The notes below the pieces were generated by a model. The model had not been told where the DNA came from. It did not search any database and was given only the letters and a program-made list of their open reading frames with translations. A program made the position numbers and the translations under genes. This document shows, piece after piece, positions 1-64,000 of a stretch of 64,000 bases of DNA. This DNA comes from an uncultured Verrucomicrobiae bacterium. GTDB lineage: Bacteria; Verrucomicrobiota; Verrucomicrobiia; Limisphaerales; Palsa-1400. The first letter of the stretch is position 1. Each line of letters opens with the position of its first letter. The DNA is taken from the NCBI GenBank assembly GCA_963764165.1, contig CAVXRD010000003.1, positions 139,060 through 203,059 on the forward strand, written 5' to 3'.

Positions 1-45
1 TGAGGTGTTCTCAGCCTGCCAAATCGCGATTGGGAGGCAGGAAAC

Positions 46-652
46 ATGAATCCTAAATTGCTTACCGAGGCAGGAAATCCGGAGAACCAGGATCGCGGCG
101 TCGTCATTTACGATGGACCGCGCATCGTGATGAGCGTGGCGGATGGCGCGGGCGGCCGCAGCGGCGGCACCGAAGCCGCGTGCCGGGCGATTGAGTGGAT
201 TCGCGAGAATGTTTCAAATATGCATGACGCGGAATCTTGTTCTCAAATCCTCCGTGATTTGGACGAGAAAATTGCCAGTGATCCACAGGCGGGCGAAACG
301 ACGTGTGCGCCCGCAGTGGTGACGCGTGATGAAATCTACGGCGCAAGCGTCGGGGACTCGAGTATTTGGATGGTGCGGAATGACGGCGCGCACGATGATT
401 TTACGCGCGATCAAGAGCGAAAACCGTTCATTGGGACTGGTGCCGCGTGGCCAGTATCGTTTCGGCATCCGAGACAATCTGGCTGTCTCCTGCTGGCTAC
501 AGACGGTTTGTTTAAATACGCCTCCGCGGAACGCATTACCAACGCCTGCCTGCAAGATGAAGAAGTTGCCGGTTCTCAGCTCATCGGCCTGGTTCGGGTA
601 CTCGTCAGGTGCTTTCCCAGATGACGTTACTGTTGTGCTTTGCAGACTTTAA
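46..652 (+). CDS. PP2C/SpoIIE-like protein phosphatase with a +1 frameshift near 597 (assembly error or pseudogene)
   Basis: Motifs VADGAGG, VGDS and LLLATDGL in ORF 46..624. Removing one G from the GGG run at 596-598 restores the expected ending LVRYSSGAFPDDVTVVLCRL*, with the stop at 652. Confidence 0.8.
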
Positions 653-795
653 GCGATCGATCACGAAATGTAATTCAACCTGACAGTTGCAATGAAACCG
701 CAGCCATTTTTAATTGGCGCCGCAGGTGTTCTTCTCTTAACGTGCCTTGACTGCCGAGGGGAGACAACCGGCGGATAATTGTTGACACGCATTAA

Positions 796-2220
796 ATGAT
801 GAAAGTCCACCCGCTTTATCTCAACGGCGAATTTGTGACGACGGAGAAAACGTTTCCCGTCAAGAATCCCGCCACCACCGATGGCCTCGGCCAAATGTCG
901 TCCATCGACAAGCCGCTTCTCAAAAAGGCAGTCCAGGATGCTCACGCGGCCTTCCCGGCTTGGCGCGCCCTGACCGCGAAGGCGCGCGGGGAATTTCTCC
1001 ACAAAATCGCCAATGAACTCGAGCGCCGCCGCGACGAAATCGCGCGCATCATGACACAGGAAGCGGGGAAACCGCTGGCGCAAAGCGCCGGGGAACTCGC
1101 GATGACGTTCGATCACTTGCATTGGTTCGCCGAAGAGGCTAGACGCGGATATGGCCGCATCATTCCCCATCAAACGGACGGCAAGCGAAACCTCGTTATC
1201 AAAACTCCGATTGGGGTGGTGGGAGCGATTGGGCCCTGGAATTTTCCATTAGTGCTCGGTGTGCGGAAAGTTGCGCCCGCGATGGCGGCGGGCTGTCCTG
1301 TCATTTTGAAGCCCGCCTCCGCCACTCCGTTGTGCAATGTGGCCTTTGCCGAGGCCTGCCACGCCGCCGGAGTGCCGAAGGGCGTGTTCCAATTGGTGGC
1401 TGGTTCAGCGTCGCAGATCGCTGGAGAATTTCTCGAAAATCCACTCGTGCGGAAAATCAGCTTCACCGGTTCGACGGAGGTGGGGCGGAGTTTGATCGCG
1501 GGCGCGGCGGCGCTTATCAAGCCTCTCTCCCTCGAACTTGGCGGATTGAATCCCGTTCTTGTGTTTGACGACGCCGATTTGGAAAAAGCGGTCGACGGCG
1601 CGATGGTGGCCAAATTCCGCAACACCGGCCAGTCATGCATCGCCGCCAACCGCATTTACGCGCAGCGGGGAATTTATGATCGTTTTGTGAAGCGTCTGGT
1701 GGAGAAGACGGCAGCGTTGAAGGTCGGAAACGGAATGGAGCCAGATGTCCAGATCGGCCCGCTCATCGACGAGAACGCTGTCAACAAAGCATTGGAGCAT
1801 ATCGCCGACGCCGTCCAGCGCGGCGCCCGCGTGTTGTGCGGAGGAAAGCGGCTGGAGCGGTCCGGCTATTTTATCGAGGCGACCGTTCTGGCGGATGTTC
1901 CAAAGGACAGCCTATGCATGCGCGAAGAGACATTTGCGCCAGTGGCTGCAGTGACGCCATTTTCGACGGAGGCCGAAGCGATTGAGGCTGCCAATGGGTC
2001 GCCGTTCGGCTTGTCTGCTTATGTTTTCACGCAGGACTTGGGGCGCGTCTTTCGAGTCATGGAGCAAATCGAGGCCGGCATGGTCGCAATCAACGACGGC
2101 CTGCCGACGACCACCAACGCGCCATTCGGCGGTGTCAAACAAAGCGGCTGGGGGCGCGAGTTGGGAAGCGAAGGGCTTGATGCCTATCTCGAAACCAAAC
2201 ACGTTTCTATCGCCATCTGA
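796..2220 (+). CDS. gabD: NAD(P)-dependent aldehyde dehydrogenase, succinate-semialdehyde dehydrogenase-like
   Basis: Motifs PWNFP, FTGSTEVG, LELGG, FRNTGQSCIAANR (catalytic Cys), EETFAP and PFGGVKQSGWGRE. Confidence 0.85.
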   Translation: MMKVHPLYLNGEFVTTEKTFPVKNPATTDGLGQMSSIDKPLLKKAVQDAHAAFPAWRALTAKARGEFLHKIANELERRRDEIARIMTQEAGKPLAQSAGELAMTFDHLHWFAEEARRGYGRIIPHQTDGKRNLVIKTPIGVVGAIGPWNFPLVLGVRKVAPAMAAGCPVILKPASATPLCNVAFAEACHAAGVPKGVFQLVAGSASQIAGEFLENPLVRKISFTGSTEVGRSLIAGAAALIKPLSLELGGLNPVLVFDDADLEKAVDGAMVAKFRNTGQSCIAANRIYAQRGIYDRFVKRLVEKTAALKVGNGMEPDVQIGPLIDENAVNKALEHIADAVQRGARVLCGGKRLERSGYFIEATVLADVPKDSLCMREETFAPVAAVTPFSTEAEAIEAANGSPFGLSAYVFTQDLGRVFRVMEQIEAGMVAINDGLPTTTNAPFGGVKQSGWGRELGSEGLDAYLETKHVSIAI

Positions 2221-2279
2221 CATAGGCGTGAAAATTGACCATGAAATGCGCCGGTATTAGTGTGTGGGGGGCAGAAGAT

Positions 2280-3617
2280 ATGAAAGCGGGAAATCAATTC
2301 ATTTGGAGCGTCTCGCTGGCGCTGGGGCGTGGTCAAAAGTGGGTGATGCGCGCCAACAATCTGGCGGAGCGCGGCTGTGTCGGAGACCCGCCGCAGCAAC
2401 GCGCAATTAACCGGCGCGCTTGGCTGTGCAACGCGCTGCGGCTGGTCTTCGACACAGCCGCGCTCCGCCGCAGGCCTGATGTCGCTCACCCGCTTCCAAC
2501 TGCAACCGTGGCGCTGTTGTTATTATTTGTTCAGGCTCGCGCCCAGGATGCCGGCAACATTTCCGTTCGCAACGAGGTCCGGCACGCGGAGGCCAAGGGG
2601 CGGGCCTGGCTTGAATCGAAACAGAATACGAACGGCTGGTGGTCCTCGGCCGATCACCCGGCGCTGACCGCCCTGGTTGTGACGGCCTTGCTCGGGCCAG
2701 CGCCGGAAAAAACGATGTCTCCCGCCATCGAAAAGGGTTACGATTACATGCTCGGCTGCGTCCAGGCTGATGGCGGCATTTACAAGGATGAACTGCAGTC
2801 TTACAACACGTCTGTTGTTTTGACGGCGCTGGCGTTGCGAAACCGGCCTTCCGACCAACCCGTTATTGAAAAGGCGCGTCACTATTTGATTGGCCTTCAG
2901 GTGGGAGACGCGCCTGTGGACGGCACGAATGGCGTCTTTAGCGGCGGGATTGGCTACGGCGGCGCGCAGAAACGCCCTGATCTTTCCAATACTTTGCTTG
3001 CGCTCGAAGCGCTCTATCATACCAAGCCTGCAACGCTCGATGCAAATGGCGCGAAGGCTCCCGATTTGAATTGGAAAGCTGCCATCAGGTTCGTTCAGAA
3101 TTGCCAGAATCTTCCGGGTTCCAACGCGCAGCCATGGGTGGCCGACGACCCAAAAGACAAGGGCGGTTTTGTTTACGCGCCCGGACGGAGCAACGCGGGA
3201 GAAACCAATCTGGCTTCCGGCAGAATTGCGCTCCGCTCATACGGTTCGATGACTTATGCGGGCCTCTTGAGTTACGTTTACTCCGATCTGAAAACCGACG
3301 ATCCGCGGGTGGCGGCCGCGCTGGATTGGCTGCGCGGAAATTATACGGTGGAGGAAAACCCGGGAATGGGACAGCAGGGGCTTTATTATTATTATCTTTT
3401 GATGGCCAAAGCCCTGACCTTTGCCAATGTTGACACGCTCGAAACCGCTGGCGGCAGGAAGATCAACTGGCGCGAAGAACTGGCGCTGAAACTCATCAAC
3501 CTCCAGCACGGCGACGGTTCATGGGCCAATGGCGCCGGGCGGTGGTGGGAAAAGGATCCAATTCTTGACACCGCCTATGCCGTGACGGCGATGGAGATGC
3601 TCGAAAACAAGCTGTGA
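2280..3617 (+). CDS. Exported prenyltransferase/squalene-oxidase repeat (alpha/alpha-toroid) protein; start uncertain (2235, 2280 or GTG 2508)
   Basis: QW-like repeats (QNTNGWW, QADGGIY, QHGDGSW), DGGF-type motifs, SYGSMTYAGL and a signal-like segment ending ARA-Q. No DxDD motif; PDLSNT occupies that position. Confidence 0.75.
   Translation: MKAGNQFIWSVSLALGRGQKWVMRANNLAERGCVGDPPQQRAINRRAWLCNALRLVFDTAALRRRPDVAHPLPTATVALLLLFVQARAQDAGNISVRNEVRHAEAKGRAWLESKQNTNGWWSSADHPALTALVVTALLGPAPEKTMSPAIEKGYDYMLGCVQADGGIYKDELQSYNTSVVLTALALRNRPSDQPVIEKARHYLIGLQVGDAPVDGTNGVFSGGIGYGGAQKRPDLSNTLLALEALYHTKPATLDANGAKAPDLNWKAAIRFVQNCQNLPGSNAQPWVADDPKDKGGFVYAPGRSNAGETNLASGRIALRSYGSMTYAGLLSYVYSDLKTDDPRVAAALDWLRGNYTVEENPGMGQQGLYYYYLLMAKALTFANVDTLETAGGRKINWREELALKLINLQHGDGSWANGAGRWWEKDPILDTAYAVTAMEMLENKL
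2366..2466. repeat. REP-like inverted doublet, family A (GGAGCGCGGCTGTGTCG.AGACC.GCCGCAGC)
   Basis: 2366-2397 and 2435-2466 are near-perfect reverse complements. Related copies lie at 22060-22110 and 23980-24011. Confidence 0.8.
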
Positions 3618-4387
3618 AATTCCGCGCGAGGATATTTATAGCATTGATGATTGCGGCTGGTCTTGTTTCCGTTTCCGCCCGGCAGGACCCGGCCCCCGCG
3701 GCGCCCGCGGAAACGAAGGCTCCCGAGGCGCTGATGACCGCGCTGACGAACACTCCGGTGAAAGAAATCGAGCCGGGCATCTATGAGATCGGCTTGGTGC
3801 GGTTAGATTCAAAGGCGCGCACTGTGACTTTTCCCGCGACGCTGAACAAAGCGCGCGGGCTGATGGAGTATTTTGTTGTCACGGCCTACGGCAAAACCCA
3901 CGAGAGCATTTTGAAGACAAAGGCCGAGCCGTATCACATTCACCTTGCGATGGTTTTGCTGGGCGCTCACGGGCCGGGAGACACGAATTTTTCCGGCGCC
4001 CCGGCCGACGGCGTTCCCGGGCCGATTGTGCATCCGTCCCGCGATTCCGTCCCGGGCGACAAAGCGGGAGTTACTGTCAAGTGGAAGAACGGGCAGGATG
4101 AAGTGCGGCACGCCGCGGAGGAAATGGTTTGGAAGAAGGATGACCGGAAAACGATGGGGCAGGGGATGTGGACTTACAACGGCTCGCTCATTGTGCACAA
4201 TAAATTTCTAGCGCAATTGGACGGCTCGCTGATTTCGCTCGTGACAGACCCGGTGGCTCTTGTCAATAATACAGGGCCCGGCCACGAAAACGACCTTATC
4301 TGGGAGCCGAACACGAATAACCTCCCGCCAGCCTCCACCCCCGTGGAAGTGACCATTACGCTAGCTGGCCCGCCGAAACCCGACTAA
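3614..4387 (+). CDS. Exported YdjY-like domain protein
   Basis: Signal peptide; EYFVVT..GKTHESIL and HIHLAMVLLG segments; GTGA overlap with the upstream stop codon. Confidence 0.6.
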   Translation: MKFRARIFIALMIAAGLVSVSARQDPAPAAPAETKAPEALMTALTNTPVKEIEPGIYEIGLVRLDSKARTVTFPATLNKARGLMEYFVVTAYGKTHESILKTKAEPYHIHLAMVLLGAHGPGDTNFSGAPADGVPGPIVHPSRDSVPGDKAGVTVKWKNGQDEVRHAAEEMVWKKDDRKTMGQGMWTYNGSLIVHNKFLAQLDGSLISLVTDPVALVNNTGPGHENDLIWEPNTNNLPPASTPVEVTITLAGPPKPD

Positions 4388-4396
4388 CACCCGGCA

Positions 4397-6346
4397 TCAC
4401 GGTGCGCGCAACACATCGTCCAAATTCGTAACAATCGCTTCGACGGTGTAGGGCTTGGGAATCAACCGCTTGGCGCCAGCTTCGAGAACTTTTGCCTGCA
4501 GCTCTTTGTTCGGCGAACCACTGGAGGCGATAATGCGAACGTTCGGCTTGATGACCATCAGCGCCCGAATCAACGCATGTCCGTCCATGATGGGCATAAT
4601 AACATCGGTGATGATAACTTCGATTTCATCCTTGTGCCGCGCGTAGACGGCGACGGCTTCAGCTCCGTTGGATGCAGTCAATACAGAGTAGCCGTAGGCT
4701 TCCAGCGTCTGCTTAGTTAACGTCCGAATGGCGGCCTCGTCGTCCACTACAAGCACGCATTCGCCGTGGCCGCGAACAAAATGAACCTCGTCCGTCGGCG
4801 GGGCGGATGCATGCTGTTCCGCAGCGGCCGGCAGCCAGATTTCAAAGGTCGATCCGGTGCCAAGTTCGGATTCAAGCTCCATGAATCCTGCGTGCGTTTT
4901 GACAATTGCCAGGGAGGTTGAGAGGCCAAGCCCCGTGCCGAGACCCTGGCCTTTCGTGGTGAAGAACGGATCGAAAATTTTGCTTTTGATGACAGGATCA
5001 ATGCCGGTGCCTGAGTCCTTCACTTTAATGACGACATACTTTCCGGGTTCCGCGCCATCGGGTCCACCTGGGGTAGAGCCGTCAAGCAATATGTCCTCTA
5101 CCGAGACGAGAAGCTGTCCGCCGTCGGGCATCGCGTCCCGCGCATTGATGCAGAGATTGAGAAGCACTTGGTGAAGCTGAGTCGGATCCGCCATGACGAT
5201 CCATGTGCTCCTCGGCAGATGCGATTTGACACGGATGGTTTTGGGAAAGGTCTGCCGCGCGATGCTGACGATTTCACGGATGATGTGCTGCGGCTGGACG
5301 GCGAGCCTCTGGCCCTCCATGCCTCGCGCGAACGACAGCACTTGTTTGACCAGATCAACACCGCGCTGGGCGCTGCCCTCGATCATTTCCAGGAGGCTGC
5401 GCGGCCGCTCTTCGTGAACTTCCTTGGCCAGCAAATCGCACGACATGATGATGGGGGCGAGGACGTTGTTCAAATCATGCGCGATTCCGCCCGCAAGCAT
5501 GCCAATATTCTCGAGCCGCTGCGCGCGTAGAAACTGGTCCTCCAGGCGGCTCTTGTCCTCTTCCAGTCTTTTGCGCTCGGTAATGTCGATCAAAGCACCC
5601 ACGATTTTAGCAGGGCGGCCCGGCTCGTTTTGGACAAGTTTGCCGCTGTCTTCGATCCAATGATAGATCCCGTTTTTGTGCCGGATTCGGTACTGCGTTG
5701 AGTGCGTGCCGGCCGCCATTCCCTTTGTGGCTCCCTTCACTGCGCCAGCCAGGTCGTCTGGATGAAGGCAATCTGTCCACCACGAAGCTGTCATCGTTTC
5801 CGCTGCCGAGTATCCAAGCATTCGTTCGATATTCTCGCTGACTCTAACTGGAAGGAATTGTTGGCCCTGAACTTCCAATTCGTAAATGACGACCGGGCTG
5901 TGCGCGACCATTTGGCGAAGCGCTTCATGCGTGCGGCGCAAATCGGCTTCGTCAGTGATGCGCTGGCGGCGGAGTTGGGCTTGTTCCAGCGCCCGTTCGA
6001 CGGCGCTGCCAAGGCGTGCAATTCGATCTTTAAGGAGATAATCGGTCGCTCCGTGCCTCATAGCTTCCACTGCGGCATCTTCTCCGACGGTGCCGGAGAC
6101 AAGAATGAAAGGTATCAGCAGCCCGGTTTCTTGAAGAATTTTCGCGGCGCGCAATCCGCTGAATTGCGGAAGTGAGTAATCACATAGTATCAAGTCAGGG
6201 AGCTTCTTGATTTCCGTCACAAAATCCGCCTCGGTTTCAACTCGTGTCCACGATGGATCGAACCCGTCGCGCTTCAACTGCGCCAGAATCAAGCCAGCAT
6301 CGTCGGGCGAGTCTTCAACCAGGAGCAAATGGAGCGGCCTCTTCAT
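4397..6346 (-). CDS. Hybrid sensor histidine kinase (REC-PAS-HisKA-HATPase-REC)
   Basis: LLLVEDSPDD receiver; PAS/PAC segment (WTDCLHPDD); GIAHDLNN H-box; QVLLNLCINARDAM; FFTTK; GTGLGL; C-terminal VLVVDDE receiver. Likely start MKRPL at 6346. Confidence 0.92.
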   Translation of the reverse strand: MKRPLHLLLVEDSPDDAGLILAQLKRDGFDPSWTRVETEADFVTEIKKLPDLILCDYSLPQFSGLRAAKILQETGLLIPFILVSGTVGEDAAVEAMRHGATDYLLKDRIARLGSAVERALEQAQLRRQRITDEADLRRTHEALRQMVAHSPVVIYELEVQGQQFLPVRVSENIERMLGYSAAETMTASWWTDCLHPDDLAGAVKGATKGMAAGTHSTQYRIRHKNGIYHWIEDSGKLVQNEPGRPAKIVGALIDITERKRLEEDKSRLEDQFLRAQRLENIGMLAGGIAHDLNNVLAPIIMSCDLLAKEVHEERPRSLLEMIEGSAQRGVDLVKQVLSFARGMEGQRLAVQPQHIIREIVSIARQTFPKTIRVKSHLPRSTWIVMADPTQLHQVLLNLCINARDAMPDGGQLLVSVEDILLDGSTPGGPDGAEPGKYVVIKVKDSGTGIDPVIKSKIFDPFFTTKGQGLGTGLGLSTSLAIVKTHAGFMELESELGTGSTFEIWLPAAAEQHASAPPTDEVHFVRGHGECVLVVDDEAAIRTLTKQTLEAYGYSVLTASNGAEAVAVYARHKDEIEVIITDVIMPIMDGHALIRALMVIKPNVRIIASSGSPNKELQAKVLEAGAKRLIPKPYTVEAIVTNLDDVLRAP

Positions 6347-6868
6347 GTTGGGCCTCCGGATAAGGGCGTGATTAATTTGAATTCCAAATGGATCCTCCGG
6401 GCGAAAGGCTGGGATGGAAAACATCCAAAACCATCGCGTGGAGCGTGCCGCGTTGCCCCCGCGGGTCGTCGCGCCCTGGCGAATCGCGTCGCTCGCGGGC
6501 TGATCTCAAGTCGACCGTGGGGATTGCGTGTGTCAAATCAAAGGCCGCCAAAGGGCGTGGGACTTCCAAATCACAAAACATGCGGCAATGCGGTTTGCGG
6601 CGGAACATAGGACTTCGCGCACGGCAGCCATAGCCGGTCAAGCCGTCCGCCGTGGACTTCGCGACAGTACAAAATATATAGTTGATGAAATTCGCATTCC
6701 CTATGAAGTTCCCCATTGGCCCCCATCGCATCTCATCCAAAGAGACGCTGTTCGGGCCGCTATAGTCTTCTGCGGACGCGGCGGGATGACGTTTAAGCGC
6801 CATGCTCATTGGAATAAACCAGCCTAATCTCAATGTGACAGTGATGTCAATAATGAAAGCGCAAAAGG

Positions 6869-7627
6869 TCACGAATTTTTGGCCCGCTTTCCGTTTGCCT
6901 CCCGCATGAGCGCCCATTGCAAATTCAACCAGGGGGTCGCCTCGCCGAGGCTTTGAAAATCCAGCGGCTTGACAATAAAGCAGTCCGCCCCGCGGCGCTT
7001 GCATTCCGCCATCTCGGGTCCCTCGTGCGATGCTGTCAAAATAACAACAGGAATGTGCATGGTGCGCGGGTCGGCCTTGATGCGGCGCAGCACCTCAATG
7101 CCGTCGATCTTTGGCAGATCCAAATCCAGCAGTACAAGGAGCGGTTTGCTGGAAGGCATGCGGCGGGCGAAGCGCCCGGTGTAAAATAAATAATCCAGCG
7201 CATCCTTGCCGTCGCTGACGACCTGGATCGGGTTGGCCATTTTCGCTTTGCGGAATGCGCTGATCGTCAGTTCGGCATCCTCCGTGTTGTCCTCAACCAT
7301 CAGTATATCCACGAACTCGGCTTGGTGCCCATTGCCATGGGAGCCGTTCTTGCGCTTGGGGCCGGCGTGGGGCGCCAGCAGCAAGTCCGCTATCGAGACA
7401 CGCAGTGCTCCAGCGAGCTTTTCGATGCTCTTCAAGGTCACGTTTCTCCCGCCGCCCTCGATTCCTGCGATGTAGGTGCGGTGCAATCCCGCGCGCTCTG
7501 CCAATTCCTCCTGCGACATTCCCAATTTATGCCGCAGAGTCCTGACGGAAGTACCGAATCCCGATATAATTTGCGATTCCAACATTAAAGCTTGGTTGAG
7601 AATCTTAAAAGACCGGCCATTCGACAA
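6869..7627 (-). CDS. XRE-family HTH fused to a C-terminal Rcp1-like receiver domain; true start probably about 15 codons further in
   Basis: MSQEELAERAGLHRTYIAGIEGGGRNVTL is an XRE HTH. DILMVEDN..LLDLDLPKIDG..FIVKP is a receiver domain. Confidence 0.85.
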   Translation of the reverse strand: MSNGRSFKILNQALMLESQIISGFGTSVRTLRHKLGMSQEELAERAGLHRTYIAGIEGGGRNVTLKSIEKLAGALRVSIADLLLAPHAGPKRKNGSHGNGHQAEFVDILMVEDNTEDAELTISAFRKAKMANPIQVVSDGKDALDYLFYTGRFARRMPSSKPLLVLLDLDLPKIDGIEVLRRIKADPRTMHIPVVILTASHEGPEMAECKRRGADCFIVKPLDFQSLGEATPWLNLQWALMREANGKRAKNS

Positions 7628-7967
7628 CAGACTACGAGTAACAATTTACATTTTCCTGAAATGCGTCACTCATAGGCTGCATTCCCCGGGCTGCAACGCT
7701 GGAAAGTTTCCCGGATTCCCGCAAAAAAACGCGGCCCAAAATCACGAATTATTGCGGTGGTCGCCGTTAAAGCATCACATGCCTTTCAACATTGTCAATT
7801 AGTGAAAAACCTGAACGCGCGCGCAGTTTTGCAAGGGCGTCGCCCCCCCTGCGGCACCATAGGGCCGCGTCGCGGCCGAATATTTGCGCGTAAAAGAGAG
7901 GGGATGCATGATAAAGTGGTAATGGTATTGACTAAGTTTCTGGCCTGCTTTGATAGGGTGCATTTTG

Positions 7968-8285
7968 CTACTGAGTTTCACCCGGGAGGGCTGCGGCCAC
8001 CCGGCGCAAGTAATCGAAGGAGAAAATTCCCGAACTGTGGCCGTCAGCCCATACGGGCTTCAGGCCGTAACCGCCGACAGACTCAATTCGCGCCAGTTGA
8101 AACGACCGGGCCGGGAGCGGGTTGTCCGGGCCTTTATGGAGGTTCCCCATGATGTCGCGCTCGCCCATGCAGCCTGCGCACGGACAGGCCCGGCGCAAGG
8201 CCTCAAGCGGGATAAAGCTTTCAGAATTGTCGTCCCACTTGACCGCTAGCTCCCCGCCGATTTGCTGGATGTCGATGGGGTTCAA
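7968..8285 (-). CDS. DUF971 / GBBH-like N-terminal domain protein
   Basis: LAVKWDD..LRRACPCAGC..VGGYGLKPVWADGHSSGIFSFDYL. Probable TTG start at 8285, just after the upstream stop codon. Confidence 0.8.
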   Translation of the reverse strand: MNPIDIQQIGGELAVKWDDNSESFIPLEALRRACPCAGCMGERDIMGNLHKGPDNPLPARSFQLARIESVGGYGLKPVWADGHSSGIFSFDYLRRVAAALPGETQ

Positions 8286-8292
8286 AAGGAGT

Positions 8293-10233
8293 TTAGTTGT
8301 GCTGCAGCCATGCGTGGATGTTGGTGGCTTGCGCGTTTTTGGGATCGATCTGCATGGCTTCGAGATATTGTTCGCGGGCCAGCTTCGGCTGGTCCAGCCG
8401 CTCGGCGTAGAGATTTCCCAGGAGCAGGTGGCCTCGAATATCACTCGGATGTTCCGCCACCAATTTGCCGAGCTCATGCACGGCATCCTCCACATAGCCG
8501 CGTTTTTGCAGCACCCACGCAAAGGCGTATCTCGCGTCCGCCGAGTCCGCTTTCAAGTTGGAGGCGTGGTAAAGTTCCACCAGCGCCCCCTTGTAATCGC
8601 GAGCATCCACGAGAGCCAGGCCGAGGCCATAAGAAGCGTCGTAAGAGCTGGGGTCGGCGGCGACGGCGTCGCGGTAGGCTTGGACCGATTGCAGAACATC
8701 GCCCAGTTGCCGCGCGCGAATGGCCTCTGCAATGAGCCGATGGGCCTGGGCGCGGTCTCCGGGAATCGGCGTGATTGGCGGCGGATAATCGAAGTGGGAT
8801 CCCGCCGGGGCGGGAGGCGGTTCGTCCGCATCAGGCGCGGGCGCACTCATTTTTTCGCCCGGTTTCGGTTTTCCGGAAAACCAATTTGCCGGGTTGAGCC
8901 GCTGCGCGATGGATTTGCGCGAGACGTGATTCGTGTCGGAAACCACCGGCGCCGGAATTCCGCCCGGGCTATTGACTGCCAAGTCGGCGCTAGGCGCGGA
9001 ATTACTGACGGCCGGCGCGGTCGCCATGGGAGGAGATGCCTGCGGTCGGACGGGTGGTGTTTCAGTTGAAGCAGGAGCCGGGGCTTGCGCCAGCGGTTGG
9101 GCCGGTGGCGGCTTTTCCAGCTGGTCCGGAACGACGATCGTTTGAATCGGGGGATTCGGCTGAGTCACCTCTGTTTGTGGCGGCGGCGATGGCCGTGTGA
9201 TTGGCCTTGCTGACTGCGGCAAGGGATTTGCCGCCGGTGGCGTGGGCGAGGGAACGACAGATTGAGCCGGCGGAGCAATAATGGCCTGCTCGCTGGCAAT
9301 TTGTTTGACAGTACTTTGCGGCGGAGGATTCGAGCGAACCACCGGTGCCGGGGCCGCTCGAGCTGCGGTCTTCGACGGAGTAATGGAGATTTTCATGCTC
9401 ACATCGAGGTCTTTCGCAATGGTGGCGACTTCCCTGGCATGCGGAGGGGGCGGGGTGATGGCCAGATAATCGCGATAAAGGCGCAGCGCCTGGGTCGGAT
9501 TGTTCAAATAGGTTTGCGACACGATCGCGAGATTAAGCAAAGCGGCGTGATAATTTGTGTCGCGGCTGAGCGCAAGGCCGAAGTTGGTCGCGGCGGCCAC
9601 GCTGAAATTCGGGCCCGGCGAGCGCCTTAAAATGTCGATGATGCCAATGGCGTTGGCCGAGTCCGGCGTTCCCCCGAGCTTTTCGGCCGTTTCGAATTCC
9701 TTGCGAGCGGCATCGAGAAAGCGGGGCTTCTCCGCCGCCGGCCGCTCGTAACTGGAACGCAGCAGAATCAATCCGCGCTGGATGTAACCTTGCGCATCCT
9801 TCGGACGAAGCATCGTGTAGGTGGTGAAGGAATCGTCCGCGGCGCGGAGATCTCCCTGGCGCATGCGCAGACAGCCAAGATTGTAGTAGACAGAGGCATT
9901 ATGCCGATCGAGCCGTTGGGCCTTGACGAAAGCCAGGCTGGCGGCGTCCAATTTGCCGTCGCACGTGTAAGCCAGGCCAAGCAGGTTCCACGCTTTTGCC
10001 TGCGTCGCCACGGGGACATCGTTCATCACACGGAGCGCTTCGCGCGCCTGACCCGCGGCCTCGGCGTACCGTCCAGCTTGAATATCCGCTTCGGCCTCGT
10101 GCAACTCGCGCCCGCCCGGCGGCCCGCAAGCCGTCAGCAGCAACACGGCGGCGGCAGCGACGACAATAGCGCTGGAGAATCGGCACCGTTTTTTTGTCGT
10201 CATCATGGGGGAGGGTGGTAGCATCCGCCGCAT
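8293..10233 (-). CDS. Probable lipoprotein with N- and C-terminal TPR repeats and a Pro-rich linker
   Basis: Lipobox-like LLTAC; TPR patterns (AWNLLGLAY, YYNLGCL, GHLLLGNLY); long P/A/S/T-rich central region. Confidence 0.8.
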   Translation of the reverse strand: MRRMLPPSPMMTTKKRCRFSSAIVVAAAAVLLLTACGPPGGRELHEAEADIQAGRYAEAAGQAREALRVMNDVPVATQAKAWNLLGLAYTCDGKLDAASLAFVKAQRLDRHNASVYYNLGCLRMRQGDLRAADDSFTTYTMLRPKDAQGYIQRGLILLRSSYERPAAEKPRFLDAARKEFETAEKLGGTPDSANAIGIIDILRRSPGPNFSVAAATNFGLALSRDTNYHAALLNLAIVSQTYLNNPTQALRLYRDYLAITPPPPHAREVATIAKDLDVSMKISITPSKTAARAAPAPVVRSNPPPQSTVKQIASEQAIIAPPAQSVVPSPTPPAANPLPQSARPITRPSPPPQTEVTQPNPPIQTIVVPDQLEKPPPAQPLAQAPAPASTETPPVRPQASPPMATAPAVSNSAPSADLAVNSPGGIPAPVVSDTNHVSRKSIAQRLNPANWFSGKPKPGEKMSAPAPDADEPPPAPAGSHFDYPPPITPIPGDRAQAHRLIAEAIRARQLGDVLQSVQAYRDAVAADPSSYDASYGLGLALVDARDYKGALVELYHASNLKADSADARYAFAWVLQKRGYVEDAVHELGKLVAEHPSDIRGHLLLGNLYAERLDQPKLAREQYLEAMQIDPKNAQATNIHAWLQHN

Positions 10234-10236
10234 AAG

Positions 10237-11307
10237 GTGTCAAGATACGCCCAATCAAAGACAGAGAAAAGCGCCACCCGAATTTTGCTCGGCGGCCTGA
10301 TTTTTCTCTGGACCGCGTGCGCGATGGCTCAAACGCCGGAATCGCCGACTGCCGACCAACCCGCCAAGGCCAGGGTCGTCCAGGTGGAGCGGCCGGGCGC
10401 CACCTCCGCGTTCGAGGCCCAGCCGGCCATTGTGGATGACATGGTACGGCGCGGAATGCTGAAGTGGACGGGCAAGCCGGATTTGAAAGCAGCCTGGCTC
10501 TCGGTGGTTTCCAATACCGACGTGGTCGGTCTGAAAGTCTACGTCGGACCTGGCTCCACCAGCGGAACGCGCCCCGCCGTGGTCGAGGCGGTAATCAAAG
10601 GACTCCTCGGAGCCGGACTGCCGGCCACCAACATTATTGTTTGGGATCAGCGTCTGTCGTTCTTGCGCGCTCCCGGTTACGCGGCGCTGGCGGATCATTA
10701 TCATGTCCGTTTGGCCGGCAGCGCGGATTTCGGATACGATCCCACCGTCGCCTACACCAACAATCCGCTCCTCGGCAGCTTGTCGGCGGGCGATTTGGAA
10801 TTCGACATGAATGGCACGACGTCCGGGCGCAATTCGTACGTGAGCAAACTGGTGACCTCCAACATGACGAAAATCATCAGCATCGCGCCGATTCTGAATC
10901 ATAATCTGGCAGGCCTGTGCGGGCATCTTTACAGCGTATCGCTCGGCAGCGTGGACAATACCCTTCGCTTCGAGATGAGCGACCGGCGGCTTGCCCAGGC
11001 GGTGCCGGAGATTTACAATCTTCCCGCCTTGAGCGACCACGTTGCGCTCTGCATCACTGACGGTTTGATCGCGCAATATCAGGGCGAGCAGAAAAGCCTT
11101 TTGCATTACGCCACGGAATTCAACCAGATCTGGATCAGCAACGATCCCGTGGCGCTGGATGTCCTTGCCATCGAGGAATTGGACCGCGAGCGGCTTATCA
11201 ACAACATCGAATCGCGCCGCGATAATCCCGAGCTCTACCAGAACGCTGCTCTTCTCCAATTGGGAGTGGGCACGGTCGAGAGGATCAAGCTGGAAATCGT
11301 GAAGTGA
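10237..11307 (+). CDS. Exported DUF362-family protein
   Basis: Signal peptide; DVVGLKV..STRPAVVEAVIKGL..NIIVWD; SIAPILNH; ALCITDGL..Y; DPVALD. Confidence 0.75.
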   Translation: MSRYAQSKTEKSATRILLGGLIFLWTACAMAQTPESPTADQPAKARVVQVERPGATSAFEAQPAIVDDMVRRGMLKWTGKPDLKAAWLSVVSNTDVVGLKVYVGPGSTSGTRPAVVEAVIKGLLGAGLPATNIIVWDQRLSFLRAPGYAALADHYHVRLAGSADFGYDPTVAYTNNPLLGSLSAGDLEFDMNGTTSGRNSYVSKLVTSNMTKIISIAPILNHNLAGLCGHLYSVSLGSVDNTLRFEMSDRRLAQAVPEIYNLPALSDHVALCITDGLIAQYQGEQKSLLHYATEFNQIWISNDPVALDVLAIEELDRERLINNIESRRDNPELYQNAALLQLGVGTVERIKLEIVK

Positions 11308-11313
11308 CTCGGT

Positions 11314-13158
11314 GTGAAGGCTCTCCTGGCTCTGTTCTGCATGCTTGGTTTTTTTCCGCGGACAATGGCGGGCGAGCCGGTCTGCATTTTCGATTTGACG
11401 CCCTTGCGGAAGGCCAATTTCCAGGACGAACGCGAGCGCCGGAATTACTGGGACGAACTGCAATTGGCCACCGCGCTGCAAGGGCTCGTCAATCGCGATC
11501 ACGCAAATCTCTTCGTGCGCTATCTTGATGAGGACGATTTTTGGTGGACCGAGATGCAAAAACCGCCCTCGTGGCTTGAGAACCGCGAACTCGTTAAAAT
11601 TCCAACCCTCGACGACTTGCTCCGTCAATTTCGCAATGCTTACAAAGGCATTGTGATTTGGGACGAGCGCGTTCCCGCCTCGGCAAACATCGCTGCCAGC
11701 GTGGCTGGAATGGATAATTTGCTGCCGGTGCGGTTTGATCCCGGAAGTAATTCTCTTTACAGCCGTTTGATCGCGGCGAACACCCATGCGGATTTCGTCC
11801 GTTTCAAACTTCCAGAATTCACCGGAGCCGGAATGATTCCCGGAACGCAAATTCCGTCCACCGGAAGCGCGAAGTGCGATGCCTATCGCTGGCTGATCGA
11901 AACCCGCGTCAAAACGGACAAGGCCAATCCGCTTTGCATGGGTTACTGCCTGGATGCGTTTTGGTTCAAGTGCTGGCGGGCCAGCTCGCCGGAAAATAAC
12001 GCAGTTTGCAATGAGGATTATATGATCTCTCGACGCGGCGTCATCTTCGACCTCGACATTTGGGATGATGAAGCGCCGGTGGATGATCCCGGCCAGAAGC
12101 CCGGCACGGACGCAGCGACCTTGAAGGAAATTCTGCGCGCCGCTTACAACCGAGTCCAAGGAAATGCTATTATTGACGTAATTGGTTTTGTGCCGTGGGC
12201 TTACAAATACACCAAGCACCGTTCGCCCGAATGGTTCGCGGGCGGCGCGCATGAGGAAGTAGCCAGCGAATGGCGCTGCTCGGAGATCCTCTCCTGCTTC
12301 AATGCCTGCGTGGACGCCGACGCGCTCGCCTTGAACGCAATGCCGAACGCGTCCTTTTACCAGCATTTCCCACTGACAAATAAATATTGGCAGAATCCAA
12401 AACCGACCGCCGAAACGTTGCGCAGCGAGGGATTCATTGGCGCAAACGGCCAAATTGCCGCGAAGACATTTGTCGGATTTTACGTCGGTGATTACGACTC
12501 GGCGGCGTGGCTCTATCACGAGTTGCCCAAATTGTGGAGCGATCCGGAGCGGGGTAAAGTTCCGCTGACGTGGTGCTTTAATCCCAATCTTGCCCAGCGA
12601 TTTCCCGTCGCGCTGGCATGGACGCGCCAAACCCGCACCACCAACGATTGGTTCGCCGCCGGGGATTCGGGGGCCGGTTATCTGAATCCCGGTTTCCTGA
12701 CGCCGCCCCGTCCATGGTCGAGTTTGCCAAGCGGGCTGGACGCTTGGTCGCAACGCTGCTCAAAGTTTTACCAACAATGGGACATTACGCTGACTGGCTT
12801 CATCATTAACGGATTCGCCCGCGGGCTTTCGGCAGAGGGATTGGACGCTTACGCGCGCTTTTCACCTGATGGAATCATCACGCAAGGCGGGAAAAAATCG
12901 ATCCATGGCGGGATGCCGATTCTGGCAATGGCCTCGGACGTAACCGAAAACGATCCGGCCGAGGCCGCCCGCCATATTCTGAATTTGGCTCAGGGAGAAG
13001 GCCCCCATTTTCTCGCCTGCCGCACGATTTTGAAATCGCCGGCGTGGCATTTGAAAGTGGCGCAGGAATTGCACCATCTGCGCGGGAACGCGGTTCAAGT
13101 AATCGATCTTTGCACGCTGCTTCAACTGGTCAAGGAATCGGAATCAAAACGCCCTTAG
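11314..13158 (+). CDS. GxGYxYP-family putative glycoside hydrolase
   Basis: LATALQGLVNR, FYVGDYDSAAW, VPLTWCFNP, and FAAGDSGAGYLNP (the GxGY signature). Confidence 0.8.
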   Translation: MKALLALFCMLGFFPRTMAGEPVCIFDLTPLRKANFQDERERRNYWDELQLATALQGLVNRDHANLFVRYLDEDDFWWTEMQKPPSWLENRELVKIPTLDDLLRQFRNAYKGIVIWDERVPASANIAASVAGMDNLLPVRFDPGSNSLYSRLIAANTHADFVRFKLPEFTGAGMIPGTQIPSTGSAKCDAYRWLIETRVKTDKANPLCMGYCLDAFWFKCWRASSPENNAVCNEDYMISRRGVIFDLDIWDDEAPVDDPGQKPGTDAATLKEILRAAYNRVQGNAIIDVIGFVPWAYKYTKHRSPEWFAGGAHEEVASEWRCSEILSCFNACVDADALALNAMPNASFYQHFPLTNKYWQNPKPTAETLRSEGFIGANGQIAAKTFVGFYVGDYDSAAWLYHELPKLWSDPERGKVPLTWCFNPNLAQRFPVALAWTRQTRTTNDWFAAGDSGAGYLNPGFLTPPRPWSSLPSGLDAWSQRCSKFYQQWDITLTGFIINGFARGLSAEGLDAYARFSPDGIITQGGKKSIHGGMPILAMASDVTENDPAEAARHILNLAQGEGPHFLACRTILKSPAWHLKVAQELHHLRGNAVQVIDLCTLLQLVKESESKRP

Positions 13159-13350
13159 CCGGAACAATTCAGTTGCTTTGGGGGAGCGCGGTCGCCTCGA
13201 CCGCAGTTTTCGGCGTCCCGCCGAAAACTCTTCGCGCAAGGTCACTTCACCAAACGGTGATCGCAAGAGATCTGCGGAACTGTCCGGCGAGACGCCGGCC
13301 AGAGCGACCGAGACGGTCGCGCTCCCCAAATCCAACTGCATCATTCCGGC
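13158..13350. mobile_element. MITE copy 1 (193 bp) with TTA target duplication and an internal REP-like pair
   Basis: TTA|GCCGGAACAATTCAGTTG ... CAACTGCATCATTCCGGC|TTA, with internal GGGGAGCGCG..CGCGCTCCCC. Second copy at 43754-43940. Confidence 0.75.
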
Positions 13351-13377
13351 TTAGAGGTTGTAATTGAAAGTGGGCAA

Positions 13378-13475
13378 GGCAGGGACGCCTCGCCGAGGCG
13401 TCCGAGGCCGTGGTGTTTTTCGAACGCGTTCGGAATTGTGAGAGTCCCCGGACGCCTCGGCGAGGCGTCCCTACC
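13378..13475. repeat. REP-like inverted doublet, family B (GGACGCCTCG-C-CGAGGCGTCC)
   Basis: Two self-palindromic arms in inverted orientation, between convergent genes. Confidence 0.8.
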
Positions 13476-13532
13476 TCGCTTCGCGACCCACTTCTCACCT
13501 GCTTTCAATCGCACGCGTCTGGAGGGGGAAAC

Positions 13533-15590
13533 TCAAAACTTCGCGGTGCCTGCGATTCCAAATATCGTTGGATCGCCGGTCTGAAGCGCGAGGCCGGAAT
13601 AGGCCAGATTTTGCGCGCCGGTGTAATAATGCGTGTCGAGAATATTTTTGGCGTAGGCATAAATCTGAAAGTGTTTTCCTTCGTAGCCTGCCTGGGCGTT
13701 CAGTAGAAAGTAAGCATCCTGCCTTGATTGGGCGGCGGCGCTGTTTGGATCGTCCAAGTAAAATCGTCCCACCGCAATCACCTCCCCATGCACATACAGA
13801 TGCCACCACGGAAGGCGGTAGCGCGCTGACCCGCTGGCGGTGAATTCCGGCACGAAACTTACGGGCTCGCCGGTGATGTTAAAATAATTTCCGTTGGTGG
13901 TGTAGCGGGCGCCGGTGAGGCCGCCAACAGCGGAGAGATCGAGGTCCTTGACCGGTCGGTATGTCAACTCCAATTCGGCGCCAAATAATTTCGCTCTCGG
14001 CGCATTTCCAATGGAAGGAATCGTCGATGAAAGCGCCGGGGCGGGGACGGTGGATTCGACAGGGAAACTATAAGTCTGATAATCGTCGGCCATCGTGTAG
14101 AAAAGCGCCGCGTTGGCTGACAATTTATCGCCAAGCCACCGGGATTTTGCGCCGAGTTCAAATTGCCAGTCGCGTTCCAAGCCATACTCAGCTCCATTAT
14201 ATGGATCAAAGCCACCGCTTTGGTGGCCCGTCGTGACCGAGCCGTAAATTTCTATTTTCGGCGTAAAACGATAGGTCATTCCAAGCTTTGGCTGCGCGGA
14301 CGCAAATTGATCCTGAAATGCGCCGCCGCCTTCAACCCGCACGTAGCGGAAATCGTCACTAAGCCGAATGCCGGCTGTGGTGTCGAATTTGTCTCCCATC
14401 GTCAACGTTGCTTGGGCGTACAAGGCGAACGTGTAACTCGTCAATTCGGCATAATTGTAGACATACGAACTGGGTGGCGCCAAGGGCGACGAAAAGACGC
14501 TTCCGTCATCAAGGTCGTTGTCGGAAAAGTATCCGCCGATAACCCATTTCCAATGCGACGTTGTGTCCGCCGAACGCACGCGCAATTCCTCCGTCCACGC
14601 CGATTGTTGTGGCCTCGTGGCAAAGGTGGTCGAGGCAGGATCATAAATCGATTCGGGAACCGGCTGCACCGAGTTTTGATCCCAAGTGCGGTGCGTCGCC
14701 ACGGAAGTGACAATGACTGATGATCCGGCGTATCCGATTTTCAGAGCCTGATCGAGGAGATGAGTGTCAACATAACTTTTCGAGGATCTGCTCACGCTAA
14801 ACGCGGATGAATCGACACCGGGCCAGTAGGTGGGGGCAAACCCATCGTTGTCCTGTCCGGCGTCGGCCATCAGCGTGATGTTCCAAGGCGCGCTTGGGCT
14901 CCAGCGGAGCGTGCCGCGAATGCCCATCGTGTTTTCAAAATCCGTCCGCTTATGCTGCTCGTCGTCGTAAACGTAGCCAAGGCGGGTGTCATCCAATCCA
15001 TTGAGCCCGAAATATAATTTGTTGGTGACAAGCGGCCCGCCGATGCCCGCAATGTATTGCTGCGCGTTGTAATTTCCGTAGCTGGCTCCCATGTAGCCAT
15101 CCGTGCGGTCCACCGGCTGCGCCGTCGATATATCGATGACGCCACCGACGCCGCCCGCGCCATACATCGTCGCCTGGCTGCCGCGGACAAATTCGATCCC
15201 GCGAGCGTCGTAAAGCGCCAGCCCGCGCGAGAACATATCGAAGTAAGGCACATCATCCACGTAAAGCCCGACCACCGGTTCACCGAGGCCATAGCCAGTC
15301 TCGCGGAAGCCGCGAATCGAGAACATCGGCATGCGTTGATTCATTGAATCGAACACGCTGAAGTTTGGCGTCTGCGCCGTCAAATCGCGGACGGACGCAA
15401 TTTCGCCAAGCTGCACTTCCTCGCCCGAAATTACGGTCACCGCGCTGCTGCTCGATTGTGGGACAGCCGTGACGGCATCGCCACTAATCGTGACGGGCGG
15501 GGCAGGGGCGGGCGGATTAAAATTCTGCCCCTCGGCGCTCACGCCCAAAAGCAGCGCGGCCGCCGGAACAATTTTCACAATTTTCAGCAT
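13533..15590 (-). CDS. TonB-dependent outer membrane receptor
   Basis: Signal peptide; plug domain (SIRG..VGLYVDDVP..IEFVRGSQATMYG..GGVIDI); beta-barrel with AKNILD..Y; terminal Phe (GTAKF). Confidence 0.92.
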   Translation of the reverse strand: MLKIVKIVPAAALLLGVSAEGQNFNPPAPAPPVTISGDAVTAVPQSSSSAVTVISGEEVQLGEIASVRDLTAQTPNFSVFDSMNQRMPMFSIRGFRETGYGLGEPVVGLYVDDVPYFDMFSRGLALYDARGIEFVRGSQATMYGAGGVGGVIDISTAQPVDRTDGYMGASYGNYNAQQYIAGIGGPLVTNKLYFGLNGLDDTRLGYVYDDEQHKRTDFENTMGIRGTLRWSPSAPWNITLMADAGQDNDGFAPTYWPGVDSSAFSVSRSSKSYVDTHLLDQALKIGYAGSSVIVTSVATHRTWDQNSVQPVPESIYDPASTTFATRPQQSAWTEELRVRSADTTSHWKWVIGGYFSDNDLDDGSVFSSPLAPPSSYVYNYAELTSYTFALYAQATLTMGDKFDTTAGIRLSDDFRYVRVEGGGAFQDQFASAQPKLGMTYRFTPKIEIYGSVTTGHQSGGFDPYNGAEYGLERDWQFELGAKSRWLGDKLSANAALFYTMADDYQTYSFPVESTVPAPALSSTIPSIGNAPRAKLFGAELELTYRPVKDLDLSAVGGLTGARYTTNGNYFNITGEPVSFVPEFTASGSARYRLPWWHLYVHGEVIAVGRFYLDDPNSAAAQSRQDAYFLLNAQAGYEGKHFQIYAYAKNILDTHYYTGAQNLAYSGLALQTGDPTIFGIAGTAKF

Positions 15591-15650
15591 AACGTGCGAA
15601 TCGAGGCGATGAAATCACCGTGACAAACAAACGCAAGCGCAATCGCGGGG

Positions 15651-17370
15651 CAATTCTTTGCAGTGCTATTTCGGAAAACTCTTCATTTTTGGCAAAGTTT
15701 TAGGCGGCGAGTTTGGTCAATTTGTCCACGTCCGCTTTGCGGGCGGTCAAGAGCGCAGTAATGGTGGTGCGCCCTTTCTCGGTGACAACATAGCGGTGGG
15801 TGCCGCTGACTTTGGCGATCAAGCCATGCGCTCGCAGGAGCCGCAGTCGGCGTCCAATCCAGCCCATTCTGCGTTTGAGTTCGCGGTCATCGCACCGGCT
15901 GGGAAAATAGGCCTGCCGAATGTCTCGACTGCGAAAGCCGTTGAGGGCGTACTCTCCCTGGCTGACCATTTCCAAAAGGCGTCCGTCCTCCGGGGCCCAA
16001 GGATTGAGGGCGCGGTAGCGCCGCCCCGCCTGCCGCAGGGGCTTGCAGCATTTTTCAACCCATTGGAACAGCGGCACCGTTCCGCTGACGGATCCCAACG
16101 CCTGCAAATAACGTTCATTGGCCCGGTGAGAGATTTCTTTGCGCCGTTTCAGGTCGGCCAGCCCCCGGCGCAATGTCAGCCAGCGTTTGGCCTCCTTGGG
16201 CCGGCCTTCCGGTTTGCGATAAACTTTAAATTCCTCCGGGTGCGTCACCGTCGTTTCGATCCGCAAAACCGAGCCCTGCTTGTCGTAAAATTTGATCGAG
16301 TTGCCGTTAAGACTGTGCTTGACCCGCACGCCCTCCGGCCGCCGTTTGGTGTCGCTGGTGATTTCGCCCTCAAACTGGCCGTACCACCCTGCCCGTGCTG
16401 ATGGGAACGTATCGGCCCAAAAACCTCATCACGTCCGCGCTGGAAAAGGAACTGATGGCATGGTGAACCAGGCTGGGATAAAGCCGGGCCAGGCTCTCGG
16501 GCTCCTTGAAAATGACATCGGTGGCATATTCGGTGTCCGAAGCGCTCCAATAGTATTTGAGGTTCAGCGGCTGGCAAATCGACCGGTGCAGGGGATGAAC
16601 CTCATTGAGCAGCCGGCCCAGCTCCTTGGGCCAGTCAGTTTGCAGTTGCTGGTCCAGCAGGCCTTGAGCGCGCCCCATATCGGCCACCCGCAAAAAGGTG
16701 TTCTCCTTCTTTTGATAGGCAATGCCTGCCTGATCCAACTGCTTTCCCAGCCAATGCCGGCCATTGAGGCAGATATTAATCTGGAAGGGAAACCAGGTTT
16801 GCAGGCGCAGGTGCATGAAGCCAAACTTGGAATGCTCGAAATAGAAATAAAGATGGCTGCACTTGCGCTGCTGAACCTTCACCTCAATGTGTTTGGTTTG
16901 GGGGTTTCCGACGACTTGAAAGGACATGCAGGGTTCCGTGCAATTGAGAATGGCGATCAGTCCCTCGGTGATTTTATCGCGGGCGGCAATCTTGCGCGCC
17001 ACCTCCTCCTTGCTGGTTTGGCTGGAGGGGACGAAAAGAAAAGGCCGCCCGGCTGTTTGTGCCAGGGCCCTGGCTTTGTCTTTGACCGCTTTGGTGGTCC
17101 GTTCGACCAACTGGCTGAAATCCTTGATCAGAATGTGGCAGGCGTTCAAGTAGGCCTCCATCACCTGGGGGCCGTACAACTGGCGCAGCGTCCCGCGCAA
17201 TCGCAGGCGATCAAAGCCCGAAAGAACTCCTAGAATTGAGGAAGCATGTTTGTGTACAAAAGAGTTGGAAGCGCCGTCATGGGTAAGCGGTTTGTTTTGC
17301 ATACATCCAATCTTACCCAGACCGGACGGCGCTTTCCTCTTATTTTTGGTTGCGGCTTTGCCGCGCTGTG
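15651..17370 (-). mobile_element. IS-like element without terminal inverted repeats; boundaries approximate
   Basis: A single transposase-sized gene. GCGGC-TTT-GCCGC hairpin at 17352-17364 near one end. The two ends are not reverse complements. Confidence 0.65.
15700..17302 (-). pseudogene. Putative transposase/Rep-like protein of about 533 aa with a C-terminal winged helix, split by a +1 frameshift at about 16385
   Basis: ORFs 16370..17440 and 15700..16329 join as ..GRVYGQFEGEITSDTKRRPEGVRVKH.. when one base is removed. Motifs GVLSGFDRL, HLRLQTWFP, EYATD, IKFYDKQGSVLRIET, and wHTH-like LRAHGLIAKVSGTHRYVVTEKG. Confidence 0.7.
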
Positions 17371-17519
17371 CCCTTGGGCCTTTGCGACCTCGCATTGGAG
17401 TGTTCCTTCCACCAGGGCTGATTTCAACGACAGGGCGCAAAGAAGCAAAGGCGCAACCAAGAGAAGCTGCAAACGACGGTTTGTGCCGGCTTGCTCACGC
17501 GGGCAAATCGGAATAGCCT

Positions 17520-17849
17520 GTGGGCGTGAAAACATTGACCGTTGGCGAGGCCCAGGGACGATTGGCCGAACTGATCGAACGCATTCCTCTTGCGGAGGAC
17601 GCCTGCGGCGTGATTCATGTGGCTGGCACGCGGGTCGCTTTAGACACCCTGGCCGAGGCATTTTACGAGGGAGCGACGGCGGATGGAACGGACGTGTATT
17701 CCGTGTTTGGCTGCATTCTCCGCCGCCAAACGGAAGTGGCAGCTTGTCTGGACGCTAGAGCGGCGCACTGCAAAACCATCCGCTCTGAGAATGAGAGTCG
17801 ATTCAACCCGCAGGGCGTGCGTGCCCGGCTGCTCTCCCGCCAGGCGTAA
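17520..17849 (+). pseudogene. Degenerate DUF433-type antitoxin with a Phd/YefM-like N-terminus
   Basis: VKTLTVGEAQGRLAELIER joined to GVIHVAGTRVALDTLAEAF..GAT/DVYSVFG. The usual helix between GAT and DVY appears deleted. Confidence 0.6.
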
Positions 17850-17867
17850 ACCAACGCAGGGCTGCGC

Positions 17868-18162
17868 ATGATCGCACTTGCATTCGACGAGAACCATAAC
17901 CACGACATTCTGCGCGGGATGCTGCGGCGTAACGCCGGTCTGGATGGGGTTCGCCTTCAGGATGCCGGACTTTCCGGCAAAAGATGATCCAACTGTTCTG
18001 GAATTGGCAGCGCAACAAAGCCGCATCCTGATTTCTCACGATGTTTCCACCATCATCGCCTTCGCTCATGCGCGATCTTTGGAATCCGCGAGAACACCAC
18101 AATACACGCACAGTGATTCGCCACCCGGCGTCGCGGGAAGGCTTGATCGAGTGTTCATTTAA
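17868..18162 (+). pseudogene. DUF5615 PIN-like toxin pseudogene
   Basis: MIALAFDENHNHDILRG..QDAGLSGK, then an extra A in the run at 17979-17982, then DDPTVLELAAQQSRILISHDVSTI. The C-terminus is degraded. Confidence 0.7.
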
Positions 18163-18248
18163 TTCTTCGTCGCCGACTCGGTTTTCCCACCCGGCGTGGG
18201 CCTGCTTCCGATGGCCATGGGCATCTGTTGTTTGCTGGTCCTCAATTT

Positions 18249-18716
18249 TCAACGATCCTTGATCCGTTTGAGCCAAGTGCGGTCCTCAGCAGAAAGTTCC
18301 GGGAACAGCCTTAAACCGCAGGCGTGAGCGATGGCCCTGCAGCCGCTTGCGGAATCAAAGCTGAGAAACCATTGGCAACCGAAACGGCGAGCAGCGGCAA
18401 TATGCAACATGTCCAGCGTGCCTACGTTCGACCGTGACGCATATCGTCGAAACAAATCTGCGGCCATCACCACCATCTCTTCAAATGTATAACCGCAATC
18501 CACGTACAGCCGCGCTTTCAGATCGGATTCCAGCGCCATCAGGCGATCCCCAGCGCGCCAAAAATTGCACCGGCACTCCGCTATCACAACCGTGCTGACA
18601 ACAAGAGTGGATGGCCCTTTTTCAGCCCAGGCGGCGACGGCGTTACGGTCACGAGTCTGGTAATAAAGAGAGAAGAGCCAGTTTGTGTCCGCAAAGGCTA
18701 TTCTGGTTTGAGGCAT
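18249..18716 (-). CDS. PIN-domain (VapC-like) toxin
   Basis: FADTNWL, VIAE, GTLDMLHIAAA, FLSFD. Confidence 0.85.
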   Translation of the reverse strand: MPQTRIAFADTNWLFSLYYQTRDRNAVAAWAEKGPSTLVVSTVVIAECRCNFWRAGDRLMALESDLKARLYVDCGYTFEEMVVMAADLFRRYASRSNVGTLDMLHIAAARRFGCQWFLSFDSASGCRAIAHACGLRLFPELSAEDRTWLKRIKDR

Positions 18717-18916
18717 AGCTCGTAGGCCTTGGGATCAGCTTCCGGCGCCGGCCGTTTCAACACTTCTCGCCAATCCGGTGGCTGCCTTTGCGACAACTCG
18801 CGCTCCACTAACTCGTTGAGCTTCTCACTCACGTTTCCAAAGGCTTCCTGCAATTGCTTCTTTGTCCGCTTGGGACGGAATGTAATAGTTTCGCGCACAC
18901 CAAAATGGTAAGACAA
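18698..18916 (-). CDS. Small putative antitoxin (RHH/VapB-like)
   Basis: 72-aa ORF overlapping the PIN start; TITFRP beta-strand followed by two helices. Confidence 0.65.
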   Translation of the reverse strand: MSYHFGVRETITFRPKRTKKQLQEAFGNVSEKLNELVERELSQRQPPDWREVLKRPAPEADPKAYELCLKPE

Positions 18917-18950
18917 TCCTTCCCAATGTCAACGGCAAGCAGCACACCGC

Positions 18951-20162
18951 CTATTGCGCGAGAATGGCATCCATGTTTCGGTAGATGTCGCGGCAGAGGG
19001 AGACGTGGGAGCCGGCGGCGGCGCCGGGCGGGTTCAAATTGTGTTTTTTGTAAAGGCGCGCGAATTCTCGCCGGGCTTGGCGGTAGTATTCGCGGCCGGG
19101 CGGTTTTGAATCGGCAGTCACCGAACCCGGCGTGGGCATCCACACGGAAAAGGCGGGAACGATGCCACGGTTCGCCAGCCATTCGGCTCCGGCAATCATG
19201 TCGTCGAGCGGTTCCAAACCGGCGACGAGGCCGCTGAAAGCCTTGTTCGGGCCGAATTTTTCCGCGATGTGCTCAAGGGCGCGCAATTGACCGGCGCGGG
19301 TGATGTGCCGCGCATGGCCGGGCGCGATGCGCGCGTGCAATTCGGGGTTCCACACATGCAAATCATGCGCCACGCGGTCGGCGCCCGCTTCAAAAAGTTG
19401 GTCGACGTCGGAAGGATTTTTTGGCGCGGTGATGTAACAATAAATTTCGGATTTGATTTTCTCCAGGCCGACCAATCGATCAATCGTCCGCAGCAATTCC
19501 GCATAGCGCTGGCATTCTGTCTGGCTGCCGAAAAGTGTTCCAGCAGTCAGTTGGACTTCTTGAACGCCCGCATTTTCGATGGCCCAACCGATGATCTCCG
19601 CAACCTCCGCATTGGAAGGGCTCGGAAGATTGTAACCCGCCATTTCAGCTTTCACCTGGAAACAGAACGAGCATGTCTCACGCGTTTTCACGTAATCGCA
19701 CGACCACAGATAAAAGAACGCGAGCGTCGAGCGGCCTTCCAGGACGGCAACGGAACCGAACGAATGGCCGCCAGATGTCTTCTGTTGATAATAGGCGCTC
19801 GACGCCGGGAAGGTAACCTCTGCCACCGGCATCGCGTCCTCGAACAAAACGGGCTTCCCGTCTTGCAGACCAAGCGCGAACGGCGAATTCTCTTCGGCGT
19901 GCAAATGGACGGCCACTTCTCCGGGAAGAATCATGCAGTTGCAGGCGTAGGGATTGCTCGGCGGCTCCAATCGCGCCCAATCGGCCACCGCCTCGTAAAC
20001 CTCCTGCGGATATCGAACACCTGCGCCGATCAACGCGCATTTAAGATCGAGCGAGTTCAGCGCGTCCGTCGCGGCGGGTGAATTATTCGTGCATGTCGTT
20101 GAGGCGATCATTGTCAAAGCCAGAGAACGTATACCCGATTCCCGCGCCAAAGCCAAAGCCAT
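18951..20162 (-). CDS. Radical SAM protein with a CX8CX2C motif; start uncertain (possibly 20111)
   Basis: WSCDYVKTRETCSFC; EVQLTAG; downstream TIM-barrel motifs (GLVAGLEP..GAEWLA..GIVP). Confidence 0.8.
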   Translation of the reverse strand: MALALARESGIRSLALTMIASTTCTNNSPAATDALNSLDLKCALIGAGVRYPQEVYEAVADWARLEPPSNPYACNCMILPGEVAVHLHAEENSPFALGLQDGKPVLFEDAMPVAEVTFPASSAYYQQKTSGGHSFGSVAVLEGRSTLAFFYLWSCDYVKTRETCSFCFQVKAEMAGYNLPSPSNAEVAEIIGWAIENAGVQEVQLTAGTLFGSQTECQRYAELLRTIDRLVGLEKIKSEIYCYITAPKNPSDVDQLFEAGADRVAHDLHVWNPELHARIAPGHARHITRAGQLRALEHIAEKFGPNKAFSGLVAGLEPLDDMIAGAEWLANRGIVPAFSVWMPTPGSVTADSKPPGREYYRQARREFARLYKKHNLNPPGAAAGSHVSLCRDIYRNMDAILAQ

Positions 20163-20706
20163 ACAGCAAACCCCATGCTAATTTCGCCAGGAGTCCGGCC
20201 TGTTCCTTGGTTAATCCGCCGGCCGTTGCGCCGTGGCTGCTTATCAACGCCATTGCCTTGCCGCCCAGAAAGTATCCCGCCGAGTGCGCGATAAACACCA
20301 CTGCGCACGTTCGCAGAAAATTGCCACCACCCAGACGCCAGCGCGCCAGCGCCACAAAAGCAACGCTGCCCAGGAGCGAGGCGAGCCATTCACCCAAGCC
20401 AAAATGAAGAAGGAACCAGCTCCCGCTCCAAACAATCCCGTAAGCCAAAAACGCCGGGATAAAAACCGCGTAAAATCGCGCCAATCGATTCGCGCCGCGA
20501 AGGAGGGGATGCAGGAGCAGTCCGGACGACCCAAGAAACACAATCGCGCAGGCTGCGAATAATCCACCTTCGCCCAGACGCGCGTACAGCCATTTTCCAC
20601 CGATCGCCCACACCGCGAAGCCCAGGACGCTAACCAGCGCAAAACCGAACGCGCCGAGACCCATGGCGGCGGCTGTTCCTGGCTTTGTTTCGTTGGAAGA
20701 TTTCAT
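20083..20706 (-). CDS. Integral membrane protein, about 6 transmembrane helices
   Basis: Multiple hydrophobic Gly-rich helices; ATGA overlap with the MFS stop at 20703-20706. Confidence 0.7.
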   Translation of the reverse strand: MKSSNETKPGTAAAMGLGAFGFALVSVLGFAVWAIGGKWLYARLGEGGLFAACAIVFLGSSGLLLHPLLRGANRLARFYAVFIPAFLAYGIVWSGSWFLLHFGLGEWLASLLGSVAFVALARWRLGGGNFLRTCAVVFIAHSAGYFLGGKAMALISSHGATAGGLTKEQAGLLAKLAWGLLYGFGFGAGIGYTFSGFDNDRLNDMHE

Positions 20707-21959
20707 AATGCTTGAGGATGATTTTCGCTTTGCGCGGGAAGGGACACCCGCCACGCCATGAACGCCAACACCAAAACAACCGCCGCCAGAATCATTAGTA
20801 CCGGCGTATAGGAACCTGTCATCTCAGCGCATTTGGCAAACAGAAGCGGGCCGAGCGCCGAGGACACGACCGTCAACAATTGCGCCGCTCCTTGTATCCG
20901 GCCCAAATGAACAGGTCCAAACGCCTGCCCCCAGATGGAAAAGAAAACCACTGTGATGAATCCCGCGGCGCCGCCCACCAGCCCCGCGAAAATCCAAAGA
21001 TGAGTGGCAGTCATGATGAACGGCAGCATCAGCAAGGCAACCGTGTAGCTCAAAAGGCCAATGGCCATGAGAGTCTGAAAGGAACGTCGCAAGGCCAGCC
21101 AACCGCAGACAAGCTGGCCCGCAAGGGCAAACATCGTCGTGACGGCGAGGAAGTTGTGGTAAGCCTTCTGGTCAAACCCATGTTCGGCGAGAACGGCTTC
21201 GTTGAACAAACCAAGCCCCGAAGAAACCAGATTGAACATCGCCGCCGCCAAACCGAACGTCCAGAACGCTGGAGTCTTGAGCGCCTGCAAAAGGCTCAAG
21301 CTCGAAGCCGTGTCTGACCACTGCGTCTTTGCTTTCGCTCCCAATCGATCATTGCGAAGAAAAAGCAGTGAGGCGGGCGCAATTCCCAACGCAAGCGCGA
21401 ATGCAATTTGCCGCCACGCCGCTCGCCACCCGTGATCCGTCACGGCAGCGCCGACCACGACAAATCCCACCACGAAAAATGCGCTCAAGAGGAAGGAATA
21501 AATTCCCATCGCCAGCCCCATCCGTTTGCCGAACGCCCGTCCAGCCACCGTAATGCTTGCCACCGAAAGCGCGCTTTGCCCAAAGGCTCGTGTCAACAAC
21601 AGCAGCACAAAAAGCCCGGTCAATCCGCCCGTAAAAAGGCTCATTCGCCAAACCGTTCCCGCCAGCAGGAGGACAAGCGCGGTTGCCACCCATTTTGAGC
21701 CCAGCCTGTCCATGAGATGCCCGGCCGGAAAACAAAATGCCGCTCCCAGCAAAGTGGCCCAAAGATTGATCGCCGCGTAGCCGACGCGGTCAAGATGAAG
21801 GTCTTTCAGAAGCGGTTCGGTGATAAGCCCCAGCCCCTGCGTGCGCCCCGGGAGCGTCGCCACCATCAGCAGCGCAGCGATGGTGATGGAAATCCATCCC
21901 CAATTGAACACACCGCGCCCGTCCTTCGAGGCAATCGCAACACGCGAAGCCGATGTCAT
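20703..21959 (-). CDS. MFS transporter
   Basis: About 12 TM segments; motif A-like GHLMDRLGSK; WGQAFGPVHLGRIQG. Confidence 0.9.
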   Translation of the reverse strand: MTSASRVAIASKDGRGVFNWGWISITIAALLMVATLPGRTQGLGLITEPLLKDLHLDRVGYAAINLWATLLGAAFCFPAGHLMDRLGSKWVATALVLLLAGTVWRMSLFTGGLTGLFVLLLLTRAFGQSALSVASITVAGRAFGKRMGLAMGIYSFLLSAFFVVGFVVVGAAVTDHGWRAAWRQIAFALALGIAPASLLFLRNDRLGAKAKTQWSDTASSLSLLQALKTPAFWTFGLAAAMFNLVSSGLGLFNEAVLAEHGFDQKAYHNFLAVTTMFALAGQLVCGWLALRRSFQTLMAIGLLSYTVALLMLPFIMTATHLWIFAGLVGGAAGFITVVFFSIWGQAFGPVHLGRIQGAAQLLTVVSSALGPLLFAKCAEMTGSYTPVLMILAAVVLVLAFMAWRVSLPAQSENHPQAL

Positions 21960-22059
21960 AATCGACGCATTGCACTGTTATCACGGTTGGCCTTCCGCAT
22001 AGCCCCAAGTTTAGACAAATCGCCCTCGTGAAATCAATCACCGCCAATTCACTTTGAGT

Positions 22060-22110
22060 GGAGATACGGCTGTGTTCGAGGGAGCGAAGCGAGGAAGAAT
22101 CAGCCGCGGC
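22060..22110. repeat. Degenerate REP family A copy with an internal insertion
   Basis: CGGCTGTGTT..GAAGAATCAGCCGCGGC resembles 2366-2397 and 23980-24011. Confidence 0.5.
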
Positions 22111-22274
22111 GCGTCGCAATCCATCGGGGAGCTGATCGGTCAACGTGCTGCGACGCGTGAAGGCTGGCGTCCGTCATCCGCCTTTAACGGGCTATTAGCG
22201 GCGGACCTGAATTAACTGCGCGCGGTAGTTCAAGTATTTCAACCTCAGGGTAAAACCCTCAGCGGCGCCTCATT

Positions 22275-22484
22275 ACCGTCGCTTATCGGGTTGTCGAGGA
22301 TCGAACCTGCAATCAGGCGGGGAAAGAAACTATTCTTTACTGAGTCGGGCTGCTTACGGTGGGGCATCCCTCGTTTCGCAGGGAAGCTGCCGGGTTGCCC
22401 GAAGAGCCTCGGTGGGGAATTTTCACCGCCAAGGAGGGGGAGGTGGCTCACTGGAAATTGAGGCCTCGTCTCAAATCAGCCGGC
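22275..22484 (-). ncRNA. ssrS: 6S RNA-like structured RNA (candidate)
   Basis: Manual fold on the minus strand: closing stem GCCG-GCT-GATT/GATA-AGC-GA-CGGT and CGAGG/CCTCG; TGAGCC/GGTTCG pairing around a bubble; GGCGG/CCGCC; apical arm TCGGGC/GCCCGA and TCCCT/AGGGA; 3' CCCGCC-TGATTGCA-GGTTC. G.U pairs favour the minus strand. No Rfam search was run. Confidence 0.5.
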
Positions 22485-22565
22485 GCAAACATTGACAGGT
22501 TCATGTTGAACGGATCGCTGGCGAGGACGGGCAGGTGAACACCCACCACGCTCTCTTGACGAAAA

Positions 22566-23900
22566 ATGAATCGGAGGTCTGCAAAAATTATGAATTACGC
22601 AAAAATGAAACTCACCGCCCTGGCTTGCATCCTGAGCCTGGGAGCCAGCATTTGCACGAGCAATGCCTGGTACAATTACGGATATGTTCGCTGCGATGCC
22701 AATCAGAGCCATGTCTACGACGTGAGCGATCCGGGCGTGCAAAGCCTGCTCGTCGTCACGACAAACATCAGCGGCACTTATTCCAACGCAAACTGGACCG
22801 AAGCCTCCGGGTTTTTCATTGTTCAATGCAGTAATTCCGACACCTACGTCAGCTACATCCATCCGGCAACGCTCCCGCCCGGCACCACCGAAGTGCTGCC
22901 GCAAACGTGGACCTTTACGCTCACGGACACAAGCGATATGGCCAGCAACAATTTTCTGATCGAGAACGACGGCTGCGTGAGCGCGGTTGCCTGCGGCCCG
23001 ATGGAGACGAGCATCAATGCGGATATCGGCGGCGCGAGCATCGCGGAAGGCAACACCATCTGGCTTGATGCCATCGCCGATTTCAGCGGCGTCGATGTCA
23101 CCAACGGCACCATTGTTTCCTTCAAGAGCGCCACGATCACATCCGACCAAATTAACGTTGCCGTGCCTGACACCACGATCACGTTCTCCACCAACGCCAC
23201 CAATTCCACCGTATTTTACGACACGAACGCCAACGCTTGGAGCGTAACGGTTCCCGTCACGACCAAGAGGGACATTTTCTTCGGCGGAGTTCCGTTCCTG
23301 GCCACCAACAACATCCAGGTCGGCCGCAACGATGAGCTGACGTGGACGGGTTATTTTTACTCCTCAACCGAGGCTGTTTCCGCAAGCTGGAAATTCGGAG
23401 CCGCCATTTACAACACCGCTCGCTATTCCGACCTTTTTGCGAATTTGAATGAAGACGATATCCTTGCTGTTGCCGGGACCGGCCGCAATTCAGACGATGC
23501 GGGGACGCCCGAGGGAATCGTTGGCGGCGTGACAATTAAGAACACCACGGTCGGCGGGGGTGGATACTGTGGCGCAGGCCATGTGGCGGCGTTCTACACC
23601 ACCAACGCCATCACCGGCTGCGGCACTCCCACTCGGAACCCGGCGCCGACCCATTGCGCTCCTGGCTGGCACTGGGACACATTCCCCGGCGACGGCCGCT
23701 GCGGCATCTCGGGTGGGTTCACCAATTATCCCGGCGGGCTGACTAATACGATTTACGGTTGGTGCGGATACGGATGCGGCGAAAGTGGAGAAGGCGGTCA
23801 TGCCGGCCAGAGCGGGCAAGGCGGCCAATGTGGAAGCCAAGGCGGCTACGCCGGCCAAGCCGGGCAAGGAGGTTGCAACACTGGCGGTCGTGGCCGGTAA
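22566..23900 (+). CDS. Secreted protein with an SdrD-B/Cna-like N-terminal domain and a Gly/Cys/Gln-rich tail
   Basis: Signal peptide; YGYVRCDAN..DPGVQSLLV..TEASGFF; tail with GGHAGQSGQGG and GGYAGQAGQGG. Confidence 0.7.
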   Translation: MNRRSAKIMNYAKMKLTALACILSLGASICTSNAWYNYGYVRCDANQSHVYDVSDPGVQSLLVVTTNISGTYSNANWTEASGFFIVQCSNSDTYVSYIHPATLPPGTTEVLPQTWTFTLTDTSDMASNNFLIENDGCVSAVACGPMETSINADIGGASIAEGNTIWLDAIADFSGVDVTNGTIVSFKSATITSDQINVAVPDTTITFSTNATNSTVFYDTNANAWSVTVPVTTKRDIFFGGVPFLATNNIQVGRNDELTWTGYFYSSTEAVSASWKFGAAIYNTARYSDLFANLNEDDILAVAGTGRNSDDAGTPEGIVGGVTIKNTTVGGGGYCGAGHVAAFYTTNAITGCGTPTRNPAPTHCAPGWHWDTFPGDGRCGISGGFTNYPGGLTNTIYGWCGYGCGESGEGGHAGQSGQGGQCGSQGGYAGQAGQGGCNTGGRGR

Positions 23901-23924
23901 TTCACGCTGAACATTCATTCTCGC

Positions 23925-23955
23925 GGCGGAGCGCCTGACGGCCTCCGCCTTTTTT
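23925..23955 (+). terminator. Rho-independent terminator
   Basis: GGCGGAG-N11-CTCCGCC followed by TTTTTT, 25 nt after the stop codon. Confidence 0.8.
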
Positions 23956-23979
23956 GTTTTTCCTCCGTCATTTTGAGTG

Positions 23980-24011
23980 GCAGCGCGGCTGTGTAGAAGA
24001 CCAGCCGCAGC
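23980..24011. repeat. REP family A single copy
   Basis: GCAGCGCGGCTGTGTAGAAGACCAGCCGCAGC. Confidence 0.75.
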
Positions 24012-24284
24012 GCGTTGCGCCGACACGGGCGCCTCTCTTGGTCGAGATGCATTTGCGAACCACCCAGTTCCAATCACACGCGGCTTTCTCGCCGTCGTGT
24101 TTTGTTCTCCAAAACAAATCGATAATACGCGGGCATCGCGGCTGTGACCAAAGGCTGGCGGTTTCTCAATCGATGGCCGTCAACTCCGCGCTCATGTTTC
24201 TGCTGGGGATGCCGCGGCATGGCGATTGGCCTGCCGCGCTGCATCTGGCGGAATAGGTGGGAGTGGGCGAGAAAAATTGAATTG

Positions 24285-24366
24285 GCCACAGACGGACACA
24301 GATCAACACAGATCCAAAGCGGGCTGTTCATCAGAAAATCTGTGTAAATCTGTGTAAATCTGTGGC
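24285..24366. repeat. Inverted repeat built from ACACAGAT micro-repeats (family C)
   Basis: GCCACAGACGGACACAGATCAACACAGAT ... ATCTGTGTAAATCTGTGTAAATCTGTGGC. Confidence 0.8.
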
Positions 24367-24474
24367 TCAACGTTCCCTTTTTCGAATCAATGGGATTCCT
24401 CGCCGGCGCCGCGCGCAGAATATAATCCCGACTGGTTGAACCTTTTCTGGTTTTCGGCATTCCACTGATTGTAA

Positions 24475-25023
24475 ATGCTGGTGGTGGATGAAGACGAACA
24501 ACTGCCCGTTGCGGAGGCCAGGGCCGGAGAACCGGCAGCTTGGGAATCGCTTTTCCGCCGCTACCAACTGCCGGTTTACGTCTATGTTTTTGAGTTGGTC
24601 CATAATGAGCAGGCGAGCCTCGACATTGTGCAGGAATCGTTCGTCGCGGCCACGCGCCACATCGGGAACCTCCGCGAGGACGCCAAATTCGGAAGCTGGC
24701 TTTTTGGCATTGCGCATCAGAAATGCATTCAACGCTGGCGAAAGCAGGATAGAGAATCCGCTGCCTTGGAGGAAATTTCCGCGGAACCCGAACGTTTCGA
24801 GGATGACCCCGTCGAGTTGCTCATTCGCCGGGAACAGGAGGAGGAGTTTATGAAGTTGCTGAGTCAATTGTCGCCAGCGCAGCGAGCCGTTTTGCTGCTG
24901 CATTTTCTCGAAGGCTTTTCGGTGGGGGAAATCGCCCGCATTACCAATTCGACTCTCGGGACGGTGAAATCGCGCATGCACTACGCCAAAAAAGCGTTGA
25001 GAAAATTAATGGAGACCCCATGA
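24475..25023 (+). CDS. ECF sigma-70 factor
   Basis: AWESLFRRYQ, DIVQESF, KFGSWLFGIA, and region 4 LGTVKSRMHYAK. Confidence 0.92.
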   Translation: MLVVDEDEQLPVAEARAGEPAAWESLFRRYQLPVYVYVFELVHNEQASLDIVQESFVAATRHIGNLREDAKFGSWLFGIAHQKCIQRWRKQDRESAALEEISAEPERFEDDPVELLIRREQEEEFMKLLSQLSPAQRAVLLLHFLEGFSVGEIARITNSTLGTVKSRMHYAKKALRKLMETP

Positions 25024-25442
25024 AGACACCCCGCGATATTTTGTTCCTCCGGCATCGCTCAGCGGAATCCAAATTGGATGCGATTTCGCGCGGTGTCTTG
25101 AATCGGCTGCTTCCGGAAAAACCTTCGTCGCCACTCTTCTCGCTTATTTCGTTGCCGCGAGCTTTTTGGATGGAAGTGGTGTGGCCTGCGCGGCGAATTT
25201 GGATTGGGTTGGCGGCGGTGTGGATATTCATACTTGCCGCTGATCTTGATTTCCGCGCCGAGACGCCGCAACGAACCGCAGCCGTGGCATCGGATGGCGG
25301 GACGTTAGTTTTTGCCTATCGCGAAACGGAATTGTGGATGTCCGATTTCAGTGGAGGCCCGGCCCTGAAAAAGGAACAGCCATCGGAACCCGCTGCGCAG
25401 CCGCCGCGTTCCCAGCGCCGCTCCATTTTCGTCATCATTTAA
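25020..25442 (+). CDS. Putative single-TM anti-sigma factor
   Basis: ATGA overlap with the sigma stop; one hydrophobic helix (IWIGLAAVWIFILA). Confidence 0.6.
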   Translation: MKTPRDILFLRHRSAESKLDAISRGVLNRLLPEKPSSPLFSLISLPRAFWMEVVWPARRIWIGLAAVWIFILAADLDFRAETPQRTAAVASDGGTLVFAYRETELWMSDFSGGPALKKEQPSEPAAQPPRSQRRSIFVII

Positions 25443-25463
25443 CGTCAACAAGAGGATTGCAGC

Positions 25464-27233
25464 ATGGATGCAGCCAGCATACAGAAACCGCGCCCGCGTC
25501 GCCGGCTTGCTTGGCGGATTGTCCGGGTAACGGCAATCTCGGCGGCGTGTCTCGCGACGCTGATCGCGATGTTTTACACCGAGGAAAATTGGCGGGGCAA
25601 ACGCGCGTGGGACCAATTCAAAAAGGAATTGCTGGCCAAGGGCGAAATGATTGAGTGGTCGGCTTTGATTCCTCCCCCCGTTCCTGACGAAAAGAACTTC
25701 TTCAAAGCGCCCGGCATTGCCGAAACAGATTGGCAAGATCGTGGGGAACACGATTTGGCAAAGAGCTTCTCAAAGGTGCTTCTCCGCGGAGGCACAAATT
25801 CGCAGGTCTTGGGCGAAGCGGAGATCGTGTCACCTGGCCGACCGGATGCCGTTTCAATCGATGCGAGCATCGCGCCGTCCGAGGTTCGAAAGTGGCTCGC
25901 AAACGAACTGGGCAAAAGCACGGTTTCAGCATTGGGATTCTCTGTCATTGCGAAACATCTCGACCGTTCGGGCACAGCTCGAATCAGGCTGGCCGCGAGC
26001 AAACCGCTCACGGCGCTGGAGGTCGGGCGATTGTTTCACGACGCTCTCGCGCCGTTTCCCAAGCCTGGAAACTGGAGCGAGATTCTGGTGAAACCTGCCG
26101 CCACCAACGCGTTCACTCTTACGTTCAGCATCCCTCCTGTTTCGGCGGCGGAATGGCTGAAACAAAACGCTGTTCTCGATCCAGACATCGATTCGATTCG
26201 CGAAGCTCTTCAACGGCCATTCGCTCGGATGGCCGGTGATTATTCGGAACCTCTCCATGTGCCTATTCCCAATTTCATCACGCTGCGCACAGTGGCGCAG
26301 ACTCTCTCGGATCGCGCCAAATGCCATCTTCTTCTTGACGAACCGGATATGGCGCTGCGTGATTTGACGTTGCTGCATGAACTGGCAAGCATGCTTGAAG
26401 CCCGCCCGACCGGCCAGCCGACAACTCTTTTAGCCTCGATGATTGCAGTCGCCATCACCGGGCTTTACGTGGACACCATCGCGGATGGTTTTCGATTGGG
26501 ATGCTGGCAGGAGCCCCAATTCGCGCCCATGCAGCAACAGCTTTCACAGACTTACCTGATTCCGATCGTGACCCGATCATTCATGTGTGAACAGCTTTAT
26601 GAAACTTCAGGTTTTGAGAAAGGCACGCTCCCGGCGGAATCCAAAGGGCATCGCGATATATTCAAGGTGTGGCGAAACTGGTGGGAAATGATGCGAGACC
26701 CATCTTCTCGTTTTTTGGCGCTTTCGCCGCGCGGATGGATCTATCGGAACATGATTAATTTGTGGCAACTGCCGGCGAATTCGGAAGTTGGCGATGTTTC
26801 CAATGCCATCATCTATCCGCAAAGGGCCAGGGCGCGGAAAGACGCGCTCGCGTCAGAATCGCCACGGGCGCCGTATTCGTACCTGTGTGCGATTCTTATC
26901 CCAAACACGATAAAGGCATGGCAGAAAACGGCCCACCAACAAACCCGAGTCAACGAAGCTCTCATTGCCTGCGCGTTGGAGCGCTACCACATTGCCAACC
27001 ACAGCTACCCGGAAACGCTGGACGCATTGGTTCCCCGATTTGCGGAAAAATTGCCTCACGATCTTATCGGCGGCGGACCGTTGCACTATCGGAGAACCAA
27101 CAATGGGTCGTTCGTGCTCTACTCGATTGGGTGGAACGAAAAGGATGACGGCGGCAAAAGCGAACTGGACGGCGCCGGCAACGAATCCGAGGAGACAGGA
27201 GATTGGGTTTGGCGGGCCGTGCAAAATGAGTAG
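25464..27233 (+). CDS. Membrane-anchored hypothetical protein in the ECF operon
   Basis: N-terminal TM followed by FYTEENWRGKRAW; C-terminal ACALERY..YPETLDALVP..LPHD..GGPLHYRR..LYSIGWNEKDDGG. Confidence 0.75.
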   Translation: MDAASIQKPRPRRRLAWRIVRVTAISAACLATLIAMFYTEENWRGKRAWDQFKKELLAKGEMIEWSALIPPPVPDEKNFFKAPGIAETDWQDRGEHDLAKSFSKVLLRGGTNSQVLGEAEIVSPGRPDAVSIDASIAPSEVRKWLANELGKSTVSALGFSVIAKHLDRSGTARIRLAASKPLTALEVGRLFHDALAPFPKPGNWSEILVKPAATNAFTLTFSIPPVSAAEWLKQNAVLDPDIDSIREALQRPFARMAGDYSEPLHVPIPNFITLRTVAQTLSDRAKCHLLLDEPDMALRDLTLLHELASMLEARPTGQPTTLLASMIAVAITGLYVDTIADGFRLGCWQEPQFAPMQQQLSQTYLIPIVTRSFMCEQLYETSGFEKGTLPAESKGHRDIFKVWRNWWEMMRDPSSRFLALSPRGWIYRNMINLWQLPANSEVGDVSNAIIYPQRARARKDALASESPRAPYSYLCAILIPNTIKAWQKTAHQQTRVNEALIACALERYHIANHSYPETLDALVPRFAEKLPHDLIGGGPLHYRRTNNGSFVLYSIGWNEKDDGGKSELDGAGNESEETGDWVWRAVQNE

Positions 27234-27465
27234 AGCCCCAGGAATCGAAATTGCCACAGTTCAACCCACATGAAGAAAATTGTGGGTTTGCTGTTCAATC
27301 CTCCTGGCCTTCCCGGCAGACTTTCGCAAGGACCGTGAGCGCCGCACCGCCGGTAAAGCAGCGTGCCTGAGACTTGTTTCAGCAAGGCAGCGACGGACGC
27401 GAAGAAATTTGTCCAACGCCGCTCGCGCGCTTGTTTTCCGCGCCTGTTGGTTTCATAATGGACGG

Positions 27466-30400
27466 ATGATCACTTGCGCCCAGAGCCGGCCCGGCGTCCT
27501 TCGCCGGGCCTTTATTCCGGCTGCCGCGCTTTGGCTGATGATTTTTTCGTGCCGGGGCGATATCATCTGGAGCGATCTGGGAGAGACCCTGGCCCACCAA
27601 ACCGGCGCGGGCGTGGATATTCTTGGCGGCGCCGTGAAGCGCGACGACTCCGCCTCGGATGCGCTTTACTTCAAATTTCATGTCAACCCTATTTCCGACG
27701 CCGGGACGGAACCGTATCTCGCCGCCTTCGAATTGTTCGAGGGCGATACGGAGCGGCTGGCGGTTGGCAATGCGCTCAACGCCTGGGCTTACGGCGCGTT
27801 CAACGTGGCGGAGGTCGGCAAAACGAACTTCAACGTATTCGAAACAGGCAAAACGAACAATGTGCCTGTCGATTACGGCATTGATCTGAATTCCTCGAAG
27901 CCCACCGCGGCCGGGCGCGGCGGATATTACGAATACGAATTGCCGCGGCAGGGCATCGTGCGGACGATCGTTTTTAAAGTGCAATTTGTTCCGGGCGGAA
28001 AAGATGAAATCACCGCATGGCTTGATCCTGATCTCGGTCCAGGCGCAACGGAATCCTCCCAGCCCACGAATCTCACCACGAAATTCGCGGCCAAGGCTTC
28101 GTTCAACCAAATCCGCCTCCGTCACGAGGGGCGCGGCGATGGCTGGATTTTCAGCGAAATGGCGATTGCAACCTCCTTCAGCGATTTTGTGCTCGATGGC
28201 TCAAGCCAGTCGACGGGAACGGGCGCCGCGATCCGGCGAAGCGAATTGCCGTTCTCATTCCGCGTGTGGCAGCGCGAACAGGGATTGCCGCAGAATTTTG
28301 TGCGCGCGCTTGCGCAAACCAAAGATGGTTATATGTGGATCGGCAGCGACGCAGGCGTCAGCCGGTTCGACGGGGTCAGGTTTGTTTCGTTTGGTTTGCC
28401 GGAAGGCTTTTTGGTGGGGCCGGCGCAGGTGCTGCTGGGCGATAAAGAGGGAGCGTTGTGGATTGGGAGCGCGGGGCGGGGCTTGGGCCGGTGGCAGAAC
28501 GGGCGCTTCACCCCCTTTACCACGCAAAACGGGCTTCCCTCAGATTCGGTAAACGCGCTGTCCGAAGACGATGAAGGCCGGATTTGGATTGGCACCGAGG
28601 GCGGGCTCGGATTCTGGCGAAATGGGCATTTGGAGAATTACAGCTCAATGAACGGGAAGTCCGTCGTCGCGCTCTGCCACGGTGACAAAGCGACGTGGAT
28701 CGGAGTCAAGGGCGAGGGTGTGTTCCGAATGCAGAACGGCACCGTCAAGAAATGGAGCGACGAATCGTTTCTGGACGATCCGCACTGCCTGCTGGTGGAT
28801 CGCGAGCATCGCCTTTGGGTCGGCGCGGGGCAGGATTCCATCTTCTACCAGGAGCTTTCGAAGTCAGATAATTCGTGGCGGCATTACCGGTTTCCCCGCC
28901 GTCTGGCGCGGCACTACATGAGCGCGCTGGCGGAGGATCCGGACGGCACGGTTTGGGCGGGCTCCGTCAGCGAGGGATTGTTTCAATTCAAGCACGGCAA
29001 ACTTGTCGCGGTCAATGCCACCAGCGGGCTTGCCGATAGTTTGGTCGAGGCGCTGCTGGTGGATCGTGAAGGGAAACTTTGGGTCGGGACGCACGGCGGG
29101 TTAAATCGCCTGCGCCCGAAAAATATTTCCGTCATCAGCTCCAGCGAGGGACTGGGAAAAGGGGCGGTGCAGGGATTGGCCGAAGTCGCGCCCGGTCTGA
29201 TTTGGGCCAGCAAGGCGAGCGAGGGGATTTTCGCCTGGGACGGGCGCTACTTCACCGCCGTGCAGGCCGATGGCCTTTCCCCGCAAGACGGTTCGGTGGG
29301 GCCGCTGCTGGCGGCCAAGGATGGCAGTTGCTGGGTGGCCGGACCACGTGGACTTCTCCAATTCACCCATCCGCGCGGCCTGGAAACCAACGCCGGCCTG
29401 CCTGCGCTGACAAATCTGGAAATCAGCGCTCTCGCCGAAGACGCCAAAGGCCGCATTTGGGCTGGCACACGCCAGGGCGAACTTTGGTGGAAGGACAACG
29501 ACCAATGGCATTCGCAGAAGAACGGCGCCCACAGCCACGCCATCACCGCCATCACTCCAGGATTCGGCGATGCTATTTGGGTGGGAACGGCGGGCGACGG
29601 ATTGTTCCGCACCTCGGAAAAAGCGGATGGCCGCTGGGAAAAATGCACAGGTCTTTTGAGCGAGTGGATCCGGACGCTGCTCGCCGATGCGCGCGGCAAT
29701 GTTTGGATTGGCACCGGCGGCGGCGGGTTGAGCCGATGGCGCTCCGATTCGCTCACGACCTTTACCATGCGCGAGGGCCTTCCCGACAATACTATTTCAC
29801 AAATTCTGGAGGATGGCAGCGGCAACCTGTGGCTTGGCGGAGACCGCGGAATTGTGCGCGTCAGCGAAAAGGAATTGGATGATGTGGCGTCGCATAAAAT
29901 TCAAGCCGGTTATCCCGAGGTCTACGGGCGCAACGAAGGAATGCTCTCAGAGGAGTGCATCAGCGGATTTTTCCCACTCGGGCTTAAGACCCGTTCTGGT
30001 TTGCTTTGGTTTCCCACGCAGGAGGGAGTTGCGGTGGCGGATCCCAACCATCTCGCGCCGCCGACGCCCCCGCCCGCCGTTGTCCTCGAGGAGATGCTGG
30101 TGGACGGCGTGCCGGTGACGGCGGATTCGCTGCACCTCGGCCCCGGCAAGCACCGCCTGGAATTTCGTTACACTGGTTTGGATTTCGATGCGCCGGAGCG
30201 GGTCCGTTTCCGCTATCGCCTGGAAGGCTTGGTGCCGGAATGGGTTGAAGCGGGATCAAGCCGCTCGGCGTCATTTCCCTATGTGCCTTACGGCAATTAT
30301 CGTTTTGAAGTGGTGGCGGGGAACGGGCAGGGGAACTGGACGGCCTCCGGCGCCGGTGTCGACGTCGTTGTGAAACCTTACCTTTGGCAGACGTGGTGGT

Positions 30401-31149
30401 TTCGCGTCCCCGCTGTTGTTGGTTTGATTGCGTTGATTGCCATCGCGGCGCGCGTCGCTGAAAAACGCAAACTCCAACGACGTGTCGACCAATTGGAAAA
30501 AGAGCGCGCGCTCGCCCGGGAACGCGAGCGCATCGCGCGGGATTTGCACGACGATCTTGGCTCGTCGCTGGCGCGGATTTCGCTATTGAGCGGCCTGCTC
30601 AAGGCGGATCGCGACAATTCCCAACAGATCGAGAGCCACGCCATCAAGATTTCCCAATCCGCCGACCAAACCGTGCGGGCGCTGGAGGAAATCGTTTGGG
30701 CTGTGCGCCCCGGCAGCGATACGCTGCAGAGCCTGGTGGAATATATGGCGCATTTTGCCAACGAACTTTTCGACGGAACGGGAATTCACTGCCGCCTGGA
30801 TCTGCCATTGGATTTGCCCGCGCGCCCGCTGCCGCCAGATGTTCGCCATAACGTTTTCCTGGTTGTCAAGGAAGCCTTGACCAACGCTGTCAAACATGCC
30901 GGAGCGAAGGAAGTTTTCGTGCAGGCGCGCGCCACGGAAGATTCGCTGGAACTGCTGGTGCAGGATGACGGCAAGGGATTCAATCCGGCAACTGCAAGGC
31001 GGGGCCAGGGCTTGGAAAACATGCGCCGCCGCGCCCAGGCGAACGGGGAGCAGGTGGATATTCAAACGGCCCCGGGCAAGGGCACGACCGTCCGCATAAA
31101 ACTGCATTTTGCGCCCCTCCACTCCAATGGCCGGGCGGTGGTGGCATAG
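27466..31149 (+). CDS. Sensor histidine kinase: extra N-terminal domain, two-component-regulator propellers, Y_Y_Y, TM, HisKA_3, HATPase
   Basis: Repeated GLP.N.V.AL.ED..G.LWIGT blades; RFRYRLEG; ERERIARDLHDDLGSSL; KEALTNAVKHA; DDGKGF. Likely start MITCAQ at 27466. Confidence 0.92.
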   Translation: MITCAQSRPGVLRRAFIPAAALWLMIFSCRGDIIWSDLGETLAHQTGAGVDILGGAVKRDDSASDALYFKFHVNPISDAGTEPYLAAFELFEGDTERLAVGNALNAWAYGAFNVAEVGKTNFNVFETGKTNNVPVDYGIDLNSSKPTAAGRGGYYEYELPRQGIVRTIVFKVQFVPGGKDEITAWLDPDLGPGATESSQPTNLTTKFAAKASFNQIRLRHEGRGDGWIFSEMAIATSFSDFVLDGSSQSTGTGAAIRRSELPFSFRVWQREQGLPQNFVRALAQTKDGYMWIGSDAGVSRFDGVRFVSFGLPEGFLVGPAQVLLGDKEGALWIGSAGRGLGRWQNGRFTPFTTQNGLPSDSVNALSEDDEGRIWIGTEGGLGFWRNGHLENYSSMNGKSVVALCHGDKATWIGVKGEGVFRMQNGTVKKWSDESFLDDPHCLLVDREHRLWVGAGQDSIFYQELSKSDNSWRHYRFPRRLARHYMSALAEDPDGTVWAGSVSEGLFQFKHGKLVAVNATSGLADSLVEALLVDREGKLWVGTHGGLNRLRPKNISVISSSEGLGKGAVQGLAEVAPGLIWASKASEGIFAWDGRYFTAVQADGLSPQDGSVGPLLAAKDGSCWVAGPRGLLQFTHPRGLETNAGLPALTNLEISALAEDAKGRIWAGTRQGELWWKDNDQWHSQKNGAHSHAITAITPGFGDAIWVGTAGDGLFRTSEKADGRWEKCTGLLSEWIRTLLADARGNVWIGTGGGGLSRWRSDSLTTFTMREGLPDNTISQILEDGSGNLWLGGDRGIVRVSEKELDDVASHKIQAGYPEVYGRNEGMLSEECISGFFPLGLKTRSGLLWFPTQEGVAVADPNHLAPPTPPPAVVLEEMLVDGVPVTADSLHLGPGKHRLEFRYTGLDFDAPERVRFRYRLEGLVPEWVEAGSSRSASFPYVPYGNYRFEVVAGNGQGNWTASGAGVDVVVKPYLWQTWWFRVPAVVGLIALIAIAARVAEKRKLQRRVDQLEKERALARERERIARDLHDDLGSSLARISLLSGLLKADRDNSQQIESHAIKISQSADQTVRALEEIVWAVRPGSDTLQSLVEYMAHFANELFDGTGIHCRLDLPLDLPARPLPPDVRHNVFLVVKEALTNAVKHAGAKEVFVQARATEDSLELLVQDDGKGFNPATARRGQGLENMRRRAQANGEQVDIQTAPGKGTTVRIKLHFAPLHSNGRAVVA

Positions 31150-31162
31150 GACAAGATTTGTT

Positions 31163-31801
31163 ATGGCAGAAAAAACTCCCATTCGCGTGGCTATTGTTGA
31201 CGACGACGAAGGCATTCGCGCCAGCCTCGCGACCTTAATCCGGCGCTCGCCGGACTTGAGCATGTCGGGCGATTATCCCGACGCCGAGACCGCGCTGAAG
31301 GAAATTCCCAAGCGCCCGCCGGATGTCGTGCTGATGGACATTAATTTGCCGGGCATCAAAGGCGTGGAGTGCGTGCAGCAGCTCAAATCAGCCCTTCCTC
31401 AGGTGCAATTCCTGATGCTGACGGTATACGAGGACAGCGATTCGCTTTTTAATTCCCTGAAAGCGGGCGCGAGCGGTTACTTGCTCAAGCGCACGGCTTC
31501 GGCGCGGCTTTTGGAAGCGATCCATGACGTTCATGCCGGCGGTTCGCCCATGACTCCGCAATTGGCGCGCCGCGTCGTGCAATTCTTCGCCAAGCCGGCG
31601 GGCAATGTCTCGCCCGTCTCGCGCCTCGCGCCGGGGGAGAAGGAGTTCTTGGATTTATTGGCGAAAGGCTACGCCTACAAGGAAATCGCCGATAGAATGA
31701 CGATTAGCATCGATACCGTGAGAAGCTATGTTCGCACGGTATATGAGAAGCTTCATGTCCACTCGCGGACGGAGGCGGTGGTGAAGTATTTGAAAGGCTG
31801 A
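31163..31801 (+). CDS. NarL/LuxR-family response regulator
   Basis: VAIVDDD, DVVLMDINLPG, GASGYLLK, and HTH YKEIADRM..DTVRSYVRTVYEKLHV. Confidence 0.93.
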   Translation: MAEKTPIRVAIVDDDEGIRASLATLIRRSPDLSMSGDYPDAETALKEIPKRPPDVVLMDINLPGIKGVECVQQLKSALPQVQFLMLTVYEDSDSLFNSLKAGASGYLLKRTASARLLEAIHDVHAGGSPMTPQLARRVVQFFAKPAGNVSPVSRLAPGEKEFLDLLAKGYAYKEIADRMTISIDTVRSYVRTVYEKLHVHSRTEAVVKYLKG

Positions 31802-31812
31802 CGAACGCCGTT

Positions 31813-32664
31813 TCAGTAAGGCGTCCGCTGGGCGAGCCAAGCCAGGTCCACCGAGGGGTTCCCGGTAATATCAACCTGCTCGGCATGGTACTCATACATG
31901 ACAGGGTAGGTAGACCTCGAATCCCTCCATTTGTGGATCTCAGCGTGGCCGTCCGCAAAGCTGATGCCGACAGAATTGTTATGCATGCCTCCGGGCAGTT
32001 CCAGAAATTCGCCAAGGCCATTGGTCTCGCTTGGGTTTACATACAGAATGGAGTCATCCATCCAGTCAGGATGCTCATCCATGGTCAGCCAGCTCATGGA
32101 GGGGCCGGGATTCCGAAAGTCGCTCATTTTCAGAATGGCATTGGTCAATGGCCAGCCCGGATTATACTTTTGCCCGCCCCCAATGTTGCCGTCCATCGTT
32201 ACGCTGCGGCACCGGTTAGCCCAGCCCATCGCCCGTTGTGGCGAGCTAGAGTATGTATCGGCCGGGCAGGAAAAGATGAAATAGTTCTTTCCAATGTAAG
32301 ACCCGAGCAATGAAGCAAGCGGGCTTGTCAAATACTGGAAATTCGTGTTCACCGACGACGAAGTCCAATCCAGCCAGCCTTCGCACCAAGCCGGCGTTCC
32401 GGGCGGAGTGGAAGAGGGCATGTATGTGCCAAAGTCATGATAGTCGAAATTGAGCGGCAACACATCTCTGCTGTCACCGGCGTACATCACCCAGGCGAGC
32501 TGCATTTGCTTCTCGTTGCTCATGCACTTGGTCGACATGGCCTCACTGCGCGCCTTGGACAAGGCCGGGAGAAGCAATGCGGCAAGGATTGCAATAATGG
32601 CAATCACGACCAGCAGCTCAATCAGGGTGAATCCGTTTTTTTTCGGTGCTTTGGATGTGTTCAT
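31813..32664 (-). CDS. Prepilin-type N-methylation domain protein, DUF1559/H-X9-DG type
   Basis: [28 protein letters not shown]; C-terminal [13 protein letters not shown]. Confidence 0.92.
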
Positions 32665-32675
32665 ACTTAGTCGTT

Positions 32676-32715
32676 GGCGCCCCGCCCGGCGCCAATGGCA
32701 TCCGGGCGGGGCGCC
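32676..32715. promoter_or_regulatory. Strong intergenic hairpin (terminator or mRNA stabiliser)
   Basis: GGCGCCCCGCCCGG-N12-CCGGGCGGGGCGCC between two co-directional genes; no U-tract. Confidence 0.55.
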
Positions 32716-32724
32716 TCTATGATT

Positions 32725-34518
32725 CTAATTCGGTCCAACCAGCCGGTAGAAGACGCTGCCGGAGCCGACGCTGAAGTTCGTCGTGGCGATTCCGCCCGGG
32801 GCAACGATGAGGTTGGTGCCGTCCGTCAGCGGCTGGGGCGTCCAAGGCCCGGCCAGGCTGCTGGCCGACTGCACCTGCACGCCGCGGCGGCCAAGCCACG
32901 ATAGGGAAACCTGGGTTCCGTTGGTGCGCGCGATGGTGAGATTGCCCGCCGGAAGTTCCGTCTGCAAGCTTGCTCCCTGGCTGCCAAATGTATCCACCGG
33001 CATCGTGTAATTGGGGAGGCTGCGAATCCAACGGGAATGGTTGTCGCCAAACCCGGCTTCATTGTCGAAACCATTGATGCTGTATTTGTAAGTTAGCTCG
33101 TCGTTCTGGCCCTCGTTCACGGGAACGGTTGCGGTGAACAAGGTGGTGTTGGGAATCTGGGTCATGGCTGTTCCGGCGTTGCCCGGGAACGGCGGTTGAG
33201 CCCACGTGGCAAAACTATTATTGACCCCGTTGTTAAGGCCGTTGATATAAATGGTGTCGCTCGAGGGATACGCGTTATCGAACACCGTTCCATCGGTGCC
33301 CACCGCGTTGGTCATTTGAACGGTAAACGTGACCATGCAATTCGTGACCGTGACGAAGTCGATCAAAGCGCTCGGCGGCTCGTCGCTGAAGTAGACGGGG
33401 CCGTTTGTGACGTAAACCACGCCGCCAACAAGGTCGCCGGTTTTTTGGATCACAAGGGTGCGGTTTCCGCCGCCGGCGATGTTTTCCCATTGCGTGCCGG
33501 GCTGAATCACGTACTTGAAGTAATGATCGGCTCCCGGCGCGTCAACGTAGGTGATTTGCGTGGAATAAATGTTGGGTGTCGCGCTGGAAGGATTGTTTGT
33601 CATCGTCGTTCCGCCGCCCCAGGCATTGTAATCTCCGTGAATTTCAACCGTGTTTCCATTGGTGAAGTTTCCCGCCTCAATCTGAGTGGTCATGTCAATT
33701 TGGAACGTGACGGCGTTCGTCGCAGTCAAACTGGAGAATGGCGTGTCGCTGTAATTCACCAAAGGCAATACTTGGGTGACGTTGAGGAAGGCGCGATTTT
33801 GGCCGGCATCGGGATCGCCCGAGGTGGGCTGTTCGTATTGATCCGAGCCATTGTTATAGACGAATTTGTATTCCGCGGCCGCTCCGGGCGACGCGGACCA
33901 CGTTGTGTATGTGCCTTGGTAGGGAAGCGAGGAGATCTGGCCCTGGCCATTGGTGACGTTTAGCGCCGGATTGTTTGTCAACTGAAATTCATCATTCCAG
34001 CCTTCGAACGACCCTTGGCAATAAACAGGGTCGCTCACGTTGAAATTGCCCAGGTTGAGCTGCTCGGCCATGTCGACCTGGAAGGTGATGCTGTTTGTCA
34101 CCGGCGTGCCGTCGTCGTCCCAAAATTGAACGGGCAGCACAAGTGTCCCACCGTTGGCGGGCAGGGTGACGCAGTAATTATCATTGTCGTCCTGGCTGCT
34201 GTAGGAAGCGACGCTGCTGCCCGAGACGATGCGATACTGCCAGTCCATCCCCTTGCCGTTGGCATCGGATGTGTCCACGTAGGTTCCAGTATAAAGATTT
34301 GGATTGGCGGCGTTGGGGTTGTTGGTCAGAATGGAGCCAAGATTGGCCCATCCGTCAAACGTGCCGCTGGCCACCACGGTTTGACCGGCGGTAAGCGGGT
34401 TGTTGCTCAAGTCTACTTGAAACGTCACCGTCGTTTGGGCCGAAGCGGCCAATGCGCAGAGGATCGCGCCCGCCCATAGGGCACGGCAGGCGGATTTGGC
34501 GGAGAATGATGGATTCAT
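32725..34518 (-). CDS. Secreted protein with four tandem CBM20/CBM48-like beta-sandwich repeats and a conserved C-terminal domain
   Basis: Repeats start VTFQVDL, ITFQVDM, VTFQIDM and VTFTVQM, and contain G.F.GW-like and YK(F/Y) motifs. No catalytic domain recognised. Confidence 0.7.
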   Translation of the reverse strand: MNPSFSAKSACRALWAGAILCALAASAQTTVTFQVDLSNNPLTAGQTVVASGTFDGWANLGSILTNNPNAANPNLYTGTYVDTSDANGKGMDWQYRIVSGSSVASYSSQDDNDNYCVTLPANGGTLVLPVQFWDDDGTPVTNSITFQVDMAEQLNLGNFNVSDPVYCQGSFEGWNDEFQLTNNPALNVTNGQGQISSLPYQGTYTTWSASPGAAAEYKFVYNNGSDQYEQPTSGDPDAGQNRAFLNVTQVLPLVNYSDTPFSSLTATNAVTFQIDMTTQIEAGNFTNGNTVEIHGDYNAWGGGTTMTNNPSSATPNIYSTQITYVDAPGADHYFKYVIQPGTQWENIAGGGNRTLVIQKTGDLVGGVVYVTNGPVYFSDEPPSALIDFVTVTNCMVTFTVQMTNAVGTDGTVFDNAYPSSDTIYINGLNNGVNNSFATWAQPPFPGNAGTAMTQIPNTTLFTATVPVNEGQNDELTYKYSINGFDNEAGFGDNHSRWIRSLPNYTMPVDTFGSQGASLQTELPAGNLTIARTNGTQVSLSWLGRRGVQVQSASSLAGPWTPQPLTDGTNLIVAPGGIATTNFSVGSGSVFYRLVGPN

Positions 34519-34676
34519 AGTGTATTATGTATAAAGACTTCTTGGGTCAGCATCGAATCTACCAAGTCCGCGGGTTCGCCTCTACCGCACATTTGTGCGG
34601 TCTTGGTTGGGGTGCGCAGAAGTGTGGCTAATGATTGTTTTGACAGTGGCCGGCCCCGATTTTGCAATGCCATTTC

Positions 34677-36935
34677 TCACGGGCGCGATTGGGATTGTTT
34701 GGCCGCCGCGAGGTAGGCGCCGGCGGATTTGTTGGATGGATCGAGCCTCAGCGTCTCCGCGAATTGCCGTTCGGCGCCGGCGTTATCCTTGAGCTTGAGC
34801 AGGGCGACGCCAAGATTGAGGTGGCCCATGGCGAATTCAGGCCGGAGACGGATGACGTTTTCGAACTCCGCCTTTGCCTCGGAAATTTGGCCCGCCATGC
34901 CGAGCTCGCCTCCAAGGTCGTAGTGCGCTTCCCAATCGGCAGCGTCCAGTTCCACCGCACGCCGGAAGCTGCGCAAGGCCTCGCTGGGGCGCTTCATCAG
35001 CGACAAAGCCTTGCCTTCGTAAACATACGTTTGCGCGTCGTTCGGCTGGAGCGCGGCGGCGCGCTGGTAATTGGTCATGGCATTGGCCAGTTTCCCCTCG
35101 TAGGCATCGAGTTTTCCAAGCTCGCGCCAGGCTTCGGCGTAACGTGGATGAAGTTTCACCGCGGCTTGAAACGCTTCCCGCGCCGGCTCGGCGGCGCCTT
35201 GTTTTTCCAGCAATTGCCCTTCGACGAGGCACGCGTAGGGATTTCGAGGCATCAATTCACGAGCCTGTTTCCATTCAAGCGCCGCCAGTTTGACATCGCC
35301 GACCAAATCGAGAAACTCGCCGTAATTCTGGTGCAATTCGTAATCGCGCGGACTTCGCGCAATGGCGTCGAGGTAAAGCGCGCGGGCGTTCGCGGCGGCG
35401 TCGGTGTCGCCCGCGTGCATCAGGGAATTGATGCGGCTGTTCAAATCCGCGATGCGCTGGGCGTTGTTAAATTGCGAATTGAGCGGGGATCGTTCCATCC
35501 GCTGGCGGACGGCGTTGTAAACGTCGCGCCGATTCCAATCGGTCAAGCCAAGGCGCTTTTCGCATGTTTGCTGCGAAGCCCAGGCGCTGGCCTCCTTGCT
35601 TTTGATGGCGTCTGGAAAAAACCGCGCGGCCTGGCCAGCCCAGAGCAGCGCGAGCTTGTAATTCCCGTCGAAATTGAAATGGACGTGCTCGTAAAACGTT
35701 TCGCGGCCGGGAATGGCGCCCGGCTGCGGCAGAGAGCTGGCCGCATCGCACAAGACCAATCCGGCATCGGCCATTTCGCGCGAGGCTTGGCGAATAATGC
35801 CGTTAATGCGGGAATCCGCCCGGAAGGGCAGAGCGTCGTCATCGCAGGCGTTTTGGAGATGCTCTGCTGCTTCTGTATCCTTGTGAATTTGCAGGAGGCA
35901 CTGGCCTTGGCCGAACTGCGCGTCGGCCCATTTCGGGTCAAGCTGCGCGGCGGCGGCGAACGCGGTGGCCGCTTGCGTCCAATCATCTTTCGACGCCGCC
36001 GCCCGACCCTCCGCGCAAAGACGTTCGCATTTTTCCCGGCTCGCAGGATCGATATTTTGCGCATGCATGGAGGCGAACGGCGGGCAATCCTTTAAGTTGA
36101 CAGAAACGGTGTTGAGGAGCACGAAGGCTCCGCTTTTCCGGCCTGCGCGGACGATGTCCGCGAGATTGCGCTGGAAGTTTTTATAGACGACTTCTTTGCG
36201 CGCGTCATCGGGGGCGAGTTCGTTGCCCAGGAACATTTGCAATCCGCCCCAAACCGCGGGGGCGGACGAGTGGCCCATCCATTTGCGCGTGACGCTCATC
36301 AACCATTGGCCGACGCGCGTCTTTTGAATCGCCAGGCCGAGGCGGACGGCGGGCCAAGGCGGGGCCTTGGCGCCGAAAACAGTCGCCGCGCCAAACGGCC
36401 CGATCATTTCGTTGTTTCCCATGTAAACGATCCAGAGATCGCCCTTGTATTCAGCGCATTCGCGGGCAATCGGCAGAATGACATGGGAATTGATCGCGGT
36501 GATGGCGACATTGACCACCTCAAAATTCACGCCCGGGTAGCGCTCCCGGAGAAGCGCCTGCAAATACCGCCCCGCCCCGAAAGCCGGCTCCGGATCGCCT
36601 TGCGCGGCGGATTCCCCGAAAATAAAAATGCGGTAAGTCCCGGCGTCTTTTTTGGCTTCGACCATCAACGGACTCAGCCAGCGCGAAAGCTCCGGTGGAA
36701 AGAAGCGCAAACTGAAGCTCTCTTGATTCAGCAGATAATCCTTGCCGCCCAGCCGCGCCTTTTCAAACAGGCAGGTATCGAATCCGTATCCCGCGATCCG
36801 CAGCCCAGCCTCAAGCGAGCCAAACACGATCAAAGGAACAACCAGCAACGCGAGCAGGCGAAAGAGCCACTTGAAGCGCGGCGGCGCTGCCGACGCCGGG
36901 GGGCCAGTTCGTTTCTTATTCGACCGCGGGTTCAA
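34677..36935 (-). CDS. Membrane-anchored SGNH/GDSL-like domain plus TPR repeats
   Basis: N-terminal TM; IFIFGESAAQG, VVNVAITAINS, YMGNNE, FYEHVHFNFDGN; multiple TPRs. Confidence 0.78.
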   Translation of the reverse strand: MNPRSNKKRTGPPASAAPPRFKWLFRLLALLVVPLIVFGSLEAGLRIAGYGFDTCLFEKARLGGKDYLLNQESFSLRFFPPELSRWLSPLMVEAKKDAGTYRIFIFGESAAQGDPEPAFGAGRYLQALLRERYPGVNFEVVNVAITAINSHVILPIARECAEYKGDLWIVYMGNNEMIGPFGAATVFGAKAPPWPAVRLGLAIQKTRVGQWLMSVTRKWMGHSSAPAVWGGLQMFLGNELAPDDARKEVVYKNFQRNLADIVRAGRKSGAFVLLNTVSVNLKDCPPFASMHAQNIDPASREKCERLCAEGRAAASKDDWTQAATAFAAAAQLDPKWADAQFGQGQCLLQIHKDTEAAEHLQNACDDDALPFRADSRINGIIRQASREMADAGLVLCDAASSLPQPGAIPGRETFYEHVHFNFDGNYKLALLWAGQAARFFPDAIKSKEASAWASQQTCEKRLGLTDWNRRDVYNAVRQRMERSPLNSQFNNAQRIADLNSRINSLMHAGDTDAAANARALYLDAIARSPRDYELHQNYGEFLDLVGDVKLAALEWKQARELMPRNPYACLVEGQLLEKQGAAEPAREAFQAAVKLHPRYAEAWRELGKLDAYEGKLANAMTNYQRAAALQPNDAQTYVYEGKALSLMKRPSEALRSFRRAVELDAADWEAHYDLGGELGMAGQISEAKAEFENVIRLRPEFAMGHLNLGVALLKLKDNAGAERQFAETLRLDPSNKSAGAYLAAAKQSQSRP

Positions 36936-37004
36936 TGCTCATTAAGAGGCATGAAAATGGCTGCCTTCGCAACCACATAAACATGCGGAGCGTGAAGCTC
37001 TTTT

Positions 37005-40000
37005 ATGAGCAAATATTTTGCCCTGCGTCGCGCTCCTGATATACTCGCTGCCAACAGACCCATGTTTTTTTCCGCCAATTCAAGCCAGCGGAATGGCTCG
37101 CGCGCGAGTTTGGCGCTTTCTTTGGGCGCAGGCGCCGCGCTCGTCTTTTCAACAGTTGCCAATGCGGGCGCGGACGGCGCCAATGCAATTTCGATTGCTG
37201 GCTTGCAAAAGGAGGCGGCCGGAGGGCGAATCGTCAGCTCGTTCCGGCTTGAGGGCGTCGTGTGCGCAAGCGAACGCAATTTGCTCGCCCTGCAAGACGA
37301 TTCGGCGACGGCGCTATTGGAACTGCCGCGCTCGGATGAGGGCATTCGTCCGGGCGACCGGGTTGAAATCACCTGCCAAAATTGCGCCGTCACCCGCAAT
37401 CGATTCGGCATCCAGCTTGGAACCGCCCCGGTCGTCAATGACGATGGGCATCATGGTCCAATCACAAAGTCAGGCGAGGTCTATCTTCGAGAGGGAATGG
37501 AACCATTTCGGTTAACGTGGTTCAATGGAGTTGAACCTTCCGTGTTGAAAGCGGAGTACGAAGGGCCGAATATTCCCCGGCAAGTCATTCCCTCTGCGAT
37601 CCTCTATCGCAAGGGCGAAAACTCAAAATTTGCCCCTGGCCTCGAATACAATGTGTATACAGCTCCGAATTGGGGAGACGTTTTGCCGGATTTCAGCCGC
37701 ATTCAACCAGTAGCGCACGGCATTGCAAGCAACGGGATCGACTTGAGCTATCGAACGCGCCCCGAAAATGTCGGTCTCATCTTCGATGGGTTTATCAAAA
37801 TCCCGGTGCCCGGCCTCTACACGTTCTACGTCACTTCGGACGATGGATCTTATGTTTATGCGGGCGACCCGGCCTCTGCCTGCCACGTGGCCGTGGTCTC
37901 GCATCAGGACCAGCCGGCTCCGCGCTCCTTTCAAGACACGCTGCTTGGAGGCAGAAGCAATCAATGGACTCGATTGGAGGGCCGGATCACTTTCGTGGGC
38001 TCGGACCCGGACCTTGGCCAGCTTAAACTTGACGTCGCAGGCCTGGGGGCTTCGGCCCAGGTCGAGATTTTTGGGGCCTCTCATCTGCATTCGCCAGATT
38101 TGTTGGGAGCGCAGGTGGAGATTTGCGGCGTGGTCGCCGACCTGCCGGATTCGGAAGCCGGACAAAAAGCGCGGCTGGTCATCCCTTCGGTCCATCAGCT
38201 TAAGATGCTACCCGCGGAGAAGGCAGGCACGAGCGAAACATTGACTACGGCCAGGGAAGTCCGCGATTTGACTCCTGAGAAGGCGCGCCAGCGCCTCTGC
38301 GCGGATCTAAAGGGCGTGGTGACTTGGTGCTCGCCCCGCGCGCTCGTTTTGCAAGACGCCACCGGCGGCGTTTACGCGTTATTTTCGACCGACGACTGGA
38401 CGCGGCAGCCGAGGGTGGGGGAATTTTGGGAAATTACCGGCCCGACAGATGCGGGGGATTTCTCGCCCATCATTTCGCCCGCCGCTGGAAAATTTCTCCG
38501 CAACGCGGCTCTTCCCGAACCGATTCGACCGACATGGGAGCAGGTGCTCAATGGCAGCCTGGATGCCGAGTACGTGGAACTGCGCGGCGCCCTAACCGAG
38601 GTGAAAGCAAATTCTCTGACCCTGCTGACATCCGAAGGAAAAATTCTCATCCAGCAATCGGATGACCGTCCGCTGCCCTACTTGCCTGAATTGCCCAAGG
38701 GCGAGTCTTATCTGGACAGCATCGTCCGCATCCGCGGCTGTTTTACCGCTCATTGGGACGACAACACACGCCTGGTTCATCCCGGTTATGCGTTTCTGAG
38801 TCCCGGCACAGTTGAAGTCGAGGAGTTCGCCCCAAAAAATCCATTTGCCATCCCTGCCAAGAAAATGGCCGACTTGCTGCGTTTCGATCCGAACCTTAAT
38901 GTATTGAGGCGAACGAAAGTCCGCGGGCAGGTCGTGCTGGCCACTTGCGATCAATATTTTTTGCAGGACGAATCGACGGGGTTGCGGGTTCGAAGCAAGG
39001 TGCCGGTGGCATTGTCCCCGGGCGACACCGTCGAAGCAGTGGGGTTCGCGCAGATTGGCGGGCCATCCCCTGTATTGCAGGAAGCGCAGCTTCGAGTTCT
39101 GGGCAAAGCTCCGCTGCCGGCTCCCGCCAGCGTGGCTGGAGCTGAGTTGCGAAATCCACGGCGTGATTCGACCCGCATCCAAACTGTGGCGACCCTTCTC
39201 GGCGTCCGGCCCGAACGCGAAGGGAAGATGCTCGAATTGCAGGCCGGGCAAAATCATTTTGTCGCGCACCTGCCGCACGTTCACGCGGCGGAATCGCCTC
39301 TGGCCGGGAGCATCGTTCGATTGACAGGAGTCTGCGTCAGCCAGGCGGATCAAAAATTCACCAGCAACCCCGATGCCTTCGATCTGTGGTTGAATAGCGA
39401 GGCTGATATTGAGGTGCTGCAAAGCCCGCCGTTTTGGAATCCGAATCGCGCTCTTGCCATCGTGGAGGTTCTTTCCGCGGTCTTGGGAGTTGCCGCCATT
39501 TGGATCGCTTTGCTCCGGCGCAAAGTCGAGCAGCGAACCGCCGAGCTTGAAAAGCAGATTGAAGAACGCCAGGCAGTTGAACAGAGGCGCGCCATGGAAC
39601 TGGAGCGGGCGCGCGTCGCGCAAGATCTGCACGATGAATTGGGAGCGGGGCTGACGGAGGTTGGCTTGCTGGGCGACCTCGTTAAGAACCCGGTTTTGCC
39701 CGGGGCTGAAAAACAAGTGTATTTGGGCCAGTTGACGGAAATTGCCCGCTCGCTGGTGACATCGCTGGATGCGATCGTTTGGGCCATCAATCCCCGTTAC
39801 GATTCCGTGGCTTCGCTGGCCAGTTATTACACGCTCTTCGCGCAGCGGTTCTTGAATCTGGCTGGCATCGCCTGCCGGCCCAATATCCCGGCGGATTTCG
39901 CCGAATGCCCGCTGAACACCAAAGGGCGGCATGGCCTGTTCCTGGCCTTCAAGGAGGCGCTGAACAACGTCGTGCGCCACGCCGGGGCGACTGAAGTTCA

Positions 40001-40211
40001 CTTGACAATCCAAATGCAGGAAGGCGATTTGGTTATCCTGATAGCGGACAACGGCTGCGGCATCACATTTACGGAAGCCCCCGGCGCGGAGGGATTGCAA
40101 GGAATGCGGCAGCGCCTGGAACAGTTGGGCGGCCATTGCGAAATTCGCACCCGTCCCGGCGAAGGCACTGAAGTTGAAATGCGCCTGCCTGTTGGAAAAT
40201 TAGTCCCATGA
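37005..40211 (+). CDS. Sensor histidine kinase with PA14 and repeated OB-like extracellular modules; start uncertain
   Basis: PA14 motif GLYTFYVTSDDGS; repeated GVVT..LQDATGG and GQVV..LQDESTGL modules; TM; ERARVAQDLHDELGAGL; KEALNNVVRHA; DNGCG. Confidence 0.88.
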   Translation: MSKYFALRRAPDILAANRPMFFSANSSQRNGSRASLALSLGAGAALVFSTVANAGADGANAISIAGLQKEAAGGRIVSSFRLEGVVCASERNLLALQDDSATALLELPRSDEGIRPGDRVEITCQNCAVTRNRFGIQLGTAPVVNDDGHHGPITKSGEVYLREGMEPFRLTWFNGVEPSVLKAEYEGPNIPRQVIPSAILYRKGENSKFAPGLEYNVYTAPNWGDVLPDFSRIQPVAHGIASNGIDLSYRTRPENVGLIFDGFIKIPVPGLYTFYVTSDDGSYVYAGDPASACHVAVVSHQDQPAPRSFQDTLLGGRSNQWTRLEGRITFVGSDPDLGQLKLDVAGLGASAQVEIFGASHLHSPDLLGAQVEICGVVADLPDSEAGQKARLVIPSVHQLKMLPAEKAGTSETLTTAREVRDLTPEKARQRLCADLKGVVTWCSPRALVLQDATGGVYALFSTDDWTRQPRVGEFWEITGPTDAGDFSPIISPAAGKFLRNAALPEPIRPTWEQVLNGSLDAEYVELRGALTEVKANSLTLLTSEGKILIQQSDDRPLPYLPELPKGESYLDSIVRIRGCFTAHWDDNTRLVHPGYAFLSPGTVEVEEFAPKNPFAIPAKKMADLLRFDPNLNVLRRTKVRGQVVLATCDQYFLQDESTGLRVRSKVPVALSPGDTVEAVGFAQIGGPSPVLQEAQLRVLGKAPLPAPASVAGAELRNPRRDSTRIQTVATLLGVRPEREGKMLELQAGQNHFVAHLPHVHAAESPLAGSIVRLTGVCVSQADQKFTSNPDAFDLWLNSEADIEVLQSPPFWNPNRALAIVEVLSAVLGVAAIWIALLRRKVEQRTAELEKQIEERQAVEQRRAMELERARVAQDLHDELGAGLTEVGLLGDLVKNPVLPGAEKQVYLGQLTEIARSLVTSLDAIVWAINPRYDSVASLASYYTLFAQRFLNLAGIACRPNIPADFAECPLNTKGRHGLFLAFKEALNNVVRHAGATEVHLTIQMQEGDLVILIADNGCGITFTEAPGAEGLQGMRQRLEQLGGHCEIRTRPGEGTEVEMRLPVGKLVP

Positions 40212-40834
40212 TACCCGTTGCCATAGTCGAGGATCACAAGACCACCCGCCAAGCCTTCGAGCGGATTATAAATCTTTCATCGGATTGCCATTGCGCTTGC
40301 GCGTGCGGCAGCGCGGAGGACGCGCTGCGCGTCATCCCAGCCCACCAACCCGATGTGGTGCTGATGGACATCAAGCTGCCGAAGATGTCGGGCGTGGACT
40401 GCGTGGCGCGCCTGAAGGAGTTCCTGCCTGGAGCCCAGGTCATCATGGTTACGGTTTACGAGGATCCGGACACGATTTTCCGGGCGTTGCGCGCGGGGGC
40501 CAGCGGCTATGTCTTGAAACGCGCCTCGGCAGACACACTTCTTGACTCCATTCGAGAGGTCAAACGAGGCGGCGTGCCGATGAGTGTCGAGATCGCCCGC
40601 AAGGTCATCGCGTATTTTCAGGGCGAGGCCACCGCCACCAAGGAAGCGGAAAAGCTAACCAGCCGGGAACGTGAAGTGCTGGACTTGGTGGCACAGGGCT
40701 TTTCCAACAAGGAAATCGCAGATCGCCTGAAAGTCACGGTAGACGGTGTGCTCTTCCACCTCAAACGCGTCTATCAGAAACTGCACGTGCATTCGCGCAC
40801 GCAAGCCATTCGGAAGCTTCGCCCCGGGGGGTAA
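40208..40834 (+). CDS. NarL/LuxR-family response regulator
   Basis: VAIVEDH, DVVLMDIKLP, GASGYVLK, LTSREREVL..SNKEIA; ATGA overlap with the kinase. Confidence 0.93.
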   Translation: MIPVAIVEDHKTTRQAFERIINLSSDCHCACACGSAEDALRVIPAHQPDVVLMDIKLPKMSGVDCVARLKEFLPGAQVIMVTVYEDPDTIFRALRAGASGYVLKRASADTLLDSIREVKRGGVPMSVEIARKVIAYFQGEATATKEAEKLTSREREVLDLVAQGFSNKEIADRLKVTVDGVLFHLKRVYQKLHVHSRTQAIRKLRPGG

Positions 40835-40918
40835 ACCGCAGGGCAGGGGGGCGGTTTGAATCAACCTCCGTCCAAAACCCAGGTGCAAAAAGGGCGGCTC
40901 TCCTTGTCGCGAAAACCA

Positions 40919-40948
40919 AGGGTGCAATAGGGTGCAATAGGGTGCAAT
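40919..40948. repeat. Tandem repeat (AGGGTGCAAT)x3
   Basis: Three perfect 10-mers; partial copy AGGTGCAAA at about 40881. Confidence 0.9.
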
Positions 40949-41229
40949 GACCCGATTACGATTTATTGAGTTGGTATGAGAGGAAGCTTGGCGCGTGCCT
41001 GATTGAGGCATTGAGTATGCATAATATATATAATCTCAAAAAACCCGCTACACCCGCTACATCGTTGAGCATCAACCAGATAACTCGCTACAAAAATGGC
41101 TACAAGGCCGCAACAAACCCGCTACATTCATTATTTCAAAGAACACGCCCTGGCGGCGGCAGGGAGAAACATAAGGCCGAAAGGCCCATTTTGTCAATTA
41201 TGATTGCAATTGCACGCTTCTGTGGAATT

Positions 41230-41311
41230 ATGGAGAATGACGAACCCAAGGCCGCGTAAAAGCCTGCCAGCGATCTATGTCCTGGGCTCGAACGACAACA
41301 AGGCTCAACAT
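41230..41311 (-). pseudogene. Fragment of a VOC/glyoxalase-like gene
   Basis: MLSLVVVRAQDIDR, then a frameshift, then LAGFYAALG; resembles the N-terminal beta-alpha unit of VOC proteins. Confidence 0.45.
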
Positions 41312-41319
41312 GAATCAAT

Positions 41320-41823
41320 TTATCCTTTCGATTTTGAAAGAGAGATTGGAACGTCAGCGTCCTCAAAATGCGCCCGCACTTCCAGTTTGCCGCCGAGTGC
41401 TTGAATTGTTGCTGCGAGAGTGCTCAGTTTAACCTCTCCGCGTTTTTCAAACCGGGAAATGGCCGGTTGTTTCACACCCGCCTTTTTCGCGAGCGCGACT
41501 TGGGAGTGCCCATACAATTCTCGAATTTCCTTCAATCCCAAGTGGATGGCGTTGCCGTTGCTTGTGGCCATCAACTGCGCCAACCGTTGGACTGCGCGCT
41601 CAGGAGTCCGATAAATCTCGGCGGGGCCTTCCCCGTATCCAGCAGCATGATGAAAAAGGCCAAACCCCCTTCCGGGGCGAAATTCCAATGTATGGCTCTT
41701 TTTGCCCATGCTTACGTCAATCCACCAGTTCCCGCCGGCACGATCAGGGGCATCCACGACAACCGCGCAACTTGGCAGCCGCTGATCAAGCAGCTTTTTA
41801 AGACGTTCAATCATTTTTTCCAT
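41320..41823 (-). CDS. XRE-family HTH protein (HigA-like C-terminus) with an unknown N-terminal domain
   Basis: LKEIRELYGHSQVALAKKAGVKQPAISRFE..LSTL..IQALGGKLEVRAHF. Likely start MEKM at 41823. Confidence 0.8.
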   Translation of the reverse strand: MEKMIERLKKLLDQRLPSCAVVVDAPDRAGGNWWIDVSMGKKSHTLEFRPGRGFGLFHHAAGYGEGPAEIYRTPERAVQRLAQLMATSNGNAIHLGLKEIRELYGHSQVALAKKAGVKQPAISRFEKRGEVKLSTLAATIQALGGKLEVRAHFEDADVPISLSKSKG

Positions 41824-41905
41824 ATTACACAGACAGAATATACCCTGCATGGAATATGCGTCAAGCGAGATCATGTGAAATCGCGTGATGTCATAAATTG
41901 ACATT

Positions 41906-42385
41906 TTGGCCCAAACTGATTACAATGATTACGATGATGTGGGAGATCGCTTTATGACGCGCAGCAGCATGGTGACAAGCCGCCTTGAGCCGGAGCAGCA
42001 TGAGCGCCTTGTGCGAAAGGCCAGGCAAATGGGCCGCTCGCCAAGCGAAACTGGAGCGCTTCTCATCGAAGAAGGGCTTCGCCGGGATGAATTTGCGTTC
42101 ATTGATTTCCGCGACTCGCCAACCGGGCGCCGAGCGTATGTCCAAGGCTCAACGCTGGCTGTTTGGGAAGTGGCATGGATTGCGCGCGGTTACAAAAGCG
42201 ACGCCGCGAAAACCGCCTCGCATTTAGGCATGACGCCTCTCAAGGTAATGGCGGCTCTAAACTATTCGAAGGCTTTTCCCGATGAAATTGACGAAGCGAT
42301 AAGAGAGCATGACGCTTCTGACTTTGAGTCGCTTTCCCGCATGGTGCCGCAAGCGGAAATCTTTCCACCGGCAAAAAGGCGATGA
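41906..42385 (+). CDS. RHH-like plus DUF433-like antitoxin (start probably 41955)
   Basis: SRLEPEQHERL..ARQMGRSPSE..LIEEGLR; GRRAYVQGSTLAVWEV; VMAALNYSKAFPDEID. Confidence 0.75.
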   Translation: MAQTDYNDYDDVGDRFMTRSSMVTSRLEPEQHERLVRKARQMGRSPSETGALLIEEGLRRDEFAFIDFRDSPTGRRAYVQGSTLAVWEVAWIARGYKSDAAKTASHLGMTPLKVMAALNYSKAFPDEIDEAIREHDASDFESLSRMVPQAEIFPPAKRR

Positions 42386-42388
42386 CGT

Positions 42389-42772
42389 TTGCGCCCGCTC
42401 CGCTTCTTAACCGATGAGCACATTTCCCCTGTCGTAGCGCGGGAAGCGAGGCGGAAATGCCCCGGCATTTTCATCATTTCCATTCACGAGTGGCGGGAAG
42501 GCGCTTTTCTTGGCTCGCAGGACCAAGTGTTTTTGCCCGAAGCGTCAAAGGAGGGGCTTGCCTTTGTGTCGTATGATCAAAAAACCATCCGGCCACTCTT
42601 AAAGAGTTGGGCCGAGGCGGGAACGGATCACGCGGGATTTGTGTTTGTCGACGAAAAGACAATCGCGCCGCAAAATTTTGGCCGTCTCGTGAAGTCGCTC
42701 TGCGACCTTTGGCGAAGTGAAAAGCGGGCATCGTGGGAAAACCGGGTCGTCTATCTGGTCTCACCCGAATAA
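42389..42772 (+). CDS. DUF5615 PIN-like toxin
   Basis: RFLTDEHI, SQDQVFL..A, FVSYDQKTI, HAGFVFV; directly follows the antitoxin. Confidence 0.78.
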   Translation: MRPLRFLTDEHISPVVAREARRKCPGIFIISIHEWREGAFLGSQDQVFLPEASKEGLAFVSYDQKTIRPLLKSWAEAGTDHAGFVFVDEKTIAPQNFGRLVKSLCDLWRSEKRASWENRVVYLVSPE

Positions 42773-42911
42773 ATTATTGCCGGCAAAAATCTTCCTTGGA
42801 AAAGGGCAACGGGTCTTCCCGATTGAGTCAACTCGTCAGCCCTCACTTTTGCGCTTTGGTTTTGGCGGTGGGTGCCGGATGTGAGAGGCATTACCACATG
42901 TCCCGTCAACC

Positions 42912-43045
42912 CGACGGTTGCGGGCGAGACGACGATGACGCTGGCCTGGACCGCTCAGCGTCTGCACATGGGCAGTTGGAGCCATGTGTCGAATCTTTTG
43001 CAAAAACAAAAAGTGCAAAAAGTGAGGAAATCGGAATGACACCGG
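42912..43045 (+). pseudogene. C-terminal remnant of a REP-associated tyrosine transposase (RAYT)-like gene
   Basis: Reads RRLR, then a 1-nt deletion, then ETTMTLAWTAQRLHMGSWSHVSNLL. I recognise this as the C-terminal HTH of Y1/RAYT-type transposases; not confirmed by search. Confidence 0.55.
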
Positions 43046-43128
43046 AACCGAAATGATGACACCGAAATCGGATTGATTTCGTTGTCGTTTTTAAGCACTG
43101 TTCCGGCAGCAGATTTGCTTTTGAAACA

Positions 43129-43341
43129 ATGAATCGTCAATTTACCGCAATCATCAAACAGGACGGGGATTGGTGGATTGGCTGGGTGGAGGAAATTCCC
43201 GGTGTTAATTGCCAGGGGAAGACCCGCGCGGAGCTTCAAGAAAACTTGCGCTCCGCGTTAAAAGAGGCGCTAGAGTTTAATCGCGACGATGCCCTCGCCG
43301 CTGCGCAGGAAGGATTCGAGGAGGAAGCCATCGTTTTATGA
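43129..43341 (+). CDS. hicB: HicB-family antitoxin
   Basis: FTAIIKQDGDWWIGWVEEIPGVNCQGKTRAELQENL..AL. Confidence 0.88.
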   Translation: MNRQFTAIIKQDGDWWIGWVEEIPGVNCQGKTRAELQENLRSALKEALEFNRDDALAAAQEGFEEEAIVL

Positions 43342-43523
43342 AACGGCGGGAACTCGTCCGCCATCTTGCGACCCACGTGTGCGTGCTAATTCGCGAAGGC
43401 AGCGACCACTCATGGTGGGGCAATCCGGTTTCAAATCGGCGCTCTGCTGTGTCCAGGCCCTCAGAGATCAATAAATTTCTTGCGCTATAGATTTGCCGCG
43501 ATTTCGGCATACCAGTGCCATAA
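43338..43523 (+). pseudogene. hicA: HicA toxin pseudogene with an internal TAG at 43488
   Basis: MKRRELVRHL..LIREGSDHSWW..SAVSRPSEINKFLAL*ICRDFGIPVP*; ATGA overlap with hicB. Confidence 0.8.
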
Positions 43524-43753
43524 GAAAATTCTCCCGCGCCTTGTCTGCCATAGACTTGGCGAAGGGGGGAATGCCCTTTCTTATCCACAAGGCCCTCTCC
43601 AAAGCCTATCAACTACTCAATAAACCGGGCCACCTTTTCCAGGAAGTTTCCCATCGCAGCCGCTGCCGCAAAACCACCCGAAAAGTGTCAAGAGGAATAC
43701 ATGCCCCTTATCTAAGCGCCATTCTCCCTTCGGGATTTCCGGAAAATCTCTTA

Positions 43754-43940
43754 GCCCGAACCATGCAGTTCATTTCACTGGGAGCACACCCGCCCTCGGG
43801 TGTGGACGACTGGCGCCTCGCCAGTCGCCAGTGGGAAATTCTTCGAACCAAGCGGTTCAGGCTTTGAATGTGTTCCGCGAGGGCGCGGAACACTGCACGC
43901 GAGGCGCGTGCGCTCCCCAAACCATCTGCATAGTTCCGGC
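43754..43940. mobile_element. MITE copy 2 (187 bp) with TTA target duplication
   Basis: TTA|GCCCGAACCATGCAGTT ... ATCTGCATAGTTCCGGC|TTA, with internal GGGAGCACAC..GTGCGCTCCCC. Confidence 0.75.
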
Positions 43941-44009
43941 TTAGAGCGGGGCATCAGAGGGATTATCGCATTCCACTGAAAACGTCGATAGACCCTTTCT
44001 AACGGTCTG

Positions 44010-46037
44010 CTAGGGTGCCAGTCTCAGCCGGAAAAATGCCGGACCCTGCGCGGGCACCGTGACTGCATGCTGCGCTCGATTGAGATCAACCGGCGGCGAC
44101 GCGACCAAGGACCAAGGCCCGGTGACGCTGGGGGCGGTTTCCAGCAATGCCCCCATCAGCGGCAACGGCCACGCCACCGTCATCTGGCCACCCGGAGCCG
44201 GAACCAGGGTGAGTTGCGCGGGCGCGCCTGTGACCACCACTCGGGCGGGTTTGGACCACCCGCGCGAATTGGCCGGATTCACCGCGTTGGCGGAGAACGA
44301 CCATGTGCCCGTCGTCAAATTGGAAACCGTCATTGAGTAAGGCGGACTAAACACCGCACCGAGGAGATTCGTGCCCTGCCAAAATTCCACCCACTGGATT
44401 CCTTGCGGGTCGCTGGCGGTCGCGGCCAGGGTCACGGACGCAGGCGCGGTCAGCGTGGTCAAATCCGCCGGGCTCACCAGCACCGACTGTGGCGGCGTGG
44501 CGGCGACGCCGTTCACATCCAGCAGAACCGTCGCCGCGCTGGAGACTGCCTGGCCGTCACTCACCGTAAACTGGAAAGACTCGGAACCGGTGAAGCCGGC
44601 CAGCGGCGTGTAAGACAAATTCGGCGGCGTTCCGGTCAAAACGCCATACCTGGGTTGCGTAACCAACGTGAACTGCAGCGCGTCGTGATCAGCGTCAAAG
44701 CCCGTCAGCGTCAGGTTCATGGGTGTGTTTAGCGTCCCGGCGAAATTTGCGGGCAGCGCGCTCGGCGGATGATTCGTGACCGGCTGCGGCGTGGTGTCAA
44801 AGGAGTAAATCGTCCCGCCCGAGACGCCGGCCCACACCGTGTTGCCATGGGCGGTGATGATGCCTCCCGCGATGACCGCATTCGAAAGGGCGGGTGGCAG
44901 TTGATTGGTCAGCCCGCTGATCCCGGTGTTGAACTGGCTCCAATTCATGCCGTCCGCCGACCGGTATATGCCGCCGGTCCGGGCATAATTCTGGTTCATG
45001 TAAGTAAAAGAAATTCCCGACGCGGTCGTCACCACAACTCCCGGGGCCGGCGTCGCTGGCAGTCCGAAATCCGCCTTGAAATACGTTCCGTCGCCGGGCC
45101 GGTAGCCGATTAATTGAACACCCGCCCAATTCGCCGAACCCGGGAAAACCATGCTGAACTCGGCGTTGTTGCAGACAACATTGCCAAACCGGTCAAAGCC
45201 TGCGGCCCCGGCATTGCCGATCCGCCCCAGCGGATTGAGCGTGGCGGCGTTGGTGAAGTCCGGATCCAGGCTTGTCCATGAAAGCCCATTGTTGGCCGTG
45301 TGCAGAAACCCGCCCGTCTCCGAGCCGACCACTACATCCCCGCCGGGCGCGACGGCAACGCCGAAGATTTTTCCAAAGTAAGTTTCGCCGTTGATCAGCG
45401 GAAAATAATCGGCCGGCACCGAGGCGTCGATGTCGAAGGCCTGATAGCTCCGCCCGCCGTCTGTGCTGCGGTAGACGTAGGAGGCGAACCCCGAAGTCGT
45501 CCACAGCGAGCCATCCGGCGCATTGGCAAAATTGCCGGCATAAGCCGTGTAGGGGTAGGTCTGGCCCGTCACCGCCGCTGGCTGCCACTGGCTGGCATTC
45601 TCGTCCCAATAATAAAACACCGGGATGGCGTTCGGCACCCCGGTATAGGCATAAATGCTGTTGTTGATGACATTAACCGGGCTGCCGGAAATGACCGGGA
45701 CACCCTGCGGGGAAACGCCCACGTTCCATAACGCAAAACCGTTGCTGTTCGCCGCCGACCAACCCGGAAACCCCGTCATCGGCATGGCCGAAAACACGTG
45801 GTCCGTGAGCGCCGCCCGATAAACCCCGTTGAACGTCGTGGCGTAGTAAAGATTCGTGCCATCCGTGGCCAGCCGGGCAAACCCGGCCGCCACGCCCGAA
45901 GTGTTCGTCACCGTCGCCTTGCCCCAGTTCGTCCAAGTGTCCGCCCCCGCGCCAGCCGCATATGCCAGCCAGACGCCCGCCGCCAGCGCCCCTGTCCGCT
46001 GCGCTTTCATCCATCGACCGACAATGCCATTTTTCAT
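44010..46037 (-). CDS. Secreted Asp-box beta-propeller protein with Ig-like domains and a conserved C-terminal domain
   Basis: Signal peptide; Asp-boxes STDGGRSY, TANNGLSW and SADGMNW; GFDADHDALQF..P..G.LTG..YTP..F.G..SF Ig module. Confidence 0.78.
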   Translation of the reverse strand: MKNGIVGRWMKAQRTGALAAGVWLAYAAGAGADTWTNWGKATVTNTSGVAAGFARLATDGTNLYYATTFNGVYRAALTDHVFSAMPMTGFPGWSAANSNGFALWNVGVSPQGVPVISGSPVNVINNSIYAYTGVPNAIPVFYYWDENASQWQPAAVTGQTYPYTAYAGNFANAPDGSLWTTSGFASYVYRSTDGGRSYQAFDIDASVPADYFPLINGETYFGKIFGVAVAPGGDVVVGSETGGFLHTANNGLSWTSLDPDFTNAATLNPLGRIGNAGAAGFDRFGNVVCNNAEFSMVFPGSANWAGVQLIGYRPGDGTYFKADFGLPATPAPGVVVTTASGISFTYMNQNYARTGGIYRSADGMNWSQFNTGISGLTNQLPPALSNAVIAGGIITAHGNTVWAGVSGGTIYSFDTTPQPVTNHPPSALPANFAGTLNTPMNLTLTGFDADHDALQFTLVTQPRYGVLTGTPPNLSYTPLAGFTGSESFQFTVSDGQAVSSAATVLLDVNGVAATPPQSVLVSPADLTTLTAPASVTLAATASDPQGIQWVEFWQGTNLLGAVFSPPYSMTVSNLTTGTWSFSANAVNPANSRGWSKPARVVVTGAPAQLTLVPAPGGQMTVAWPLPLMGALLETAPSVTGPWSLVASPPVDLNRAQHAVTVPAQGPAFFRLRLAP

Positions 46038-46345
46038 TTATTATGCCTTCACCAATGCGCCCGGACTTGCGGCTTAGTTATCCAGCCGACCTTTTGATGG
46101 AAGCCGGTGGATGGCCAGTTAAACCTGTTGAAGCTGCGGACGGCAATACGCCGTGGGACGTATCCTCTCGAATGGGTTCGTCGTTGCGGTGTCCGCCCTC
46201 ACTTTCTGCATTTTGGTTTCGACCTGGGATGGCGGGTGTGAGAAGGTGGCATCAGCAGCGTCGGAAAAAGCGGCTGCTGCAGTTTGCGTGGAAGACTACA
46301 AGATTTGGTAGCTGTAGGCGGCAGCGCAAAGCTGGTAAAAAAGGA

Positions 46346-56850: not shown

Positions 56851-58275
56851 CTAAGGCTTAAAGCACAGAACAATCGCGCTGGCATGTGCAACATTCAGGA
56901 TGGCTGCGCCGTCGAGAAGGGCAAGATTCTCTGGTGAGCCTGCGGACCAGGCTCCGTCGTCGCTCACCTGGCTGCCGGCAAAACTAACTTGGTCCGTGCT
57001 CGCCATCGTCGGCGCTTGCAGGTGGAAGCAGTCCGCTTTGGTGTATCTGCCGGGAACGCTTGCTTTGACGCTGGCGTCTTTCGAAAAATCTTTATTGATG
57101 ACAGTGAGCCAGAGAAGGCCCTGTTCGTCTTTGGTGGCATATGCAGTCAAATTGCTTGCGCCATCCATCGTGAGCCGCACCAGGACACCCTTTCCGGCAA
57201 AGGCGAAAGCGAGCATTCCATAATATTCCGGGCAAGCCCGCGCGTGGCCTGCCGCGTCATGGACAATTGGAGAATAATGGCTGATCCAGGCAAGATGATT
57301 GATGTCGGTTTCCATGTTGACTCCGTCACACCCATAGGAAGCCAGCCGGAACATGAAATCCAAACACCACAAGGCTGAGCCAAAGGTATCGCTCACGCCA
57401 ACTTTTCCTCCCCCCGAGTAAGAATTGACCTCGTTGATGCGAAAAGCCACGCCGTGAGCGCGGCCCACGCCTCGCATGCCATCCAACCTGCGCTCGAGGC
57501 CTTCATCGGGCGCGAGGAGTCTCGCCAAGGTGGACTTTGGCTCTCCCGCTCCTCCTCGATAGTAATGGATCGTCAATAATTTTATGTCAGCGCTTTCGGT
57601 GTCAGCGAAATTGGTGACCCAACGGAGGTTGCCGATGGAATCGGGCCCGGAAAACGGCGCGTCTGGCAAAACTGCGCGTATCGCCCTCTTGTAATCGAGA
57701 AAAGCCGCGTGATACGCGTCATAACCCGCGAAACGGCGCAAGGCTTCAACTTCATTGCCAATCTCAAAAGATTGCAAGCTGGTTCCCAGCGCCGCGTTGA
57801 CCGCGAGAGCTTCCCGCACCGCTTCTTCCTTGGAGCCGGTGCCAAGGTTAAGGCCCCACATGACCCTCCAGCCGGCCGCGCGCGCGAACTGGCCCAAGTC
57901 ATCCAGATTCTGGCGATTGATGATCGTCACCTCTGTTTGCGAGCGCGGCGCGGCCACCCCATTGGCCTCGTATTTGGTGTGGTCGGACACGTTGCCGCCA
58001 ATGCGAATCAAGCCGTGCGGACTCAAATTATGGAACAGCCGCAGCATCGTTGCATTGCTGCCCGTGAAAAAATTCGATTGGGCCACGGCCGAGGTTTCGT
58101 ATCCAAACCCAATAAAATCTGGCGAAATGTGACTGACGATTATTGCCGGATCTATGTGAATTTTGGCCGCGATCGGCGAGGGCGCGCTTGCCTGGTCCTG
58201 CGCGTGGAGACGCTCCGCAAAGGACGACGTCCACAGAATAGCGGTGACGAGCCGCAGCGGGGTAAGGCTTCGCAT
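56851..58275 (-). CDS. Glycoside hydrolase family 79-like (beta-glucuronidase/heparanase)
   Basis: IRIGGN, WGLNL, FEIGNE (acid/base), RINEVNS (nucleophile), GVSDTFGSALW.LD, and PEYYGML. Confidence 0.85.
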   Translation of the reverse strand: MRSLTPLRLVTAILWTSSFAERLHAQDQASAPSPIAAKIHIDPAIIVSHISPDFIGFGYETSAVAQSNFFTGSNATMLRLFHNLSPHGLIRIGGNVSDHTKYEANGVAAPRSQTEVTIINRQNLDDLGQFARAAGWRVMWGLNLGTGSKEEAVREALAVNAALGTSLQSFEIGNEVEALRRFAGYDAYHAAFLDYKRAIRAVLPDAPFSGPDSIGNLRWVTNFADTESADIKLLTIHYYRGGAGEPKSTLARLLAPDEGLERRLDGMRGVGRAHGVAFRINEVNSYSGGGKVGVSDTFGSALWCLDFMFRLASYGCDGVNMETDINHLAWISHYSPIVHDAAGHARACPEYYGMLAFAFAGKGVLVRLTMDGASNLTAYATKDEQGLLWLTVINKDFSKDASVKASVPGRYTKADCFHLQAPTMASTDQVSFAGSQVSDDGAWSAGSPENLALLDGAAILNVAHASAIVLCFKP

Positions 58276-58302
58276 TGGATTTGTGATCGGACTGAGTTTG
58301 GA

Positions 58303-58377
58303 TGGTGCGCGCTGTAGGTTTCGAACCTACGACCCCTACCGTGTGAAGGTAATGCTCTACCACTGAGCTAAGCGCGC
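58303..58377 (-). tRNA. tRNA-Val (anticodon CAC)
   Basis: GCGCGCTTAGCTCAGTGGTAGAGCATTACCTTCACACGGTAGGGGTCGTAGGTTCGAAACCTACAGCGCGCACCA: full cloverleaf with encoded CCA. Confidence 0.97.
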
Positions 58378-58615
58378 AACGCCCGAATTATGCCGCAGTC
58401 AAAAAATGTCGCAAGCACTTTTCCTCGTTGGAATTCACTCTGTCGCCGGAGTCGCAAAAGGGTTAACGGCGCCAGCCAAAGTCACGCAGAACGGAGGGCG
58501 GCCATCGCGTTCACCGCCGGTGTCGAGGCCCGCGACTTTTCACTCGCCCATTTCTCGATTTTTTGGAGAAAATTACCGCAATGGGGGATCCGCACCACTA
58601 TGCTGAAAGGCGCTC

Positions 58616-60352
58616 GTGAATCCGAGTTTGCACAATCTTGTTCTCAAAGGCGACTTGCCGCGATTGAAAGAGTTGCTGAGTCATGGCTCCGGCAGCGCCG
58701 ATGTCAACGCTCCCGACTCGCTGGGCTGCACGTCACTCATGCGAGCGGTAGCGAATCCGAAAGTGAACGCCGAACTCGTTCGCACCCTCCTCGATCATGG
58801 CGCAGACATCAACAAGGCCCGCGTTCTTCAAGGCACGGTTCCTGCCAGCGCCATGGCGCTGGCTTTGGGCGCCGGCAACCCTGAAATTGTGCGCCTTTTA
58901 ATTGGCCGCGGAGGTGACGTCCACTACAAAACGGAGGGTGGATATGGAGCCTTGGTTGACGCCGTTCATGGGCGGGACGTTCTGCGCGACCCGTTATTGA
59001 TCGATCTGATCCGCTTGCTGATCGAGTGCGGTGTAGCGCTGAATGGAATTACGAGCTATGGGGAATCCGGCCTTCGCGTCCTTTCCCGCATCGGAAGATT
59101 CGACGCGGTGAAAGCTTTGCTCGACGCCGGGGCCGATCCCGCTCAACTGAAGTGGACTGCGCTGATGCGCGCCGTCGCGCTCGGTTCAGCGTCCGACGTG
59201 ATCCGAGAAATAGGGCAGGGCGCCGCGCTTGAGGATCGAGATTTCTGGGACCGGACGGCGTGGTTGATTGCCATCCAGACCGGCGATTTGGAAAAGGCGA
59301 GAATTCTTTATGACGCCGGAGCAAATCTTTGCGCGCGGGGCAGATGCGGCAAACCGCCCATCTTTTACGCCATTGAGAGCCATCAATTGCCGATGTTGAA
59401 CTGGCTTCTTGAGATTGGGGCTGGCGTTGAAGAGCTCGACGAATTTGAGCACACGCCGCTCATAAATGCGGTGGAGAGCAATAACCCGGCGGCCGTGCAA
59501 CGATTGCTGAAAGCAGGCGCAGATTTGATTGGCGTTCGGGGTCGGTCCGCTTTGGGTTTTGCGCGAACACGCGAAATCGCGCGGTGCTTGCTCGCGGCCG
59601 GCGCCGATCCGGGTCAGCTTTCGTTTGAGGCTCGGCGCGCGCTGCTGGGATTCGAGCCTGAGCCGAGCGCGATTCATTTCGACGTTGCGCCCGAAGACTT
59701 TCGCGGCCAGCAGACGCGGCGGTTTGGAATCAGCAATCCGCAAAAATTTGAAGGCGCATTTTACCAGGAAATGGTCAGATCGGGGATCAACGCGTTTCAA
59801 GCAGCGGAGGTCTTCCGCGAAAGCATCGAACCCATTCATCCTGTTTGGTGCGCTCAGCGATTCGGTCAATCCATCACCACTATGCCGGATGGACGCATCA
59901 TTCAGATCGGCGGCGAACATGAAGATTATTACGATGCCGATTTCTGCATTTACAACGACATTTTTGTTCACCATCCCACAGGGGCCATCGAATTTTTCGG
60001 GTATCCTGAAGCGGTCTTTCCGCCGACCGATTTTCATACCGCAACCTTGATCGGCGATCGTGTCATCTGGATTATCGGGTCCTTGGGTTATCTGGGCAAG
60101 CGACATTACGGCGAAACGCCCGTTTACCGCCTCGACACTGAATCATATCAGATTGAGAGGATTAAAATCGCCGGCAAATGTCCGGGATGGATTTATGGAC
60201 ATGCAGCTATCGCGCTCGCCGGAGGGAAGATTCAAATATCGGGCGGCGAAATTGTTTCGTTATCGGGCGATACAGAGTTGCATGCCAGGAACGATCAGTA
60301 TTTCGTATTGGATACGGAACAGAGTGCGTGGTCATCTCCGGCTTCCAAATAG
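58616..60352 (+). CDS. Ankyrin-repeat protein with a C-terminal kelch-like propeller fragment
   Basis: GCTSLMRAV..LLDHGADIN and HTPLINAV..LLKAGAD; C-terminal IIQIGGEHED, DFHTATL, GHAA. Confidence 0.85.
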   Translation: MNPSLHNLVLKGDLPRLKELLSHGSGSADVNAPDSLGCTSLMRAVANPKVNAELVRTLLDHGADINKARVLQGTVPASAMALALGAGNPEIVRLLIGRGGDVHYKTEGGYGALVDAVHGRDVLRDPLLIDLIRLLIECGVALNGITSYGESGLRVLSRIGRFDAVKALLDAGADPAQLKWTALMRAVALGSASDVIREIGQGAALEDRDFWDRTAWLIAIQTGDLEKARILYDAGANLCARGRCGKPPIFYAIESHQLPMLNWLLEIGAGVEELDEFEHTPLINAVESNNPAAVQRLLKAGADLIGVRGRSALGFARTREIARCLLAAGADPGQLSFEARRALLGFEPEPSAIHFDVAPEDFRGQQTRRFGISNPQKFEGAFYQEMVRSGINAFQAAEVFRESIEPIHPVWCAQRFGQSITTMPDGRIIQIGGEHEDYYDADFCIYNDIFVHHPTGAIEFFGYPEAVFPPTDFHTATLIGDRVIWIIGSLGYLGKRHYGETPVYRLDTESYQIERIKIAGKCPGWIYGHAAIALAGGKIQISGGEIVSLSGDTELHARNDQYFVLDTEQSAWSSPASK

Positions 60353-60554
60353 AAATTCGGACGTCGCCGCAGAGCGCCAGAGGCGCGGCAGTGTTGTAGA
60401 AACGGCCAAAAAAAGATTCACCAAGCTCCTTCTGGCGCGGCATCGTGCGCCTGTGAACGCACTCACATAGCGGGGTAAGAGTTCCCGTCAGGCCGAAATA
60501 TCGCCGGCCTGTGGCTCGATTACACTGGCGCCCGCCAGGGAAAACGCTCGATTT

Positions 60555-61310
60555 TTGCCGCGCATCCGTCACGCTGGGACGGTGCAGCGACATTCATGCG
60601 CCCTGTTTGGGTCACTCTCAGTTATTGCTGCTTATATTCTCATTCGCAGTTCTATCTATCATTTTTTTCCCGTCGATTCGCTGGAGGCATGGTTTTCGCG
60701 AGACACTTTGATGTCGATGCCCCGCCTTGGAGCGTTCGCCGTTTTAGTGCTTCTCAATCGAAGGTGGGCGGCTGTTCGATTTGACCTGAGGCTCAGAGAA
60801 TTTGGCAAAGCGATGCTCATGGGGGCCGTTCCTTTGGCGTTGTGGGCATTCTATTTTAGTGGAGGGGAAGGGGAGGCATTCACAAGATTTCAGATGCTGG
60901 TGGGATTCTTTACGAGCTTGGGTGTCGGAATATTCGAGGAATATGCATTCCGCGGGCCATTGCTTTTTGCTCTCCGCCAGCATTTATCTTTGTTGACTAG
61001 CGTCGTCCTTGGCAGCGCCCTTTTCGCTGCTTACCATGTCCAGGCGCAGCCGATTGAAGGCTGGGTAGCCATATTCTTGACGGGAGTCATTTACGCGAAT
61101 CTCCGCTTTCGCGGATTGAGCCTTGGCTGGCTGGCGGCAATTCACGGCGTGACCGATGCCTTGTTCTTCGCATTTCCCGATAACCCTCCAAATCTGTTCA
61201 ACTTCTACGGCTTGATCTTGCAAGCGGGTTTGCTGATCTACGCAGTGATGAGTTTTCCTCGGAAAAAGGCCGCGGAGGCGCCGCCCGCTGATGGCAAGAA
61301 TGACAATTGA
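60555..61310 (+). CDS. CPBP (CAAX/Abi) intramembrane metalloprotease
   Basis: FEEYAFRG, LFAAYH, AAIHGVTD; multiple TM segments. Confidence 0.88.
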   Translation: MPRIRHAGTVQRHSCALFGSLSVIAAYILIRSSIYHFFPVDSLEAWFSRDTLMSMPRLGAFAVLVLLNRRWAAVRFDLRLREFGKAMLMGAVPLALWAFYFSGGEGEAFTRFQMLVGFFTSLGVGIFEEYAFRGPLLFALRQHLSLLTSVVLGSALFAAYHVQAQPIEGWVAIFLTGVIYANLRFRGLSLGWLAAIHGVTDALFFAFPDNPPNLFNFYGLILQAGLLIYAVMSFPRKKAAEAPPADGKNDN

Positions 61311-61411
61311 GCCAGGCTGCAAAATCCTGTTTGGCTGGTTGAATTGTCACCAGCACAGAACCGCGAGCGGTTCTGCCGTCTTTTACCACAATAATTCCGC
61401 GGCAGTTGGAC

Positions 61412-62566
61412 TCACCGGTGGCCCGCATCCTTGGTGGCAGCAAATGCCGCCGCCACCGCCGCTCCGCCCTGAATCGCACTCGAGGGGCGCGGATGGTCCG
61501 CATTGAAGACGCGCAACGATTCCGCCGGCACGATCGCATCGCTTTCATTCGCATCGGCTGCATTTAATTTCCATTGCTGAGCCACAAATCGATACATCGC
61601 CTGGCGCTTGGTCGGCCCGTAGTCGTGTCCTTCCGTGCCAAAATGGACATTCGCCACCGCGTTTGACGCGCCCAATATATCGTAAACACTGCGAATATAG
61701 GGAAACTCCACCTTCGGGACGTTCCTTGTCCAATCCTGGCCGTCGGAAATAATGCACTGCGGTTTCGGGGCGAACAGCGCGGCAATTTCAGCATTGTCTG
61801 TGTCGTGGGTCGCGGAATGGTGAATTGGCAGGCCGCTCTCGCAAATGCAGCCGCCGAAGAAATGCGCGGAGACCTGCACCACCGGCACGCTCAGGCCAAG
61901 CCGCGCGTCCACCGCTCCGAGCAGAAACGTCTGCGTGCCGCCGCCCGACTCGCCGGTGCAGCCAAGCCGCGCCGCATCGACTTCGGGCAGGCTCGTTAGA
62001 AAATCCAGAGCTCGCATGCTGTCCCAGAGTTGGAAGGTCAGCGCGTTCGGATCGTGATGCTCAACTTGAGTGGAATCTGTATAACCCACCATATCGTAGG
62101 CGAACGCCATCACACCCATCCGCGCCAGCCCGGCGCAGCGCGCCTGCATCATTTCGCTGATGCGCGGTGTCCCATCCCAATGTCCGTGCGTGCAAAGCAT
62201 GGCCGGCCATGGACCCGACCCGCGCGTTGGCCGATACAAATTGCCCGTAACATAAAACCCGGGAACACTCTCGAATGCGACATTCTCCACCGTGAAGCCC
62301 TTTTTCTCCTGCCGCCCCCACGTCCTGACATTCAGCGGGCAACGCTTGGGGAGGGGAGAGAGATTGGCGCCAGCAAGGATGCCGCGCCGAATATTTTCCG
62401 CCCGCGATTCCCATTCCGATTGATTGTGCCAAGTCCGCCGAAACGCCTCCAACTGCTGGCGGCCCTGATCCTCAGTCAGGCGCGGCTCCTTCCTCGGCAG
62501 CGCCTGCGCGAACAAGCCCGATGTAGTTAGCAAAACAACTCCTGTAACCGCCCATCGAAATCGCAT
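61412..62566 (-). CDS. Secreted alpha/beta-hydrolase (acetylxylan esterase-like)
   Basis: ENVAFES.PG, LCTHGH, GCTGESGGGTQT nucleophile elbow, and GHDYG His. Confidence 0.85.
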   Translation of the reverse strand: MRFRWAVTGVVLLTTSGLFAQALPRKEPRLTEDQGRQQLEAFRRTWHNQSEWESRAENIRRGILAGANLSPLPKRCPLNVRTWGRQEKKGFTVENVAFESVPGFYVTGNLYRPTRGSGPWPAMLCTHGHWDGTPRISEMMQARCAGLARMGVMAFAYDMVGYTDSTQVEHHDPNALTFQLWDSMRALDFLTSLPEVDAARLGCTGESGGGTQTFLLGAVDARLGLSVPVVQVSAHFFGGCICESGLPIHHSATHDTDNAEIAALFAPKPQCIISDGQDWTRNVPKVEFPYIRSVYDILGASNAVANVHFGTEGHDYGPTKRQAMYRFVAQQWKLNAADANESDAIVPAESLRVFNADHPRPSSAIQGGAAVAAAFAATKDAGHR

Positions 62567-62751
62567 TCGATCATCAGGGCGCTAGGGCGTCTGTTCTGTC
62601 AACGCAAAATTGAGCAGGACCGATTGATAAGCTAGACGGCTTCGAAATTGCTTTTCGGATCTGATTGGCGGAACCTTTCATACATTGAGCGATAATCAGA
62701 AGATATGCGTGAAATAAGCCATTCGGGAAAGGTGGAAATTGTGACGCCGGT

Positions 62752-63162
62752 TCATATCAAAGGATCCACGGTTTGAACGCCAGCAGGTTCAAAATGACGC
62801 TTATTATGGGTCGCGACAGTGTGACGGTGAAATAATGCGGTGGCGGCAATCAGAGAATCTTCACACGTCATCGTGCGATTCTTCGCCTTGAGGTCTGCAA
62901 GCAGTTCCTTCCACCTAACCAGCACAGGTTCGGTTAGTTCTTCGGTGGCAGGAGCGAGCCTCTGCCGCAAGTTGGTCAGCCATGCGCCGAGGCTCTCCTT
63001 GTGCGCAACTGGGGCTCGACCCAGTCCGAACTGCAACTCGGCGAATGAAACCACGCTCAGGAAAATATCCGCCTCGTGGGTCTGCACCCAGCGCTCGAGT
63101 TTGGGCGGCACTTGCTTCCGCTCAAGCATGGACAGCAAGTCCGTGTCGATCAGGAAGCTCAC
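62752..63162 (-). CDS. PIN-domain (VapC/FitB-like) toxin
   Basis: FLIDTDLLS, SVVSFAELQFG, DSLIAATA..VATHNKRHFEPAGV..DP. Confidence 0.9.
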   Translation of the reverse strand: MSFLIDTDLLSMLERKQVPPKLERWVQTHEADIFLSVVSFAELQFGLGRAPVAHKESLGAWLTNLRQRLAPATEELTEPVLVRWKELLADLKAKNRTMTCEDSLIAATALFHRHTVATHNKRHFEPAGVQTVDPLI

Positions 63163-63407
63163 TTGAAGGGCAGGTTATGCCGCTCCGGCAGCGGGATCGG
63201 AACCGGGCAGCTTGCGAAAAGCCGAAGCAGTCCGACAGCTCCGCGGCGTTTGGCTGGTTTGGGAGTTAGCACGATGCTGTTTTTGCCATCGCGCATCGGA
63301 CGCACCTCGACCACGCCGCCCTGAGACAAGCCAGAGGCATCCCGCCACCACTTTGGGAGTGTGCTCTGGCCGACTTTGGAAACTGTCATTGTGTCCAAAT
63401 TCTTCAC
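63159..63407 (-). CDS. AbrB/MazE-like antitoxin
   Basis: TVSKVGQSTLPKWWR..LSQGGVVEV; ATGA overlap with the PIN gene. Confidence 0.8.
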   Translation of the reverse strand: MKNLDTMTVSKVGQSTLPKWWRDASGLSQGGVVEVRPMRDGKNSIVLTPKPAKRRGAVGLLRLFASCPVPIPLPERHNLPFK

Positions 63408-63547
63408 GTTTTAAGGATTCCTTAAAACTACCTTTTGTCAAGACAGGGTGGGACGCAGTGAAGCCTTGACGATGTGATTGCAATTTGACGTTGACGGCAT
63501 CGGGACAATGTTGGGATTATTTCTATGACACAAAACCAATAGAATCC

Positions 63548-64000
63548 GTGCCAAGCAAAAAGATCCAGGCCAGCGGCGAATATTGTCAAAGAATTAATCG
63601 AGTCATTGATTTTCTTCGCGGGAATCTGAATCGCCAGGTGAAACTGGAGGAACTGGCGAAAGTGGCCTGCTTCTCGGAATTTCATTTCCATCGAATCTTT
63701 CGCGCCGTTTCGGGCGAAACCGTCAATAATTTTACGAACCGCCTTCGTCTCGAGAAAGCCGCTCGCCATCTTCGTTTTTCCGACCGAAGTTTGACCGATA
63801 TAGCTTTGGATTGTGGTTTTTCATCATCGTCCACCTTCTCGCGCGCCTTCCGATGCGGCTACGACACTTCGCCAAGCCAGTTTCGAAAAAGCGGCGAAAT
63901 CAAAAAGAGCAAGATTTGCAAAGAACTGCGCACGGGGCAGGAATATGTTCTCCCCATGAGCGCGGAAGAAAAGAGAGCCGCCTTTCCGGTGAAATTGATC
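63548..64000 (+). CDS. AraC-family transcriptional regulator, truncated by the window end
   Basis: GTG start at 63548; LEELAKVACFSEFHFHRIF, RLRLEKAA, LTDIALDCGFSSSSTFSRAF. Confidence 0.9.
   Translation, partial: MPSKKIQASGEYCQRINRVIDFLRGNLNRQVKLEELAKVACFSEFHFHRIFRAVSGETVNNFTNRLRLEKAARHLRFSDRSLTDIALDCGFSSSSTFSRAFRCGYDTSPSQFRKSGEIKKSKICKELRTGQEYVLPMSAEEKRAAFPVKLI

Follow-up and report, generated by a model that had tools for sequence, protein, structure and literature searches.

A frameshifted copy of an abundant, unnamed insertion-sequence-like element whose transposase most resembles rolling-circle tyrosine nickases

The window analysed here, a 64,000-nucleotide stretch from an uncultured Verrucomicrobiae bacterium, contains a frameshifted copy of an autonomous insertion sequence (IS)-like element that belongs to a very large unnamed family (Table 1). 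The element is mobile. Its transposase is unlike any known one, the closest resemblance being to the rolling-circle tyrosine nickases of pT181-type plasmids and filamentous phages. On balance, we favour a new IS family that moves by a single-strand or rolling-circle pathway with a Rep_trans-like single-tyrosine nickase. We infer this chemistry from four of the five published Rep_trans motifs occurring in order, a candidate Tyr on a beta-strand, a predicted TBP-like double repeat, and a weak pattern of Foldseek matches shared with Rep-Arvir proteins (PMC13107129). This support is weaker than a significant match but consistent. A sequence-only reading of this DNA had suggested a Rep_trans-type transposon, and none of the four kinds of counter-evidence that it had named was found. 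Its claim of an IS-like element that is neither DDE nor HUH stands, while a Rep_trans nickase with rolling-circle or peel-and-paste transposition is the best interpretation available.

Table 1. Positions of the element, its parts and its flanking repeats in the window.
Feature	Position	Strand	Remarks
Whole mobile element, about 1,716 bp	15655..17370	minus	Window copy; borders from DNA similarity
Left end	17344..17370	minus	CACAGC-GCGGC-AAA-GCCGC-AACCAAAA
5-bp left-end hairpin	17352-17364	minus	
N-terminal part of transposase gene	16370..17302	minus	Residues 1-306, then 4 out-of-frame codons and stop
Frame-breaking 1-nt insertion (extra G)	16384..16385	minus	Relative to intact P0001
C-terminal part of gene	15700..16383	minus	Residues 307-533 and stop, other frame
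F30-D31-R32, strand S1	17207..17215	minus	Proposed match of Rep_trans motif N' (D46 of RepC/RepDE)
D-T-E258-Y-A-T-D262, strand S1'	16517..16537	minus	Proposed match of motif I (R-L-D142-L-A-F-D)
K337-F-Y339-D-K341, strand S4'	16279..16293	minus	Proposed catalytic Tyr; match of R-I-Y191-N-K
R347-I-E349, strand S5'	16255..16263	minus	Invariant; proposed match of motif IV (R212-V-E214)
Helical and winged-helix DNA-binding region, residues about 437-533	15703..15993	minus	Pfam, AlphaFold, Foldseek
Right end, stop codon through ...TTTGCCAAAAATG...ATAGCACTGCAAAG(A)	15655..15702	minus	Alignment of related loci
Left flank, three octamer-like units (AATGCGAGG TCGCAAAG GCCCAAGG G)	17371..17396	minus	Ends in the motif that precedes the left end
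Inverted octamer array (AGGGCGCAAAGAAGCAAAGGCGCAACCAA)	17432..17460	plus	Repeat I1: 29 nt, 79% complementary

The borders of the element are the positions where DNA similarity to 30 or more related loci begins and ends, and they lie within about 4 nt of the limits proposed from sequence alone (15651-17370). The single gene between them is preceded by a 68-nt 5' leader and followed, after its stop codon, by about 45 nt; an Rfam search of the element gave no match. A further copy from this genome, P0125, ceases to match the window copy just upstream of GCACAGC, and in locus L013 a second left end directly abuts the right end. The intact protein of the source genome (P0001) has 533 residues, exactly the length proposed earlier after correction of one frameshift (about 533), and differs from the window copy only at the frameshift junction. 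There, P0001 reads ...STGRVYGQFEGE... and the window copy carries an extra G (AGGGTG[G]TACGGC at 16384/16385). The N-terminal open reading frame probably starts at the ATG at 17302 and stops at a TGA at 16370-16372.

At least five copies are present on two contigs of the source genome (P0001 at three places, P0125, and two frameshifted copies); a scan of genome contigs gave one locus, and the analysis of copies drew on cluster listings and relatives. In the relative P0313, one and the same protein is encoded on at least 24 contigs with differing flanks and base-sharp ends. On a Mycobacterium riyadhense plasmid, the family occurs at 4 places. Some of these insertions are intragenic, including one in the interior of a dockerin gene. 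In L013, a full element is directly followed by a 138-bp gene-less derivative consisting of a left end and a right end, the right half of which corresponds to about 47 nt of the right end. The family therefore shows the general features of insertion sequences: a unit with a mobility gene only, multiple copies, identical copies in different flanks, defined ends, decayed copies and miniature derivatives. The family comprises 6,879 clusters at 50% identity. We found more than 7,700 homologues, most of them on contigs 1.7-2.5 kb long, a length typical of collapsed repeats. The sequence-only reading had named a single-copy, syntenic gene as the observation that would argue against a transposon; the gene is multi-copy and non-syntenic.

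The left-end sequence occurs once in the window (0 occurrences expected by chance) and is found in nearly all related loci. Its hairpin is short and, on its own, not thermodynamically exceptional. Stems are longer in some subfamilies (GCGGGC/GCCCGC in the P0313 subfamily, L042-L051; GCGGCC/GGCCGC in L008), and a Paraburkholderia copy with 30% protein identity retains the hairpin followed by AACCAAA, as well as the right-end CTGCAGAGG. An empty site was sought around the Paraburkholderia copy and not found. A nick within the hairpin loop was ruled out, as identical P0313 copies hold the whole hairpin inside the element. The motif GC[AG][AG]AG[GA] marks both borders: it stands just outside the left end and forms the tip of the right end, and the left flanks of 23 loci terminate in it. 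The position of the right end is uncertain by about 7 nt: L014, L020, L023 and L047 diverge straight after ...GCACT/GTAGTA, not after the GCAAAG/CAGAG motif. A candidate CTTTGC/GCAAAG pairing inside the right end was rejected because, judged by eye, it is not conserved among aligned right ends.

As had been proposed, the element has no TIRs, and its copies show no TSD; the sequence-only reading had named TIRs with fixed TSDs as counter-evidence. No inverted repeat was found to join the two ends. Pairing between flanks was no better than in shuffled controls (permutation test, p = 0.14), indicating that there is no TSD; the P0313 flanks agree, and a 7-bp TSD was ruled out on both counts. We read the octamer flank next to the left end as target site lying outside the element, given the motif shared by 23 loci and the different flank of another copy in the same genome. 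Together with the inverted array further out, this flank (17371-17396 with 17432..17460) forms a REP/BIME-like palindrome. Comparable inverted arrays adjoin the insertions in L013, L018, L019, L036, L044 and L048, and many copies lie inside or beside direct and inverted arrays of the octamer NCGCAAAG. The possibility that these arrays are the TIRs of a larger element was rejected: they differ between identical copies in the same genome, are missing at several P0313 insertions and are one-sided in L048.

Known protein families account for the C-terminal region only. Searches of Pfam, NCBIfam and PDB sequences with P0001 and with 57 diverse members, using both single sequences and profiles, gave no family match beyond the winged helix, and a PHROGs search found the winged helix alone. 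This domain, which the sequence-only reading had recognised, has weak Pfam matches (HTH_45 and HVO_A0261_N) and MarR-like Foldseek matches with probability 0.9-1.0. There was no match to the Y1_Tnp and Y2_Tnp profiles of Pfam, to the DDE profiles of Pfam and NCBIfam, or to the DEDD_Tnp_IS110/Transposase_20, Resolvase and Phage_integrase profiles. Neither PF02486 (Rep_trans) nor PF05144 (Phage_CRI) was matched by the protein at E ≤ 10 or by the 57 diverse relatives at E ≤ 1; control Rep_trans proteins do match PF02486. Profile comparisons used first an alignment of RepC alone and later one of 14 Rep_trans sequences taken from plasmids and inoviruses. With hhalign, whole-length, segment and subgroup comparisons gave E = 0.02-0.7, which is not significant, and real family sequences scored no better than reversed or shuffled ones against a Rep_trans HMM in HMMER. 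A significant match to Rep_trans or Phage_CRI, as the earlier reading would have led one to expect, was therefore not obtained with Pfam, hhalign, HMMER or Foldseek. Literature searches, outside which ISfinder lay, returned no description of such an IS.

AlphaFold models of the protein have high confidence (pLDDT 89.4 at full length; pLDDT 94.2 and pTM 0.90 for the core). They show a catalytic domain of about 400 residues with two tandem S1-H1-S2-S3-S4-S5-H2 repeats, followed by the C-terminal winged helix. The repeat pair probably forms a TBP-like saddle like that of Rep_trans initiators; a self-comparison of P0001 revealed no internal repeat at the sequence level. Searching the PDB with the core in Foldseek, TBPs were the only recurring neighbours (probability 0.25-0.66, E ≥ 0.065), and RepDE (4CWC/4CIJ) was not in the top 50 matches, cropped core included. 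In BFVD, TBP-fold viral proteins and Inoviridae proteins were retrieved with a best E of 1.3e-3 and a probability of 0.90, the best matches being unnamed; neither library gave a match at E ≤ 0.001. Similarly weak Foldseek matches to TBP-fold and Inoviridae proteins have been described for the Rep_trans-related archaeal Rep-Arvir (PMC13107129). The models have no RNase H or HUH fold, and the Foldseek matches include no DDE or HUH neighbour, transposase or integrase, in line with the sequence-only reading.

The motifs described for Rep_trans include N' (D), I (RxD), III (YxKxxE) and IV (W/LxRxE), with the Tyr in a beta-sheet and a D-D-E triad that holds the metal (PMC5714925). The corresponding residues of RepC are D46, D142, Y191 and E214. 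In our family, D31, E258, Y339 and E349 are colinear with these four, and the three acidic positions (D31, E258 as Glu for Asp, and R347-x-E349) are invariant, follow the Rep_trans D-D-E order and lie on predicted strands. Five of the 14 invariant columns in an alignment of 57 sequences with 30-50% identity are E258, D262, Y339, R347 and E349. D31 and R32 are invariant in family alignments, as is E258 even in members with only 21% identity; the most distant members have lost D262. Y339 is the sole Tyr conserved in all members and sits in a predicted strand (334-341); distant members lack Y152 and Y154. The sequence-only reading had located DTEYATD (16517-16537), the Tyr of IKFYDK (16285-16287) and LRIET (16252-16266) exactly, and its expectation that the Tyr and acidic residues are conserved held for D31, E258, Y339 and E349 down to 21-26% identity.

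In a motif-level test, K337-x-Y339-x-K341 was invariant or nearly so. The Glu of Rep_trans motif III (at +5) and the Arg of motif I are absent from the family, and nothing in it clearly corresponds to motif II (T/SxY/ExG), opposite which PEGVRVKH is aligned. The hhalign alignments place PEGVRVKHSLNGNSIKFYDK opposite a 20-residue Rep_trans stretch, and the best local alignment, which is not significant, puts D31 opposite SFD46AMTIVGNL. A colinear pattern made from E258, D262, Y339, R347 and E349, and designed after both families had been seen, was found in 298 of 326 family members and in 13 of 14 Rep_trans proteins. Shuffled sequences gave one match in 9,780, and a set of about 220 unrelated open reading frames gave none; the motifs go beyond what chance would produce. 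A conserved HxH was sought in the family alignments and not found; the one HxH-like string of the protein (HKH, residues 17-19) lacks conservation in both A1 and A2.

The data show mobility, copy number, ends, the lack of TIRs and a TSD, a border motif common to both ends, a miniature derivative, the topology of the fold and the conservation of residues. The nucleophile, metal site, cleaved strand, exact bond and intermediate that we infer for a Rep_trans-like nickase would be as follows. The winged helix and the saddle would recognise the left-end hairpin (GCGGC-AAA-GCCGC, then AACCAAAA) and the right-end sequence. With a divalent metal held by D31, E258 and E349, Tyr339, in its K-x-Y-x-K strand, would cut one strand just 3' of GC[AG][AG]AG[GA], yielding a 5'-phosphotyrosine link and a free 3'-OH. 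The strand might then exit by peel and paste, in the form of a single-stranded circle like that of IS200/IS605. Alternatively, rolling-circle synthesis that starts at the left nick and ends at the right one might copy it, as happens in IS91 or pT181. Reinsertion would take place 3' of a further occurrence of the motif, in many cases within REP-like NCGCAAAG octamer arrays.

It is possible, though we consider it rather unlikely, that the element is an autonomous IS whose transposase has a new fold unrelated to Rep_trans, the motif likeness being convergent or coincidental. The acidic residues could then carry out direct metal-dependent hydrolysis and transesterification, as in DDE or DEDD enzymes, with no covalent Tyr intermediate, and Y339 could be structural or bind DNA. 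Such a fold would fit the lack of a significant profile or HMM comparison with Rep_trans, of a Foldseek match at E ≤ 0.001 and of RepDE among the structures retrieved, as well as a domain about twice the size of the Rep_trans core with long insertions. However, the residues kept to 21% identity include one Tyr and three acidic residues in Rep_trans order on equivalent strands, and the secondary structure is not RNase H-like. Furthermore, identical border motifs without TIRs or a TSD are a trait of Tyr-nuclease elements, not of DDE elements.

Two other explanations were considered. That the protein is a DNA-binding regulator or passenger and not the transposase, in a unit whose movement depends on an unlinked enzyme acting in trans or on recombination between repeats, seems to us very unlikely. 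One homologue is named 'ArsR family transcriptional regulator' in RefSeq, TBP-fold and winged-helix domains bind DNA, and IS110-family transposase genes lie near two copies (L002 and L064). Yet this gene is the only one in the unit and is retained across phyla together with subfamily-specific ends, no second gene consistently co-occurs in the neighbourhoods seen, and the gene-less miniature retains just the ends. The invariant Asp/Glu/Tyr/Glu/Arg/Lys set, found in thousands of lineages, is also typical of an enzyme. The many copies in or beside direct and inverted NCGCAAAG arrays would suit a homing-type selfish gene, whose product cuts REP-like arrays so that homologous repair copies the gene in, with the arrays as flanking homology. 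Nevertheless, identical P0313 copies occur in unrelated, array-free sequence, one of them inside the dockerin gene, and base-sharp ends are common to these copies and the 138-bp derivative; we regard homing, too, as very unlikely.

Returning to the Rep_trans-like nickase, Rep_trans is a second class of tyrosine nickases, structurally unrelated to HUH. Members of PF02486 include RepC/RepD of the pT181 family, RstA of CTXphi and proteins of other inoviruses, and the MOBT relaxases NicK (ICEBs1), Orf20 (Tn916) and RelSt3. Our family shares with them a strand-borne N-terminal Asp, [DE]-x-A-x-D, [KR]-x-Y-x-K and R-x-E in the same order, a Tyr on a beta-strand, three acidic candidate metal ligands, a double repeat of probable TBP-like topology, an added helix-turn-helix or winged-helix domain, and a hairpin adjoining the presumed nick site. 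It differs in having no detectable sequence homology, a catalytic domain of about 400 rather than about 200 residues and no motif II, and in residing on a 1.7-kb multi-copy chromosomal element that carries no genes for replication, packaging or conjugation. Rep_trans proteins are known from the replication of plasmids and phages and from the transfer of ICEs only, not from transposition (PMC5714925, PMC13107129). Rep-Arvir (DUF7845), a group of archaeal rolling-circle initiators, has a similar architecture, with a TBP-like catalytic domain ahead of a MarR-like winged helix, and its relationship to Rep_trans is likewise invisible in sequence (PMC13107129). In both cases Foldseek against the PDB gives winged-helix matches only and a viral library gives TBP-fold and Inoviridae proteins. 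Unlike Rep-Arvir, which is found in viruses and plasmids, our proteins are bacterial, are carried by IS-like elements and have no Pfam match to DUF7845.

IS200/IS605 elements move by peel and paste through single-stranded DNA with the HUH Y1 transposase TnpA. They have no TIRs or TSD, carry subterminal hairpins, insert 3' of a short specific motif, have miniature derivatives and are associated with REP-like palindromes. The element described here likewise has no TIRs or TSD, a subterminal hairpin, a motif abutting its left end with a related motif closing its right end, miniature derivatives and REP-like palindromes nearby. In contrast to IS200/IS605, its 533-residue protein (versus about 150) has no HUH motif and a different fold, a right-end hairpin was not clearly found, and TnpB is absent. 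The conserved Tyr lies on a strand, whereas that of HUH transposases, which have an RRM-like fold, is on the alpha-helix of the Y1/Y2 motif. Compared to the HUH Y2 elements IS91/ISCR and Helitrons, the family again has ends that would be defined by nick sites, no TIRs or TSD and insertion by a short conserved sequence, and the variable border repeats could be alternative initiation or termination sites; it differs in having no HUH motif, a single universally conserved Tyr and no helicase. From DDE elements it is set apart by the lack of a DDE profile match, an RNase H fold, TIRs and a TSD.

To our knowledge, every catalogued IS family uses a DDE, DEDD, HUH, serine or tyrosine-recombinase enzyme. 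If the Rep_trans-like assignment is correct, the family would add a further chemical class of prokaryotic transposase to these, and rolling-circle initiators would have been recruited to transposition at least twice independently (HUH class and Rep_trans class). It would also offer a compact enzyme for the study of sequence-specific cutting and joining of single-stranded DNA, and would connect one class of REP-like repeats with an enzyme that might mobilise them. For and against appear evenly weighted for the broader proposal that this element is the founding example of a new, abundant IS superfamily with a TBP-fold, Rep_trans-like nickase and its own miniature elements. Such a superfamily would span thousands of lineages in Verrucomicrobiota, Thermodesulfobacteriota, Burkholderiales, Rhodococcus and Mycobacterium, and may itself disperse the REP-like NCGCAAAG arrays into which its elements insert. 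About 6,900 clusters now annotated as 'hypothetical' or 'ArsR regulator' would then gain a name and a function. It should also be noted that the family fragments metagenome assemblies.

The element is a mobile, multi-copy, single-gene unit. Its intact 533-aa protein (P0001) occurs at three places in the source genome, and its 90% cluster also holds a variant (P0125, which differs from P0001 in upstream read-through) and two frameshifted copies, on two contigs of the same source (3.6-Mb and 0.79-Mb). No second copy was found within the 64-kb window. Homologue searches brought up over 7,700 proteins; almost all lack a name and none has a Pfam domain. A full-library scan gave 6,879 clusters at 50% identity (E ≤ 0.001). 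Most homologues lie on 1.7-2.5 kb contigs, the signature of an assembly-breaking repeat. A 50% identical relative, P0313, recurs on at least 24 contigs with its protein sequence unchanged; in the 10 contigs read, its flanks are unrelated and some fall within genes, e.g. a dockerin gene. Megaplasmids of Paraburkholderia, Burkholderia, Caballeronia, Rhodococcus and Mycobacterium also carry relatives, whose annotation is either 'hypothetical protein' or 'ArsR family transcriptional regulator'; none was found in the phage collection. The ArsR name, given by RefSeq to L062 4025-5539 (Paraburkholderia phytofirmans pOLGA1), evidently derives from the C-terminal winged helix alone and is probably a misannotation touching the whole family. 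Further copy fragments adjoin full copies at two loci (L033, about 1070-1214, a tail-to-tail right end; L023, 150-250, a remnant of a right-end/left-end junction); the elements nest close to each other.

The window copy is split into two ORFs in different frames. P0001 is 100% identical to it on either side of the break and reads through the junction (...STGRVYGQFEGE...), so the window copy has one additional G, at position 16384/16385. The sequence-only reading was therefore right in proposing a protein of about 533 aa after one frameshift correction, its positions for DTEYATD and the IKFYDK tyrosine were exact, and LRIET follows them as it stated. A frameshifted copy from the same genome (P0124) has a different +1 insertion, only 3 nt away in the same surface loop (window 16381-16390). 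The frame breaks read ...TGRVVRPV-stop in the window copy and ...TGRVYRPV-stop in P0124, and both leave the same 209-aa C-terminal ORF (P0122). These twin insertions may stem from a mutational hot spot, from a sequencing error or from regulated frameshifting. Two antisense ORFs over the transposase gene (plus strand, 16292-17233, 313 aa; 15658-16401, 247 aa) are probably artefacts of GC-rich sequence.

Similarity of the window DNA to 30+ loci starts 65-95 nt before the ATG and ends 41-46 nt past the stop codon. The left-end consensus is C[ATG][CT][AT]GC-GCGGC-loop-GCCGC-AACCAAAA. The P0125 copy, identical and from the same genome, ceases to match the window immediately upstream of GCACAGC, and identical P0313 copies part exactly before CTTAGC-GCGGGC-TTC-GCCCGC; the whole left-end hairpin therefore belongs to the element. 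At the right end, four loci (L014, L020, L023, L047) diverge straight after ...GCACT/GTAGTA, about 7 nt before the end of the motif, leaving this boundary uncertain by about 7 nt. One consensus, G-C-A/G-A/G-A-G-R, fits both the 7 nt that precede the left end and the 7 nt that follow ...GCACT, and this short motif thus adjoins the left end and also closes the right end. A target site duplication (TSD) at the borders was rejected: the 7-mers match no better within loci than between them (4.43 vs 4.21 identities, p = 0.14) and no duplication was found in the P0313 flanks, so we conclude that this is a shared border motif. As had been proposed, no inverted repeat links the two ends of the window copy; aligned across copies, the ends are sharp and lack a TSD. 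Even the Paraburkholderia copy (30% identical) retains CAAGG|CACAGCG, a hairpin then AACCAAAC, and GATACTGCAGAGG. In some subfamilies (L012, L014, L023, L026, L036) the leader that runs from the left-end hairpin to the ATG is longer by 80-100 nt, an addition made up in part of CACGGATTT repeats.

At locus L013, the full element's ...GCACTGCAAAGA is directly followed by CGCAGCGCGGCAAGCCGCAACC..., about 60 nt, and ...TTTTGCCAAAAATG...AATAGCACTGCAAAGA. This is a 138-bp gene-less element (1807-1944), consisting of the left-end hairpin and right end alone, that sits exactly after the border motif, right behind the full element; the miniature copy is trans-dependent. Many insertions are within or beside direct and inverted NCGCAAAG octamer arrays. 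Since the arrays vary between identical copies and are missing at several P0313 sites, we read them as preferred REP/BIME-like targets outside the element. This transposase may itself spread the arrays. In L014 and L020, from different subfamilies, ...GCACT is directly followed by a common hairpin-forming repeat, ACACGCTTTTTCCCAGACT[T/G]CGCTGGGAAAAAGAG..., possibly another kind of small mobile element with this right end as its target.

Positions of features of the element and of octamer arrays
Feature	Position	Strand	Basis
N-terminal ORF (MQNKPL...)	ATG about 17302 to TGA at 16370	minus	ORF reading
C-terminal ORF, different frame	continues to TAA at 15700	minus	ORF reading
DTEYATD	16517-16537	minus	motif mapping
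Tyr of IKFYDK	16285-16287	minus	motif mapping
LRIET	16252-16266	minus	motif mapping
Left end, CACAGCGCGGCAAAGCCGCAACCAAAA	17344-17370	minus	alignment of related loci
Right end, ...TTTGCCAAAAATG...ATAGCACTGCAAAG(A)	closes at 15656/15655	minus	alignment of related loci
Octamer array in window, adjoining left end	17371-17396; inverted 17432-17460
NCGCAAAG-like arrays elsewhere	L013 1968-1999; L018/L019/L036 right flanks; L044 both flanks; L048 left flank
Core repeat 1 (residues)	strand 23-38, helices 40-83, four long antiparallel strands 114-180, helix 181-192		AlphaFold2 model
Core repeat 2 (residues)	strand 251-265, helices 268-294, four strands 314-352, helix 381-403		AlphaFold2 model

Neither P0001 nor 57 relatives (30-50% identity) gave Pfam, NCBIfam or PDB sequence matches, except weak winged-helix matches at residues ~480-520. 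AlphaFold2 models built with a 118-sequence alignment reached a pLDDT of 89.4 at full length and 94.2 for residues 12-406 (pTM 0.90). The modelled core has the topology S1-H1-S2-S3-S4-S5-H2 twice in tandem, and this TBP-like double arrangement has been ascribed to Rep_trans tyrosine nickases (PMC13107129). Foldseek against PDB returned nothing at E ≤ 0.001; recurring neighbours of the core were TBPs (1mp9, 1ais, 1vok, 1tbp, 8ffz_H; probability 0.25-0.66) and other two-layer sandwiches, and the C-terminus matched MarR-like winged helices (0.9-1.0). No DDE, HUH or RepDE chain was among the PDB top 50. These searches uphold the earlier assignment of a C-terminal winged helix and of a protein that is neither DDE nor HUH. 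Against BFVD, a 303-aa protein without a name led the matches (E = 1.3e-3, probability 0.90); proteins of Inoviridae sp. and viral proteins with a TBP fold were also among the best. One of the latter, A0A2N9QVX7, is also matched by the archaeal family Rep-Arvir.

In RepDE, the metal ligands are D46, D142 and E214 and the nucleophile is Y191 (PMC13107129). Published Rep_trans motifs are N' (D), I (RxD), II (T/SxY/ExG), III (YxKxxE) and IV (W/LxRxE), with the tyrosine placed on a beta-sheet, a point of difference from HUH enzymes (PMC5714925). We recovered RepC from pT181 and located SFD46AMTIVGNL, RLD142LAFD, RIY191NKK and RVE214IE. The element's protein has, in the same order, GFD31RLRLRGTL, TE258YATD262, IK337FY339DK341 and LR347IE349, on S1, S1', S4' and S5', and these motif residues fall within just 14 invariant columns of a 57-sequence alignment. 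When the alignment was widened with Betaproteobacterial and Actinobacterial plasmid copies (21-30% identity), D31, R32, G114, G161, P172, N180, N201, E258, K337, Y339, R347 and E349 were kept and D262 and Y152/Y154 were lost. The conserved set therefore holds a single tyrosine plus three acidic residues, each with its counterpart in the Rep_trans set. However, motif II has no counterpart, and every formal test of Rep_trans homology made on sequence fails. Profile comparison by hhalign with RepC, 14-sequence mixed Rep_trans, inovirus and Firmicutes alignments gave E = 0.02-0.7 (best local paths D31~D46, PEGVRVKHSLNGNSIKFYDK~a 20-letter Rep_trans stretch and FQIN~VQIN), and with a Rep_trans HMM the family scored no better than reversed sequences. 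The colinear motif pattern matches 1 in 9,780 shuffles, although it was defined post hoc and is not an independent test.

The observation of an IS-like element with Rep_trans-type motifs is thus confirmed, and the interpretation placed on it is supported in part. That it is IS-like, non-DDE and non-HUH is well supported. For the proposed tyrosine-nickase transposon itself, the motifs, predicted topology and weak structural matches make Rep_trans-like chemistry the best explanation, one we favour by a modest degree. Tyr339, with a metal held by D31/E258/E349, would nick one strand 3' of GC[AG][AG]AG[GA] at both borders, leaving a 5'-phosphotyrosine. The strand might then leave in circular form (peel and paste) or be copied by a rolling circle from one nick site to the other, and would be joined again 3' of the same motif elsewhere. 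Such nicking and re-joining would explain why every left flank, and the element too, closes in the motif, how a second element can lie directly behind the first (L013) and why motif-rich REP-like arrays attract insertions.

Homing into octamer arrays is an unlikely rival account; the many array-associated insertions agree with it, and the several P0313 sites that lack arrays do not. That the gene is a passenger or regulator moved in trans is likewise unlikely. The winged helix is compatible with this reading; the gene-less miniature, which keeps just the ends, speaks against it, and the conserved tyrosine and acidic residues point instead to an enzyme. A more probable rival, though less so than the nickase, is a new fold with different chemistry, as the failed homology tests would allow; the surviving residues, in the Rep_trans order and on equivalent strands, argue for the nickase. 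Whatever the final fold, this is an IS family with a transposase unrelated to catalogued ones, as judged by NCBI IS-family models, which did not match, and by text searches of the literature. The latter found no IS of this kind and placed Rep_trans in plasmids and phages, in ICE relaxases and in archaeal viruses (Rep-Arvir) alone.

Nothing unusual stands among the genes next to the element. On the right-end side, a gene for a TonB-dependent receptor begins after 64 nt; the left-end side has a PIN-toxin pair and a gene of the radical-SAM type. In that pair (18249-18916, minus strand, about 0.9 kb from the element), the gene for a PIN-domain toxin of 155 aa and an upstream ORF of 72 aa overlap, likely as toxin and antitoxin. 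Elsewhere in the window, 45962-56828 on the plus strand encodes proteins of 2,230 and 1,365 aa. Both are very large, carry PA14, Ig, fibronectin-III and laminin-G domains, and probably are either secreted or held at the cell surface.
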